Source of the DNA: an uncultured Phycisphaerales bacterium | Lineage (GTDB): Bacteria > Planctomycetota > Phycisphaerae > Tepidisphaerales > Tepidisphaeraceae | DNA: 64,000 nt | Assembly (NCBI GenBank): GCA_963758525.1 | Contig: CAVWVQ010000003.1 | Span: 1,728,001 to 1,792,000, forward strand | Direction of reading: 5' to 3' | In this document: one piece after another, positions 1 through 64,000 of the stretch | Layout of the letters: the number at the start of each line of letters is the position of its first letter | Position numbering within the stretch: position 1 is the stretch's first letter | The notes under the pieces: generated by a model | What the model saw: only the letters and a program-made list of their open reading frames with translations | What the model was told of the DNA's origin: nothing | Databases searched by the model: none | Translations under genes and position numbers: made by a program

Positions 1-219
1 CTTGCCGACACGTCAGCCAGCCTCGGCGGCGAAGAGACGACATGGGACGCCATCCGTCACGGCCTGGCCGTCAGCGGCGAAGGCCTGCGATGGAGCGCGC
101 AGATGGTCGTCGTCGGCTTCTGCTTCGTCGCGCCCTGGGCCCTTGCGATCTGGATCGCCTGGCGCCTGTATCAGCGAAACAGGAAACGCAATCGTGGCTC
201 GGGCGTCCCGCCCGTGTGA
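1..219 (+). CDS. C-terminal end of a membrane protein (DUF4349-like), 5' truncated by window
   Basis: Frame 1 is open to TGA at 217-219 and reads ...MVVVGFCFVAPWALAIWIAWRLYQRNRKR: one TM helix plus a basic tail. Confidence 0.55.
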   Translation, partial: LADTSASLGGEETTWDAIRHGLAVSGEGLRWSAQMVVVGFCFVAPWALAIWIAWRLYQRNRKRNRGSGVPPV

Positions 220-586
220 GCGACTTGGTGGAAGAACACACTCCCCGGAAATTCGGCACGCCTCGCGGAAACTACCGGCAACCGTCCGTCGGACACCATC
301 CGGTTGCGGTCAATTGCAATCTTCCGTCCATCGTTTCGTATCGGCGCTCGCCGATGACTCGGACCCGGCGGCCGTCCCAGAGGTTGTACTCGTCCACCTG
401 CTCCCGGTCCCTCGCTTCAGTCGCAAAAATCGGCAGCACGTCAATGGGAACAAACGAATAGGAGAGGGGATGGTCCTTCCCATTCTGATCGATCACGTTG
501 AAAATCTGTTCTGGTCTCATGGCGAACATCTTAGCATTGGATGCCAGCGGGAATGCAAAAGTTTCATTCGTATGATGATCCAATCC

Positions 587-1135
587 ATGCGGCAATCTAT
601 CCCCAAAACAAAGAACTCCATCCGCTCGCGTTATGAGTCGGTGGGCGTCAATGCGTTTTATCAAAATGAGGGGGACGATTATCGCAATCCCCACGAGGAA
701 GCGATCGGCCAACTGCTCGCGCAGGTCGTGCCGGAGTGGCGGCTCGATCTGACCAGCGTTCTCGACCTTGCCGCCGGCAGCGGGGAAGTGACCCTGGCGT
801 TGCGGGAGCTTGGAGCGGGACGCGTCGCGGGGATCGATCCTTTTACGTTTCGTGCATACGCCAGGCGGACCGGCGACGTCGCGGAGCGACTGACCTTCGC
901 CCAGATCGCTGCCGGCGGGTTGCGCGGACGCGAATACAGCTTGATCGTCTGCAGTTTTGCGCTGCACTTATGCGAAGCATCGCGGTTGCCGGTGGTCGCG
1001 CAGGAACTGAGCCTGATCGCCCCGTCGCTGTTGGTGATCATGCCGCATAAACGCCCAGTGCTTCGGCCGGGGTGGGGTTGGTCGCTGAGGAACGAGACCG
1101 TAAGGCGGCGCGTGCGAGCGCGGCTCTACGATTGA
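587..1135 (+). CDS. class I SAM-dependent methyltransferase
   Basis: VLDLAAGSGEVT motif I and IVCSFALHL; start may be 572 or 587. Confidence 0.8.
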   Translation: MRQSIPKTKNSIRSRYESVGVNAFYQNEGDDYRNPHEEAIGQLLAQVVPEWRLDLTSVLDLAAGSGEVTLALRELGAGRVAGIDPFTFRAYARRTGDVAERLTFAQIAAGGLRGREYSLIVCSFALHLCEASRLPVVAQELSLIAPSLLVIMPHKRPVLRPGWGWSLRNETVRRRVRARLYD

Positions 1136-1137
1136 AT

Positions 1138-2298
1138 TCAGCTTTCCGGCCGGTCGAGCGGCGCGGGAGCTTCGGGCGGGGCGGCGCCCGTCAACGCGGC
1201 CATGATCCGCTCGACATGCACGTGACAATTCTCGATGAACAGCGCGTACTTATCCTGCGTCCCGCCAGTCGCCGTGCCGGCGACATAAAGCCCCGGCACG
1301 TTCGTCTCCATGGTGCGAAGATCGTAGCGCGGCGCCCGGCATTCACCGAGCAATTCGACCCCCGCAAGCTTCAGCAGCGACACGTCTGCCTCATACCCCA
1401 CCAGCAGCAGCACAAAATCCGCCTGCACCGCCGCCCGAGCGGTAGAGTAATTCACAGTCGACGAAGAACTCGCGCCTTCCCCTCCCTCCCCTCCCTCTCC
1501 TTCCTCACCCTTCGTGCCTTGGTGCCTCCGTGCCTCCGTGCCTTCCCCCCCAGTGCCTTCCCCCCCAGTGCCTTCCCTCTCAAGCACCACTTCATTTTCC
1601 GTAATCTTCACCGGCAACGTTCCGAAATGGGCCTCGATGCGTCCGCTGGCGATGAGGGAGGCGATTTCCGGAGTCAGCCAATACTTGATGCTGCGCCAAT
1701 CCAGTTCGGCGCGTCGATAGCTGAGCACCACCTTCGCCCCGGCGTGATGGCAGCGCAAGGCGGCTTCGATTGCCGAATTCTTGCCACCGACGATCATCAG
1801 CCGCCGGCCGAAATATTCGTGGGGATCGCGAAAATAGTGGCTGACGTGCGGCAGATCTTCCCCCTCGATTTGCAGCCGCCGCGGGCGATCCGTCCCGCCG
1901 GTGACCAGAATCAGCCGGTTGGCACGGCAGCGCCGTTCTCCACTCTTCGGACGCGTCGTGATGGAAAAGCCGCCGCCGTCGTGGCGATCGATCCCAACGA
2001 CAGGCTCGTACGTCCGCACCCGCAGATCGAATTGCCTCACGACCGAGCGAAGATACGCAAGGTACTGCTCGCGCGTCGCCTTCGACTGGTCCGGCGTCTC
2101 CAATGGCACTCCAGCAATCGCGATCCGTTCGTTGGAGCTGAAGAATCGCGTCTGCGGCGCGAACCACGAAATGGTGTACCCGATCTGGCGTGCGTCAAAG
2201 TGCACATAGTCGATCCCGGCCCGTTTGAGCGCAACGGCCATCTCCAGCCCAATCGGGCCGGCTCCGACGATCGCGACGTCCGCGCGGCTCACATCCAT
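1138..2298 (-). CDS. FAD/NAD(P)-dependent oxidoreductase, YpdA/thioredoxin-reductase-like
   Basis: GAGPIG and GGKNSA Rossmann motifs, FFSSNERIAIAG, METNVPGLYVAG, FIEN. Confidence 0.85.
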   Translation of the reverse strand: MDVSRADVAIVGAGPIGLEMAVALKRAGIDYVHFDARQIGYTISWFAPQTRFFSSNERIAIAGVPLETPDQSKATREQYLAYLRSVVRQFDLRVRTYEPVVGIDRHDGGGFSITTRPKSGERRCRANRLILVTGGTDRPRRLQIEGEDLPHVSHYFRDPHEYFGRRLMIVGGKNSAIEAALRCHHAGAKVVLSYRRAELDWRSIKYWLTPEIASLIASGRIEAHFGTLPVKITENEVVLEREGTGGEGTGGEGTEARRHQGTKGEEGEGGEGGEGASSSSTVNYSTARAAVQADFVLLLVGYEADVSLLKLAGVELLGECRAPRYDLRTMETNVPGLYVAGTATGGTQDKYALFIENCHVHVERIMAALTGAAPPEAPAPLDRPES

Positions 2299-2768
2299 CG
2301 GCAGGATGATAGGCGTGAGACCCCGGATTAAGCGCGCTTTAAACTAGATAGTCTCGGCGGGTGAGGTAAGAGCTTTCTCTCGCCCCTTAAAGCTTTTGCA
2401 CTTCCCCATTTGGCATGGCCAGATTACCCCATTCGCCAATGGTCATTCGAGAACGCCAACGCAAAACGGTGCGAAATAGTTGCGGCCAAGCCCGCTTGAA
2501 TGTCAATCTATTGCAGCCATGCATTAGCCTCTGGCAACGCCGAGGCGACAGTCATAAAGAGTTCACCTTCAACAAGTAAATGTCGAAACCCCCTCGCGGT
2601 GTGGCGGAAGTTGATGGAGCAGAATCTCGCCAAAAGATGGTGATCGACGCTGCTTCCCGGAGGCCGTTTGTCGCGTCGCGCTGCTTGCTTATGTCGGCGT
2701 TTTCCTGAGCGGAATGCGCTTGCGACGATTGCCTCAAAGCGCCTAAGCTGCACTCAGGAGAAAATGCA

Positions 2769-4022
2769 TTGGAACCCGCTGCTGCTACCGCCTATCGCAA
2801 TGCGCAACGCCTGCGCCCATCCGCTCGCAAACCGTCATTGCGCGTGGTGCTTGTCACCGAAGCTACGTCCAAGGGAACCGGGCGTCATGTCCTGGATCTG
2901 GCCGAGGGACTGATCGCCCGGGGATGTGACGTCCACCTGCTTTATTCACCGGTGCGGGCGGACACGTGGTTTCGCCACCGCATGTGGCGGATGCCCGGGT
3001 TGAATCACGTATCTTTGGCGATGCAGCGCAGCATACACGTGAAGGACATTTCCGCGGCCGTGGCGCTTCGCCGCTATCTTCGCCAAAACGGTCCGTTCGA
3101 CATCATTCATGGGCACAGTTCCAAGGGAGGCGCGGTGGCCCGGCTGGCGTCGATCGGGCTGGGAGTGCCGACCCTCTATACGCCCCACGCGCTGATCTTG
3201 ATGGCGCCCGACATTTCTGCGATCAAGCGCGGCGTTTATCATCTTGCCGAGCTTGTGCTGGCGCAGTTTTCGACGGGCATCATCACGGTGTCTCCCGAAG
3301 AAGCGCGAGTCGCCGCGTCGGCGCGGCTTGGGAAGTCGCGGCTCACAATGATCCCCAACGGCGTGGGCCCGATGGAGCTTCCGCCGCGCGATGAGGCTCG
3401 CCGCAACTGCGGGATGGGCGCGAAGGAAATCATCATCGGATGGGTGGGCCGTCTCGTCCAAAACAAGGCGCCCGACGTCATGCTCGAAGCGCTCGCCATC
3501 GCCGTGCGGACCGCGCCGCGCCTTCGCGTCGTGCTCATCGGCGACGGCCCGTTGAAGAAATCGCTGGAGGACCTGGCGGTTCGACTTGGCGTCGCGGAGA
3601 ACGTGGCGTTCATGGGCGAGGTGGACGCGCGAAGGTTCCTCCCGGCGTTTGATCTGTTCGCAATCTCCAGCCGGATGGAAGGGATGCCATACGTGGCACT
3701 CGAGGCGATGGCCGCCGGCCTTCCGATCGTTTCCACCAGCACCGGCGGCGTCGAACTCCTGGTCAAGGAAGGTGACAACGGGATGATCGTCCCCACCGAC
3801 GACCGCGAGGCGCTTGCCGGCGCCCTGGTGGCGTTGGCGTCCGATCCGGAAATGATCCAGCGGATGGGCAGCGCCTCCAAAGAGCGCATTGGCCTGTTCT
3901 CGATGGACCGGATGATCGACCGAACCTTGTCCTTGTACCAACGGTGCGCAATCGCTCGCGAGAATCGCAATGCACAATTCGCCGAAGACCCCGAGGGGCA
4001 GCTTGCCGGGGATCTGGAGTAA
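2769..4022 (+). CDS. glycosyltransferase family 4
   Basis: HGHSSKGG, IPNG, SRMEGMPYVALEAMAAGLPIV; start uncertain. Confidence 0.9.
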   Translation: MEPAAATAYRNAQRLRPSARKPSLRVVLVTEATSKGTGRHVLDLAEGLIARGCDVHLLYSPVRADTWFRHRMWRMPGLNHVSLAMQRSIHVKDISAAVALRRYLRQNGPFDIIHGHSSKGGAVARLASIGLGVPTLYTPHALILMAPDISAIKRGVYHLAELVLAQFSTGIITVSPEEARVAASARLGKSRLTMIPNGVGPMELPPRDEARRNCGMGAKEIIIGWVGRLVQNKAPDVMLEALAIAVRTAPRLRVVLIGDGPLKKSLEDLAVRLGVAENVAFMGEVDARRFLPAFDLFAISSRMEGMPYVALEAMAAGLPIVSTSTGGVELLVKEGDNGMIVPTDDREALAGALVALASDPEMIQRMGSASKERIGLFSMDRMIDRTLSLYQRCAIARENRNAQFAEDPEGQLAGDLE

Positions 4023-4028
4023 TTGACC

Positions 4029-5051
4029 ATGCTCGGCTCGGTGCGGCGATTGATCCGAACGACTGACGCGGCAACGGCCAATGCGTATCTGTCGCTCTTT
4101 CGCGAGCGAAGCGCCGTCCTTTGTTTTCTGTTCCATTCGCTGTTCGTCGACGAAAATGAGTTGCGGCAGAATCTGGTTCATCCGCTGCAGCGAACGACTG
4201 TCGCGCAGTTTCGCCGGTTCATCGAATATTACCGGGCCCAGGGGTATCGCTTCATCACGCCGGAACACTTGCTGGCCGGCGTGGATGCCGGCGGCAAATA
4301 TGCGTTGATCAGTTTCGACGACGGCTATTTTAACAACACCCGCGCGCTGCCGATTCTCGAGGAGATTGCGGTCCCGGCGACGTTCTTCATCACCACCGAA
4401 AACGTTTTGCGCGGCAAATGCTTCTGGTGGGACGTGCACTGGCGGGAAAGCGCGGCGCTGGGCATGAGCGAAGACGCGATCGTGCGCGACGGGAGAGCGC
4501 TCAAGTCCATGACCACCGGGCAAATCGAAGAGGAACTGCTGCGCCGTCACGGAGCGGATGCATTTGTCCCCCGCGGCGATCTCGATCGATCCTTCACGCC
4601 GGAGGAACTGCGGGAGTTTGCAAGGAATCGACACGTTCGTCTGGGCAATCACACGTCAAATCACGCGATCCTCACCAACTATTCACCCCGTGAAGGACGC
4701 GAGCAGATCCTTGCCGCGCAGGAAGCGATTGAATCGATGACCGGCATTCGCCCGGTGGCAATCGCCTACCCCAACGGCGCCCACTCCACGCAGATCGAGC
4801 GATGGTGCGTCGATGCCGGGCTTCGATGCGGTTTCACGGTGGAGCCGAAGAAAACCGCGCTTCCGCTGAACATGTCATCGCAGGCCGCGATGCAGATCGG
4901 GCGTTTCATGCCCGAAGGCGACGAACCGATCGAAAAGCAATGCCGGACGTACCGCTCCGACCTGCAGTTGTATGGCACGTTTCACGCTGGTTATCAGCGC
5001 ATGGCCCGCCATCGGACCAGATATGCGTTGCAGGCGGAAGGTTCAGCCTGA
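4029..5051 (+). CDS. polysaccharide deacetylase (CE4)
   Basis: ISFDDGY, LGNHTSNH, AYPNG motifs. Confidence 0.9.
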   Translation: MLGSVRRLIRTTDAATANAYLSLFRERSAVLCFLFHSLFVDENELRQNLVHPLQRTTVAQFRRFIEYYRAQGYRFITPEHLLAGVDAGGKYALISFDDGYFNNTRALPILEEIAVPATFFITTENVLRGKCFWWDVHWRESAALGMSEDAIVRDGRALKSMTTGQIEEELLRRHGADAFVPRGDLDRSFTPEELREFARNRHVRLGNHTSNHAILTNYSPREGREQILAAQEAIESMTGIRPVAIAYPNGAHSTQIERWCVDAGLRCGFTVEPKKTALPLNMSSQAAMQIGRFMPEGDEPIEKQCRTYRSDLQLYGTFHAGYQRMARHRTRYALQAEGSA

Positions 5052-5175
5052 CCTTGCATTAATAAATCAGAGAGCCGCCGGGTTTTTCTTGAATGCCGCG
5101 CGAGCGGCTCATACATTCGCCGACGGGGTTGGCCCGTCGCGATTCATCGAAAGACGATTGCATCTGAGAGCCTCC

Positions 5176-6432
5176 ATGACGATCCAGGTCCCAGCGCCAG
5201 CGGCATCCAAAGTGCGCGGCTCAGTCGAGCCGCGACGCATCCTGCTACTCTCCACCGCGATGGCGATGGGAGGCGGCGCCGAGGAGCAGGTGCTGCAACT
5301 GGCGTGCGAATTCCAGGCGCGCGGCTGGAAGACGCTGGTCGTTTCGCTGTTGCCGCCGGGCACGATGCCCCCGGGCTTCTCCGAACGCAATATCCCAGTA
5401 GCGCATCTTGGCATGCGTCGCGGAGTGGCTGATCCGCGCGGCCTTTTCCGGCTTGCCCGGCTGATCCGAAGCTTCCGCCCCGATGTTGTGCACAGCCATA
5501 TGGTGCATGCCAACATCATCGCCAGGGCCGCACGGCTCATCGCTCCTTTTCCGGTGCTGGTCTGCACGCTGCACAATCTCACCATGGCCGGCGAGGAGCA
5601 TGATTACACCGCGTTCTTCGAGGTCGTGCATCGGTTCACCGATGGACTTGCCGACCGCACCACCGCCATCTGCCATGCCGCGGCGGATTATTGCATCCGC
5701 AGGCGCGCAGTCCCGGCATCGAAGATGATGGTGGTGCCCAACGGAATCGACTGCCGGCGGTTCTTTGCCAATCCCGAAGCGCGGCGGCGCGTGCGAACCG
5801 AGATGGGAATCGATAACGACTTCGTCTGGCTCGCCGCGGGACGGCTCGAGCTGCAAAAGGCGTATCCCACGATGCTCCGCGCCTTCGCGAAGCTCGCCGG
5901 CGGGCCCAGCACATTGCTGATCTGCGGCGTCGGCACCCTCAGGGACTCGCTGATCGCGATGGCCGCCGAACTGGGGATTGGCAGCCGTGTCCGCTTTCTG
6001 GGACTTCGCAAGGATATTCCCGATCTGATGAGCGCGGCGGATGCCTTTGTCCTCTCTTCCGACATGGAAGGCCTGCCATTGGTGCTCCTGCAGGCGTGCG
6101 CCGCCGCTCTTCCGATTGTTGCCACCAACGTTTCCGGAAATACCGAGGTAGTCATTGAGGGCGTAAACGGGTATATGACTCCGCCGGGCGAACCGGACGC
6201 ATTCGCTGCCGCGATGGCCCGGATGGCCGCGCTTTCGCCGTCCGACCGCGCCGCCCTCGGCCGGGCCGGGCTGAAACGCGTGCGGGAAATGTTCGAAGTC
6301 GAGCCGGTCGTCGACCGCTGGGTGCAACTCTTCGACGAACTGCTCGATGCCGCCGCAGGCCGGGTGAGAAGACTTGCGCCCGCGGCCGCACATGTCGATG
6401 GCAAACAGAAGCTGATGCCAAGCGCCTCGTGA
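5176..6432 (+). CDS. glycosyltransferase family 4
   Basis: GGGAEEQ, HSHMVHAN, SDMEGLPLVLLQACAAALPIVAT. Confidence 0.9.
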   Translation: MTIQVPAPAASKVRGSVEPRRILLLSTAMAMGGGAEEQVLQLACEFQARGWKTLVVSLLPPGTMPPGFSERNIPVAHLGMRRGVADPRGLFRLARLIRSFRPDVVHSHMVHANIIARAARLIAPFPVLVCTLHNLTMAGEEHDYTAFFEVVHRFTDGLADRTTAICHAAADYCIRRRAVPASKMMVVPNGIDCRRFFANPEARRRVRTEMGIDNDFVWLAAGRLELQKAYPTMLRAFAKLAGGPSTLLICGVGTLRDSLIAMAAELGIGSRVRFLGLRKDIPDLMSAADAFVLSSDMEGLPLVLLQACAAALPIVATNVSGNTEVVIEGVNGYMTPPGEPDAFAAAMARMAALSPSDRAALGRAGLKRVREMFEVEPVVDRWVQLFDELLDAAAGRVRRLAPAAAHVDGKQKLMPSAS

Positions 6433-6460
6433 ACGAGGCCACGTCCAAGGAGAAAGAAAG

Positions 6461-8289
6461 ATGCAGTCGAGCGTTCTTAATGAGGTTGGAGTCTGCGAGG
6501 CCCGCCGTCCCGATGCCGCGGGCGCTGGCGCTTCAGTCGCTGCGCGGATCGCGGCGCACTCTGCATTGACACCGGATCGCGTTGCCGTCACCGACGGAAT
6601 CACTCGGCTTACGTTTGCCGAATTGGATCAAGAGTCCGCACGGCTGGCAGCTTATCTCCGGACCGCGGGTGTCGAGCCAGGTGCATGCGTGGGATTGTTT
6701 TTGGAGCGCTCGCCGCAATTCGTGGTGGCCGCGCTGGCGGCGTTCAAGGCCGGCGCCGCGTACCTGCCGCTGGATTCCTCGACGCCAGCGGATCGCGCCG
6801 CGTTTATCCTTGGCGATTCGGGCGCGCCGGTCCTGCTCACGCACCGCCGCAAGGCGATGGGATGGACCAACTGCCCCTGCCGAATCATCGACCTCGACGA
6901 GATCAATCTCGAAACTTCCGTCGGCGGTTTTCACGACGAAGCGACGCCGTCGGAGAGCCTGGCGTACGTCATCTATACCTCTGGCTCCACTGGAACGCCG
7001 AAAGGCGTCGAGCTCACGCATGCAAATTTGCTCAACCTGATCGACTGGCATCAGGCCGCGTTTCACGTCACGCCCGCCGATCGCGCCAGCCAGGTTGCCG
7101 GACTCGGCTTTGACGCGGCCGTCTGGGAAATCTGGCCGGCACTGACTGGCGGCGCGAGCCTCCATTTCGCCGATGAAATCACGCGGCGCTCGCCGCAGGG
7201 GCTGCGCGACTGGATCGTCGCCGAGCAGATCACCATCAGCTTTGTGCCCACGGTTCTCGCTGAGCAGCTTCTCCATTCCGAGTGGCCCGCCAACACCGCG
7301 CTGCGGACGTTGCTGACCGGCGCCGATACGCTGCACCGCCGCCCGCGCGGGCTTGCCTTTCACTCTCGTTAACAACTACGGACCCACCGAATGCACCGTC
7401 GTTGCAACCTCGGGAACGGTCGATGCAAACGAGGCGGTTGACGGGCCGCCGTCCATCGGCCGGCCGATCCGCAACACCACGGTGCTGATCCTGGACGAGT
7501 CGATGCGTCCGGTGGCAGATGGTCAACCCGGCGAGCTTTGCCTCGCCGGCGCGCTCGTCGGCCGCGGTTATCGCAATAATCCGCAACTCACTTCCAGCCG
7601 ATTCGTCAATTACTCGCCTGCTGCAGGCCCGTCCCTGCGTCTCTACCGCACCGGCGACCGCGCGCGATGGACCGCCACTGGCGAAATCGCATTCCTCGGC
7701 CGGCTCGACGATCAGGTGAAGATTCGCGGCTATCGCATCGAGCTCGGCGAGATTGTCGCGTGCCTCGATCGTTTCCTCGGCGTCGAGGCCAGCGCGGTGA
7801 CGGTTCAAGACGACGCGGAACTGGGCCCGAAGCTGGTGGCATATGTTGTTATGGCGCCAGGCGCCCGCGTGTCAGCCGTCGATCTGCGCATTTCTCGCCG
7901 CCCGGCTGCCCGACTACATGATCCCGGCAACGTTCATGACGATCGACGCATTGCCCATGACCCCCAACGGCAAGCTCGACAAATCGGCGCTGCCGCCGCC
8001 CAAAATGGAAGACCTTCTTCCGAGAGCGAACACCGCTTCGCCTGTGCCCGCGCCCGCTTCGGAATTGGAACAACGAATCGCGACCATGGTGGCGGCTCTC
8101 CTGGGCCAAACGTCCGTTTCGCGTGAAGAAAACTTCTTCATGGCCGGCGGCCACTCGATGCTGGGCGTGCAGCTCGTGGCGCGAATTCGCGACACCTTCG
8201 GCGTCAAGTTGAACCTGCGGCAACTCTTCGGCGCGCCGACAATTGCCGCGCTCTCGGCGGAAGTGGAGAAAATTTCCGGAGCTAAATGA
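6461..8289 (+). CDS. stand-alone NRPS adenylation + PCP didomain, split by two frameshifts (~7350, ~7890)
   Basis: YTSGSTGTPKG, FDAAVWE, NNYGPTE, YRTGD, QVKIRGYRIELGEI, PNGKLD and PCP GGHSML spread over three consecutive frames. Confidence 0.9.
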
Positions 8290-8333
8290 GCGTGTGCGAG
8301 TAAGCCGGCTCCGGGGCGACCGAAAAATACAGA

Positions 8334-8428
8334 ACACGAATTGACACGAATTTCGCACGAATCTTCACGAAGCCGATTTCCCCGCGTCTATTCGTGAAGA
8401 TTCGTGCGCCATTCGTGCAGATTCGGGT
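8334..8428. repeat. inverted array of ~10-nt CACGAAT / ATTCGTG units
   Basis: acacgaattg-acacgaattt-cgcacgaatc-ttcacgaa, followed by ttcgtgaaga-ttcgtgcgcc-attcgtgcag-attcgg. Confidence 0.75.
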
Positions 8429-8517
8429 TCCCTCTTCATGGATTCGCGCGGAAGCTGGGAGATTGACAGGCGCGATCGCGCAAGGTATTGAAGTCCGCGT
8501 GAAGGAAAAGGCATCTC

Positions 8518-9777
8518 ATGGAGTCGTCCGTAACATCCGTTCCGCCGCAAACGGCTGAACCGCCGCTGAGCCTGTATCACCTGCTCGATCCGGAGGTGCT
8601 GGCCGACCCATATCCCCTGTACCGCCGGCTGCGCGAGCACGACCCGGTGCACTGGGATCCGTATCTTCACGCCTGGATCGTGACGCGATACGAGGACGTC
8701 ATCACCGTTCTGCAGCGCTACTCCGCCGATCGCACGCCCACGCCCGCTTTCTTCGAAGCGCTCGGCGCGCCGGAGGTCGCGCCGGTCGCCAAGCTGATGG
8801 TCAAGCAGATGCTCTTCATGGACGCCCCGTCGCACACGCGATTGCGCAGGCTTGCCGGGCTGTCGTTCACGCCCGCGCACGTTCGCCTGCTGCGGGATCA
8901 CATCCAGCAGATCGCGACGAAACTGATCGACGACGTGATCGCCCGCGGCTCCGGCCGGATGGAGCTGCTCGCGGACTTCGCCGAGCCGCTGCCGGCGATC
9001 GTGACCGCCGAGCTCCTCGGCGTGCCCGTCGAGGACCACCTCAAACTCAAGAACTGGTCCGTGACCTTCGCGGAGATGCTCGGCAACTTCCAGCACAACC
9101 CCGACCGCCTTCCCGGTGTGCTGGCGGCAGTGGAAAACCTCAGCGCGTATTTTCACCAGGCGATCAAGGACCAGCGCATTCATCCGCGGGAGGGCCTGCT
9201 GCGCGAGTTCATGATTGCCGAGCTGGATGGTGACCGCCTGACCGACGATGAGATCGTCGCCAACTGCATTGTCACCATGGTCGGCGGCCTGGAAACGACC
9301 ACCAATCTCATCACCAACGGCATTCTCACGCTGGTGCGCAATCCCGATCAGATGCGACGGCTCCGCTCGGAGCCGCAGATCATGCCCACCGCGGTCGAAG
9401 AGTTGTTGCGCTACGAGAGCCCCAGCCAGCACACCGCCCGCCTGGCGCCCGACGACGTGGTGCTGGGCGGCAAGAAAATCGCCAAACGCCAGGCGGTGAT
9501 CGCTGTCATGGCCGCGGGCAACCGCGACCCGAACCGCTTCCCCGATCCCGACCGGCTCGACTTCGATCGTCCCGACAATCGACATCTGGCTTTCGGATGG
9601 GGCGCGCATTTCTGCTTCGGCGCGCCGCTCGCGCGCCTTGAGGGACATATCGCCTTCGAGACGCTGTTGCGGCGATTTCCCGAAATTGAGCTTGAAGACG
9701 GGCCGCTGGTCTGGCGGGATAACCTCGGCTTACGCGGTCTTAAAGCCCTGCCACTTTCCTTCCGGACCAGCACATGA
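8518..9777 (+). CDS. cytochrome P450
   Basis: GGLETT I-helix, EELLR (ExxR), HLAFGWGAHFCFG heme-Cys loop. Confidence 0.95.
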   Translation: MESSVTSVPPQTAEPPLSLYHLLDPEVLADPYPLYRRLREHDPVHWDPYLHAWIVTRYEDVITVLQRYSADRTPTPAFFEALGAPEVAPVAKLMVKQMLFMDAPSHTRLRRLAGLSFTPAHVRLLRDHIQQIATKLIDDVIARGSGRMELLADFAEPLPAIVTAELLGVPVEDHLKLKNWSVTFAEMLGNFQHNPDRLPGVLAAVENLSAYFHQAIKDQRIHPREGLLREFMIAELDGDRLTDDEIVANCIVTMVGGLETTTNLITNGILTLVRNPDQMRRLRSEPQIMPTAVEELLRYESPSQHTARLAPDDVVLGGKKIAKRQAVIAVMAAGNRDPNRFPDPDRLDFDRPDNRHLAFGWGAHFCFGAPLARLEGHIAFETLLRRFPEIELEDGPLVWRDNLGLRGLKALPLSFRTST

Positions 9778-10935
9778 TTGCAGACTCCCAGGCGCCGACA
9801 GCCAGGACTCCAGCACCCCTTTCGCCGCCGCAACTGCGGCCGGCGCGGCTTGAGGACTACCCGCGGATCGAACGCCTCGAGGCGTCGCTCCTGGCGAGCA
9901 CGCTGCCGGCCGAGGAGTGGTCCCGCCTCTGGCTGAACAACCCCATTCGCCAGCGGCTGGGCGCCGACTGGCCCATCGGTTGGGTGCTGGAGGACGGCAG
10001 CGGCCAGGTTGTGGGATCGATGTGCAGCCTCCCGACGCTCTACTGTTTTCGCGGCCGAGAACTGGTTGCCGCCAACGCCCGGGCCTGGGTCTGTCATCCC
10101 GACTATCGCGGCTACGCCCTGTGGCTGATGGAAGAATTCTATAATCAGCCGGGCGTCGACCTGTACATCAGCACCACGGCGAACACCAACGCCGAGCCGA
10201 TCTGCAAGTCCTTCGCAAATCGCATTCCCCTCGGCCAGTGGGATCGCGCCAGCTTCTGGACCACCAACTGCCTGGGCTTTGCCAATACCGCATTGCGGAT
10301 GAAAAAGATTCCCGCCGCGACCGTCCTCGCTCCCGCAGCGGCGATTGCCCTCAAGCTCCGCAACAAGCTGACCAAACCCCAACTCCCTGCCGACCCGTCC
10401 GGCTACGACATTACCTTCGCCGCTTATCCCTTCGACGCCCGCTTCGACCATTTCTGGACGGAGCTGCTCGCGCTGCATCCCGACAAGCTGGTCGCGGTCC
10501 GCGACAGCGCCACGCTCAACTGGCATTACGACCTGCCCATCCGCCACGGCAAGCTCTGGACCACCACCGCCACCGACAAATCCGGTCGTCTCCGCGCCTA
10601 CTGCGTCTTCAAGCGCGAAGACCAGCCCCCCGGCTACCAGGGCCTGACAAGAATGCCCTGATCGACTACCAGACGCTCGAACCCGCCACCGACCTTCTCC
10701 CCGCACTCCTCAAACCGGCGCTCGCGCCTGCGCAACAGAAAAAATCCACGTCCTGGAGAACATGGGCCCCGGCGTCCCCAAGATGCATTCCTTCGACCAC
10801 TACGCGCCCCATCACCGCTCCCTCCCCAACTGGAAGTTTTTCTATAAGGCCGCCGACCCAACGATCGACGCCGAGCTCGCCAGTCCCGCCCTCTGGGACC
10901 CCAGCAACTACGACGGCGACGCCAGTTTCGATTGA
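9774..10935 (+). CDS. GNAT-fold-like hypothetical protein, frameshifted after ~10655
   Basis: NARAWVCHPDYRG resembles a GNAT motif; plausible coding continues in other frames to ...YDGDASFD* at 10935. Confidence 0.55.
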
Positions 10936-11098
10936 ACGGCGAGGCATGCCATCGCCGAATCCGGGGCGGCGCTGAAGCTCTGCCCCGGCGTGATGGCCGG
11001 AGACATCACCTTGCCAGTCGCGCCGTCCCGGATTCTGCCTGCGGGGGATTTCGTCTCTGTGGTTCACGTTCCGCGACAAAAGCCATGCTGCGATGCTC

Positions 11099-13174
11099 TC
11101 ACAGCTTCAAGTCGGTCAGGAATTCAGAACCCGGCTCCACTGCGGTAACCAGCAGACGATCTCTTGCCCGCGTGCAGGCGACGTACAGAAGCTGCCGCTC
11201 AGAGTCGTACACGCTCTCGAGTTCCGATTCGTCCGCCACACTTTGCACGCGATGTTCGTCAGGGATGACGCCATCATCGCAGCCCATCACGGCCACCGCG
11301 CGGAACTCAAGACCCTTGGCGTCGTGCATGGTGCCGATCATGATCCGCCCCGCAGTATCCGGCGAAATATCCCGCAGCTCGGAGCCGGCGGTCGATGAGC
11401 GCTTGACGGATTGCCATGCTCGCTGTTTCTGTCCGCTGGAGCGAACGAAGATCGCGATTTGAGCTGGCGTAATCCCCGACGCCTTGCAGGATGAAATCCA
11501 CTCTGCCACGGCGTCGATCTCGGCATCTTCTGTCTTTGCAATCCCGATAGTGGGCGGTGGACCATTGAACACCGACTGCGTTCGATCCCGTTCATCGGCG
11601 ATCCCGTCCACGTCCGTCACCGTCTTGGGCAGCAGGCGATCCGCGTGTTTCCGAATCTCGTTGGATGTTCGATAGTTGATGCGAAGCGTGTGCGAACGGC
11701 CACGCACGTCCACCCCTAATGATTTCCAGGAAAACGGCGACTGAAAAATACGCTGGCCCAGATCGCCGGCGAACATGAGCCCATTCGCCTTGTCACCGGC
11801 AAGGGCTGCAAGAAAACGCAACTGCGCCACACTCACGTCCTGCGCCTCATCCACCACGATATTGTCGTACAGTCGTTGTTCCGAACTCTCAGTTGTGTTG
11901 GGCGTTACCGCCCCAAATACCTGAGCCATGGTCACAAGGCCCGCGCCGGCCAACTCGTTCTCAACCTGCTCGAAGATCGTCCAGAGCTGATCTCTCTGTT
12001 TCTCCGTCAGGCGCGTCTTTCGACCCAGACGTGCGACGTTGCGATAAGCATCTCGCGTGCGCAACTGCCATGCATCAACCACGTCGTTCCACTCCGCCCA
12101 CAGGAACGCATCAGAGAAGCGGTGCGGCGCCGCAACTTTTGACGCCTTTGCGAGCGCGTCCCGGATAGTCGCTTCACGTGCGATCACGGCTTTGCCATGC
12201 TGTTGAGCATAGATTTCGAGGCCGACATCGTCGATTGAGCTGACTGTCACGCGAGAGGCAATCTCCGGATAGCCCGCCAGCAGGGTTGCCAGACGGGATC
12301 GAAGGTGACTCGCCAGCAGATCCGAGAAGGTCGTCAACAGCACCTTGTTCTGCGGATATTTCCGGGCCAGGAAGGCGGCGCGGTGAAGCGCCACCACGGT
12401 CTTTCCGGTCCCCGCCGAGCCGGCGACCCGCGCGGGTCCGCTGAATTGCCGCTGGACCAGCTTCTTCTGGTCCGGATGAAGAAAGATCGACCACGTCTCC
12501 CACGGCGCCTCCAAGGCCTGCGCCAATTCGGCCACGTCGGTCATCAGCCGGAAACGCTGCTGCGCCGCCGGATGCTCGAACGGATCGGCACCCGCGCCGA
12601 CTGGCTCCGGCAGCGTCGGCGTGTACCCAGTCGCCAGGTCCAGCAGCGCCTCGGCCGCCTCGCGCGGCAGATGCTCGGCGACATCGAAAATCGTGTCTTC
12701 CGTCGCCCCTCTGACATCCGCGACCCATTCCGCCGGCACGCCATACTTCAGCAACTGATCGTCGGCGACGCTCAGAAATAGCGCCCGCGGCTTGGCGGGT
12801 TTGGCTGGCGGGTGCGTGTAAGTCGGAATGACGACCTCCTGCACGCGCTCCCGGATTTCAACGAGCTGCGCCGCTCCGGTCGTCGGATGCCGCTCGATCT
12901 TCCGCCGCTCCGCCCAGTCGTACGCGTCGTCATGATGACCGACATAGCAGAGCAGCAGGCTTGCTGCCGTTTTGTGGACGATCAGGCGAATGTCGCGGCC
13001 GACGCGCACCGACCAGAAATTCCTGTCTTTCGCCTTATCCAGCTTGTGCAACTGCATGCCCGGTGTGGCCGGGTTCAGTTGCAGATCAAATGCAGTGGTC
13101 TTGACGAGCTTCTGCTCGTCGTTGGTCAACCGGGCCATGCTGCCGGTGAACGTGTCGGCGATGCGGAAGTCCAC
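11099..13174 (-). CDS. UvrD/SF1 helicase with N-terminal RelE-like domain
   Basis: GSAGTGKT, VVDEAQD, NYRT, TMHDAKGLEF, YVACTRAR; N-terminal FWSVRVGRDIRLI...HHDDAY. Confidence 0.9.
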   Translation of the reverse strand: MDFRIADTFTGSMARLTNDEQKLVKTTAFDLQLNPATPGMQLHKLDKAKDRNFWSVRVGRDIRLIVHKTAASLLLCYVGHHDDAYDWAERRKIERHPTTGAAQLVEIRERVQEVVIPTYTHPPAKPAKPRALFLSVADDQLLKYGVPAEWVADVRGATEDTIFDVAEHLPREAAEALLDLATGYTPTLPEPVGAGADPFEHPAAQQRFRLMTDVAELAQALEAPWETWSIFLHPDQKKLVQRQFSGPARVAGSAGTGKTVVALHRAAFLARKYPQNKVLLTTFSDLLASHLRSRLATLLAGYPEIASRVTVSSIDDVGLEIYAQQHGKAVIAREATIRDALAKASKVAAPHRFSDAFLWAEWNDVVDAWQLRTRDAYRNVARLGRKTRLTEKQRDQLWTIFEQVENELAGAGLVTMAQVFGAVTPNTTESSEQRLYDNIVVDEAQDVSVAQLRFLAALAGDKANGLMFAGDLGQRIFQSPFSWKSLGVDVRGRSHTLRINYRTSNEIRKHADRLLPKTVTDVDGIADERDRTQSVFNGPPPTIGIAKTEDAEIDAVAEWISSCKASGITPAQIAIFVRSSGQKQRAWQSVKRSSTAGSELRDISPDTAGRIMIGTMHDAKGLEFRAVAVMGCDDGVIPDEHRVQSVADESELESVYDSERQLLYVACTRARDRLLVTAVEPGSEFLTDLKL

Positions 13175-13184
13175 CCCGGTGCCC

Positions 13185-13844
13185 CTAGTTCGCGACGTTT
13201 GCGTCGATTTGATGGATCATCTGCCAGAGCCGGTCAGATTCACCACGCTCGACGATCTGAATCGGGGGCTGTCCCTCGAAAGCTTCATTGGGCGTCCGCA
13301 GCCATTCTCCGAGATGCTCCGGCGGCATGATCTCGGCGAGGGCATCGAACAATCGCTTGGTTTCCGTCAATTTCTGACGCGCCGAGTCGCTCAGGAGCCT
13401 TCCAGCCTCCCAGCCGGCGACAGAGCGGGTCGAATACCCTGTGATCCGCCCCATATCCTCCTGCGAGACGCCGGCCAATTTTCGAACTTCGCTGACACTG
13501 ACCATCGCTTTCGTTGTCTCGTGCTGTCGCCGGATGATCATTTTGCCATGGTGCACAGCCGTCGCAGTGCCAGCACCTGAGTGCCAAAAACCTTTCATCT
13601 GAAGCGCTTGGCCTGACAGACCAGAAGATCTCGGCCCCTTGAGCCGCGTTCGGTGATGAAGGGCCTTGAGACCTCTAAGTTTTCCGCTGAGAGGTGTTAC
13701 CTTTGCACCAATGGCTGCCTTCCCCCCAACCGGATAATGGTGCTTTTTACCGCCGGCGACCTGCCTTTTGGCGGCTGCACCCTTTGACTTAACCGTATGA
13801 GGCATACGTTCTCCAAGCTCATGGACTATCGGCATTTTACCCAA
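13185..13844 (-). CDS. Xre/MbcA/ParS-like antitoxin (HTH + C-terminal toxin-binding domain); true start may be downstream
   Basis: HTH VSQEDMGRITGYSTRSVAGWE; WLRTPNEAFEGQPPIQIV. Confidence 0.8.
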   Translation of the reverse strand: MGKMPIVHELGERMPHTVKSKGAAAKRQVAGGKKHHYPVGGKAAIGAKVTPLSGKLRGLKALHHRTRLKGPRSSGLSGQALQMKGFWHSGAGTATAVHHGKMIIRRQHETTKAMVSVSEVRKLAGVSQEDMGRITGYSTRSVAGWEAGRLLSDSARQKLTETKRLFDALAEIMPPEHLGEWLRTPNEAFEGQPPIQIVERGESDRLWQMIHQIDANVAN

Positions 13845-13879
13845 CAGATTACATGCAATATTGCATGCAATGCAGCATC

Positions 13880-14491
13880 TTACTTCTGTTTCCCAAGTTT
13901 CTCAAGCTCCCCGGCGTTCAGCACCTCGATGCCCAGGCTGCCCGTCAGGCCGGAAGGGAACAAAACAAGATTCACCCCGGCGGGATCCGGCCTCGAGGGA
14001 ACCAGCAGGCCCTGAATACCGGCGTCAAACACCGCCCGTCCGAGCGCCTGGGTCGCCGACTCATCTCCACGTCCCATAACGGCTCGCCAATTTTCAGCCA
14101 TCAGATTGGCGAGCGGTTCCGGCAATCCGGCTGCAATCGCTGGTTGAGTCAGGTCAAGAACGGCATCCGCTTTCACCCGAATGGCAATAACCACCTTCGG
14201 AAATCCCCTCCAAACGGCGGTCCCAAAGTAGCGGGCATGCTCATTTGCTTCATGCATCGCCGTCTCTGGTGCTCGGCTGAGATAGACGACGTTCATCACT
14301 CCTGGTGGATTCCACCGGCCGCCGCCGAGAAATGCGCCGACCCCAGCGATAATCTCGTCCGCAGATGTGTGCCGGGGTCCCGCCACGCGGTAGAAGACAC
14401 CGTCAACCCCCAGCCGGTCCGTCTGAACCGAAAGCCAGTGCTGAAATGCGCCATACCGAGGATGTGGCCCTAACTTCATATTTCCCCTCAT
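13880..14491 (-). CDS. RES-domain toxin (NAD+ phosphorylase family)
   Basis: GGRWNPPG, VYLS, TAMHE, TQALG, GLLVPS, NLVLF (R-E-S triad). Confidence 0.85.
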   Translation of the reverse strand: MRGNMKLGPHPRYGAFQHWLSVQTDRLGVDGVFYRVAGPRHTSADEIIAGVGAFLGGGRWNPPGVMNVVYLSRAPETAMHEANEHARYFGTAVWRGFPKVVIAIRVKADAVLDLTQPAIAAGLPEPLANLMAENWRAVMGRGDESATQALGRAVFDAGIQGLLVPSRPDPAGVNLVLFPSGLTGSLGIEVLNAGELEKLGKQK

Positions 14492-17443
14492 TCCACCCGG
14501 AACACCTTCATCACCTCATCCCCCAGGTGATTGATCACCTTCACCGCGATCTTCCCATCCTTCGGCTTTGGGAACGGCCTTGACGTGTCGCTGTTCAGCG
14601 TCGCCCAGGCATCTTCGTTGATCTCGGCGCGGAGCGTCGTCTTCAGGCTCTTGTAGGGATCGTTCGCGCCGAGGAAGTACGCCTGGCGGACGAAGAAGCT
14701 TTCTTCGTTGTAGTTGGTATCGATGAACCAGCAGGCGATTCCTTCGGCGCCGTCGCTGCGAACTTCGCGGGAGTTGGGGTGGAAAACGTCCACGCCATTG
14801 ATGCGGACACGGATCATGTCGAAGTCTTTCGGGTCTGCATTTGCCGGAGCGTCTTCGGGCGGGAGGATCTGAATGTCCGGCTCGCCGAAGATCACAAACA
14901 GATTGCCTTTGCCGGTGTTCTTCAGCTCCGTTCCCATGTGCAGTTCGGCGTTCATCCGCGCCTTGAGCACGGGGATTCTTCCAAGCTTGTTGAATTCACT
15001 GGCATGGGCCTCATAGTTGAACGCGCAGGCGATCAGCACGTCGAAGTTGGCATCTCCAGCTTCGCGGGCAGCCATCACGAGGTTCTGCCTTCCTGCCGTG
15101 CCGAACTCGGGACCGATGAAGATGCCGGCCCTGTGGGGAGGGGGAGAATGTTGAATAGTGAATTTAGAATTGTGAATTGAGGATGGGGAGGGGAGGCGGA
15201 TTTGTGTTCACTTCACTATTCACTATTCCCAATTCACTATTCTCTTCATACGTTCCCACCGCGCAGATATACGTTCCCGGCCAACCCGCGAGCGAAGTGA
15301 AGTCGATCTTGTCCTTTTTGTCCGCTTGCTGCACGCCGGCGGTGCGCAGGTTGTCCAGGATCATCTGAGCAAAATCTTTCGCATCACCGTCCTGGCGGGC
15401 GGCTTGCTGCGGATCGATCAGCTCATCATCCGCGCCCACCGTCATCACCCGGTGCGGGGACAAGCTCTCAACTGTGAATGGCCCGGCAACGCGAACCTTC
15501 TTCTTGTCCTCATATGGCTTGTCGTAGAGAAACTCGAACTCCGCCTTGGCGGCAATCGAGGCGTCGATCTCCTTCTGCCGCCCAATGCGGAGCGCCCAGA
15601 AATTGCTGTGAAGGCCCTTGGCCTCGGCCGACCAATTCGAATCCCCGTCTCTCGGTATCTCCCATTCCTCCAACAGGCTCTTCGCCTTCGTCGCGACCGA
15701 CAACTGGCCGCGGATCACTGACAATTGGCTTTCAAACTTCTCCCAGATGACATCGATCTCCGCGTTGTTGGCGATCGACTTCAGAGTGATGTGCGGCACC
15801 CGCTCGTAGACGAATCCCTGCCGCAGGCTGTCGTGCGTGGGAGCGGTACTCGGCTCGGTCCGCGACACCTCCGCCTCCTTCAACTGCCCCTCCCGGCTGT
15901 CGGCTTTCAGATAAAACGGATACCGCGCCCCCATGATCCGCGCCCGTGCCAACGCCAGCGCAACCCGCGATGTGTCGATCGTGATCCACCGCCGGCCCCA
16001 TTGCTCGGCGACATAAGCCGTGGTGCCGGAACCGCAGGTGGGATCCAGAACCAGATCGCCAGGGTCGGTTGCCATCAGCAAGCACCGCTCGACGACTTTC
16101 ACGTTCGTTTGAACGACATAGATTTTGAGATCAGTAAATTGTCCGGTCGCGGTGTCATCCCAAACGTTCGCTCTTGCCTTGACCGGGAAGTCACCGATCT
16201 CGCGGATGTATCGCAGCGAGTTCTCGGCCATGTATATCCGGTCCCCTTTGAGCAATCGCAGCATTCCGTCTGGATATCGCGCTTTCCAATGCGAGTTAGC
16301 GGGTGGTCGAAAATCGCGCCCGCGAACTTTGAAGGGATGGTCGGCGGCCGCTGCGCCCTGGGATATTAGATTGTCTGGCTTAAACGCGCGGATGTCTTTA
16401 TTCAGAGTAGCCGTGCTAACGCTTTCCCCAGATTTGAGAGAACGGGTTACACCGGGCGCTTCCTTTATCCAGCGTATGCTCCCTCTTGGCGATCTTGACT
16501 GAAAACTTCCCAAAGCTGCCGATATTTTGTCCCATCTGCCTTTCGCCCGTACCACAGAACATGGTCGGCGATATTCGCAAGCTTGCCGCTTTCGAAGCCG
16601 CCTGTTGTCGTGAAAACGATATCGCTTAGAAAATTGGATTCTCCGAACACTTCGTCGAGAACTGCTCGGACCCGATGAACATTCGCGTCGCCAATCTGAA
16701 CGAACACAGAGCCTGTCTCACTCAACAAGTCGCGCGCGACCGCCAGTCGGTCGCGAAGGTATGTGAAGGTACGAATTGATACCGTCTCGCCAGGTATCCC
16801 GAAACGCCTTTACCTGCTCCGGCTCTCGGGTCATGTGATCGACGCTGCCATCCTTCACATCCCGGCTGGTGGTTGACCACTGGAAATTCGAGTTGAATTT
16901 GATGCCATACGGCGGGTCGAGGTAGATGCATTGGACTTTGCCGCGGAGGCCTTCGCGCTCGGCGAGGCTGGCCATGACTTGCAGGCTGTCGCCGAGGATC
17001 AGCCGGTTGGCCCAGTGGGCGTCGTGGGCGTAGAAGTCGGTTTTGGCGTCGGTGTCGGGAAGGCCGTTGAAGTCGGCAAAGAGGTCGATCTGCGGGCCGA
17101 TGCCGACATCCTTCTGCCGCAGCACCTGCGCCGCGAGGCGTGCGGCATCGGACTGGCGCTTGATGTCGTCGATCAGCACCTTGGGATGCACCTTCTCCTG
17201 AATAAACAGCGGCGGCGCCGGAACCACCAGATCGGACCAATCCTGCTCGTCCTTTCCGCGCCAGACCAGTTGCGGATCGAGATCGCGATTCCGCCGCTCA
17301 TAGGCCACCCGCAGCGGCGACTGCTGATCGGTGCGCATGACCGATTCGTATTCAGCCGTGGGAATGTTCTTGCGCGACGCTTCGTCGTGAGTGAGGGTGA
17401 CGATGTCCTTTGCTGATGCGGGCTTGGTTGTGCGCTTGGCCAT
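14488..17443 (-). CDS. mod: type III-like site-specific DNA methyltransferase (Mod), three frameshifts (~16760, ~16510, ~15190)
   Basis: YLDPPY and VLDPTCGSGTT (beta order); C-terminal KIAVKVINHLGDEVMKV. Confidence 0.88.
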
Positions 17444-17490
17444 GGGAAGAATAGTGAATAGTGAATGTCGAATAGTGAAAAAGGAAGAGG

Positions 17491-17853
17491 CTAGCCTCGG
17501 GTGTTTTTGACGATTGTTGTGAGGATGGCGACGAGCTGGTGGGATTCGTCCACGAGATCAGCAAGTTTCTCGGCCGGAATGATTTGTACCGCTGCCAGCA
17601 ACCGGAGCCAGTAATTGGCTTCGCGTGCTTCTTTGCAGGCGATGCTCATCTTCGACAGAAAGTCAGCGCGGCTCTGTCCAGCCTGCGCTTCCTCGACGTT
17701 TGCGCCCACCGACGTGGCTGACCTGAGAAGTTGTCCTACGAGCGCCCGGTTTCCGGTTGACCGGTCGAAGGACTGGCAAACCCGCACCACGCGCAAAGCG
17801 AAAGCAAAGGTTCGCTCAGCGATATCCCGCGGCTTTCCAACTTCACTATTCAC
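17491..17853 (-). CDS. four-helix bundle protein (TIGR02436 / 23S rRNA IVP-like)
   Basis: QLLRSATSVGANVEEA...SRADFLSKMSIACKEAREANYWL; flanked by ATAGTGA heptamer repeats. Confidence 0.9.
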   Translation of the reverse strand: MNSEVGKPRDIAERTFAFALRVVRVCQSFDRSTGNRALVGQLLRSATSVGANVEEAQAGQSRADFLSKMSIACKEAREANYWLRLLAAVQIIPAEKLADLVDESHQLVAILTTIVKNTRG

Positions 17854-17856
17854 TAT

Positions 17857-18882
17857 TCACCCTTCACTATTTTCCTGAATTCGCTTTACCTCGCGATCGA
17901 AGTCGCTTTCAAAAACCTGATCCTGACGGACGCGAAAAACCGCGTATTGTTCTTCCGCCAGCTGGCGAGCGACTTCGGCGGAAACTGAACCGGCATCGGT
18001 GAGCACCTGGTACTCGTTGAACTGCAGAAACGCATCAAGCCGTTTCACCCAGTCGGTCATCTTCATGGGGATTTGCCTGGCGGCCTGGTTCTCGGCGTAA
18101 TCCAGATACATGCTGACGATGCGATCCAGCTCTTTGATTTCCTGCTCGATCAGGTAGTTCTTTGCGATCCGGACATCCGCTTTGAGGATTTTGCCCTGCG
18201 GCGCGTTCTTCCACGTGGTGAGTCCCATTGATGGCCTGGTAGCATCGGCGCGGCTGGCGATGATTTCGGCGGCGGTCTTGCCGCTGACTGCCCAGTGCAG
18301 CTTGTTCTGCACCGTCTGAAAAAACAGCTGGGTAATCGACGCGTTCTTGTCGTAGTCGATGCTGCATTGCTCGTAAATGTCGGTGATCTTGTGGTAGAAC
18401 CGGCGCTCACTGGCGCGGATTTCGCGAATCCGCTGCAGCAGTTCTTCGAAGTAATCCTTGCCGAACCGTTTGTTCAGTTTGAGGCGCTCATCATCGAGCA
18501 CGAATCCTTTGATGATAAATTCCCGCAAGGTCTGGGTCGCCCAGATGCGGAATTGAGTCGCCTGGGCGCTGTTGACGCGGTAGCCCACGGAGATGATGGC
18601 ATCCAGGTTATAGAACTCAATTTCGCGCGAGACCTCACGATTGCCCTCGCGTTGAACTCTTCGAATTTTTCGAATAGTTGGATCTTCCTGCAGCTCCCCG
18701 GACGCGTAAATCTCTTTCAGGTGGTAATTTATGGTGGGAAGCTCTACGCCAAAGAGCTCTGAGAGTTGCTTTTGGCTCAGCCAGAACGTCTCCGTCTGAT
18801 ACAGCACTTCAACGCGGACCGCACCGCTTGCGGCGCGATACAGAATAATCTGACCCTCGTCTGGACCTTCTGTGTCGCTCAT
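17857..18882 (-). CDS. virulence RhuM family protein
   Basis: FYNLDAIISVGYRVNSAQATQFRIWAT, IREIRASERRFY, VQNKLHWA. Confidence 0.9.
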   Translation of the reverse strand: MSDTEGPDEGQIILYRAASGAVRVEVLYQTETFWLSQKQLSELFGVELPTINYHLKEIYASGELQEDPTIRKIRRVQREGNREVSREIEFYNLDAIISVGYRVNSAQATQFRIWATQTLREFIIKGFVLDDERLKLNKRFGKDYFEELLQRIREIRASERRFYHKITDIYEQCSIDYDKNASITQLFFQTVQNKLHWAVSGKTAAEIIASRADATRPSMGLTTWKNAPQGKILKADVRIAKNYLIEQEIKELDRIVSMYLDYAENQAARQIPMKMTDWVKRLDAFLQFNEYQVLTDAGSVSAEVARQLAEEQYAVFRVRQDQVFESDFDREVKRIQENSEG

Positions 18883-21800
18883 GGCGTCACCTCGTGCGCG
18901 AGCTTGATCTGCGAACGAACATCGCCCGAGACGGCACATTCAATCATTTCGTCAAAGTACTTCTTCACCGTAGTCTCGAAATCGCTGCCGATTTGGTAGA
19001 CGTCGGCGAACTCGGCGAACGCCCAGCGCCCGAAGCTGTTGAGGTGATTGACGCCGGGCACCCAGTAGGTGTCCATCGTGGTCTTCTTGTCCTTGGCATC
19101 CTCGCCGCTATATCCCTTGATTTCGACGATCAGGTGGAGCGGATCATCGGGGCCGTGGCCGTCGTCGACGATGACGATGAAGTCGGGGCGGTACATGCGC
19201 GTTTCCGAGCCGTAGCGATAGGGAACTTCCAGACCGAGGTTGTAGTTCTTCACGTAACACAGCACGCGCGGATGGGATTCAGCGACCCGGCAGAACTCGG
19301 CTTCCCAGTTGCTGTCGAGAATCACCCAGTTGATCTGGCACTTGTCCGGGGAAGTCTGCCAGCGATCGGTTTTGGAAGTTGTGAAGTTGACGTGACGCGT
19401 GGAACTCTGGGGATTGTATGGATCAAGCACAGCACAGATCGGGCGTTGGCCAATGAATGCGCGGGTGATTCCGGCGGTGATGCGTTCGCAAGCCATGTCG
19501 GCCAGCGTCTGATACATGAGTTGGGCGGGAAATGTCTGGCCCTTGCAGACCAGATGCGAATCGAGCCATTGACGAGTGACGCGCTTGAGCTGGCCAAAGA
19601 GGTGCAGCTTGGGTTCCTCGCCGGGGTCGCGCCATTTGGTTTCCATGAGCCGCTTGGCGAGATGGAACAGGAGCGTTGACTGGCGGACGTCGCCGAGATG
19701 CTTGAGGTTCAAATCGACGGACGCCCCAATGATTCCCTCATTACGCGTGACACTCGGCCCCACCAGGTCAGGCGTGAGAACGAGCGTCGAGTCGTCATTG
19801 AAGACTGCATTGAGGCGCTCTTCGGGCAGTTCGACGCGATACCCTTCCACACGGGGAAATTCAATTTCCAGATTGTCGCGATCCGGGCGGACGGCCTTCA
19901 CCTGAACCGTCTCCCGCGGCGGCTGTGGCGGCGCGACCACCGGCTTTGCGGTGAAGTCGAACGGAATTCCCAGCACATCCGCATATTCGACATTGAACAG
20001 CCCCTCCTCATTGAGGTTGTACGATTGTCGGCGCAACGCGCGGCCGATGACCTGTTCGCAGAGAAGTTGTGTGCCAAACGCACGGACGCCCAGAACGTGG
20101 GTAACGGTGTTGGCGTCCCACCCTTCGGTGAGCATGGAGACGGAGACCACGCAACGGATCGATTCGCCAAGACGGCCCTTCTTGCCGACGGTGTTCATCA
20201 CTTCGCGGAGCAGATCTTCGTCGGTGAGCTTCTCGGCCTGCTGTCGGTCGCCAGTCCGCTCGACGATTTCCCGACGGAAGCGGTCAATTTCCTCGGACGC
20301 CATGTCGCGGAAGTTGGCATCGAGAGAGTCGCCGGATTCGAGTTGCTCGCTGTCGATCAGCAGCGTGCGCGGGCGACCGTACTGATTGCCGTGCTCGTCA
20401 AAATTGCGAAAGAGTTCGAGGCGGCCGTTTTCAAGCGTTGATGAGCCGTCGGACTTCTGGCGATGGAAGCCCGAGATGTAGTCATAGATCAACTTCGACG
20501 CGCTGGTGTTATTGCAGACGACAATGAAACAGGGCGGGACGCCGATGCCAGCCTTCTCCCACAACTCAAAAGTCTTGGCGTAGTGTCCGTAGAGGGCATC
20601 GAGCGCAGTGATGAGGGGCGTCGGAAGACTCAGCGGATCGAGATTGGCTGCTTTCCCGCGCCCTTTGCGGGGCATCTGCTTGCCGATGTGCTTCCACAAC
20701 TCACGGAAGATGGGGACCTCGGCCTCGGGAATGTTGTCTGCGACGGGCACGCGAGGCAGCTTGACGATGCCGCACTCGATGGCGTCCATCAGCGAAAAGT
20801 CGGTCATCGTCCATGGAAACAGCGTCCCTTCCGCGTAGCCGGAGCCACGGAGAAAGAACGGCGTGGCGGATAGATCGACGATGCGGTTGATACCGAGTTT
20901 ATCTTTTACGGCTTCGAGCCCGTTCACCCAGAGCCGGGCGGCTTTGCTGTTCTTCTCCGCCTCTTCCTTTTCGTCGCCGGAGAGATCCGGCTCGTCATCC
21001 AGCTCCGGCTTCTCGCGATAACAGTGATGAGCTTCATCGTTCAGCACCATCACGCCCTTCATGCCCATCAGTCCCGGCATGACCCGCTGGAGCATCTGCC
21101 CCTGAGATTCCAGCGTATTCAATTCAGGGCCATGACCTTGAAGCAAGGCACGCCCGCCTGCCGAGAGCTCAACCGTTTCGCGGAGCCGGAAGGCGTGGTA
21201 ATTGGTGATGATGATCTTCGCGCGGCCAAGATCGGCCAGCATATCGTTCGGGACAAGCTCGCGGCTCTGGTAATAGCTGTCGGGGTCGTTTGGCTGCAGC
21301 ACGCGCAGGCGATCGCGAATGGTCAGACCCGGCGTAACGACGAGGAAGCCGCGCGCAAAGCGCCTGCTGCCCGGTCGCCGCACGGCGTTGACGGTTTGCC
21401 AAGCGATGATCATTGCCATCACCGTGGTCTTTCCGGCACCGGTCGCCAGCTTTAGCGCCATGCGCGCTAACCCCGGATTCGAAGAGTCGTTCGCAGCGTT
21501 AAGGTGGTCGAGTATCGACTGGCCCTCTTTTCCGATGGCCGGCGCAACTTCAGTCAGCCAGATCGCGGTCTCGACTGCCTCAACCTGACAAAAGAAGGGT
21601 CGGACGCCACTGAACTTGTGATGGCGCCAGTGTTGAAGGAGTCGCGCCGTTTCAGGGGTGACCCGCCAATCTTCCGCGTTTGGAATTCCCCGCCATCGAT
21701 CAATAAGTTGGCGCAGATGGTTGATGTTGCTCGATGTCGCTTCGTATTGCTGGGCCGCCGTGGAAAGGCCCAGCCCTTCGTTGAAGACCAGCTCCTGCTG

Positions 21801-21971
21801 CGCCACCCGCGTCTGCTTTTTCGACTTGGGTATTGGGGTGACGAATTCGGCCCGCCGACGTTTTGGAGAAATCTGACTAGTCGGTTGACCGGTGCCGTCC
21901 AGCTCCCAGTGCTGGTTCGGGTACGCGTACGGCGAATTGAGAATCGGGTGATCAAAAAATGAAGTTGCCAT
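18879..21971 (-). CDS. res: type III-like restriction endonuclease/helicase subunit (Res)
   Basis: LATGAGKT, NDEAHH, LSATP, MLTEGWD; C-terminal PDFIV...VEIKG nuclease. Confidence 0.9.
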   Translation of the reverse strand: MATSFFDHPILNSPYAYPNQHWELDGTGQPTSQISPKRRRAEFVTPIPKSKKQTRVAQQELVFNEGLGLSTAAQQYEATSSNINHLRQLIDRWRGIPNAEDWRVTPETARLLQHWRHHKFSGVRPFFCQVEAVETAIWLTEVAPAIGKEGQSILDHLNAANDSSNPGLARMALKLATGAGKTTVMAMIIAWQTVNAVRRPGSRRFARGFLVVTPGLTIRDRLRVLQPNDPDSYYQSRELVPNDMLADLGRAKIIITNYHAFRLRETVELSAGGRALLQGHGPELNTLESQGQMLQRVMPGLMGMKGVMVLNDEAHHCYREKPELDDEPDLSGDEKEEAEKNSKAARLWVNGLEAVKDKLGINRIVDLSATPFFLRGSGYAEGTLFPWTMTDFSLMDAIECGIVKLPRVPVADNIPEAEVPIFRELWKHIGKQMPRKGRGKAANLDPLSLPTPLITALDALYGHYAKTFELWEKAGIGVPPCFIVVCNNTSASKLIYDYISGFHRQKSDGSSTLENGRLELFRNFDEHGNQYGRPRTLLIDSEQLESGDSLDANFRDMASEEIDRFRREIVERTGDRQQAEKLTDEDLLREVMNTVGKKGRLGESIRCVVSVSMLTEGWDANTVTHVLGVRAFGTQLLCEQVIGRALRRQSYNLNEEGLFNVEYADVLGIPFDFTAKPVVAPPQPPRETVQVKAVRPDRDNLEIEFPRVEGYRVELPEERLNAVFNDDSTLVLTPDLVGPSVTRNEGIIGASVDLNLKHLGDVRQSTLLFHLAKRLMETKWRDPGEEPKLHLFGQLKRVTRQWLDSHLVCKGQTFPAQLMYQTLADMACERITAGITRAFIGQRPICAVLDPYNPQSSTRHVNFTTSKTDRWQTSPDKCQINWVILDSNWEAEFCRVAESHPRVLCYVKNYNLGLEVPYRYGSETRMYRPDFIVIVDDGHGPDDPLHLIVEIKGYSGEDAKDKKTTMDTYWVPGVNHLNSFGRWAFAEFADVYQIGSDFETTVKKYFDEMIECAVSGDVRSQIKLAHEVTP

Positions 21972-22490
21972 CGCTTCCCGATCCCCCGTTGGGCAGATTC
22001 ATTGCGACGGCGCATTTTCCAGGAGAGATTCAGCCCCGTCGGGGCCATTCTAATCACGCCAGCAAATTTGGCCAGTTCTCCGGCGACCCGGCGAGCCAGT
22101 CTGACAATTCTGAAGGAATGTGTCAGCGATCGCCCACGGGAGCAGACGAACGTCGGTGCCTGCTCTTCGTACGGAAGAATGTCTCTGACTTGTCGTAATG
22201 CAAGCAATTTTGCGTTATTTACGCACTCCTCGAAAGCGTAAAATTCCGTAAAGTTGTGTAAAGCGAACCGCTGATTCCGAGTGACAGATGAGGGTCGGCC
22301 GCCCGGCGGCGACCCGCGTTGTCCTGGATTGTAAAGCGGCTTTATGCCCGCTCACCTTCACTCTGCAATATCAATTCGTTGGTGCAGGGCGTCAGAGAAA
22401 AGTCGAATGCCCAAGGCCCAATGGCCAGCAAATGCCCAAGTCTCAAGGCCCAAGGGAAGACGGCGGGGTCGGAGCCAGCGCAATCTCCCG

Positions 22491-22564
22491 GTGTAGCCGG
22501 CGAGCATGCTCGCCGTTGTGTTTCCGGGGAGCGGGAACACGGCGGGCATGCCCACCGGCTACAC
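22491..22564. repeat. REP/REPIN-like palindrome (GTAG type)
   Basis: gtgtagccggcgagcatgctcgcc ... ggcgggcatgcccaccggctacac inverted arms. Confidence 0.7.
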
Positions 22565-22774
22565 GAAGAGATGGTTTACGGAGAGCCGCAAGCAGGCGAC
22601 GGCTTCGCCCCTTTCGTCTGATCCGTGTCGTCCGTATAACAAGGGTGGCGTTCCAAAGAAGAAATCCTACTTCCTTCCCTTGGTGCCGCAGTTTAGTCGC
22701 CGCGGCGACCGCCGCAGTTTACCCGCCGCGGCGGGTGCCTTCGTGCCTTGGCTTGGCAGTTCCGGAGAACACGC

Positions 22775-23233
22775 ATGACCGAGGCCAAACCATCCTTTAC
22801 CCTGGTTCACGTCGACCGCGTCGTGGCCGACATGGAGCGCTCCGTGGAGTTCTACACGGACTCGCTGGGCCTGCTGGTGCTGGAGGATTGCACGGTCGAA
22901 ACCGAGGCGGCGCGTTTCCTGTCGGGGGGGAAGGCCAGCAAGATGCGGATGGTGTTCATGACCAGCGGCGCTGCGACGTCGCTGATGGTCGAGCTGATCC
23001 AGCTCCTCGACGAGAACGACCGGGAGGCATCCGGCGGGTGCCGCGACACCATTTTTGCCTTCCTGGTCAAAGACCTGCAGGACGCCATCCGCGCGATGGC
23101 CGTCGACGGACGGCAACCGGTGAGCGATGTGATCCCGATTGAGCTGCTCCACCTCGGCCGGGCGCAGGTCGTCTTCTATCGAGACCCCGACGGATACCTC
23201 ATCGAGGTCGTCGAGTTTATCAAGGCGGGGTGA
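22775..23233 (+). CDS. VOC/glyoxalase family protein
   Basis: VADMERSVEFYTDSLG; FYRDPDGYLIEVVE. Confidence 0.85.
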   Translation: MTEAKPSFTLVHVDRVVADMERSVEFYTDSLGLLVLEDCTVETEAARFLSGGKASKMRMVFMTSGAATSLMVELIQLLDENDREASGGCRDTIFAFLVKDLQDAIRAMAVDGRQPVSDVIPIELLHLGRAQVVFYRDPDGYLIEVVEFIKAG

Positions 23234-23279
23234 GCCGTTGAGCGATGGACATCGTGCCCCCGGATGCTAGAATTCCGCG

Positions 23280-23549
23280 ATGGTCATCGAAGGAATCTCA
23301 ATCCTCGAGCGGCTGATCGATCCGAGTCATGGTGATTTCACTCCCGAGGTCGCTCAATATTTCTTGTCGTTCGACTTTTCAACTGAGCAACACGCCCGAT
23401 TCGAGCTTTTGTCAGGCAAGGCGGCGGAGGGATCGCTTTCGCCAGAGGAGGCCGCCGAGTTGGATGAGCTCATCGCCGCCAACGCTCTTTTGACGGTGCT
23501 CCAATCCAAAGCGCGGCTTTCAATCCGCCAGCAGACGCCGGCCGCTTGA
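23280..23549 (+). CDS. small acidic helical hypothetical protein (possible HNH partner/antitoxin)
   Basis: 89 aa; stop abuts the HNH start codon. Confidence 0.65.
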   Translation: MVIEGISILERLIDPSHGDFTPEVAQYFLSFDFSTEQHARFELLSGKAAEGSLSPEEAAELDELIAANALLTVLQSKARLSIRQQTPAA

Positions 23550-23969
23550 ATGCGCATCCCCAAGTCGATCGATCATGCCGTGCGTACGCGAGCTGGTGAC
23601 CGTTGCGAATATTGCCTGGCGCCGCAGTCTGCGTCCAAGTTCCGATTTTGGATTGACCACATCATTGCGTCCCAACACCTCGGTCCCGCGAATTCCGAAA
23701 ATCTCGCGCTGTCATGCCCCTTCTGCAACCGGCACAAGGGGCCGAATATGGTCGGGATCGATCCAACTTCCGGTTTACTTGCCCGGCTGTTCAACCCGCG
23801 CACGGATGAGTGGGAGCAGCATTTTCTCAGTTACGGCGTTCAGTTGGCTGGGATTTCTCCAACCGGTCGCGCGACCGTGGTGGTATTGGCGATGAATCAT
23901 CCGACGCAGTTGATGATTCGCAGAGCACTGGTTCGCGAGGGACTGTGGAAGGTAAACACCCAGGATTAG
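23550..23969 (+). CDS. HNH endonuclease
   Basis: CEYC, DHII, NLALSCPFCNRHKG, LFNPR. Confidence 0.9.
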   Translation: MRIPKSIDHAVRTRAGDRCEYCLAPQSASKFRFWIDHIIASQHLGPANSENLALSCPFCNRHKGPNMVGIDPTSGLLARLFNPRTDEWEQHFLSYGVQLAGISPTGRATVVVLAMNHPTQLMIRRALVREGLWKVNTQD

Positions 23970-23977
23970 AACGCGCA

Positions 23978-24763
23978 ATGGATCGAACAACAACGGACAA
24001 CGAATGGGAAAAGTGGGGGAGGAAAGATCCGTACTTCGGGGTTCTGACGGATGAAAAATTCCGAACGGCGAACCTGACCGACGAAATCAGGACCGAGTTT
24101 TTCGAGACCGGGCGGCAGCATGCGGAGCATGTGGTAAAGGTCTGCCGGGAAGTTTTTGATCCTTCCTTCACGCCCCGGCGGATCCTGGATTTTGGCTGCG
24201 GCGTTGGGCGTTTGGTGGTGCCGTTTGCGGCCAGCGCCCAAACGGTGGTGGGAGTCGACGTTTCGCCCGCGATGCTGGAAGAGGCCCGGCGAAACTGCCG
24301 GGAGCACGGGCTGGAGAACGTGGCGCTGGTTCAGTCAGACGATACCCTTTCACAGGTGGAGGGTGAGTTTGACCTCGTTCACTCCTATATCGTTCTTCAG
24401 CATATAGACCCTGGCCGGGGAACGAGGATATTTTTCAGGTTGGTCGATCTGCTCGCCCCCGGCGGTGTCGGCGCCGTTCATTTCACCTATGGCTGGCGAA
24501 ACCAGATTCCCGGCCCGAGCGGCGCGCAGCCGGCTGCTCCAACCAATCCGCTGCAAAAAATCGTGAGAAGGATCAGTCGGCGAGTGCGTCGCGCGTTTGA
24601 AAAACCAAAGCCACGCGAAGACCCGGAGATGCAGATGAATTTATATGACTTGGACACGGTCTTCGCGATGATTCAGCGCTGCGGAGCCGATCGTTGCTTT
24701 TGCGAATTTACCGACCACGGCGGGGCGCTGGGCGTCTTTGTGTTCTTCCGGAAGTCGCGCTGA
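23978..24763 (+). CDS. class I SAM-dependent methyltransferase
   Basis: ILDFGCGVGR, VDVS, FDLVHSYIVLQH. Confidence 0.88.
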   Translation: MDRTTTDNEWEKWGRKDPYFGVLTDEKFRTANLTDEIRTEFFETGRQHAEHVVKVCREVFDPSFTPRRILDFGCGVGRLVVPFAASAQTVVGVDVSPAMLEEARRNCREHGLENVALVQSDDTLSQVEGEFDLVHSYIVLQHIDPGRGTRIFFRLVDLLAPGGVGAVHFTYGWRNQIPGPSGAQPAAPTNPLQKIVRRISRRVRRAFEKPKPREDPEMQMNLYDLDTVFAMIQRCGADRCFCEFTDHGGALGVFVFFRKSR

Positions 24764-24794
24764 GGAGCTGTTTCAAAATCCCGCATCCATCCAA

Positions 24795-24876
24795 CCACGC
24801 CGAGTCTGACGTACTCCGAAGGCTCGGATTTCCGTCGCTCGATCCGAGCCTTCGGCATACCTCAGACTCGGCGTGG
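24795..24876. repeat. long intergenic hairpin (~35-bp arms)
   Basis: ccacgccgagtctga..ccgaaggctcggat / atccgagccttcgg..tcagactcggcgtgg. Confidence 0.8.
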
Positions 24877-24995
24877 GGCTGTCCGCGAGAGGGCAAGAGC
24901 AGGCAAATCAGTCCTTTCGGGTTCCACACCCTTCCACATCCTGCGGAGGGGCTCCCTTGATGTCCGCCTGAGACATTCCGTGCTATAAACTTGCC

Positions 24996-25866
24996 GTGAC
25001 GGAAGTGTCCCAATTCAGCCCGCCGAATGTTCGCGCAGAACCGTACGTGAAGATTCGCGCTCCGCGGGGCTGGGCGCCGCTGAATCTGCACGATGTCTGG
25101 CAGTTTCGTGACCTGTTGCTGGCCCTGGCCGGGCGCGACATCAAGCTGCGCTACAAGCAAACCGCATTGGGCGTGCTCTGGGTCATTCTGCAGCCGTTGA
25201 TGGCGGCGGGGGTCTTTTCGTTTGTCTTTGGCCGGATCGCACAGTTGCCCAGCGACGGGCTTCCCTACTTTGTTTTCAGCTATGCCGGCCTGCTCGGCTG
25301 GACTCTGTTCGCCGGCACGCTGACCAAAACCAGCGGTTGTCTGGTGGGCAACTCGCAACTGGTCAGCAAGATCTATTTTCCCCGTCTGGTCCTGCCTCTT
25401 TCGGCGGTTCCTTCGGTGCTGATCGACTTCGGCGTGGCGTCGGGAATGATGGTCGCGCTGATGTGCTGGTATCACATTCAGCCGGGGCCGGGAATTCTCC
25501 TGGTGCCGCTGTGGATTGCGATGCTTCTGCTGCTGTCGCTTGGCGTGGGGCTGGGCACGGCCGCACTGATGGTCAACTACCGGGATGTCGGTTATGTACT
25601 GCCGGTGCTGACCCAGATCCTGCTGTCGGCGAGTCCCGTCGCCTATAGTCTGCGATACGCCCTGACGCGCATCCCCCCGCGATTTCACGATCTGTATCTG
25701 CTCAATCCGCTGGCTGCGACGCTGGAGGCCTTGCGCAAGCCTGCTCGGAACGCCATGGCCCCCGACGCTCTCGGTGGCCTACTCTGCGACGGCGTCGGTG
25801 ATCGTCTTCCTTGCGGGCGCGTACAGCTTTAAGAAGATGGAAAGAAGATTCGCTGATGTCATCTAG
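24996..25866 (+). CDS. wzm: polysaccharide ABC transporter permease (frameshift ~25740)
   Basis: RDIKLRYKQTALGVLWVILQPL, KIYFPR, YRDV, LNPL; alternative frame ends FKKMERRFADVI*. Confidence 0.88.
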
Positions 25867-27127
25867 CGATATCGCAGTCTCCGTGCGCGGCTTATGCAAG
25901 TCGTACACGATTGCGCACGACGACGAAAAACATATCACGCTGGCCGAGACGATTCTCAGCCGGCTCAAAAGGCCGTTGCGGAAAGCGAAGACTGAAACAT
26001 TCTGGGCGCTCAAGGACGTCAGCTTCGAGGTCAAGCGAGGAGAGGTCGTCGGCATCGTCGGCCGCAATGGAGCGGGCAAGAGCACACTGCTGAAAGTGCT
26101 CAGCCGGATCACTCAACCCACCTCCGGCGAGGGGGAAATCTACGGCCGCGTCGGCAGCCTGCTCGAGGTCGGCACCGGATTTCATCCGGAACTCACCGGT
26201 CGCGAAAACGTCTTTCTCAACGGCGCGATCCTCGGCATGACCAAGGCTGAGATCCGCAGGCAGTTTGATGCAATCGTCGATTTCGCCGGCGTCGAACAGT
26301 TCCTCGATACGCCGGTGAAGCGCTACAGCAGCGGCATGTACGTCCGCCTGGCTTTCGCGGTCGCCGCTCATCTGGACAGCGAGATTCTGGTTGTCGACGA
26401 AGTTCTGGCAGTGGGGGACGTCAGCTTCCAGAAGCGCTGCCTGGACAAGATGGAATCGGTCGGGAACTCGGGGCGTACGGTGCTTTTTGTATCTCATTCC
26501 ATGTCCGCGATCGCACGACTGTGCACCAGCGCAATCCTGCTTCACCAGGGCATGCTGCAGTTCAATGGACGCGTTGCAGATGCCACGAGGCTCTATCTGG
26601 GCGACGGAGGGCGCCAGTCGGCCCAGCGCCTGTGGCCGGACGCGCATCTCGCGCCGGGGAACGACATCTGCAGGCTTCGCGCGGTTCGCGTGACGAACGC
26701 GGCCGCGGAAATTTCCCCGCGGGTTACCATCAGTGACCCGGTCTACATCGAAGTCGAGTACGACCAGTTGAAGGACGGCTTGCCCAAGCCGCTCACCGCT
26801 TCAGTGCATCTTGTGAACGAAGCGGGGATCACGGTCTTCGCGAGCAATGACTTTGATAATCTCAAGTGGTACGGGTCTGCGCGCCGAATTGGAACGGTGC
26901 GGGCGCGATGCGAAATCCCCGCCCACTTCCTGGCGGAGGGCGCGTACACCGTGCTGGCGGCGGTGTGCAGTTATGATCCCAATGCGGTGCATGCGCTGGA
27001 GCGTGATGCGGTTGCATTCGAGGCAGTCGAAGACCCCAGCCAGGTGGGGGCTCGCGCAGAATACGCTGGCGATTGGCCCGGCGTCATCCGGCCACGGCTT
27101 GCCTGGGAGGCCGCTTATGCTTCTTGA
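25856..27127 (+). CDS. wzt: polysaccharide ABC transporter ATPase with C-terminal Wzt domain
   Basis: GRNGAGKS, YSSGMYVRLAFA, VDEVLAVGD. Confidence 0.93.
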   Translation: MSSSDIAVSVRGLCKSYTIAHDDEKHITLAETILSRLKRPLRKAKTETFWALKDVSFEVKRGEVVGIVGRNGAGKSTLLKVLSRITQPTSGEGEIYGRVGSLLEVGTGFHPELTGRENVFLNGAILGMTKAEIRRQFDAIVDFAGVEQFLDTPVKRYSSGMYVRLAFAVAAHLDSEILVVDEVLAVGDVSFQKRCLDKMESVGNSGRTVLFVSHSMSAIARLCTSAILLHQGMLQFNGRVADATRLYLGDGGRQSAQRLWPDAHLAPGNDICRLRAVRVTNAAAEISPRVTISDPVYIEVEYDQLKDGLPKPLTASVHLVNEAGITVFASNDFDNLKWYGSARRIGTVRARCEIPAHFLAEGAYTVLAAVCSYDPNAVHALERDAVAFEAVEDPSQVGARAEYAGDWPGVIRPRLAWEAAYAS

Positions 27128-27731
27128 CCGGGTCAAGTCGATGCTGCGAGGCCGGCGCCGACTCGCCTCCCCGGCTCCGCGCTTTATGAAGGATCATCCG
27201 GCATTCCAAGCCTACCAAATCGGCGAATTCACCTACGGCGTGCCAAGAGTCCTCCAGTGGGGCGAGGGCGCCACATTGCGGATTGGAAAGTATTGCTCGA
27301 TTGCCGACCAGGTCACGATCTTCCTTGGAGGCGAGCATCGGACGGATTGGGTTTCGACCTTTCCATTCGTCGAGATGATGGACTTGAGCCTCAAGATTGA
27401 AGGACATCCTTCGACGCGCGGGGACGTGGTGATCGGCAACGATGTCTGGATCGGGCTCGGTGCGACTCTTCGCTCGGGCGTGCAAATCGGCGACGGCGCG
27501 GTGATCGGCACGCGCGCGGTTGTTACCAGCAATGTCGCGGCATACGCTATCGTGGCCGGAAATCCTGCAAGATTGATCCGTAAGCGTTTTTCTGACGAAA
27601 TGATTGCAGAACTCATGAAGCTGCGCTGGTGGGACTGGCCCCCCCACCGGGTTGCGAGCGCTGCACCTTATTTAATGAGCTCGGATGTTGCCGCGCTCAT
27701 GGCATACAGCCGGCAGCACGGAAACTCCTGA
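27117..27731 (+). CDS. CatB/Vat-related hexapeptide O-acetyltransferase
   Basis: IGKYCSIA, IGNDVWIG, GNPARLIRKRF, WWDW. Confidence 0.88.
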   Translation: MLLDRVKSMLRGRRRLASPAPRFMKDHPAFQAYQIGEFTYGVPRVLQWGEGATLRIGKYCSIADQVTIFLGGEHRTDWVSTFPFVEMMDLSLKIEGHPSTRGDVVIGNDVWIGLGATLRSGVQIGDGAVIGTRAVVTSNVAAYAIVAGNPARLIRKRFSDEMIAELMKLRWWDWPPHRVASAAPYLMSSDVAALMAYSRQHGNS

Positions 27732-27806
27732 CTGTATTGCGGCGCATGATTGCGCACCGTTGGCTGCGAACGTGCAACAGCGGGATCTGGCGATGGGAAG
27801 CGCGGT

Positions 27807-28568
27807 ATGGACCTGAAACGAGCAATCTTAAACCGTCTGAGGCCCAGACCGCCTCAGAAGGTCGATACGACCGTCTACGAGCAGGACGGGCTTCGGAGCA
27901 TACACAACCACTCCTTCATGCAGAACCCTCGTTTTCAAGCGGCGTATGCGCGGGGAGCGAAGGCGGCAAGCGACTATGCATGGCATTGGCGGGTGCACGT
28001 CGCGCTATGGGCCGCCGAAAGCGCAGCCCGGCTCGGGGGCGATTTTGTCGAATGCGGCGTCAACCGCGGATTCCTCAGCTCCGCGATCATGCAGTATCTG
28101 GACTGGGATTCTCTGGGACGCATGTTTTATCTGCTCGACACTTTTGCAGGAATTGACGAACGGTATATTTCCGACGAGGAGCGGAAAAAGGGAGTCATGG
28201 CAAGGAACAAAACACAGATCGATACCGGGTTCTACGTCACCGCGGTGGAATCCGTGGCGGCGAATTTTTCGCAATGGAAGAACCGGCGGATCATCCAAGG
28301 GCCCGTCCCCGAAACGCTGCCGCAGGTTGACTCCCAGCGCATCGCGTATCTGAGCCTCGACATGAATTGCGCCCCGCCGGAAATCGCCGCCGCGGAGTTT
28401 TTCTGGCCGCGACTGGTCCCCGGCGCGATCGTCCTCATGGACGACTACGCCTACTTTGGTTACGAACCGCAAAAGGCTGCATTCGACAAATTCGCTGAAG
28501 CGCGCGGCATTCCAATGCTTTCCCTTCCCACCGGACAGGGACTGTTCATCAAGCCACCAACGGTCTGA
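27807..28568 (+). CDS. TylF/MycF family O-methyltransferase
   Basis: DFVECGVNRG, LLDTFAG, LDMN, MDDY, LPTGQG. Confidence 0.88.
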   Translation: MDLKRAILNRLRPRPPQKVDTTVYEQDGLRSIHNHSFMQNPRFQAAYARGAKAASDYAWHWRVHVALWAAESAARLGGDFVECGVNRGFLSSAIMQYLDWDSLGRMFYLLDTFAGIDERYISDEERKKGVMARNKTQIDTGFYVTAVESVAANFSQWKNRRIIQGPVPETLPQVDSQRIAYLSLDMNCAPPEIAAAEFFWPRLVPGAIVLMDDYAYFGYEPQKAAFDKFAEARGIPMLSLPTGQGLFIKPPTV

Positions 28569-28612
28569 CGCGCAGAGCGCGGCCATCGATCCGTTGTCGG
28601 GCGATCGTCGCG

Positions 28613-29449
28613 ATGACCATTACCCCGGCACATAGCATGACCAACGAATCCTTCCAGCCCGCCGGCCTGCGAGAGACGGGGGAGCGCATGCTGCCTGCGC
28701 TTTCTCATCGGACCGTCTACTGGGAACACGTAGAGCGTTATCGCTTCGCCTCGGGCTTTGCGCGGAACAACGACGTGCTGGATATCGCCTGCGGCGAAGG
28801 ATACGGGACGGCCAGCTTGTTGAAGGCCGGGGCGCGATCCGTTGTCGGCGTGGACATCTCACAGGAGAGCGTCGATCACGCCGCCAAAAAATACGGACTC
28901 CGCACAATGGTCGGTTCCGCGGAAGCAATCCCGCTTCCGGACGGCGTGCTGGATCTGGTGGTGTCATTCGAGACGATCGAACACGTGCGCCAGCCGGAAC
29001 TGTTTCTTGCAGAATGCGTCCGCGTCCTCAAGCCGACGGGCACTCTGCTGGTTTCCACTCCCAACAAACCTGTTTACGACCAGCGCACGCCAGACAATCA
29101 GTTTCATTGTTCCGAGATGTCACTTGCGGACTTCGAGAGCAGCCTATCGAAGTACTTTTCCAAAGTGGATCTCTTCGCACAATGCGAACCACCGCCATGG
29201 TACCTGCGAACGCGCGGGTTTGGCCGGCTGGCTGGGATAATTCGGCGGCGGCTCAATCCGCTCTCGATGGAACCGGTCACGGACGACATGAGGTCCCGCA
29301 CAGCCGATCTGTGTGCCCAGGCGCTTCCGTACGTCGCACGGCTGGTGACGCCCGAGGCCGTTAAGCGCGTTTCGCGACCCGCGCTTGAGAGGGCGTGCTA
29401 CATCGTTGCGGCAGCAACAGGGCCCCGTGCGAATCGCGCAGCCACATGA
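28613..29449 (+). CDS. class I SAM-dependent methyltransferase
   Basis: TGER, EHVERY, VLDIACGEGYG, SFETIEH. Confidence 0.88.
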   Translation: MTITPAHSMTNESFQPAGLRETGERMLPALSHRTVYWEHVERYRFASGFARNNDVLDIACGEGYGTASLLKAGARSVVGVDISQESVDHAAKKYGLRTMVGSAEAIPLPDGVLDLVVSFETIEHVRQPELFLAECVRVLKPTGTLLVSTPNKPVYDQRTPDNQFHCSEMSLADFESSLSKYFSKVDLFAQCEPPPWYLRTRGFGRLAGIIRRRLNPLSMEPVTDDMRSRTADLCAQALPYVARLVTPEAVKRVSRPALERACYIVAAATGPRANRAAT

Positions 29450-30294
29450 CGATGAACGCTCCGTTGATTTCCGTTGCGCTCCTGGTCAGAAACGGCATGC
29501 CCGCGCTGGAGCGGCTGCTCGTCGCGCTGCGCTTGCAGCAAGGCGGCGCCGATCTTGAAATCGTCGCGGTGGACTCGGGCTCCAGCGACGGATCTATTGA
29601 AGCGCTTGCCCAGGCTGGCGCTAAAATCACGCGGATCGTCCCGGCAGAATTCCGGTTTGGGCCGACAAGACAACTCGCATTTAGTCTCACGCGCGGCCGC
29701 GTCATCGTCACGATGTCGCAGGACACGCTGCCCATCGACGCCACCTGGCTCCAAAGCATGACCGAGCCGATCCTCAACGGCGAGTTTGATATTATTCAAT
29801 CAGGCCAGCGTGCTCCCGATACGCTGTCCAAGGCCCTCTACCTCCAGCAGCAGGGAGGGGAACTGTATGGTCATTGGCGACGCCCCTATCGGGATTTGGC
29901 ATGCTGGGGCGTCGCGCTTTCCAGAGAGGCCTGGGAAAAAACCGGTTTCGGCGACGTCGAAATGTCGGAAGACAAATACCTGGGCATGCTGGCGTGGAAG
30001 CTGGGTCTGCGCATGCGGTTTGCCGCCGGACAACCGCTCTTGCACGGACACGCGTATACGCCCATCAGTTTGGCCAAGCGTTGCTTCAACGAAGGCATGG
30101 GCGCTCGAACGACCAATGGGCGCTACTCGCTGCGGCGGATGTTCCGTGACCTGGCACGTGCGCCGCTCTATCGCACTGCCTTGGGCGCCATCTTCAAATA
30201 CCGGGACTTGCGACCCAGTGAGGCATTGAGTTTTCCCCTGCGTCCCGTATTCATCTATATTGGATTCCGCTTTGGGAGGCATTACTGGCGATAA
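29446..30294 (+). CDS. glycosyltransferase family 2 (rhamnosyltransferase-like)
   Basis: VDSGSSDGS, SQD, SED motifs. Confidence 0.82.
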   Translation: MTMNAPLISVALLVRNGMPALERLLVALRLQQGGADLEIVAVDSGSSDGSIEALAQAGAKITRIVPAEFRFGPTRQLAFSLTRGRVIVTMSQDTLPIDATWLQSMTEPILNGEFDIIQSGQRAPDTLSKALYLQQQGGELYGHWRRPYRDLACWGVALSREAWEKTGFGDVEMSEDKYLGMLAWKLGLRMRFAAGQPLLHGHAYTPISLAKRCFNEGMGARTTNGRYSLRRMFRDLARAPLYRTALGAIFKYRDLRPSEALSFPLRPVFIYIGFRFGRHYWR

Positions 30295-30311
30295 TCCAAA
30301 CTCCCCACCCG

Positions 30312-31445
30312 ATGAAGATTCTGATCGACGGATTTGTCTTTACGTGCCCCGAAGGCTTCGCCGGCATCCAGCGCTATTTTCACGAGCTGCTTTCGCGCGT
30401 GTCGTCAGAGAATGCGGTGGATATCTTTCTGGATCGCCCCGCGGTGACCGCCCTCCCGGACGGTTGCCGGGTTCGATACCGCTTCGAGCATTTTCCGGTC
30501 TCCCGTTTGAATGTGGGCTTGAGGGCTTGGCACAAGTTCCAGCGGACGTTCGCGCCGACCCGGTTTTTCGAACATGACGTGTTTCATTCAACGTTCTTTA
30601 CGCCCAGCCCCAACCCGATTGTTCCCGAGGTGCTGACTGTTCACGATATGATTCCCGAGCAGCACGCGACGACGATGGGCGAGGCGACAGCCGCTCACGT
30701 CGCTCAAAAGCACGCCCGGATGCGGTCGGCGCGACTGATCATCTGCCCGTCCGAAGCGACCGCGGCCGACGTGCGGAAACTCTACCCGGAGCTGGCATCG
30801 AAGCTGCGAGTGATTCATCATGGCGCCGAGCACCTGCATTCACCAAAAACCGAGTCGGCCGCCGCAAGCGTGGCGGACGAATTGCCTTATCTGCTGTACG
30901 TGGGCCTGCGGGGAGCGTACAAAAATTTCCACTCGGTGCTCGACGCAATGGAGACTCCGTTTTGGCCGCGTGGCGTTTGCCTGCGCGTCGCGGGGAAACG
31001 CTTCCGCGACGATGAGATGCAGGAATTGGAGAAACGGCGGCTGACAGGGCGCGTGATAGACGAGGGACGGGTTACAGATGATCGGCTGGAGGCGCTGTAC
31101 CGTGACGCGATGGGTCTGATCGTGCCGTCGCTCTGCGAGGGATTTGGCTTTCCGCTTCTCGAAGCGCACTCGATGAAAACCCCAGTGCTTTGCAGCGACA
31201 TCCCGGTGTTCCATGAAGTGGCCGGTGACGCGGCGGTCTATTTCGGTCCGCTCAACCCGCGCTCCATCGCGGACGCGGCGGCGCTGCTGCTCGATCCGGC
31301 GCAAAGCTTCCGATTGCGCGAATCAGGCCGGGAAAATCTTCGCAGGTTTTCGTGGGGCCAATGTGCAGATTTGACGCTGGAAGTGTATCGCGAGACCAGC
31401 AGGTCTTCTCCTGCCTCCTCCCCTCGTACCCGGGGTGAGGATTGA
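30312..31445 (+). CDS. glycosyltransferase family 4
   Basis: [26 protein letters not shown]. Confidence 0.9.
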
Positions 31446-31446
31446 G

Positions 31447-32331
31447 ATGGACCCTACCCCCCCGCCGCGCATCACGATCGTGACCCCAAGCTTCAACCAG
31501 GGAAAGTTCCTGGAGGCGACGATCCGCTCCGTTCTGCTGCAGAACTATCCCAATCTCGAATACATCGTCGTCGACGGCGGCAGCACCGATAGCAGCGTCG
31601 AAATCATCCGGAAGTACGAGTCAAAACTTTCCTGGTGGGTCAGCGAGAAAGACAACGGCCAGACGCACGCGATCAACAAGGGATTTGCCCGCTCGACGGG
31701 CCAGATCATGGCGTGGCTCAACAGCGATGATCTGTATCTGCGCGGTGCGCTACAGCGCGTCGCGGATCGTTTCGCGAATGATCCGCGCTGCGACATGCTC
31801 AGCGGCGGCTGGCTCTGCTACGCCTGGCCGGATGGTACGTTCATTCCTGTTCGACCGTGCGGCGTCGGGATTCGTCCCAATCGGGCCATCATGCTGCGGC
31901 GCAACGCTTACCTCGGCCAGCATTCGACGTTCTGGCGCCGCGAGCTGTGGGACCGGGTTGGACCTCTCAACGAGTCCCTGCATCTCGCGATGGATCACGA
32001 GTTTTTCCTCCGCTGCGTGCTCGCCGGGGCCCGCGTCGAGCTTGAACCGGCGATGCTCGCCGCCTTCAGGCAGCACGCGGAGCAGAAGACAACTCATTGG
32101 GATCGATATCAGGCCGAAAGCCGCACGGCAAAGCAGCCATTTCTCACTCCTTACTGGAGCGGCCTGGCCGGTCGATCGCGAATGCGCTGGTCCGCCTGGA
32201 TCGAGGCGCTCGCCGGGCATCGCAACATCCATCCTCGCCTGGGGCTCGCGCCGCGATACGATCGGGCGGCGGTCGCTGACTGGTTGTCGCAACTGGGCGA
32301 AACAACCGGGGAGCAGACCGAATCGAGATGA
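31447..32331 (+). CDS. glycosyltransferase family 2
   Basis: TPSFNQG, DGGSTD, AINKG, WLNSDD. Confidence 0.92.
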
Positions 32332-33425
32332 GTGACAAGCCAAAGGTCTTCGGGCTGCTGATCGATCAGGTGGAATTTCTCACCTTCACGGTCGCGCACG
32401 CCGTCGCCAGCAGCGGTTGGCGCGTGGTGATCCTCGCTGACCCGGCGCGAAACACATCAACCCAGAACAGCTATTACACGCAACGGCTTTCCGCTCTGCC
32501 GGGGGTATCCGTTGAAACAGGGTTCACGTCGATCGATTTCGATTTCCTCTGCGTGGAGCTGACCCGGCTTACGCCGCGCGACCGCGCGGATTTTTACGCG
32601 CGCCGGGCCACGCGCGTGGGAATTGTCACGTACTGCGCTCGCGAAACCTGGCTGCGAACCATTCTGGCGGAGTTGATGGACGCCAGGCGCTGCCGTCGAT
32701 GCGTGCTGCGGGCCCGGCGATTCGTCTATGTGGATGGCTGGCGCAACATCGATCTGTTCGGGTTGCTGGGCACTCGCAAACATTTGGGAATCGACGTCCA
32801 CTCATCCTTTCTGCTCGACGCCCGATTGCGTGAAATGATGTTCGCCCATGATTGGGAACCGTCGCACAGCCGGCCCTATCGGCTGAACTTCATCGGCACG
32901 CCCTCGCCCGATTCCCGGGCACGGATTCTTCAGGATCTGGAGGCGGCCCTGTCGCGGCGCGGCGAGCGCGTTGCCCGCGTGCCGGAACAAAGCGGAGACA
33001 TTCTCTGGCTGAATGGCGTGGCAGTTTCAGGCGACCGCTTCTGCCGATTCCTCACCGACTCCGACTACACGCTTTGCCCGCCCGGACACATCCGCCTCAC
33101 TCACCGCGTGATCGAGGCGCTGCTGCGCGGCAGCATTCCCATTCTGCATGCCGACGAACTCCCGCTATACGATCTGAACCTCGAATCGGGGATAAATTGC
33201 ATCGCGGTCTCGCCCGCGAAGTGGGATGAAACCGTGGCTGCGGCAATCAACGCGGATCTGAAGACGAAGATTCGCATGCGCACGGCTATTCTGCAGATGC
33301 GGGAAAAGTATCTCACGATTGCCGCATCAAACCGCCGGATCTGCCGAAGCCTGGGGATATCCCGCGGGATTCGAGCGACGCTTGCCGCACATGCGGCTCG
33401 GCCCTATTCTCGACCTCCTCCATGA
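32328..33425 (+). CDS. hypothetical protein with exostosin/GT47-like C-terminus
   Basis: SDYTLCPPG...[14 protein letters not shown]. Confidence 0.55.
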
Positions 33426-34696
33426 ATGACTCCGCGACGCATCGGCCATTATCGGAGGATTTCGATCTGGCGAAAACCAAACACATCCCCGCATTGGATG
33501 GAGTCCGCGGGATCGCCATCATCCTCGTGCTCTTCGTTCATCTGACTCCCGACAGCCATGTGCGGGCGAATCGACTGCTGGAATGGATCTACAAATTTCT
33601 CTGGTCCGGGTGGATTGGGGTCGATCTTTTCTTTGTTCTCTCGGGGTTCCTGATCACCGGCATTCTTCTCAAGTTGCGCCAGGATCATCACTACTTCAGG
33701 AATTTTTACATGCGCAGAACACTGCGCATTTTCCCGTTGTATTTTGGCGTGCTGTTCGTGCTGTTTGGAATCTTGGCGCATTTGCCGGCGGCGAGCGGTT
33801 TGAGACTCGCGGACATCAGCCGTCATCAACTCTGGTTCTGGCTCTATGCGACCAATTTCGGGATGGCCCTGCACCCGGCCGGCACGCTGGGTTTTTGCAG
33901 CACGCCGGTGATTAATCTCAGCCATTTCTGGTCTCTCGGCGTGGAAGAACACTTCTACCTGGTATGGCCGGCCATCGTCTGGCTCTGCGGAACCAGAAGG
34001 CTGAAGATGGTCTGCTGGGCCTTCATCGTCGGTGCGCTGGCGCTGCGCATTACCGTCGTGGTGATTCATCCGCATTGGCTCCACCCGCGATACGCCACCC
34101 TGCTGACGCCCCTTCGCATCGACGGATTGGCCGCCGGCTCATTGCTGGCAGTGTCGATGGGCGAAAGTGGCAAGGCGACGTGGTTCGTGCGCAACCGTGG
34201 GAAGATCTGGCTCGTGTGCGCAGCCGCTCTTGTCATCGACATATTCATCCGAAAAGGACTCTGGCAAGGCGATCGCTTCATGGAGACGTTCGGCCTCTCC
34301 ATAGTGGTCTGCCTTGCCTCAGCAACATTGGTGCTGGCACTATGCGCCACGCCAACCAGCATCGCCGGCGGCGCCTGGAGCCACCCGGCGCTGCGATTGA
34401 TGGGCAAGTACAGTTATGGCATCTATATGTATCATCCATTTCTGCAAGCGCTCATTGGATCGATGGTGTCGGCTGCAATGCTTGGGAAGTGGGCGCATCA
34501 ATCGGAGATGGGAGATCTGATCTTCCTGTTGCTCTGCACAACTGCAACGATGGCTGTCGCGCTGCTGAGTTACCATCTCTTTGAAGCGCCGCTGCTCAGC
34601 CTGAAAGAATACTTCCCGACCGGTTCCAGTCGGGCATCTCGAGCTTCGGGAGCGCTGAGCAAGTCATCGGCAACGTCGCCCGTAGTGACCGGGTGA
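33422..34696 (+). CDS. acyltransferase 3 family membrane O-acyltransferase
   Basis: LDGVRGIA, GVDLFFVLSGFLI, RRTLRIFP, HFWSLGVEEHFY. Confidence 0.92.
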   Translation: MNDSATHRPLSEDFDLAKTKHIPALDGVRGIAIILVLFVHLTPDSHVRANRLLEWIYKFLWSGWIGVDLFFVLSGFLITGILLKLRQDHHYFRNFYMRRTLRIFPLYFGVLFVLFGILAHLPAASGLRLADISRHQLWFWLYATNFGMALHPAGTLGFCSTPVINLSHFWSLGVEEHFYLVWPAIVWLCGTRRLKMVCWAFIVGALALRITVVVIHPHWLHPRYATLLTPLRIDGLAAGSLLAVSMGESGKATWFVRNRGKIWLVCAAALVIDIFIRKGLWQGDRFMETFGLSIVVCLASATLVLALCATPTSIAGGAWSHPALRLMGKYSYGIYMYHPFLQALIGSMVSAAMLGKWAHQSEMGDLIFLLLCTTATMAVALLSYHLFEAPLLSLKEYFPTGSSRASRASGALSKSSATSPVVTG

Positions 34697-34699
34697 CCC

Positions 34700-35662
34700 T
34701 CACAAGCTTACCCCGCGTGCCCGAAGCAGGTGATCGACCATCATGCCCAGGTCGGTTGAGGCGGACCAGCCCGTGGCCCGCCGGAGCTTGGAGGCATCAC
34801 CAACGAGCGTCGATCGCCGCCTTACGATAATGGATGGGTCCTCGACCACGTGCGCTTGCCAATCGAGCCCCAGCCGCTGAAAGACGGTTTCGATAAACGT
34901 GCGGACCGAAGTCAGCCGGCCGGTGGCGATCACAAAGTCGTCGGCATCGCGAAGGGCGAGAATCTTCACCATCGCCGCCACGTAGTCCGCGGCATATCCC
35001 CAATCGATTTCCGCGGAAAGATCCCCGACGGCAAGCCGGGTGCGCTGACCTGCGCGAATTTCGATGGCTGCGTTGATGACCTTGGAGGCGAGAAACGCGG
35101 GTCGACGGGAAGGTGACTCGTGCGTGTACAGGATTCCCGCGGAGGCAAAAACGCCATGGGATTCCCGGTAAAATCTGCATAAATGCATGCCGGACGCTTT
35201 GGTAATCCCGTAGATGCAGCGGGGCTCGATCGGGGTATTCTCATCCTGAGGAGATGTCGCCGGATTTCCGAAAACATGGGAGGACGCGGCGTAGAAGAGC
35301 CTGCTCTTCGCGGAGGTCAGCCTGATGGCCTCCAGGAAGTTCAGCAAGCCCGCAACGTGCACCTGGTGGCTGTGGTGATAAAGCTCGGGCGGCTCAGGCC
35401 GAGCGTCCTCGGAAGCGTGATGAAAGGCGGCCAGATAATACACTTCAGCAGGCTGCACGTCCGCGATCAACGTCGAGACTTGCCGCGCGTCCAGTATATC
35501 CAGGGGGCGCGAACCGCGCGAGTCGACATTGAGTGCTTCGGGAGCGGTTGTGGGTCGTGTAATTCCGATGACCGTTGTCCCGGCACGCTGCAAAAACTCG
35601 GAAAGCAGACGGCCGTCCTGACCGGCACTCCCGATAATGACGGCCGTCCTCGGATCAGGCAT
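34700..35662 (-). CDS. gmd: GDP-mannose 4,6-dehydratase-like
   Basis: GSAGQDG, YGITK, HESP, DWGYAADYV, DDFVIATG. Confidence 0.8.
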   Translation of the reverse strand: MPDPRTAVIIGSAGQDGRLLSEFLQRAGTTVIGITRPTTAPEALNVDSRGSRPLDILDARQVSTLIADVQPAEVYYLAAFHHASEDARPEPPELYHHSHQVHVAGLLNFLEAIRLTSAKSRLFYAASSHVFGNPATSPQDENTPIEPRCIYGITKASGMHLCRFYRESHGVFASAGILYTHESPSRRPAFLASKVINAAIEIRAGQRTRLAVGDLSAEIDWGYAADYVAAMVKILALRDADDFVIATGRLTSVRTFIETVFQRLGLDWQAHVVEDPSIIVRRRSTLVGDASKLRRATGWSASTDLGMMVDHLLRARGVSL

Positions 35663-36923
35663 GGTCAACAATCTCAATCCTGGGAAGCGGGAAGATCATC
35701 TTTCCGCCCGATTGTAAAAACTGAGATTCTCGAGCAATCAGGTTCGGGCGAAAATGCCAGGGCAGCACGAGAAAATAATCCGGCTTCATCGCATGCGCCG
35801 CCGCCTCGGAGACGATCGGTATATGCGTTCCCGGCGTGACGTGTCCGAATTTGTCCGGATTGACGTCGGCGATCGCGGGAATATCAGCTTTGGTCAGCTC
35901 GCAGTATTGCAGGATGACATTTCCCTTTGTCGAAGCTCCATAACCGAGCACCAGCTTGCCCGCCTTGCGAAGCCCGCTCAAAAGCTCTTTTAATTCATTC
36001 TTGTGTGCGACCATGCTTTGCTGGAACCGGCGGTAGCAATCCAGCGAGTTCAACCCGGCGGATTCCTCCTGCTCGATCAGGCGCGCGACGGCCTTGTCGG
36101 CGGCGGGATAGGCGCGCGCCCTGCCTGGCGACGGTGACGGCGAAGCTTCCCCCATTACTGTCATTGCGATTGACATCAATGATCTTCAGGCCGACGCGAT
36201 CGCTCATCCAGGCGATCTGCTTCATTGCATAGTACTCAAGATGTTCGTGGCAGATGGTGTCATATGAGTTTGTCTCCAGCATCGCGGGCAGATAACTCTG
36301 TTCAAAAACCCATATTCCGTCTTCAGCGAGCAGCTCGGCGATCTGAGCGGCAAACTCCGCGGGGCGCTCCAGGTCGTAAAACATCGCCACCGAAGTCACC
36401 ACGCGCGCTGGCGGGCGCCGTATTTTGCACGCACGACCGCGGCGGAGAAGAAGTCCGGTATCAGTTGGATGTCCGGCCGGTAAAACTTGCGAAACTTCGC
36501 TCCAGTGGGATCGACCCCGACCAGCGTTGCCTGCTCCGGCGGGTAACAGGAGAGCAATGTCCCATCGTTGCTGCCAATATCGATAACCAGGTCTCCCTTG
36601 CCAGGCTCCACTATCCGGCGCACATTGGCGACCAATTCTGCGAGGTGCCGGACCATCGTCTGATTCAGGCCCGAGCGGTAGCCATAGTTGTCGCCATAGA
36701 GTTCGGCTGGCTCATACGAATTGGCGAGTTGAACCAGACCGCAGCACTCGGCGTCATTCCCGTGGCATTTCACGAGTTCGAGCGGACCGCGCGTGAGTTC
36801 CATCTCCGGGCTCGTGGGAAAAACTCCGGTCTGCGATTGAATGCCGACGTTTACGATTGCGACGAGGTTTTGATTTCCGCAAATGCGACATCGGCGGGTC
36901 TTTGCGAATCTGTTCTGTTCCAT
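35655..36923 (-). CDS. NDP-sugar C-methyltransferase (Zn-finger + class I MT + C-terminal domain), two frameshifts
   Basis: CRICG, YGYRSG, DIGSNDGT, YDTICHEHLEYY, GYGASTKGN over three frames. Confidence 0.85.
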
Positions 36924-36937
36924 GGACGCAGCATCCG

Positions 36938-37990
36938 TTATGGGTTTGTGACGGCAGACGTTAAGCCCGCGGCGTCGATTGCCGCTCGGGCGATCCCCGG
37001 CCAGCTCCAACGATCGGCCAGGGCGCGATTCTGACGGGCGACGAGGTTGCGGTCCGCGGCCGCAGCGCGCTCGATGGCGCGGGCCATACTTGCGGCGTCG
37101 CCCGAATCGTAGAAGAAGTTGGTGGTTCCTTCGAGTTGCTCAGCGTAGGCGGCGTGAGACGGAGCGACCAGCGCTCTCCCAAAGGTCAGGCCGAGGCACA
37201 GCAGTCCGGAGTTCATGTCTTTGATCCGCGGCACCAGAAGCGCATCGCACGCCTCGACATATCGGTGAACCTCTTCATCTTCAATGTAGCCTTGGGAAAC
37301 AATCGCGCCGGCGGAGCGCGTCCAAAGCTTCATCTGCAAGCTGCGAACGCGCCGCTTGACGCGATTCATCGGTTCGTGATACCTGCCTGCCATCAGCAAA
37401 CGCTTCCGCGGAACCTTTGCCAGCGCATATGCCTGGCGAATTAACGCGACCTCGTTCCATGACCGCAGCATTCCGAAGACGAGGACCACGAAGTCCTCCG
37501 GCCCGAACCCAAACGAGCGGCGGCAGGCTTCGCGGTCAAGCTTTGCCGGCAAGAGGTGATCGTTGTTGAAGTAGGTGGTGGTGACATTGTGCTGCCGGCG
37601 CGCGGAAGGAAACTCCTCGAGCACGAGCTGCCGCAGTTTTTCATTGTGATGTAAAATCACCTTGCAGCGCTCGTAGAAGATATCGTAAAGCTGTTTGTAC
37701 GTCGGGTTGCCCTCGAAACCGTGCGGATAGAGATTATGAACGGATATCACGGCGGGGCATCGGTTCGACCACCAGTCGAGAGTAGTGCGAATGCGGTCCA
37801 TCTGCCTGGCGGAAGGCAGCCGCCAGTCGGAGAACTCTTCGGGCCAGTGGCAGTGCAGCAGATCAGCCTGATGCGCCCTGTTGAAGAAATTGGTCTTGCC
37901 GACGATCACATCCCAGCCGTTCGACGCATAGCCGGCGGTCTGACCGGGAATGAGCATGGGGTTGTCAGTGGGCACCAGAACAGTCGGCAT
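36938..37990 (-). CDS. GT-B fold glycosyltransferase
   Basis: HCHWPE, SVHNLYPH, FGMLR, NSG...LTFG. Confidence 0.7.
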   Translation of the reverse strand: MPTVLVPTDNPMLIPGQTAGYASNGWDVIVGKTNFFNRAHQADLLHCHWPEEFSDWRLPSARQMDRIRTTLDWWSNRCPAVISVHNLYPHGFEGNPTYKQLYDIFYERCKVILHHNEKLRQLVLEEFPSARRQHNVTTTYFNNDHLLPAKLDREACRRSFGFGPEDFVVLVFGMLRSWNEVALIRQAYALAKVPRKRLLMAGRYHEPMNRVKRRVRSLQMKLWTRSAGAIVSQGYIEDEEVHRYVEACDALLVPRIKDMNSGLLCLGLTFGRALVAPSHAAYAEQLEGTTNFFYDSGDAASMARAIERAAAADRNLVARQNRALADRWSWPGIARAAIDAAGLTSAVTNP

Positions 37991-38033
37991 GCGTGTTGAT
38001 CCAGGGGCGTGACGCGCGCTTGCATTTGCTTGC

Positions 38034-38929
38034 TTAATATCGCAGAAAACCCTCGCGTACCAGCCTCCGCATTCCTTCACTATACATCAGGTGCCGAACC
38101 GCTCCAACATAGTGCCTGCACGGGCTGTCGCCGATGCCCTTCCCCAGATGAACCGCGTATGTCGCCGGAAGCAAATCCAACCCGTACCGGGAGCTGCCCA
38201 GGGCGAAAAGCGTTTGCTCGATGCGCCAGAAATGTCCGGTGGCCAAGCCAGGAGCGGCCAGGAATTCCTCGATCCAGTCGAGCCGGAGTGACTGCGGATG
38301 CACGAGCCCAAGTCCCGAATTGAGACGCGGCTGGAGCTCCAGATTCAGCAAGGCGCGGGCGTCGGCCGGGGAGATGGTGTAGCCGTTGCCGCAATCTTCA
38401 TTGAAACTGTTCGCTTTGTACTCCGGATCATCGATGCGCTGCAGCAGCGCCTCGGGCGAGCGGAAAAAGAGCACGTCGCTGTCGAGCAGCAGCATTCGCC
38501 GAGCCTGCAAATACTCTGTGGAATCGAACAATTTGGCGCGAGGAGATTCGTCCGGCGGAATTCCGCGCATCGCGGATGTCCCGCCAGCCTGGCGGCCAGA
38601 CGCCGATCCGCGTCGGCGCGGCGAATGATCCTTGCGAAGGGAAAATGAGTCTGAAGATGCCGCAGCCCCGTCTCGCCAACGGTGCCATCTTCATGAATGC
38701 ACAATTTATAGCGGCGGTCCGAAGCAACGTAGAACGACTTCAGCGCCCAGATGAGGTTCAGCCAATCGGCGCCGCTGGTCATCATATGAATTTCGCATCT
38801 CTCATCCGCGAGGTCGTTGACAGGCGGTGTGCGCAGAATGCGCGGGCGCACGACATCGCGCCAATAGGCCGTGCGCAGACCGTGGCCAAATTTCTGTCGG
38901 AATTTCAGAACCATCGAACCGAGTGACAT
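38034..38929 (-). CDS. GT-A-like hypothetical protein, frameshift ~38540
   Basis: HEDG, LLDSDVLFF (DxD), LNSGL, IEQT. Confidence 0.65.
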
Positions 38930-39080
38930 TACATGATCCGGACGAGGGAAATCGGAGTGAAGCTTGTATCGCCAGCGCCGTGCTGCCACAAGCGAGAGTG
39001 GCAGCCCGTGGCTAAAGTCCCGCACGCCGATGCGCCGCGGGGTGCACGACGGGTGTGTGACACGTCGACGGACTCTTTTT

Positions 39081-39212
39081 TCCCCTCCCCTGGTACTCCG
39101 GGGGAGGGTTAGGGTGGGGGCCCGATTGGGGAAAGGCGTGGAGACGCGATGGAGCGCATGCGCACCGCACAGCCCCCACCCCGACCCTCCCCGGAGTACC
39201 AGGGGAGGGGGA
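39081..39212. repeat. REP-like inverted repeat pair
   Basis: cccctcccctggtactccgggggagggttagggtggggg ... cccccaccccgaccctccccggagtaccaggggagggg. Confidence 0.85.
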
Positions 39213-39323
39213 GAGGATGCAGACCAATGCCAAGCCGCCTCCGGCAATTCAACACGACTGATCCATGCCGCGCCGATGTATTCCCGGCGTTCCCACGATA
39301 TCCTCACGCGTCGGTTCACCTCA

Positions 39324-39935
39324 ATGGCCCTTCTACAAGCCCCTCTCGCCTTGGCGGCTCGCATCAGCGTCGCCCTTTCGTCGCGCTGGCGAAACGTCTG
39401 GCTGCGCATGCGCGGCGTCGACGTCCGCGGCTACTGCTGGCTCCGCCCTGTCGAAATCCCGCGCAATCATCAGCAAATCCGCCTCGAAGCTTGCTCGCTG
39501 GATCGCGGCGTGATTCTGCTGGCTTCCGGCGACGACCTGCCGGAGCCGAAAATCGTGATCGGAGCGGGAACGTATGTGAATCGTCACACGTTCATCGACG
39601 CGTCGGAATCAATCATCATCGGCAAGCAGGTCGGGATCGGTCCGGGGGTGTACATCACCGATCATGATCACGGCACCGCTCCGGGATCCTCGCCGATGGT
39701 GCAGCCGATGATCTCCAAGCCCACCCGGATCGAGGATGATGTCTGGATCGGCGCGCACGCGGTGATCCTCAATGGAGTGACGATCGGCCGCGGCGCCGTT
39801 GTTGGCGCGGGAAGCGTTGTCACCCGATCCGTGCCGCCAGGCGCGCGGGTCTTCGGCATTCCCGCCCGCGAGAAAGCGGCCCTCACTGATCAGACCGATA
39901 CACCGCGTTCGGATCCGGGACCAACGCCCGCTTGA
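39324..39935 (+). CDS. hexapeptide-repeat acyltransferase
   Basis: ITDHDH, IEDDVWIGAHAVIL, VGAGSVVT, GIPAR. Confidence 0.88.
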   Translation: MALLQAPLALAARISVALSSRWRNVWLRMRGVDVRGYCWLRPVEIPRNHQQIRLEACSLDRGVILLASGDDLPEPKIVIGAGTYVNRHTFIDASESIIIGKQVGIGPGVYITDHDHGTAPGSSPMVQPMISKPTRIEDDVWIGAHAVILNGVTIGRGAVVGAGSVVTRSVPPGARVFGIPAREKAALTDQTDTPRSDPGPTPA

Positions 39936-40851
39936 TGCGCGCCATCTGTTCCGCCAGATCGAATCCCAGCAGCGCAAGCGCCACGCGATAGGAGCGCGGT
40001 CCGGCCGGGCTGGGCGGTATCGGGCCGTTTTTCAGCGCTTGCCGCATCAGCTTGCGAGCGTAGGAGCGATCTGACCGATACATCGACCGCGCCACCTCAA
40101 AGCGCGCCTGCGCGATCATGCCGCGGCGTTTTTCCGTCAATTGCCCGGTCGTTGCCAGATAGTCCGCCATTCGATCGGTCAGCATCATTCGCTGGCGGAT
40201 TGTTGTATCCCGCGACTTGGTCGAAACCGTCTGATTTCCATGAAAGCGGTAGACGCTGCCGGCCACGTCGAGCAAATCGAAGCGGCAGCCTCCAACAATC
40301 AATCGCGAGAGCAGCTCGTGCTCCTGGCAGACCTTCTGCGACTCCTTCCATCCGCCGGCCTCGGCAACGGCTGCGCGACGCAGAAGCAGCGAGTTGGTGG
40401 AGAACGCTTCCCATCCCAGATAATTCGCGATCGCGTCCTCCTTTTCCGCGATCTTCGTCGTGTACTGGGCGCCGGTGCTCTCGATGCGCATGACGATCGG
40501 CGAATAGACCACATCGATCTGCGGTCGCGACGTCAGAAATTCGACCTGCGTCTCCACCTTTCCGGGCAGAAGATAGTCGTCGGAATCCAGGTACTGAAGC
40601 CACTTCCCTTTGGACAGCGCCAACAGCCGGTTCCGCGCCGCGTTTCCGCCGCGATTGGGACCGGTTTCCAACTGAATTGCGTCGCCGAACCCGCGCAGGA
40701 CGGCGAGGCTCCCGTCGGTCGAGCCGTCGTCAACGACGATGACTTCCTTGTTCAAATACGTCTGATTCAGCGCGCTTTCGACGCTCTGGCCAACCCAGGC
40801 CTGGGCGTTGTAGCAGGGGATCAGAATGGAGACCAGAGGTGAGTCGCTCAT
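39883..40851 (-). CDS. glycosyltransferase family 2
   Basis: SILIPCYN, DDGSTD, ARN, YLDSDD. Confidence 0.92.
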   Translation of the reverse strand: MSDSPLVSILIPCYNAQAWVGQSVESALNQTYLNKEVIVVDDGSTDGSLAVLRGFGDAIQLETGPNRGGNAARNRLLALSKGKWLQYLDSDDYLLPGKVETQVEFLTSRPQIDVVYSPIVMRIESTGAQYTTKIAEKEDAIANYLGWEAFSTNSLLLRRAAVAEAGGWKESQKVCQEHELLSRLIVGGCRFDLLDVAGSVYRFHGNQTVSTKSRDTTIRQRMMLTDRMADYLATTGQLTEKRRGMIAQARFEVARSMYRSDRSYARKLMRQALKNGPIPPSPAGPRSYRVALALLGFDLAEQMARIKRALVPDPNAVYRSDQ

Positions 40852-41882
40852 CGCTTGCCTGCGGCCTCGCGCCGACGCGATTGCCAGCGCTTCAAATAGA
40901 ATTCCCGCACGATTTGCTCCGCCGGCGTCGTCGCGTCCCCTTCCATCCAGACCCGCTCGACGTTGCGCGGATCTTCAGTGGCGATGCCGCCCAGGCAGAA
41001 CAGGGCGTCAAGCTTCTGCTGCTGGTAAGCGGCGTCGTAGAAATCCCCGCCCACGCCGTCGGAGACGAACGGAAACGCCAGATCGCGCGTGGTGATGCCG
41101 AATCGTTCCATCAGAAAATTCGTGCTTTCGCGGGTTTGTCGGAGTTGTTCATCCAATCCGATCTTCGCATACCGGGGATGATCGACGCTATGCGCTCCGA
41201 TGGTAAATCCCTGAGCCAGCAGCGCCTTGATCTGCTCTGAATCGAGGTAAGGACGCTGTTCCCGCAGAAATACGGCAAAGTCGACCCCGAGAATCTGCGC
41301 CAGCGCATCGAGTTGTTCCCGATCGGCATAGCCCACCGCCAATATGGAACGCTTCAGGCTCTGATGATTCGCGGCGTCGACGCCAGCCGCGGAAAGCGAC
41401 GCCCGAAGCGACGACAGTTGCTTGGCCGGGATCTGTTCGATCTTGGCGCACAGCAGGCTCGCCTTGTGCCGATAAAAAAGCGATCGGTTGTCGACAAACG
41501 CGCTGTTCAGAAAAAAAGTTGCCGGCAATCCGCGCCGCAGCAGCATCGGAGCGATCACGTCCGCCACCTCGCGCATCCCATCGTCAAAAGACAAAAACAT
41601 CGCCCGAGCCGGCAGCGGTTGCCGGTCGCCGCAGTGGGCGTGGACCTGCGCGAGTGTGACTGGAGTATACGCGCGAACAAAAAAATCGAGATCGTTGGAG
41701 AAGGTGCGCGTGCTGCGAACAGCGAACAGATGCCGCACATGCGCCGGCGCTTCGTCCGCAACGACGTGATAGAGCGGCGCGATCAGCCGCACTGCCGCAA
41801 GCCGGCGCGCGGCAGAGGCTGGAAGGAGGCGAAATCCTCCCGCCAAGCCGCTCATCATCGAACGTCTGATAACGTCGTGCAT
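40848..41882 (-). CDS. polysaccharide deacetylase
   Basis: LSFDDG, IGAHSVDH, AFPF; start uncertain. Confidence 0.85.
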   Translation of the reverse strand: MHDVIRRSMMSGLAGGFRLLPASAARRLAAVRLIAPLYHVVADEAPAHVRHLFAVRSTRTFSNDLDFFVRAYTPVTLAQVHAHCGDRQPLPARAMFLSFDDGMREVADVIAPMLLRRGLPATFFLNSAFVDNRSLFYRHKASLLCAKIEQIPAKQLSSLRASLSAAGVDAANHQSLKRSILAVGYADREQLDALAQILGVDFAVFLREQRPYLDSEQIKALLAQGFTIGAHSVDHPRYAKIGLDEQLRQTRESTNFLMERFGITTRDLAFPFVSDGVGGDFYDAAYQQQKLDALFCLGGIATEDPRNVERVWMEGDATTPAEQIVREFYLKRWQSRRREAAGKR

Positions 41883-42108
41883 CCGCCTCTGCTGTTTTCC
41901 GTTTGCCCGGCTCCGGAATTGTATTGTACGTTCCGGTGGCGTCGCCCGCGCTGCCGTGGCGCGGTGGCTGGCGCCGGCTGCCAGCGCTCCCGTCTTTGGA
42001 GCGGGAGCGGGCGCCCGCAGCACAGTTTGGAAGTCTTGCGCGAGCTGATCCCGCGGTTGCGGGAAAAGGCGCTGCAAGCGATGAGCGATCGCCTTGCCAG
42101 GAGAAGTT

Positions 42109-42528
42109 ATGGAAGCTGTATTGTCCCCCACACTCGTCGCCGCCCGCGGCACCGTCACTGACTGGCCGCCGCACGTGCAGATGATTCTTTCATCGCTGGA
42201 AGCGGCTCAACGCCCGCAGACGGATCGCCGAGCCCTGCGGCGAGCGCCGTACCGATCCAAAGCGCACCTGCGTCTCTTTACGCACGCCAGCGGCGCGGCG
42301 CCCGTGCTGCTGTATACGCGCGACGCCTGCACCCGCGGAATCGGCTTTGTCACGCCGCACTATCTGCCCCTGGGATACGGCGGCAAACTGGAATTGCTGA
42401 TGCCCTCCGGGCGCGTCGCGATCGCCCAATGCACCCTCTGCCGCTGCCGGCAGATCTCCCCCGGCTGGTATGAAGGCGCCCTGAACTTCAGCCGCGAGCA
42501 ACAGGAGTTTGCCTCGCTGCTGGAATGA
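42109..42528 (+). CDS. PilZ-like domain protein
   Basis: RRALRRAPY (RxxxR) and DACTRG (DxSxxG-like). Confidence 0.6.
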   Translation: MEAVLSPTLVAARGTVTDWPPHVQMILSSLEAAQRPQTDRRALRRAPYRSKAHLRLFTHASGAAPVLLYTRDACTRGIGFVTPHYLPLGYGGKLELLMPSGRVAIAQCTLCRCRQISPGWYEGALNFSREQQEFASLLE

Positions 42529-42548
42529 GCAGAGCCGCGCCATTGCTA

Positions 42549-42674
42549 CCCCGTGGCATGGGCTACCAGCGCTTCCAGCCCAAGCGAGCGACGTGGGACA
42601 GGAGAGATATTTCGATATCCGGGTTTCTGGGGCTCCTGAGCCGTCTGCATCGGCTGGAAGCCCATGCCACGGGG
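42549..42674. repeat. REP/REPIN-like palindrome between convergent genes
   Basis: ccccgtggcatgggctaccagc ... gctggaagcccatgccacgggg. Confidence 0.8.
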
Positions 42675-42679
42675 ATGGT

Positions 42680-43687
42680 TCACAGTTGAACGACGCTCGC
42701 GGTTTCGATGCTGCGCTTCTCGGCTTCCGCGATGCGCAGGCCCATGACGGCGTCGTCAGCGGTCACGCGTTGCGGGCGTCGTCCAGTTGCGACGCAGTCG
42801 AGAAAATAGCCAAGCTCTCCTATGTAGCCGTTCTGTTTCGCGGTTTCGATTGGCTCGACCTTGCCGTCGTGACAGGCCGTCAACTTCGGCTCGCGCGAGA
42901 GGTCGTACTCCACGGTCGCTTTCTCGAATTGTATCGTATAGCGCATCGTGAACGGCGTGCCGGGGCTGTTGGCCCAGCTTCCGGTTGCGGCGACGGTCGG
43001 GCCGTTGTCGTAGAGATATTGCGTGACGACGTGATCGATCTCACCGGACAGGCAGGAAAATCCCCGGCTGAAGACGCCGCGCGGCTTGCCGAAGAGGTGA
43101 GAGACAAAATCGACGTCATGCACGTGCAGATCGAGCAGCGCGCCGCCCGAGCGCGCGCCGTCACGAAACCATCCTTCCGGCCCTGAAGCGAGCCGGAAGA
43201 ATGCCGCAGAGCGAACTTTTCCGTAGCGGCCGTCGCGCACGGCCTCCGCGAGCCATTCCCACTCAGACCAGAACCGCATGCACATGGCGGGCATGAAAAA
43301 TCCCTTCGCCACGGCCGCGGCGTCGGCGATGCGCTGCGCGTCCGCGGCGGAGCGGGCCAGCGGTTTCTCGCACAGCACGTGTTTCCCGGCCGCCAGGGCG
43401 GCCAGGGCAAGCTCAGCATGATCCGGCGTCGGCGTGCAGATATCGATCACGTCGATATCGGGCCACGCCAGCAGATCCTGCCATTGCGTCGTCCCCTTGA
43501 TGCGGTCCATCGGAAGATGCTTTGAGATCCCATCGCCGAGGTTCCCCCAGACACCCGACAGATCGCCGCGGGCTCGCCGCGGATCGATGTCCGCGATCGC
43601 GAGCACTTCTGCTTCCGGCAGCTTCGCGTAGGCCTCGAAGTGGACCCGTCCCATAAATCCCATGCCGATCATTCCGATTCGAATCAT
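42680..43687 (-). CDS. Gfo/Idh/MocA oxidoreductase
   Basis: GMGFMG, ICTPT, HVLCEKP, DLHVHD. Confidence 0.92.
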   Translation of the reverse strand: MIRIGMIGMGFMGRVHFEAYAKLPEAEVLAIADIDPRRARGDLSGVWGNLGDGISKHLPMDRIKGTTQWQDLLAWPDIDVIDICTPTPDHAELALAALAAGKHVLCEKPLARSAADAQRIADAAAVAKGFFMPAMCMRFWSEWEWLAEAVRDGRYGKVRSAAFFRLASGPEGWFRDGARSGGALLDLHVHDVDFVSHLFGKPRGVFSRGFSCLSGEIDHVVTQYLYDNGPTVAATGSWANSPGTPFTMRYTIQFEKATVEYDLSREPKLTACHDGKVEPIETAKQNGYIGELGYFLDCVATGRRPQRVTADDAVMGLRIAEAEKRSIETASVVQL

Positions 43688-43814
43688 GCGCTCTCTCCAG
43701 TTCGGCGTCGCGTCGTGTAGAATCCCCAAACTACGGACGTGCGCGACCACGCGCTTCCGAAGCTTGTTTAGTGACTGCCCGGGAGGCGGCCATTTATCGC
43801 AGGGAGTGTACCGG

Positions 43815-45950
43815 ATGTCCGCGATGCCGTTGATGGTGGCGATTCTGTGTCTGATGGCGATCGCCTATCGATATTACAGCGCGTTTCTCGCCGCCAAGGT
43901 CGCGGCGCTCGACGACGCGCACGTCACGCCGGCGGTCCTCGTCAACGACGGGCAGAACTTTCATCCGACCAACAAGTGGGTCCTCTTCGGGCATCACTTT
44001 GCCGCCATCAGCGGCGCGGGGCCGCTGATCGGCCCGGTGCTGGCGGCGCAGTTCGGGTATATGCCGGGATTGCTGTGGATTGTCATTGGCGTCTGCCTTG
44101 CCGGTGCCGTGCAGGATTTCCTGGTCCTTGCGGCAAGCATTCGCCGCGGGGGAAAATCGCTGGCGCAGATCGCCCGTGACGAAGCCGGACCGGTCGCCGG
44201 CGTGGCGGCGACCATCGCGATTCTCTTCATTCTCATCATTGCGCTGGCGGGGTTGGGAAAAGTCGTCGTCCGGGCGCTGGGCGGAGAAAATGTGAAATAT
44301 CCGCCCGGAAGCGCCCTGATTCTGCCTGACGGAACCTCCTCGCAGGAGGGAGGCTACGCCCCCGGCGACAATGAGATTCCCGCCAACACGCGCCTCTCGT
44401 GGACCGGCGGCGAAATGACCTTCCCGGAGCACTTTGTGCTTCATTCGGACAAGCCGCTGAGCGCATATACCAAAGGCCAACGCATCACGCTCCCGGCCGA
44501 CGCCTACCGCACGCAGCCGGGCAGCACATGGGGCGTCTTTACCATCGCCAGCACAATTCCCATCGCGCTGTTCGTCGGCTTCTACATGTACAAGATCCGG
44601 CCCAAGCGCGTGCTGGAAGCCTCGCTCATCGGCGCCGCCCTGACACTTTTCGCGACGTTCGCCGGCGGGTGGATCTCGCGTCAGCCGATCGCTTTTCTTT
44701 TTAACTGGAGCGACACCACCGTCGTGATTGCCATGGCAGTCTACGGCTTTGTCGCGGCAGTGCTGCCGGTCTGGGTGCTGCTGACGCCTCGTGATTACCT
44801 CAGCAGTTTTCTCAAGATCGGAACCATCGCGCTGCTCGTGCTCGGCGTGATCATCGCCAATCCAAAGCTCGAAGCCCCCGCGTTCAATCGCGTCTTCGCC
44901 GCCGGCGGCCCGACCGTCGCACGCAGCCTCTTTCCGTTCCTGTTCATCACCATCATGTGCGGCGCGATCAGCGGCTTTCATTCGCTGGTCAGCAGCGGCA
45001 CGACGCCGAAGATGATCATGAAGGAATCGCATGCGCGTATGATCGGATACGGCGCGATGCAGATGGAGGGGCTCGTGGCCGTCGTCGCGATGATCGCCGC
45101 TGCGGCATTGCCGGTTCAGGACTACTACGCGATGAACACCGATCTGTCGCAGGTGCCCAAGTATCACGAGCGAATCGTGCTGATCTCCGGCAACGGGATC
45201 GAGCACGTGCAGGAGTACGAAGTGCTCACGCGCGAGTCGCTCCGCGGCCGAACCGGCGGCGCCGTCACGCTCGCTGTCGGCATGGCCCACATCTTCGACG
45301 GCGCGGCCGGGCGAATCTGGACCGGCGGCTCCAAGGCGCTCGAGACCATGTGGAAATACTGGTACCACTTTGCCGTCATGTTCGAGGCGCTGTTTATCCT
45401 CACCACCATCGACGCGGGAACGCGGATCGGCAGGTTTCTCCTTCAGGAGGTGGCGGGCCGGGTTCACCCCTCGCTGGGCAAAACCGACTGGCTTCCCGGC
45501 GCGCTTGTCAGCACGTTGGTGATCGTTATCGGCTGGGCCTACTTCATCAATGCCAACAGCATGGAAGCGATCTGGCCGATGTTCGGCATCGCCAATCAGA
45601 TGCTGGCCGTCATCGCCCTGGCGGTCGTCAGCGTCTGCCTCGCCAATGATGGGAAAGTTCGCTATCTGTGGGTATCGGCCCTGCCGATGCTCGCGGTCGC
45701 CACGACCACCAGCACCGCATCGGCGCAAATGCTTCTGGGCCTGCTGGACGGAATTCACACACAGCTTCAGAACGCCCCCGCGGTCCGGAATCAAAAGGCC
45801 ATGTTCAACAACAGCTTTCAGGCGGCTCTGATCGCCATCATGCTTCTCTGCACCGCGATCATCGTCATCTGCAGCGCTCGGGCGATCTGGAAAAGACTTT
45901 CCATCGCTGAGCGCACTTTCACCCCTTCTCTGGCGGTAGAGTCCATATGA
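43815..45950 (+). CDS. cstA: carbon starvation protein A (peptide/pyruvate transporter)
   Basis: LFGHHFAAISGAGPLIGP, PRDYLS, CGAISGFH, TTIDAGTR. Confidence 0.93.
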   Translation: MSAMPLMVAILCLMAIAYRYYSAFLAAKVAALDDAHVTPAVLVNDGQNFHPTNKWVLFGHHFAAISGAGPLIGPVLAAQFGYMPGLLWIVIGVCLAGAVQDFLVLAASIRRGGKSLAQIARDEAGPVAGVAATIAILFILIIALAGLGKVVVRALGGENVKYPPGSALILPDGTSSQEGGYAPGDNEIPANTRLSWTGGEMTFPEHFVLHSDKPLSAYTKGQRITLPADAYRTQPGSTWGVFTIASTIPIALFVGFYMYKIRPKRVLEASLIGAALTLFATFAGGWISRQPIAFLFNWSDTTVVIAMAVYGFVAAVLPVWVLLTPRDYLSSFLKIGTIALLVLGVIIANPKLEAPAFNRVFAAGGPTVARSLFPFLFITIMCGAISGFHSLVSSGTTPKMIMKESHARMIGYGAMQMEGLVAVVAMIAAAALPVQDYYAMNTDLSQVPKYHERIVLISGNGIEHVQEYEVLTRESLRGRTGGAVTLAVGMAHIFDGAAGRIWTGGSKALETMWKYWYHFAVMFEALFILTTIDAGTRIGRFLLQEVAGRVHPSLGKTDWLPGALVSTLVIVIGWAYFINANSMEAIWPMFGIANQMLAVIALAVVSVCLANDGKVRYLWVSALPMLAVATTTSTASAQMLLGLLDGIHTQLQNAPAVRNQKAMFNNSFQAALIAIMLLCTAIIVICSARAIWKRLSIAERTFTPSLAVESI

Positions 45951-46924
45951 CCGATCTGGCAATCATCGGCGCGGGCCCGACCGGGCTTTTCGCCACCTAT
46001 TACGCGGGCCTCCGGCAGATGTCCGTCAAGCTCATCGATTCCCTGGAGATCGCCGGCGGACAGCTCACCACGCTCTACCCCGAAAAATACATCTACGACG
46101 TCGCCGGGTTCCCCAAGATTCTCGCCAAGGACCTCGCCGCCGGCCTGCTCGAGCAGGCGATGTTCTACAAGCCGGGAATCTGCCTCGGGGAGCACGTTCA
46201 GGAATTGCGCTTTGACGAAGCCGCCGATCATTATCACCTGGTCACCTCGCGCGACACGCACCCCGTGCGGGCGGTCATCATCGCCGGCGGCATCGGCGCA
46301 TTCGAAGCCAAGACGCTGGCGCTTCCAAACGCGAAACAGTTTGAAGGACGCGGGCTGCACTACTTCGTCAAAAATGTTTCGTCATTCGCCGGCAAGCGCG
46401 TGCTGATCGTCGGCGGCGGAGACAGCGCCTTCGATTGGGGCAACGCGATTGCGCCGATCGCCGCCAAGCTGACGCTCATTCATCGCCGCGATCAGTTTCG
46501 CGCTCACGAGCAGAGCGTCGTCGATTTGAAGCAAAAGCCGGTGGACATCAAGACGTTTCGAGAACTGAAGAGCATCGACGGCAACGGGAAGATCGAACGG
46601 GCCGTCATCGTCGACAATCGCACGCACATCGAGGAATCGCTCGATGTCGATGCCGTGCTCGTCAACATCGGCTTCGTCAGCTCCTTAGGCCCGATCAAGA
46701 ATTGGGATCTGCAACTCGAAGGCGGCCAAATCAAGGTCGACAGCATGATGCACACCAATCGCCCCCGCGTTTTCGCCGCCGGCGACATCTGCACTTACTC
46801 CGGCAAACTAAAGCTCATCGCCACCGGCTTCGGCGAAGCCTGCATTGCGGTGAACTTTGCAAAGCATGCCCTGGATCCCAGTGCTCATATCTTCCCAGGG
46901 CACAGTTCGGCAATTGAGAGATGA
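45947..46924 (+). CDS. ferredoxin--NADP reductase (YumC/TrxB-like)
   Basis: GAGPTG, LYPEKYIYDVAGFP, GGGDSA, GKLKLIATGFGEA. Confidence 0.9.
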   Translation: MTDLAIIGAGPTGLFATYYAGLRQMSVKLIDSLEIAGGQLTTLYPEKYIYDVAGFPKILAKDLAAGLLEQAMFYKPGICLGEHVQELRFDEAADHYHLVTSRDTHPVRAVIIAGGIGAFEAKTLALPNAKQFEGRGLHYFVKNVSSFAGKRVLIVGGGDSAFDWGNAIAPIAAKLTLIHRRDQFRAHEQSVVDLKQKPVDIKTFRELKSIDGNGKIERAVIVDNRTHIEESLDVDAVLVNIGFVSSLGPIKNWDLQLEGGQIKVDSMMHTNRPRVFAAGDICTYSGKLKLIATGFGEACIAVNFAKHALDPSAHIFPGHSSAIER

Positions 46925-46978
46925 CGGGGGCGTAGAAGTCAGAAGCCATGGCAATTAAGCATTGCGAGACAATCACTG

Positions 46979-47007
46979 TTGACTCGCCGGGCAGTTATGC
47001 CGATAGT
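46979..47007 (+). promoter_or_regulatory. putative sigma70 promoter for hairpin RNA / abi
   Basis: TTGACT-17 nt-GATAGT. Confidence 0.45.
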
Positions 47008-47014
47008 CAAATCA

Positions 47015-47070
47015 GCAAACCCGCCGGGCCTCTGCTGCAAAGCATGCTCACTTCGGCGGGTCTTTCTATT
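47015..47070 (+). ncRNA. candidate abiF-like leader/antitoxin RNA hairpin
   Basis: acccgccg...cggcgggt stem followed by ctttctattt, between the promoter and the abi start. Confidence 0.45.
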
Positions 47071-47090
47071 TGCGGGGCACGGGGGAGCTT

Positions 47091-48039
47091 ATGAAATACA
47101 CAAAGCCACCGCTGACTTTTGAACAGCAAGCCGACCTGCTTTCGTCGCGCGGCATGACTGGCGACCGCGCTCAAATTGTCGACCGGCTCGCGGTTGTGAA
47201 TTACTATCGGCTCAGTGGGTATTGGCACACGTTCCGCCAGCTGCCTGAACAGACATTTAAACCCAACACATCGTTCGAGAAGGTCTGGGAAAGGTACGCG
47301 TTCGATCGTCGACTTCGGTTCCTTGTGATGGATGCTGTCGAACGTGTGGAAGTGGCGTTGCGCCAGCCTCGCTTATCAATATGCGCACCATCACAAGGGC
47401 CCGTTCGCGTACGCGGATGATCCTTCTGCGCTGCCAGCTCTCCGGGCCGACGATCGAAACCGATTCCTCGCATCGCTGGCCGATGAAATGCACAACAGCA
47501 AGGAGACGTTCGCCGAACACTTCCGCACGAAGTACGGCAAGGACCATGCATACATGCCCATCTGGATGGCGACGGAAGTCATGACGTTCGGTCATGTTCT
47601 GACTCTCTATCGAGGATCTCCGCAGAATATCAAACGCGCAATTGCGGCGCCCCTTAAGGTCCACGACACGGTGGTCAATTCCTGGCTTCTGATGCTCAAT
47701 ACCATCCGGAACATCTGTGCGCATCACGGGCGTCTTTGGAATCGAAGCCTCGGTGTTCGTCCCATGATTCCCGTCGCCAAGAACGACGCGCGGTGGCACA
47801 CGCCGGTCGCCGTTCGCAACGATCGAATTTTTGGTGTGCTGACAATCCTGAAACACTGCGTTGATTGCGTCGCACCGCAAAGCCAGTGGCCCCAGCGCCT
47901 TCTCGCGCTGCTCGACGAGTACCCATACATTCCCCGCGGCAGCATGGGCTTCCCGAGCGAGTGGAAGAAATGCCCGATTTGGACCTCCGCCTTCCCAGCG
48001 GAGAATACGAACGCCGACACCAGCGGGGGAGCGTCATGA
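47091..48039 (+). CDS. Abi family (AbiD/AbiF, HEPN) protein, frameshift ~47365
   Basis: KPPLTFEQQADLL, NYYRLSGY, FDRRLR, PIWMATE, RNICAHHGRLWN (RxxxxH). Confidence 0.88.
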
Positions 48040-48102
48040 TCTGGCAAAGATCCAGGCGACAATTCGGTTTTGTTTGCCACACAAATCTCACGGGGATGGG
48101 AT

Positions 48103-48690
48103 ATGGCAATTGAGACAGCCTATTACTTCATCCGGGCTAACGGCGGAACGTTTCACGCGAACCCCAAGAACTCGAAGTGCTACGTCCAAGGCGAGCCGGA
48201 CGTAGGACCGAAAGGATATATCAATCATGTTCCGTATTGCCTCGCGCAAGGGATCGCACGGATCGGCTGGCCGGATACCGGAGACATGAGCCGCGACTCC
48301 AAAATCGGGGCACTCAAATCCTGCTATGACCTGGCCTCGCTCAAGCCATACATTCAGCGCTACCTGAACCAGTTCCGCGACATCGAGATCGGCAGCGTCG
48401 TCATCATGCCGGACAAGGACAAGTCCGACCGACTATACATGGGCGACGTTACCGGCGGCTATCACTACTTCCATCGCCTGCCGCAGCACACGTACGAGAA
48501 TGCGCATCGTGTGGCCGTGCGTTGGGATCGGCGCGGTGGCGCTTTCGCGCAATACTCGGCGAGTACCATTGGCCTCAACATCCACGGTGGATTCTTCAGG
48601 CTCGCGTTCCATCGGATTGACGTGACGCAGACGCACAAGCTAATTGACGGCATCAACGCCGCGGGCAGAGAACTGGAAAATGACGGGTGA
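48103..48690 (+). CDS. hypothetical protein resembling N-terminal domains of Mrr/McrB-type proteins
   Basis: IARIGWPDTGD, IEIGSVVIMP, GDVTGGYHY, HRVAVRW; no nuclease domain seen. Confidence 0.5.
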   Translation: MAIETAYYFIRANGGTFHANPKNSKCYVQGEPDVGPKGYINHVPYCLAQGIARIGWPDTGDMSRDSKIGALKSCYDLASLKPYIQRYLNQFRDIEIGSVVIMPDKDKSDRLYMGDVTGGYHYFHRLPQHTYENAHRVAVRWDRRGGAFAQYSASTIGLNIHGGFFRLAFHRIDVTQTHKLIDGINAAGRELENDG

Positions 48691-48889
48691 CTGTCCTGCT
48701 TCGAGAAACCGGGGGAGGATTAGTGGTAGCTGTTCAGAACGCGCTGGCGCTTCTTGGATTCAAATCCGTTATCGACATGGATGACGTAATGAAGAAAGCA
48801 GGAAAGGATGCCTCGCTGCGCGAGGATTTGCGTATTCGTGAGCGGTCGTCGGTGCTCGTCATGGACATCAAGGGTGTTGCCGAAAAGCC

Positions 48890-49048
48890 CTCGGCGTCCG
48901 TGGCGTTTCGAAGAATCTCGAATACGATCGGTTCGGCCAAGCAAGCTTGCGCGTCTGAGACGAAAGTTGAAATCAATGTTTTCAGGACCCGCGGAGAACG
49001 TGTCCGGGTCAGGCCGATCCAGAGATTTGTGTCGAGCAGCTTCGCCAT
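48890..49048 (-). pseudogene. truncated PIN/VapC toxin
   Basis: MAKLLDTNLWI...EPIVFEILR, then resemblance is lost after ~53 aa. Confidence 0.65.
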
Positions 49049-49344
49049 TCACTTTCGCCAGGCTTTTGCCCCCCCGCCGCCGATTGTCGATCCGCCTCTT
49101 GCGCCGCCTCATAGCCGCTCAACTCCACGCCCCACTCGCCGGAAATAAATTTTCGCGTGAGTTCGGCCCGGCGTCTTAGCGTTGCCTTGCCGGCCTTCAC
49201 AGCGGTGACCGACCCTGGCGCCGTCGCGCTCAGTCCCTTGCGGAGCAATTCCGCCATTGCGTCCTTGAGCTTCTTCCCCTCGTTGACTGCGTGAAGTTTG
49301 ATCTCTTTCACCAGATCGTCCGGCAAATCCAAGGTGGTCTTCAT
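49009..49344 (-). CDS. VapB-like antitoxin
   Basis: MKTTLDLPDDLVKEIKLHA...LKDAMAELLRKGL, upstream of the PIN gene. Confidence 0.7.
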   Translation of the reverse strand: MKTTLDLPDDLVKEIKLHAVNEGKKLKDAMAELLRKGLSATAPGSVTAVKAGKATLRRRAELTRKFISGEWGVELSGYEAAQEADRQSAAGGQKPGESEWRSCSTQISGSA

Positions 49345-49384
49345 CCGCCCATTTTGTTGATTTTCCCGGCTTTTTGTCAAATTA

Positions 49385-49971
49385 AGACGCTTGATGGCTT
49401 TGTGATCCGCAACTGTGACGCCGGACCACTCCTGATGGATGATGTTGGTGAGGATGGCGAATTCCTCCCCCTCCTTGATCTCGTGACCGGCCCAGTAATC
49501 GGTGAGCTTATTGCGGGTTTCCTGCCCGGTCATGCGCTGCTGAATCCACTTCGCGCTGCGACCCTGTTTCTGCCAGGTTTCGCGGGCGCGATCGAGTGCC
49601 TGGGCGGGATCAGACATTTCCTGCATGCGTTCATATCCCACCTTCGCGAGCCAGAGCTTGATCGGCTCGGCCTTGGGACTAGGAACGCTTTGGACGAGCC
49701 GCAGGAGGGTTTCAGCAGAAGCGACATCCGTGAGCCGCATTTTCCCGTCGTCAGCGGGAAGTTTGAACTGGTAACAGTTTGTTACCAGTTGACTGCCTTC
49801 CTTCGCCAACCGACCTTTCAGTACCTTCCAGTATTTTCTGGCCGCCTGGAAATCAGGTTGCTGAGTTAGCACCTGGATGATGTCCACAACCGAGAAAAGC
49901 CAGGCTTGAGTCTTCTCATCGTAGAGCCGTCGTATATTCTGGTTTTCAAACTGAACGGGCAGATTCTTCAT
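49385..49971 (-). pseudogene. truncated BRO-N/antirepressor-like protein, read in frame into vapB
   Basis: WLFSVVDII, KYWKVLKGRL, QSVPSPKAEPIKLWLA, RNKLTDYW, FAILTNII. Confidence 0.7.
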
Positions 49972-50165
49972 TAGAACTCCCTGATCTTTGACAGCGCTTC
50001 CGCGCGCTGGGCGTCGAGAGTAGCGATCTCGTCCATGACTCCCCTGCGGCGTGCGGCGAGCGACCTCCTCGTTGCCGTTGGGGTTATTCGCGGACAGGTG
50101 GAAGGTGGTCGATTCTTCGAGCGTCTTCACGTCAGCTGCCCATGAGTCGGGCGAGTCCTTTTCTC
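49971..50165 (-). pseudogene. remnant of type I R-M HsdM C-terminus
   Basis: DSPDSWAADVK..TFHLSANNPNG..RTPQ / MDEIATLDAQRAEALSKIREF* across a frameshift. Confidence 0.55.
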
Positions 50166-50282
50166 CGGCGCAAGAGTCAGAAACGCCGCGGAGTCGTGTT
50201 TATTGCAACTGGTGGGCTCGCCCACCGTGTCCGTTTGCGGACGCACGGAAACGGCGGGTAAGGTGCGCCGGCTAAACGCCCG

Positions 50283-51993
50283 TCAATTCTCCTGCGGCGC
50301 CAGCGGCGTTTGCACTGCCAGATCCAATGCCTTGGCGACCCTTCCAATCACTTCATCCCAGTCCCCCGCCTTTTGCTGGCGGAACAGTCGCATCGTCGGA
50401 TACCACGGCGTGTCCTCGCGCTCCAGCAGCCAGCGATAGTCGGGACGAAACGGAAGCATCACCCACACCGGCTTTCCCATCGCGCCGGCCAGGTGGGCGA
50501 TGGAAGTATCGACGCAGATCACCAGATCCAGTTGAGACACCAGGCCGGCCGTATCGGCAAAATCGCTGATGTGGCCGGTGAGATCGGCCAGTTTCATCCC
50601 TGCTGGGGGGGTTGCCGTCTGCTCGGAGCCGCACCCAGTTGCAGACTGAAAAACTGCACGTCGGGCCGCGACAGCGGAGCCAGCATTTCAAGGCTGACGG
50701 ACCGGGCACGATCATCCACGTGCACGGCCGAGCCCACCCACGTCAGCCCCACCTTCAACTGCTTCCCGCTGGCTGACACCAGCCCGCGCCAATGTTCCTC
50801 CGACTGCGGATCGGCGTGCAGATAAGGCACCGGCGAAGGAATCTTCGCGGGATCGCCCATTCCCAACGCCATCGGAAGCGAGAGCAGCGGGAGATGAACG
50901 TCAAATGCGACCGGCGGCGGCGCGCCCTGCTCGTCCTGCACCACCACCGATTCGGCGCCGAGATCCGTTTCGTTTTGAAACAGCCGCAACAGCGCCGGCT
51001 TGACCTCGATCACCACGCGCCCGCCCCGCCGCTGCACGTGTGGCGCAAAGCGCACAAACTGGATCGCGTCGCCCAACCCCTGCTCGCCGTGCAGCAGAAT
51101 CGTCAGGCCGTTCAGCTGCGCCCCGTTCCATTGCGGCTGGGAGAAATTGCGGGGGACGCTGGGAAAATTTGGCTTGCGCAGCGCCACTCGTGCTCTCGCC
51201 AGCCTTCGTCGAACTGCCCGATCGTCAGCAGCGCCATCGACAGATTCGAATGCGCTTCGGCGTAATCCGGCCGCAGCGCGATCGCCCGGCGGTAACACGC
51301 GATTCCTTCCTCAAAGCGATTCTGATTCACCAGCGCGTTGCCGAGGTTCAGATGCGGCTCAGGGTAATTCGGATCGGCGGCGATCGCCCGCCGGCAATAT
51401 TCCGCGGATTCTTCGGCCTGACCGGCTTCGCGCAGCACATCGCCGAGATTGTTGAACAGCGCCGCGGAGTTAGGCTCCAGCTCGAGCCCGCGCCGGTAGA
51501 CGTCGATCGCTTCATCGGTGCGTCCCAGCATTTTCAGGGCCGCGCCGAGGTTGAGGTAGGGAAGCGTGAAATCCGGCCGCAGCGCCAGCGCCCGCCGGTA
51601 ACAATCCGCCGCCTCCTCAAATTCACCTTTCACGTGAAACGCGTAGCCGAGGTTGTAGTGTGCTTCAGGAAGATTCGGCTGCAGCGCCAGCGCCTGCCGC
51701 GAACATTCCATCGCCTCATCCCATTTTGCATGGCTCTGCAGCACCAGGGCGAGATTGCCATACGCAATCGCATTATTGGGCTGCAGCGCAATCACTCGGC
51801 GGAGCAGCGCCGCGGCGTCGGGATGACGAACCTGATGGGCGATCAACCCGAGCAGGTGCAGCGCATCAGCCTGGTTTGGATCCTGACCGAGCAACTGCCG
51901 GCAGATCGCCTCCGACTGCTGGAGCTGGCCCGCCTGGTAGTGGGTCAGCGCAATCTGAATAGCCTGTTCAAAGGTAACTTGCGTCGTGGTCAT
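50283..51993 (-). CDS. TPR-repeat protein with C-terminal GT9-like domain, two frameshifts
   Basis: TPRs; EQGLGDAIQFVR, LLSLP, DFADTA, VDTSIAHLAGAMG, PWYPTMRLFRQ. Confidence 0.88.
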
Positions 51994-52299
51994 AAGAAGC
52001 AGTTCATTTTCTCGTACAATTTCGGCACAATTGCGGAGAGATGTTCCCCTTTTTCGAACCGGATCAGAGCATCTCCAACCATAATACGCGCTGACGGGCG
52101 GACAGCCTAGATGCTGCGGCGTTTACGTCGTGCATGGGTGCCTGAGACTTTCCCCGGGGCGGATCTATCCCAGCCGCTCACGTCCAGCAACCTGCGCGCC
52201 TTACAATCATTATTACCGGCAACCGGGCAAAGAGTCCTCTAAGAAAAGAGTTGTTTCTTCGTCATGCCTGCAGGGAGCGACAATTTCGCGGGAGAGCGA

Positions 52300-52875
52300 A
52301 TGGGCGATCGCAGCGCAGGCAGCGACGTGGAGTGGATCCGCGCGGCGGTCCGCGACTACGAGCGCAAGCTCATCGCCTATGCCGCGCACCTCGTCGGGAA
52401 TCGCGAGCGCGGACGCGATATTGCTCAGGAAGCGTTCGTACGACTCTGCGGCCAGGACCGCGCGCAGATCGAGCCGCGATTGGCGGAGTGGCTTTTCACC
52501 GTCTGTCGCAACCTCTGTATTGATGTGCGCCGCAAGGAACGCCGGATGAAACCGCTGGCCCAGGAACAAGCGGAGTTACGCCTCAGCCCTGCAGCCGACC
52601 CCTGCGCAGCTCTCGAACACGAGGAAGCCGTTGCCGGCGCGCTGGCCGCGCTACAGACATTGACGGCCAATCAGCAGGAAGTGATCCGATTGAAGTTTCA
52701 ACACGGACTTTCATACAAGGAGATTGCACAGGTAACCGCGCTGAGTGTGACCAACGTCGGTTTCCTGATGCACACCGGATTGAAGATTCTGCGCAGCAGG
52801 CTGCAGGACGCGGGACAAGCCAACGCGGTTACGAAAAGGCTGGTGCCGTCGGCGGGCAACTCTGCTGAAGATTAA
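52300..52875 (+). CDS. ECF sigma factor
   Basis: DIAQEAFVRL, WLFTVCRN, QEVIRLKFQHGLSYKEIA. Confidence 0.92.
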   Translation: MGDRSAGSDVEWIRAAVRDYERKLIAYAAHLVGNRERGRDIAQEAFVRLCGQDRAQIEPRLAEWLFTVCRNLCIDVRRKERRMKPLAQEQAELRLSPAADPCAALEHEEAVAGALAALQTLTANQQEVIRLKFQHGLSYKEIAQVTALSVTNVGFLMHTGLKILRSRLQDAGQANAVTKRLVPSAGNSAED

Positions 52876-52904
52876 TTGAGGGTTCGCACTTTGGATTGGA
52901 ATGT

Positions 52905-55061
52905 ATGGCGCTGCCGAACATTGATGACATGAAACTGACCGCATACGCGCTGGGCGAGCTTGACGACGCTGACCGCGCGAATGCAGAGATCATGCTGCGC
53001 AACAGCGCCTTCGCGCGGCGCTACGTTCAGAGCGTGCGCGCAATGGCTCTGCAACTGTCCGAGGAGCTGGCTGGGGAAACCGTGGAAGGATTGACCGCGA
53101 TCCAACGCGCTTCGCTGGAGCAGCGCATCGGCCAGGCCGCGGCACGCGAGCCGGCGGCGGTGCGGACTCACCGGCGATGGAATCGCGCCGTGCTGGCGGG
53201 CTGCATCGCTGCGTCGATCCTGATCGTGGGGACGTCGGCCGCGCTGATGTTGCCGCCGCTGTATCGGCAATTCAGCGCGAAGCCGGACGAACGTGGGGCC
53301 GTGGGACATGTTCCCTATATCATCACCGATGGCACGGCGCCGGTATCGTCGCTGCCGGGTGCGGAGAATCTGCCGAGCCCGCGTCCCGTCACCCCGAAGA
53401 TCGATACGCCCGAAGATGCCGCAGCCTGGACCGGCTCGGCTCGCGGCCCGAATGTAAACGGCGCGGCGCTGCTCCTGACGACAATCCCGTTGTGGGCGCG
53501 GCGCACCCGGCATCAACCGGCGGTCCGATCGTGACGCCACGCCTGGTCAGCGGCGGGCCGCGTCCGTGGAACGGCGGCGAAGCAGTTGCGGTCAATCCCC
53601 TCGTTCATTCCCATTCCAGCAGCGGACCCGGATCGGATTGGTTCGGCGAGTATGCGTCGCGCTCGGCCTTCCCGGTGGCCGCGAATTCGCGAGGGAGCGC
53701 GACGCCACCGGCGGACACCGACGCCTACGACCGCTTTACAGACAACCCGTTCCAATCAGCGGCGGAGCACCCGCTCTCGGCATTCGCCCCGGAGGTCGGC
53801 TTCGCGTCATACTGCAACATCCGCCGCTCGCTTGCCGCCGGAAAGTTGCCGCCCGCCGACGCCGTGCGGGTGGAGGAGGTGCTGAATTACTTTTCCTGGC
53901 ATGCGCCAAAGCCGTCGGCAGACAGCGCGATGTCCGGCGCGATCGAGCTGAGCGCGTGCCCCTGGAACGGGCAGCATCGTCTTGCGCGGATCATTCTTCA
54001 GACGCGGGACATCCCGCCGCAGACGCGGCCGCCCGTGAATCTGGTCTTTCTCGTTGATGTCTCCGGCCCGATGGGCGCGGGCGGCAAGCTGCCGTTGATT
54101 CAGCGCGGGCTCAAGCTGCTGCTGTCGCAACTGGGAAGCCGCGATCGGCTTGCCATCGTCGCGACGCCGCAGGCGGAAGGATTTCTGCTGCCGCCGACTC
54201 CCGGCGATCAGCATCGCACGATTCTCGACGCGATCGACCGCCTCCGCAGCGGCGGCGGTCCCGCCGCCGGCGCGGGTTTGGAGACCGCCTACTACGCCGC
54301 CGCTTCCAGCTTCATCTCCGCCGGCATCAACCGCGTTGTGCTCATGACCGACGGGCAATGGCTCGCGGGAACCAGCAACCCCAACGGCTTGACCAGCGCC
54401 ATCCAGCAAGGCGCCAGCGCCGGCATCACCCTCGGCGTCGTAGCTGTCTCGCCAGCACATCTCGATGACGCGGCGTTGCGACACCTGGCGGCCGCTGGAA
54501 ATGGGACACTCTCGGTCGTCGATGGATCGACCGACGCGCGCAAGGCGCTGTTCAACCTCGCCAACGGATCGCTTATTGCGGCGGCCAGGGATGTTCGGAT
54601 CACGGTGAAGGTGAACCCGATCGCCGTCGAGTCTTACCGCCTCATCGGCTACGAATCACATCTATTGCCCAACGCCCGCCCCCAAAATCAGACCGGCGGA
54701 GATATTGGCGCGGGCCACGCCGTCACTGCGCTGTATGAACTGGTCCCCGCCAGGGGCGCCGACGGCTCGCCGCTGGCGGTTCGCGTCCGCTTCAAGCGGC
54801 CCGGCTCGGATGCCGACGAGTCTCTCGATCTTTCGGCGCCGCTGCGATCGGCGCCGCTCTCCACCGCGTCGAATGATTTCTATTTCGCCTCGTCCGTGGC
54901 GGAGTTCGCGATGCTGCTCGCGCCTTTCGAACGATGCCGGCTCGGCTTCCTTCGCCAGCGCGATCGATCTCGCCCAGCGCGGCCGAGGGCCCGACGAAGA
55001 CGGCAGCCGCACGGAGTTCGCCGCGTTGCTGCGTCGAGCGAGCGCGATCGCCGGGCATTAG
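52905..55061 (+). CDS. anti-sigma-like TM protein fused to a vWA (YfbK-like) domain, frameshifted
   Basis: LTAYALGELD, TM helix, SYCNIRR, VRVEEVLNYF, FLVDVSG, TDG, YRLIGYE, GAGHAVTALYE. Confidence 0.8.
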
Positions 55062-55115
55062 TAGGTTCGCACACGTATACCTTGCTCAGTTTCCAAAGCG
55101 TCAGTGACGCAACCA

Positions 55116-55172
55116 TGTAGCACGGCCGTCTCGGCAGTGGCTTTGAAATCACAGCGGGACGGCCGTGCTACA
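55116..55172. repeat. GTAG-type REP palindrome
   Basis: tgtagcacggccgtc ... gacggccgtgctaca, perfect 15-bp arms. Confidence 0.85.
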
Positions 55173-55325
55173 GAGGAATCGCCCTTCTGGTGCCTCCGAA
55201 ATAATCTGATCACGTAATTCGTGCGCGGGCCCCGCTGGCGATCGTCGGAGAGCGTACAACCGGCGGGAGACTCGCTCTGGCCTTTGCCAACCGGACAGCA
55301 TCAAGCTGTCGCCTGCCGGTCCGAT

Positions 55326-55901
55326 TCATGGAACCATTCCATCCAGCCGTTGTACCAAGTCGACGCTGCTGGTGATCCACCACAATTGTTTATGGTGATG
55401 CACCGTCGCGAGGATATCCCTGCCCGGCCAGGCGATGGAAAAGTCGCTTCCCATCAAATATTGCAAAAGCCCCTCAAGCAGCCTGCTGAACGACTCTGCC
55501 TCATCGGGCGAGAATTCGAGCGCCGCGGCATTGTTGCGCACGATCAGAAGCCGGCTGTCGATGCCAATGTCGTCGAGCAATCTCGGCATCCACGCCTTGC
55601 TCCCGAAATCAAGCTCATACGACCAGTGACTCTTGGGCATGACCCACGCCACGCCCCCCAGCGCATCGATCCAGACGCGAGTCGCAAGGGCCGCAAGATT
55701 CTGTTCAAGCGGTGCTGGAATCGAGCGGACAAACGCGAGGGCTTCGGGGCGGATCGTTGAGTCGGCCGGCCCGATCCATCCGCGGGCAAAAGTTTCCCTG
55801 CCGGTCGGAAAACCGAAAGCGCCGCTGTTGTGATACAGAGACCGAAACCCGTCGGACGTCATCCGCGCGAGCACATCCGGATAGTCGATAATGCGAGGCA
55901 A
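55326..55901 (-). CDS. hypothetical protein
   Basis: 191-aa ORF with ordinary globular composition (TVHHHKQLWW). Confidence 0.65.
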   Translation of the reverse strand: MPRIIDYPDVLARMTSDGFRSLYHNSGAFGFPTGRETFARGWIGPADSTIRPEALAFVRSIPAPLEQNLAALATRVWIDALGGVAWVMPKSHWSYELDFGSKAWMPRLLDDIGIDSRLLIVRNNAAALEFSPDEAESFSRLLEGLLQYLMGSDFSIAWPGRDILATVHHHKQLWWITSSVDLVQRLDGMVP

Positions 55902-55979
55902 ACTTGCTCCCGGGGGCGTTCTGTCCGTGCGCGCCGGCTTGAGAGCACGTTCAGAAGCGACATATACACAGTTCGATGG

Positions 55980-56290
55980 TTAGCCGCGCCGCGCAGCGAA
56001 GCGCGTCCTGCGAGCGCGGCAAGCCGACGCGAGCCGCACATCCAACAAATACGTCGGACCAGCTTCGCTTCGCGGGCGGCTATCTGCTCTTCCCGCGGTA
56101 AAAGCCCGCGCAACGTGAGCACTCGACCCCCTCTCCCGGTAATCCCGGAGATCTCGTTTCGCTGCCCCCTCTCCCGGTAATCCGGGAGAGGGTTGGGGTG
56201 AGGGTGATTTCGAGGACCAGCGGCGCCGGACGTTTCGAGTCACCCGCGTAGCGAACCGCGTCCGCGCTTCGCTGCGCGGCTAGCTACGCG
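55980..56290. repeat. cluster of REP-like palindromes
   Basis: tagccgcg..gcagcgaagcgcg / cgcgcttcgctgcgcggcta arms; tandem ccccctctcccggtaatcc copies. Confidence 0.7.
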
Positions 56291-56301
56291 GCGGCCTTCC
56301 C

Positions 56302-57243
56302 TCACGGCTGCGTTGCCGGCTGTGTCGCTGCGGGCTGAGTCGCCGCGTCCTTCTTCCCGCCAAAATACTCCTCGTCGTACTGCGGCTTGGCCTGCTTCTT
56401 CAGCTCGGCGACCAGCATTTCAAATCGCCGCTGCGCGACCCGCTGATGCGCGTCGGCGAACGACGGCGCCGTCTGGCCGCTGGTGACCTGAATGATGTGA
56501 TACCCGTACTGGGTGCGGACCGGATCGCTGATCTGTCCCTTTTTCAGCGAGAAGACGGCAGCCTCGAAGGGTGCAACCATCTTGCCCCTGCTCACAACCC
56601 CCAGGTCGCCGCCCTGTGCGCCCGAGGAGGTGTCATCCGATTCAGCTTTGGCGACAGCCGCAAAGTCTTCCCCCTTGTCAAGCCGGGCCTTGATCTGCTG
56701 CGCTTTGGCGAGCGCTTCGGCGTCAGACAGCTTCTTCGTGGTCGGCACGGCTGAATCGCCGGTGGCCACGAGAATGTGGCGCGCGCTGACTTCCGAGAAG
56801 TAGTCCTTGTTGTCATTGAAAAACTTCTCGTCGCCGCCGCTGTCATCTGACAGCGATTGCGTCAATGCTTCGGCCAGCAATTGCTGCTCCCGCAGCCGCG
56901 TGGCGGGAACCTGATCGAGCTTGCGGCGCCGCGCCTCGTCGGAAAGAACTTTGAGGTTGATCAGTTCGTCTATCAGCCGGCGCTTTTTCTCAGGATGAGC
57001 GGCAATGTCAGCCTGCTGCTGCGGCGCGAGGCTGGCAAGAAGCCCTTCAAATTCGCCGGCGGTGATTTTTTCATCCGCCACCGAGGCAATCACCCGGTTC
57101 GGGTCCGCCGCTGGCTGCGTGGCGGGCGCCGCGGGAAGCGCCGGCGGAGTATAAAACGGAACATCTTCCTTGCCCGCGGCAAACAGCATGGTCGCAGTCG
57201 ACAATCCGACGGCAACGCCGAGCACAACAGTAGCTTTCTTCAA
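56302..57243 (-). CDS. PpiC-type peptidyl-prolyl isomerase, exported
   Basis: SARHILV, AESDD..GGDLG, PFEAAVF, TQYGYHII; ATQP repeats; start uncertain. Confidence 0.9.
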   Translation of the reverse strand: MKKATVVLGVAVGLSTATMLFAAGKEDVPFYTPPALPAAPATQPAADPNRVIASVADEKITAGEFEGLLASLAPQQQADIAAHPEKKRRLIDELINLKVLSDEARRRKLDQVPATRLREQQLLAEALTQSLSDDSGGDEKFFNDNKDYFSEVSARHILVATGDSAVPTTKKLSDAEALAKAQQIKARLDKGEDFAAVAKAESDDTSSGAQGGDLGVVSRGKMVAPFEAAVFSLKKGQISDPVRTQYGYHIIQVTSGQTAPSFADAHQRVAQRRFEMLVAELKKQAKPQYDEEYFGGKKDAATQPAATQPATQP

Positions 57244-57623
57244 TGCAACTCTCCGATGAAAAACCTCGCGCCCCTCGCAAGACCGCAATGTATCTCATCC
57301 CCGAAGCCGAGGAAAGTCGCGGAAGAAGACGCAGTGCGCGCAAAGGAAGTTGGTGGCATGAAAATGCCATGCGGAAAAGCAGCCCCGTCGAGTTGTGCTT
57401 CCCGTTTCGACATTCGTCATTCGGGTTTCGGACTTGATTCGGATTTCGGGTTTCGTCATTCGGATTTCCCTGACCTGTTTGGGGTTTGGTGCTTTGTTGG
57501 CCATTGGGCCTTGGCCATTTCTTCTCTGAAAAGGGGAGACGCCAGGCAGCCCCCGGCGGGAGTCCCGTAAAGTGATGACCCTTTGGGGCCGATGTTGCAA
57601 TAGCTACCCTTAAGGAGTTCGTA

Positions 57624-58562
57624 ATGCGTTTGGTCACACGGTCAGATTTCGACGGTTTAATTTGCGCGGTGCTGCTGAAGCATATTGGCAAGATCGACTC
57701 CATCAAATTCGTCCATCCCAAGGATCTGCAGGACGGAAACTTTGCCGTCACCGCTGACGACGTGTTGACCAACGTCCCATTTGTCCCCGGCTGCGGCCTC
57801 TGGTTCGATCACCACGCTACGGAAGTCGAACGCGTCGTCGGCAAATTGCCGTTCAAGGGCGAGTGCCGGTTGGCGCCCAGCGCGGCCAGAGTCGTGTATG
57901 AATACTTTGGCAGCGCCAGGCAGTTCCCCGGCATGGAAGAAATGATGCTCGGGGTTGATAAGGCCGATTCCGCCCAGTTCGACCGCGACGAAATCCTCAA
58001 GCCCACCGGCTGGAACCTGCTGTCGTTCGTGATGGATTCCAGGACCGGCCTGGGCCGATTCAAGGATTACCGCATCAGCAACTATCAGCTCATGTACGAC
58101 CTGATCGACGCCTGCCTGAAGCTGTCCATCGATCAGATCCTGAATCTGCCGGATGTGCAGGAGCGTGTGAAACGCTACTTCGAGCATGATGTGCTGTTCC
58201 GGGAAATGGTCAGCAAACACAGCCGCACGGTCGGCGACGTGATCATCAGCGATCTGCGCGACGTCGATCTCATCTATTGCGGCAACCGCTTCCTGGTCTA
58301 CGCCATGCATCCGAAGCAGAACTGCTCCATCTGGATCGTCAACGGCCGCGAGAACCGCAATGTCTCCTTCGCCTGCGGCCACAGCATCATCAACAAAACC
58401 TGCAAAGTCGACATCGGCTCCATCGTCCGCAAATTCGGCGGCGGCGGACATCGCGTCGCCGGCACCTGCCAGGTATCCCACGAGTCCGCGCAAGAGACGT
58501 TGCAAGCCCTCATCGATGAAATGTCCGGTCAGAAAACAGGCACCCGCGTGCTGGCCGCATAG
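57624..58562 (+). CDS. DHH-family phosphoesterase (exopolyphosphatase/nanoRNase-like)
   Basis: TRSDFDG, FDHH, GGGGHRVAG. Confidence 0.88.
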   Translation: MRLVTRSDFDGLICAVLLKHIGKIDSIKFVHPKDLQDGNFAVTADDVLTNVPFVPGCGLWFDHHATEVERVVGKLPFKGECRLAPSAARVVYEYFGSARQFPGMEEMMLGVDKADSAQFDRDEILKPTGWNLLSFVMDSRTGLGRFKDYRISNYQLMYDLIDACLKLSIDQILNLPDVQERVKRYFEHDVLFREMVSKHSRTVGDVIISDLRDVDLIYCGNRFLVYAMHPKQNCSIWIVNGRENRNVSFACGHSIINKTCKVDIGSIVRKFGGGGHRVAGTCQVSHESAQETLQALIDEMSGQKTGTRVLAA

Positions 58563-58648
58563 CGCCAGCTTCACACGGCATCGATGAGGAATTTGAGCGA
58601 CACAAAATGATCCTTCCCGCGTGCGTAGCACTCAAAATTCTTTAGCCG

Positions 58649-58761
58649 CCCCGCTTGCGGGGTGTGTCCAGCGGCGCAATCCCCGAAAACGCGCAGTTCC
58701 GTGCTCCCCGCTTGCGGGGCGTGTCCAGCGGCGCGATCCCCGAAAACGCGCAGTTCCGTGC
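58649..58761. repeat. 57-bp tandem duplication
   Basis: ccccgcttgcgggg(t/c)gtgtccagcggcgc(a/g)atccccgaaaacgcgcagttccgtgc twice. Confidence 0.9.
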
Positions 58762-58780
58762 ACTTATCTGAAAGCAGCGT

Positions 58781-59362
58781 TCAGTACGTCGCCCCGTGCT
58801 CCAGCAGAAGTTCCGCGATCGCCGGGGAATGATAGCGGCGCGCAATCACCAGCGGCGGCGGGGCCCGATCGGTGCGGGCGTTCACATCAGCGCCATGACG
58901 AATGAGCATCGCGGCGGTCGCGTAATCCCGATTCCAGGTGGCGTAGTCCAGAGCCGTCCAGTCGTTGTGATCCCGAGCCTCGACGTTGGCTCCCTTCTCA
59001 ACCAGAAACGCCGCCACGTCCCCCGACCGGTAAAACACCGCCTCGATCAGCGGCGTCCCCTGCTCGCTATCGCGGGCTTCGAGATTGGCGCCATGTTCCA
59101 CCAGCACCCGCGCCGCTGCCAGTTGATCGGCATAGGCCGCGTAATGCAACGGCGTATAACTGCTGGAGTCCGGCGCATTGACGTCCGCCCCCAACGCGAT
59201 GAGCGCGCTGATCCGATCGGTCCGCCCGCTCCTGGCCGCGCCCGTCAACGTATTGACGCTCGCCGGAGAATTCGCGGCGCACCCAACCAGACACGAGGCG
59301 GCAAACCCCACCGCCATGGCAAACACGAAACAACGACGTGAGATATGTGAGATCAACTTCAT
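58781..59362 (-). CDS. ankyrin-repeat protein, probable lipoprotein
   Basis: TPLHYAA, TPLIEAV, TALDYA; signal peptide ending LVGC. Confidence 0.88.
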   Translation of the reverse strand: MKLISHISRRCFVFAMAVGFAASCLVGCAANSPASVNTLTGAARSGRTDRISALIALGADVNAPDSSSYTPLHYAAYADQLAAARVLVEHGANLEARDSEQGTPLIEAVFYRSGDVAAFLVEKGANVEARDHNDWTALDYATWNRDYATAAMLIRHGADVNARTDRAPPPLVIARRYHSPAIAELLLEHGATY

Positions 59363-59589
59363 ATCGGCAACGTTCATACCGAAGCTCCCGTACGACGTCC
59401 TTTGCGGATCAGAAGCATACGGTAGCAAGAGCAGCAGTTTGCCGGCACTGGGAATTCAGCCGCAGCGATCGAGTCCCGATGTCAGGCATGGGATCGGGCC
59501 CCGCAATTGCATCAAAATGACATCATCGGATCACTGGCGTTCGGACGCCGCGACATTTTCGCTGCACGCCGAAGCGAGGCACGCAACCG

Positions 59590-60084
59590 CTACCCCTCGG
59601 CGGCATCCGCGAACGCGACGTTGCCGGGATGAATGTCGAGCAGCGTGAAGCCGGTTGCCAGCCGGAACATCTCGGCGACGTGTAATGCGTCGTCCAACCG
59701 ATCGCCGAACATCTCGCGCATGCGCTCCTGATGCTCGGCTACGATCTCTGCGTCAAAATCCGGGACCTGATTTGGCCGTTTCGCCCCGGCGAAATCCAGC
59801 ACGAACGGCCGCTCAACGATCGTCATCTCGATGGCAAGTAACGCATCATCAAAATCGAGGAGCTTGGGAACATTGTGGTCCGCGATGCGCCGCGTTCCTT
59901 TGGCAGACAGAATCAGATAAACTTCCAGTTCACGCTCAAATCGCTCGCGCCGGTCAAAGAATTTAACGGCACTGAACCGATCTGAGCGCAACACGAAGCC
60001 GTCTTGTCCTGGTCCCGACCCCAGGAAGCCCTGCAGTTGGCAATTGTACCGCGAGGTAAAAACGGCTATTCGAGGATCGACCAT
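59590..60084 (-). CDS. small kinase-like protein
   Basis: LGSGPGQDG Gly-loop, AVK, ERE, LDF, DIHPGN. Confidence 0.6.
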   Translation of the reverse strand: MVDPRIAVFTSRYNCQLQGFLGSGPGQDGFVLRSDRFSAVKFFDRRERFERELEVYLILSAKGTRRIADHNVPKLLDFDDALLAIEMTIVERPFVLDFAGAKRPNQVPDFDAEIVAEHQERMREMFGDRLDDALHVAEMFRLATGFTLLDIHPGNVAFADAAEG

Positions 60085-60361
60085 GGAACCCTCCCTCAAA
60101 TCCCCAACGCCCCGCGCCGGCTCGCCATGGACCTATGCATCGCTCGCCGTGATAGACGGCCAGCGATGCCTGAAGCCGGCGCAGGTGGGACCGGATCATC
60201 TGCTGTTCTCCAAGCCCCCTCGCCTGACAGGCGAGCGGATCGAGATCATCCTCCAAAACGGCGACGAAGAGCAACGCAGCTTCGCCAATGTCCTCCCGCA
60301 TCCCGCCGATGCCACGATGATACCAATTCAGCTTCTGATACCCAGCCAAAGCCCATCGTGA
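60083..60361 (+). CDS. hypothetical protein
   Basis: 92-aa beta-rich ORF (AQVGPDHLLF), divergent from the kinase-like gene. Confidence 0.45.
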   Translation: MEPSLKSPTPRAGSPWTYASLAVIDGQRCLKPAQVGPDHLLFSKPPRLTGERIEIILQNGDEEQRSFANVLPHPADATMIPIQLLIPSQSPS

Positions 60362-60376
60362 GAATTTCTTCTCGCG

Positions 60377-60484
60377 ACGGACGTGGGGCCGCGTTCGGAT
60401 GAACGCGGAAGTTCGCAATTGGCCCGGGAAACTTCCCTCGGTGGCATAGCTTCAATGGAGCCGCGCGCGTGAAGGGGCGGAAAT
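60377..60484 (-). CRISPR. single-spacer mini-array of degenerate type I-G repeats
   Basis: Minus strand: ATTTCCGCCCCTTCACGCGCGCGGCTCCATTGAAGC (36 nt), 36-nt spacer, ACTTCCGCGTTCATCCGAACGCGGCCCCACGTCCGT (36 nt). Confidence 0.8.
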
Positions 60485-60908
60485 CGTGGGCTCCTTGTGG
60501 GTCGCGACCGCAATTCGCCACGAAAATAAATCGCTGCACCGGACAATTCCCACTGAACCACTGTTGTCAGTGACGCTTGGTAGAAGCAGTCAACGGCAAA
60601 CGCTGAACGCGCCCCGTTTAGCCGGTGGGCACCTGTCTTGAGCGAAGTCGAAAGGATGCCCGCCGTGTCGCCGCAGGCGAACCCCCCCCCTGTCGCGAGT
60701 ACGGAAAATGTTTGGTGAACGGTTTGCGGCTCGATAACGTACGCCTGCTCACATCGGGGGAACTCAAGAAGTACCCCGACCGAGCCGGAGGCCAGGGTGG
60801 CCGAAGCTCCGCACTATCGGGGCGACGCGCGGAACGAGCGAATTATGCCAATGAGCGAATGAGTGGAACACTCGTCCGCGTGACGGTTTGACTGCAAAGG
60901 GCGGCCAA

Positions 60909-63572
60909 ATGACCCCGGAACAATTCAGGATCGTGTTCAAGCAACTGACCGACAACCGGCCATTTCCATGGCAAGAGGCGCTCTACGAGCAATTCATCTC
61001 AGATCGGCCTGACAACATCCCCGCGTCGTGTAACATCCCTACGGGATTGGGGAAAACCTCCGTCATCGCAATCTGGCTGATCGCGCTTCTGAACCATCCT
61101 GCCAAGATGCCGCGCCGTCTCGTCTACGTCGTCAATCGACGGACGGTGGTGGACCAGACAACAACAGAAGTCGAAAAACTTCGTGAAAACCTGCCGAAAT
61201 TGAAATCTTCTCTGAACGCTCTGGCGATCAGCACACTGCGTGGTCAATTTGCCGACAACCGCGAATGGTCCGCCGACCCTTCTCGCCCGGCAGTGATATG
61301 TGGGACGGTGGACATGATCGGTTCGCGATTGCTGTTTAGCGGATATGGCATTGGTCGAAACAGCAAACCGCATCATGCGGGTCTGTTGGGGCAGGATGTG
61401 CTGCTCGTGCATGATGAAGCCCATCTTGAGCCGGCATTTCAGGAGTTGCTTCTTTCGATTGAGAAACAACAAAGCGAGCTTGAGCGGACAGCCCTTCCCT
61501 GGCGCAAACTACGAGTGATGGAGCTTTCCGCCACTTCCCGCAGCGGAGGCGAAGTTTTTGAACTTACGGAAGCCGAGAAGACGCCACCAAATCCGCTACC
61601 CGATAGCCCTTCAGATCCGATCCACTTTGCGTGGCTTCGACTCAGTGCAAAGAAAGGCATCAAGCTGATCCCGGTTACAAGGAATCTTGTTGCCGCGACG
61701 ATCGGCAGCATCGCTCTCGACCGTTGGAAGTCCTCCGGTAAAGCAATCCTGATTTTCGTACGCTCCATCGATGACGTAAAGGCCGTCCGTGCGGAGTTAA
61801 CCAAGAAGATGATCGGCGTTCCCGATGACCAAGTTCAAATTCTCACAGGCACGAAGCGCGGCTTGGAACGAAATCGGTTGGCGACGGATGACGCGGTCTT
61901 CGCTCGTTTTCTTCATTCTCCGATTGCCACTCCCAAGTCTGGAACTGTGTACCTGATCAGCACATCAGCCGGGGAGGTGGGGGTGGACCTTTCGGCCGAC
62001 CATCTTGTCTGCGATCTGACTCCACTTGATAGTTTCATGCAGCGCCTAGGACGCGTCAATCGTCGGGGTTTCGGCGCCGCGGAGGTTGATGTTATCTATG
62101 AATCGAATCCCGACCCGAAGCCCAGATCGCCAAAGTTTGAGGCGGCGCGTCTGAAAACTCGCGACGTTCTTGCCACTCGTCTCGTCAAAGCGGATTGGAT
62201 TGAGGACCGACTGGATGGATCGCCGCTCGCGCTTCGCGGGCTAAACCTCAGCGATCTTGAGCGTGACGAAGCGTTCACACCCAAGCCAAGGATCGTACCC
62301 GCGACTGAAATCGTGTTCGATTCCTGGTCACTCACAACGATCAAGCATGAATTTCCCGGTCGGCCGCACGTCGAACCATACCTGCATGGGATCGCGGATT
62401 GGGATCCTCCACAAACCCAGGTCGCCTGGCGCGAGGAGGTTGGAGTCATCACCGCAGGCCTGCTGGGCGAATACGAGCCGTCCGATCTTCTCGAATACTA
62501 CCCGCTCAAGCCGCATGAATGGCTCACCGACCGCTCGGACCGCGTATCGAAAGAACTTGCCGACATCGCAGATCGGAACAACGGTCAATTTGCCGATACG
62601 CCCGTGTGGCTCGTGGATGGGACGGGCGCAGTTAATGTCGTCAGGCTTGGAGAGCTCGCCGACAAACAGAGGAAAGGCCAAATCGAAGGTCGGACCGTCC
62701 TGCTTCCGCCCATGGTTGGTGGACTGACGGGTGACGGAATGTTGGATGGGAAATCACCGTCTGCAAATGACGTGGCCGACGAATTCAAGGTCGAGGTGAA
62801 GAGCAATGGGATCGAATCGCTCGAAAACGGGCGTGTCCGCGTATGGGACAGCGACCCGATGCGAAGTGGAAAAGTGAAATGGATGCGCTTTATCTGCAAG
62901 ATTGTCCCGGCGTCAGAAAGTCAAAATGGTGACGAGGATTCTCCCCCGAACTCATGGCAGTGGTTCAAACGCGCCGAGGTTGGCGATACCGATGGATCAA
63001 AGGCCGCGGCCGCACCAGTCTTATGCGACGTTCACACGGCCGACGTAGTCCGCGAAACAGAGGGCTTCATCTCTCGCCTCCCCGAACTTCCCGACGCATT
63101 GAGACGGGTCCTCAAACTTGCCGCATACTATCACGATCAGGGGAAACGCCGCGAGCTGTTCCAGCGGGTGCTCGGTAACACAAATTTGTCAGTAGCGTGG
63201 GCAAAGTCCGGTGGACGGAGAACGCCCCGTGACCTTCGCACTCCGTACCGCCATGAATTCGGCTCCCTCCTGGACATCCAGCAATCCGGTGAATTCAAGT
63301 CGCTTGACACCCACGCGCAGGATCTCGTGCTGCACCTCATCGCTGCCCACCACGGCCGCGCGCGGCCTCACTTCGAAGGCGAAGAGGTTTTCGACCCGGA
63401 TCACCCCGATGACGTCGCCATCGCGTTGGCGACCGAGACGCCCCGACGCTTCGCCCGGCTCCAACGCAAGTTCGGACGATGGGGGCTAGCTTACATCGAA
63501 TCCCTGCTCCGCGCGGCCGATCACGCGGCCAGTGCATGCCCGTCGGAAACTGTGAAGGAAGATTACGAATGA
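60909..63572 (+). CDS. cas3: type I-G (I-U) Cas3 helicase with C-terminal HD nuclease
   Basis: PFPWQ, PTGLGKT, YVVNRRTVVDQ, DEAH, SAT, QRLGRVNRRG; C-terminal HDQGK, RHE, AHHG, LRAAD. Confidence 0.93.
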   Translation: MTPEQFRIVFKQLTDNRPFPWQEALYEQFISDRPDNIPASCNIPTGLGKTSVIAIWLIALLNHPAKMPRRLVYVVNRRTVVDQTTTEVEKLRENLPKLKSSLNALAISTLRGQFADNREWSADPSRPAVICGTVDMIGSRLLFSGYGIGRNSKPHHAGLLGQDVLLVHDEAHLEPAFQELLLSIEKQQSELERTALPWRKLRVMELSATSRSGGEVFELTEAEKTPPNPLPDSPSDPIHFAWLRLSAKKGIKLIPVTRNLVAATIGSIALDRWKSSGKAILIFVRSIDDVKAVRAELTKKMIGVPDDQVQILTGTKRGLERNRLATDDAVFARFLHSPIATPKSGTVYLISTSAGEVGVDLSADHLVCDLTPLDSFMQRLGRVNRRGFGAAEVDVIYESNPDPKPRSPKFEAARLKTRDVLATRLVKADWIEDRLDGSPLALRGLNLSDLERDEAFTPKPRIVPATEIVFDSWSLTTIKHEFPGRPHVEPYLHGIADWDPPQTQVAWREEVGVITAGLLGEYEPSDLLEYYPLKPHEWLTDRSDRVSKELADIADRNNGQFADTPVWLVDGTGAVNVVRLGELADKQRKGQIEGRTVLLPPMVGGLTGDGMLDGKSPSANDVADEFKVEVKSNGIESLENGRVRVWDSDPMRSGKVKWMRFICKIVPASESQNGDEDSPPNSWQWFKRAEVGDTDGSKAAAAPVLCDVHTADVVRETEGFISRLPELPDALRRVLKLAAYYHDQGKRRELFQRVLGNTNLSVAWAKSGGRRTPRDLRTPYRHEFGSLLDIQQSGEFKSLDTHAQDLVLHLIAAHHGRARPHFEGEEVFDPDHPDDVAIALATETPRRFARLQRKFGRWGLAYIESLLRAADHAASACPSETVKEDYE

Positions 63573-64000
63573 GTAAACCCCTCACTGTCAAAGTAGATCT
63601 GACCAACCCCGGCCAGTTCTTCGCCTGCTGCGGTCTGCTGGAACTCGCCAGCAGGTTGGACACTCACGCGGAGGGTTGGTTTAAGGAGGACTCGTTTTGC
63701 GTCGCGGGACAAATTGAGGGCGTGGTAGACAAATTTCTGGCCTGCAACGTCAGTCCGATCCCGACAGAACCTTCCGCAGGCAACGACGACGATGACGCAG
63801 AAGCGGACGATGCCGCGGTGCCTAAGACTACACCGCTTCAAGTCGGACCTCCGTTTAACATTCGCCTTGACTGGTGGCGCGATCCGGCTGCGACCACGAA
63901 GGCCAAGCTCAAGACGTGGTCCGCCGGTCAGAAGGTGACCGATCTTTTCAACGGAACGACCAAGACCCGCACAACGAAGAAAGGACCAAAGGACTCCTAT
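63569..64000 (+). CDS. cas8: type I-G/I-U Cas8 large subunit, partial
   Basis: MSKPLTVKVDLTNPGQFFACCGLLELA...LDWW...KTWSAGQ; ATGA overlap with the cas3 stop. Confidence 0.8.
   Translation, partial: MSKPLTVKVDLTNPGQFFACCGLLELASRLDTHAEGWFKEDSFCVAGQIEGVVDKFLACNVSPIPTEPSAGNDDDDAEADDAAVPKTTPLQVGPPFNIRLDWWRDPAATTKAKLKTWSAGQKVTDLFNGTTKTRTTKKGPKDSY

Follow-up and report, generated by a model that had tools for sequence, protein, structure and literature searches.

The closest described counterparts of the element analysed here are CreR guides and regulatory CRISPR mini-arrays. The accessible text of the CreR study (10.1101/2023.03.10.532045) reports experiments in types I-B, I-E and V-A, not I-G, and names creA-like elements for type I-U (= I-G) in its Fig. 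S7, as predictions. Shmakov et al. (10.1101/2023.03.03.530964; PMC10120712), in the portion available, report regulatory mini-arrays in 4% of 235 I-G loci (Table 1) and describe a tolerated sixth-position mismatch. As a PAM, TTN was shown for the Geobacter type I-U system (PMC6547450) and is cited for the Thioalkalivibrio type I-G system (PMC9638904), and Bifidobacterium uses TAT or TAC (PMC9335239), each as far as the accessible parts of these sources go. The partly accessible literature also indicates that type I-G needs Cas3 for good target recognition. Within the accessible literature, with subscription papers and bioRxiv figures and supplements outside its coverage, we found predictions and no experimental case of a CreR or mini-array guide in type I-G. 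The type would be a sharp test case for such guides, in that Cas3 is stable in the effector and aids target recognition, and repression would take place with the nuclease aboard.

The mini-array and its genomic setting

The window, by which we mean the whole 64,000-nt stretch of DNA analysed here, ends within a CRISPR-Cas locus. The cas3g gene is at 60909..63572 (+ strand) and encodes a helicase/nuclease of 887 aa (TIGR02621, 624 bits for a cut-off of 400). The start of cas8g is at 63569..64000 (+ strand); its full protein of 283 aa, a member of a divergent Cas8g clade, runs past the window. The complete set of cas3g, cas8g, cas7 (GSU0053), csb2 (GSU0054), cas4/1, cas2 (recognised from its translation only) and array establishes the type I-G assignment proposed in the sequence-only reading. 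The main array, with 42 repeats ending in ATTGAAGC, is at C3:1796347-1799349, about 4.3 kb outside the window. This genome has a second array (G000:C3:3908779-3909850) with 17 repeats of another type, which we take to be I-C-like.

The element under study is a mini-array outside the main array and on the opposite strand to it, 425-427 nt from cas3g as measured from its first repeat. Read on the minus strand, it consists of a degenerate repeat R1 (60449..60484), a 36-nt spacer (60413..60448) and a second degenerate repeat R2 (60377..60412). R1 retains the 8-nt 5' handle ATTGAAGC at 60456-60449 but folds weakly (-4.7 kcal/mol, z +1.1), no better than shuffled sequences. R2 has lost the handle and keeps an intact hairpin with an 8-bp stem (-13.4 kcal/mol, z -3.1), to be compared with -15.8 for the main repeat. 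The geometry of two degenerate 36-nt repeats around one 36-nt spacer, and the division of handle and hairpin between them, are thus as the sequence-only reading had described them. Comparison with the main array shows that the repeats are related to it, R1 and R2 each matching the main-array repeat at 25/36 positions (69%). The repeat-pair score of the element is 50.5, when the maximum in a null of 463,753 nt of cas3 coding sequence is 22.9. A contig from a public soil run, which may stem from the same study as this genome, is identical (0 differences) over 60403-60609. We conclude that the mini-array is a genuine element of the CreR/crlRNA kind. Its predicted crRNA-like product is a 72-nt RNA (60385..60456, minus strand), assuming that Csb2 cuts both repeats, since the Csb2 cut site and the 72-nt size are given in the accessible part of PMC9638904. 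An Rfam search gives no match near threshold, a scan for sigma70-like motifs finds no minus-strand promoter for the mini-array, and a stricter promoter scan finds 0 sites across 60000-61000.

Two small genes adjoin the mini-array. A 92-aa open reading frame (60083..60361, + strand), which belongs to no named family, converges on it; this frame is present in 4 surveyed cas3 loci, and the mini-array is present in 4/4 of them. Downstream of the mini-array and on the same strand is a 164-aa gene with a minimal protein-kinase fold (59590..60084, minus strand; PADLOC ST_Kinase PDLC01137, E 7e-30), back to back with the 92-aa frame, their start codons overlapping. The PADLOC ST_Kinase family has already been noted beside CRISPR loci. 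A structure model of the kinase built from an alignment has a pLDDT of 96 and matches APH/RIO-type kinase folds with Z of 6-7.5, with no single clear family; the single-sequence model is poor. In the gene, a conserved LDF motif precedes a DxxxxN motif, and the usual protein-kinase motif order is DxxxxN before LDF. The kinase gene occurs in 8 surveyed cas3 loci, with a mini-array in 8/8, and in 47/141 family genomes, where a mini-array is at most 1.5 kb from the kinase in 7 of the 30 family kinase loci retrieved and is not found within that distance in the other 23. At 58781-59428, on the downstream side of the kinase, is the gene for an ankyrin-repeat protein that likely bears a lipoprotein signal.

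Guides and targets across cas3g loci

We gathered 189 cas3g loci, this one included and mostly planctomycete, and scanned the 182 with at least 150 nt upstream. A mini-array was called from a repeat-pair score of at least 27.5 together with a full stem; L059, L130 and L142 were excluded as ordinary arrays, and L100 was added by hand. The survey identifies 32 elements in 31/182 loci, every one with a different spacer. When the search imposes no PAM, TTN flanks the top-scoring local target in 27/32 elements, with scores of 20-25, and one further element has a CTC-flanked target paired at 15/15. Only L034, L092, L202 and the present locus give matches at background level. Controls with swapped spacers score 16-21, with a TT flank in 7/95. 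The pairing follows a six-base rhythm. Positions 6, 12 and 18 match in just 2, 5 and 7 of the 27 TTN targets, positions 1-5, 7, 10 and 11 match in 25-27 of them, and a joint mismatch at positions 8 and 9 is found in 0/27. The 32 elements have 28 strong local targets between them, every one with T at position -2. A sigma70-like motif overlaps 13/27 TTN targets and 3/108 nearby control sites. The surveyed loci are related to one another, and these counts are not independent trials. Even so, different spacers that pair with different targets under one rule amount to strong covariation for the guide class. The class named in the sequence-only reading, a CreR/CreA-type guide at a type I-G locus, is borne out, and the guides of relatives hit PAM-flanked sites near cas promoters. 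The survey yields 27 guide-target pairs for type I-G, each with a TTN PAM, that show the six-base mismatch rhythm, several of them on divergent promoters. In one relative (G001; L290, G001:C69, 1967-3093), we observe two tandem mini-arrays. Three of the guides there have a target flanked by TTN; one such target is on divergent promoters that precede the kinase gene, and another is on the -10 element of the cas7 promoter.

The PAM of the present system can be approached through its Cas8g. In a quick tree, this protein and those of five other loci (53-57% identity) make up a long-branch clade, and it is only about 30% identical to the Cas8g of most TTN users. One locus of the same clade, L147, has a guide target paired at 15/15 after TTG. 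In G485 (L238), whose Cas8g is 44-48% identical and stands outside the tree set, the guide target is paired at 14/15 after GTG. Both have T at -2. The PAM of this Cas8g clade may be read from these two regulatory targets, which are thin evidence. Protospacer searches with the main-array spacers give no credible match in phage and plasmid records, in the genome itself or in two soil runs. As a source of the PAM, the phage match of main-array spacer 1 was set aside as too divergent, with 9-10 mismatches overall and flanks ATG/ATA. Separately, this leader-proximal spacer resembles a phage structural gene family (virus contigs L266, L267 and L272), with at most 24 matches over the first 25 nt.

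The gap beside R1 and probable decay of the locus

Upstream of many I-G operons there is a palindrome of the type CTGACA-N5-TGTCAG, found here at 60551..60572 (no strand assigned). The distance from the R1 handle to the palindrome is 104 nt, and this gap holds no target and no minus-strand promoter motif. In family relatives the distance is 790 nt (G021), 620 nt (G013), 536 nt (G032) and 609 nt (G485), and the interval in all four holds a PAM-flanked target and a small open reading frame; a promoter motif is found at the target in G021 and G013 and is absent in G032, in a scan run without G485. G001 and G003, which are arranged differently, were left out of this comparison. The public soil contig spans 60403-60609 unchanged, so the short gap does not come from a local assembly error, with the reservation that the run may stem from the same study as the genome. 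Genes for WYL regulators are near the palindrome in G021, G013 and G032, and the palindrome may be a WYL operator. As a side observation, one more repeat, standing alone, is found in G021 where the WYL gene ends (L022:3640-3675), on the strand opposite to the G021 mini-array.

Other parts of the locus also differ from those of relatives. The cas4/1 gene (G000:C3:1794947-1795873, L001:8948-9874; 308 aa) lacks about 290 residues in frame, a loss that has likely put an end to adaptation, even though the 42 repeats of the array show almost no variation. In csb2 the reading frame changes near residue 430 of about 500 (L001, near 8725), ahead of the last conserved His, which is kept in 97% of 106 homologues. 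This frameshift may be an assembly error. In the assembly, rpoB and rpoC are whole and several housekeeping reading frames are short; two of the short frames (353 and 284 aa) carry what we take to be an EF-G/LepA motif, and others presumably dnaK, secA and uvrA motifs. Genome completeness is 90.9%.

Taking these observations together with the survey, we think it fairly probable that the element is a one-spacer guide of the CreR/crlRNA type, orphaned in a decaying locus. Its PAM-flanked target, its own promoter and the small neighbour gene would likely have been deleted from the gap beside R1, and the guide, likely silent or aimless, would no longer repress anything at this locus. The literature and the pattern in relatives suggest what the ancestral module would have done. 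Csb2 would have processed the transcript into a guide of about 72 nt, the guide would have been loaded on Cascade-Cas3, its PAM-proximal 15-17 nt would have bound at divergent promoters beside R1, and these promoters would have been repressed without cleavage, as in CreR or CreA. Several observations pull against an orphaned guide. The well-kept handle and hairpin suggest recent function, and the AAT-flanked site upstream of cas3g, discussed below, matches the spacer above local chance and, at 65 nt before cas3, resembles in position the targets of six relatives, which are 23-54 nt before cas3. The low identity of this Cas8g to those of most TTN users, the small number of targets behind its PAM, the weaknesses of the assembly and the incomplete genome count in the same direction.

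Alternative readings and comparison with known systems

The sequence-only reading had proposed that Cascade represses its own operon by pairing with a site at 60841..60859 (+ strand), an AAT flank followed by a 13/16 match, 50-65 nt upstream of the cas3g ATG. The match, the flank and the distance are all present as it gave them. The pairing at 60844-60859 is perfect over the first 7 nt and has mismatches at positions 8, 9 and 13 (and 17). In the 427-nt interval from R1 to cas3, the criterion that was set after the fact in that reading is reached by 4/3000 random genomic 36-mers, the 13/16 match by 13/3000, the anchored score by 28/3000, and the score that ignores the flipped positions 6 and 12 by 79/3000. 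The match is therefore above local chance, by a margin that depends on the measure used. Elsewhere in the genome, 7 further sites satisfy the same match criterion. The score of the site is 19, and swapped-spacer controls reach 19 or more in 39/95 cases.

As a functional target the site fares poorly. The AAT flank is unlike the TTN of 27/32 elements and of published I-G systems, and unlike the TTG and GTG at loci with this type of Cas8g; its A at -2 stands where all 28 strong local targets, and both targets used above for the Cas8g clade, have T. The mismatches do not follow the six-base rhythm of relatives, and no TTN target of the 27 combines 8 and 9. No promoter-like motif overlaps the site, which is equally true of 14/27 valid targets in relatives, and the site starts 104 nt downstream of the predicted cas promoter TTGGTG-N17-TAACGT (60712..60740, + strand; predicted transcription start near 60747). 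The TTGGT-N17-TA...T layout is common to this genome (G000), G001 and G002, and the second G001 guide targets the equivalent -10 element after TTT, paired at 12/15, which supports 60712-60740 as a regulated promoter. Nor is the site kept as a target in G003, whose spacer is the most similar among relatives. With PAM, mismatch pattern and conservation all off, autorepression by Cascade through this site is not supported, and an incompatible PAM and a match that relatives do not conserve are among the outcomes that the sequence-only reading itself had named as refuting it; the site is likely not a functional target, and the target named in the sequence-only reading is probably wrong.

The history of the leader points to how such a match may have arisen. 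Among all surveyed upstream regions, 60689-60859 aligns best with the leader of G002, a member of the same genus with a cas7-first I-G operon, with a score of 53 that is modestly above noise (runner-up 47; five shuffles 42-47). Over 13 nt (60847-60859, target bases 4-16) the site has the very sequence of the cas7 start junction of G002, and ATG-AGC-GAA-TGA at 60851..60862 (+ strand; MSE-stop) is likely a relic of a former cas7 start. Because target bases 4-16 equal this junction, the target bases behind the mismatches at 8, 9 and 13 are old. What speaks against this history is that this genome and G002 differ in precisely the first three bases of the seed. On the spacer side, 14 of the first 20 nt equal those of the mini-array spacer of the family relative G003, the closest likeness among 496 pairs. 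The two spacers have bases 9 and 13 in common, and three of their six differences are at positions 6, 12 and 18. The G003 spacer does not match the cas7 junction of G003 itself. We infer that the AAT site is a partial coincidence, in which an old motif of the spacer, GA.GGAAG, met a cas7 start junction that is old as well. The leader also contains a dispersed REP-like repeat (60612..60684, no strand assigned), whose core is present in 8 genome copies and which is split here by a nested 24-nt second repeat with a related 14-mer in 9 copies in the genome; another copy of the REP-like repeat adjoins a REP-transposase-like fragment. No longer homologues were found for an 88-aa reading frame spanning the leader, which is weak evidence.

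Even so, the guide could direct Cascade-Cas3 to 60844-60859, which is part of the 5' leader, and cas transcription would then be weakly blocked, with AAT accepted as a PAM by this divergent Cas8g or a T of the PAM dropped by the assembly. The distance of the site from cas3 is like that in six relatives, a Cas8g of the long-branch clade could differ in PAM, and weak guides are known in relatives (12/15 in L137 and for the second G001 guide). The region 60806-60879, which includes the site, is covered by no contig of the public soil run, and the weakness of the assembly seen in the housekeeping genes applies to the AAT flank as well. There is a homopolymer difference at 60682, and one extra T beside the flank would turn it into ATT. 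We hold this circuit to be unlikely in view of the A at -2, the joint mismatches, the position about 100 nt downstream of a conserved promoter and the failure of the similar G003 spacer to match its own junction, but it keeps some weight because the local match is above chance and the PAM bases are unconfirmed by contigs.

Other sites in the genome were considered as targets and rejected. A register shifted by 2 nt, with a TTA flank, pairs at only 10/15, and the R1 stem gives no shifted cut. Near the mini-array there is no good TTN-flanked match, the best in-register local TTN site scoring 15. Genome-wide, the best TTN site (score 22) falls within a long reading frame, and 12/25 shuffled spacers do as well or better; the TTT and GTG sites are also in long reading frames, with scores at shuffle level.

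A rather improbable alternative is that the guide is active elsewhere, with its target in unassembled DNA or in a mobile element, or that it serves as a decoy that ties up Cascade. In its favour are the likeness to the G003 spacer, with three of the six differences at 6, 12 and 18, the lack of a local target and of a good TTN target in G003 as well, and the incompleteness of both genomes (completeness of G003 is 85%). However, the shared motif with a T.. flank is found in 1/141 family genomes, as is a reversed control pattern, the single viral match of 17 nt has a GGC flank and diverges past position 17, and the mini-array has no promoter motif. Last, a plain remnant of an ordinary CRISPR array with an old foreign spacer, never regulatory, would account for the ordinary 36-nt spacer, the lack of a valid self target and repeats 69% like the main repeat, but it is very unlikely given the asymmetry of a kept handle and a kept hairpin, and the placement and orientation that it has in common with the valid-target guides of G013 and G032, next to the same small reading frame and kinase gene, and with those of G485 and G559, next to a kinase homologue.

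What this locus teaches is chiefly a correction: however good a seed match looks, it does not make a target if the PAM and the mismatch pattern do not fit. For experiments, G001, G021, G032 and G485 make better candidates than this locus.

In the portions of the literature accessible for comparison, the mini-array resembles the CreR of Liu et al. in having two degenerate repeats and one spacer upstream of a cas operon, with a 5' handle retained in the first repeat and a 3' handle in the second. The difference is in the targets, which for CreR have the canonical PAM and mostly sit next to the cas promoter; the only local match here has neither feature. It shares with the mini-arrays of Shmakov et al. 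a transcription, here predicted, away from cas3, whereas all of the targets manually examined in that work, as far as its accessible text goes, have a proper PAM, and here the flank is AAT. The share of loci with a mini-array is higher in our survey (31/182 cas3g loci) than the 4% in the available table of that study, with a different method and a mostly planctomycete set. From what is accessible on the I-G systems of Thioalkalivibrio (PMC9638904) and the I-U system of Geobacter (PMC6547450), this locus has the same genes (cas3g, cas8g, cas7, csb2, cas4/1 and cas2), a 36-nt repeat with an 8-nt handle and a 72-nt crRNA, here predicted; unlike them, it has a long-branch Cas8g, an internally deleted cas4/1 and a csb2 that is frameshifted in the assembly. 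With CreTA/CreA of Haloarcula hispanica, as described in the accessible text of the CreR study, the likeness is in the relatives, whose targets abut divergent promoters, one of them facing the guide, and in G001, where the order of target, minus-strand promoter, kinase and mini-array is the creT-creA order. By analogy, the planctomycete I-G mini-array could be the antitoxin of a CreTA-like addiction module with the 164-aa kinase as toxin, an idea we regard as doubtful. If it were true, Cascade-Cas3 would hold down the promoter of kinase and guide, loss of Cascade would release the kinase, and the copy in this window would be in the course of losing its guide or of aiming it anew. The difference from CreTA, again within the accessible account of that system, is that the linked gene here encodes a 164-aa protein with a predicted kinase fold, and that most family kinase loci (the 23/30 given above) carry this gene with no mini-array within 1.5 kb.
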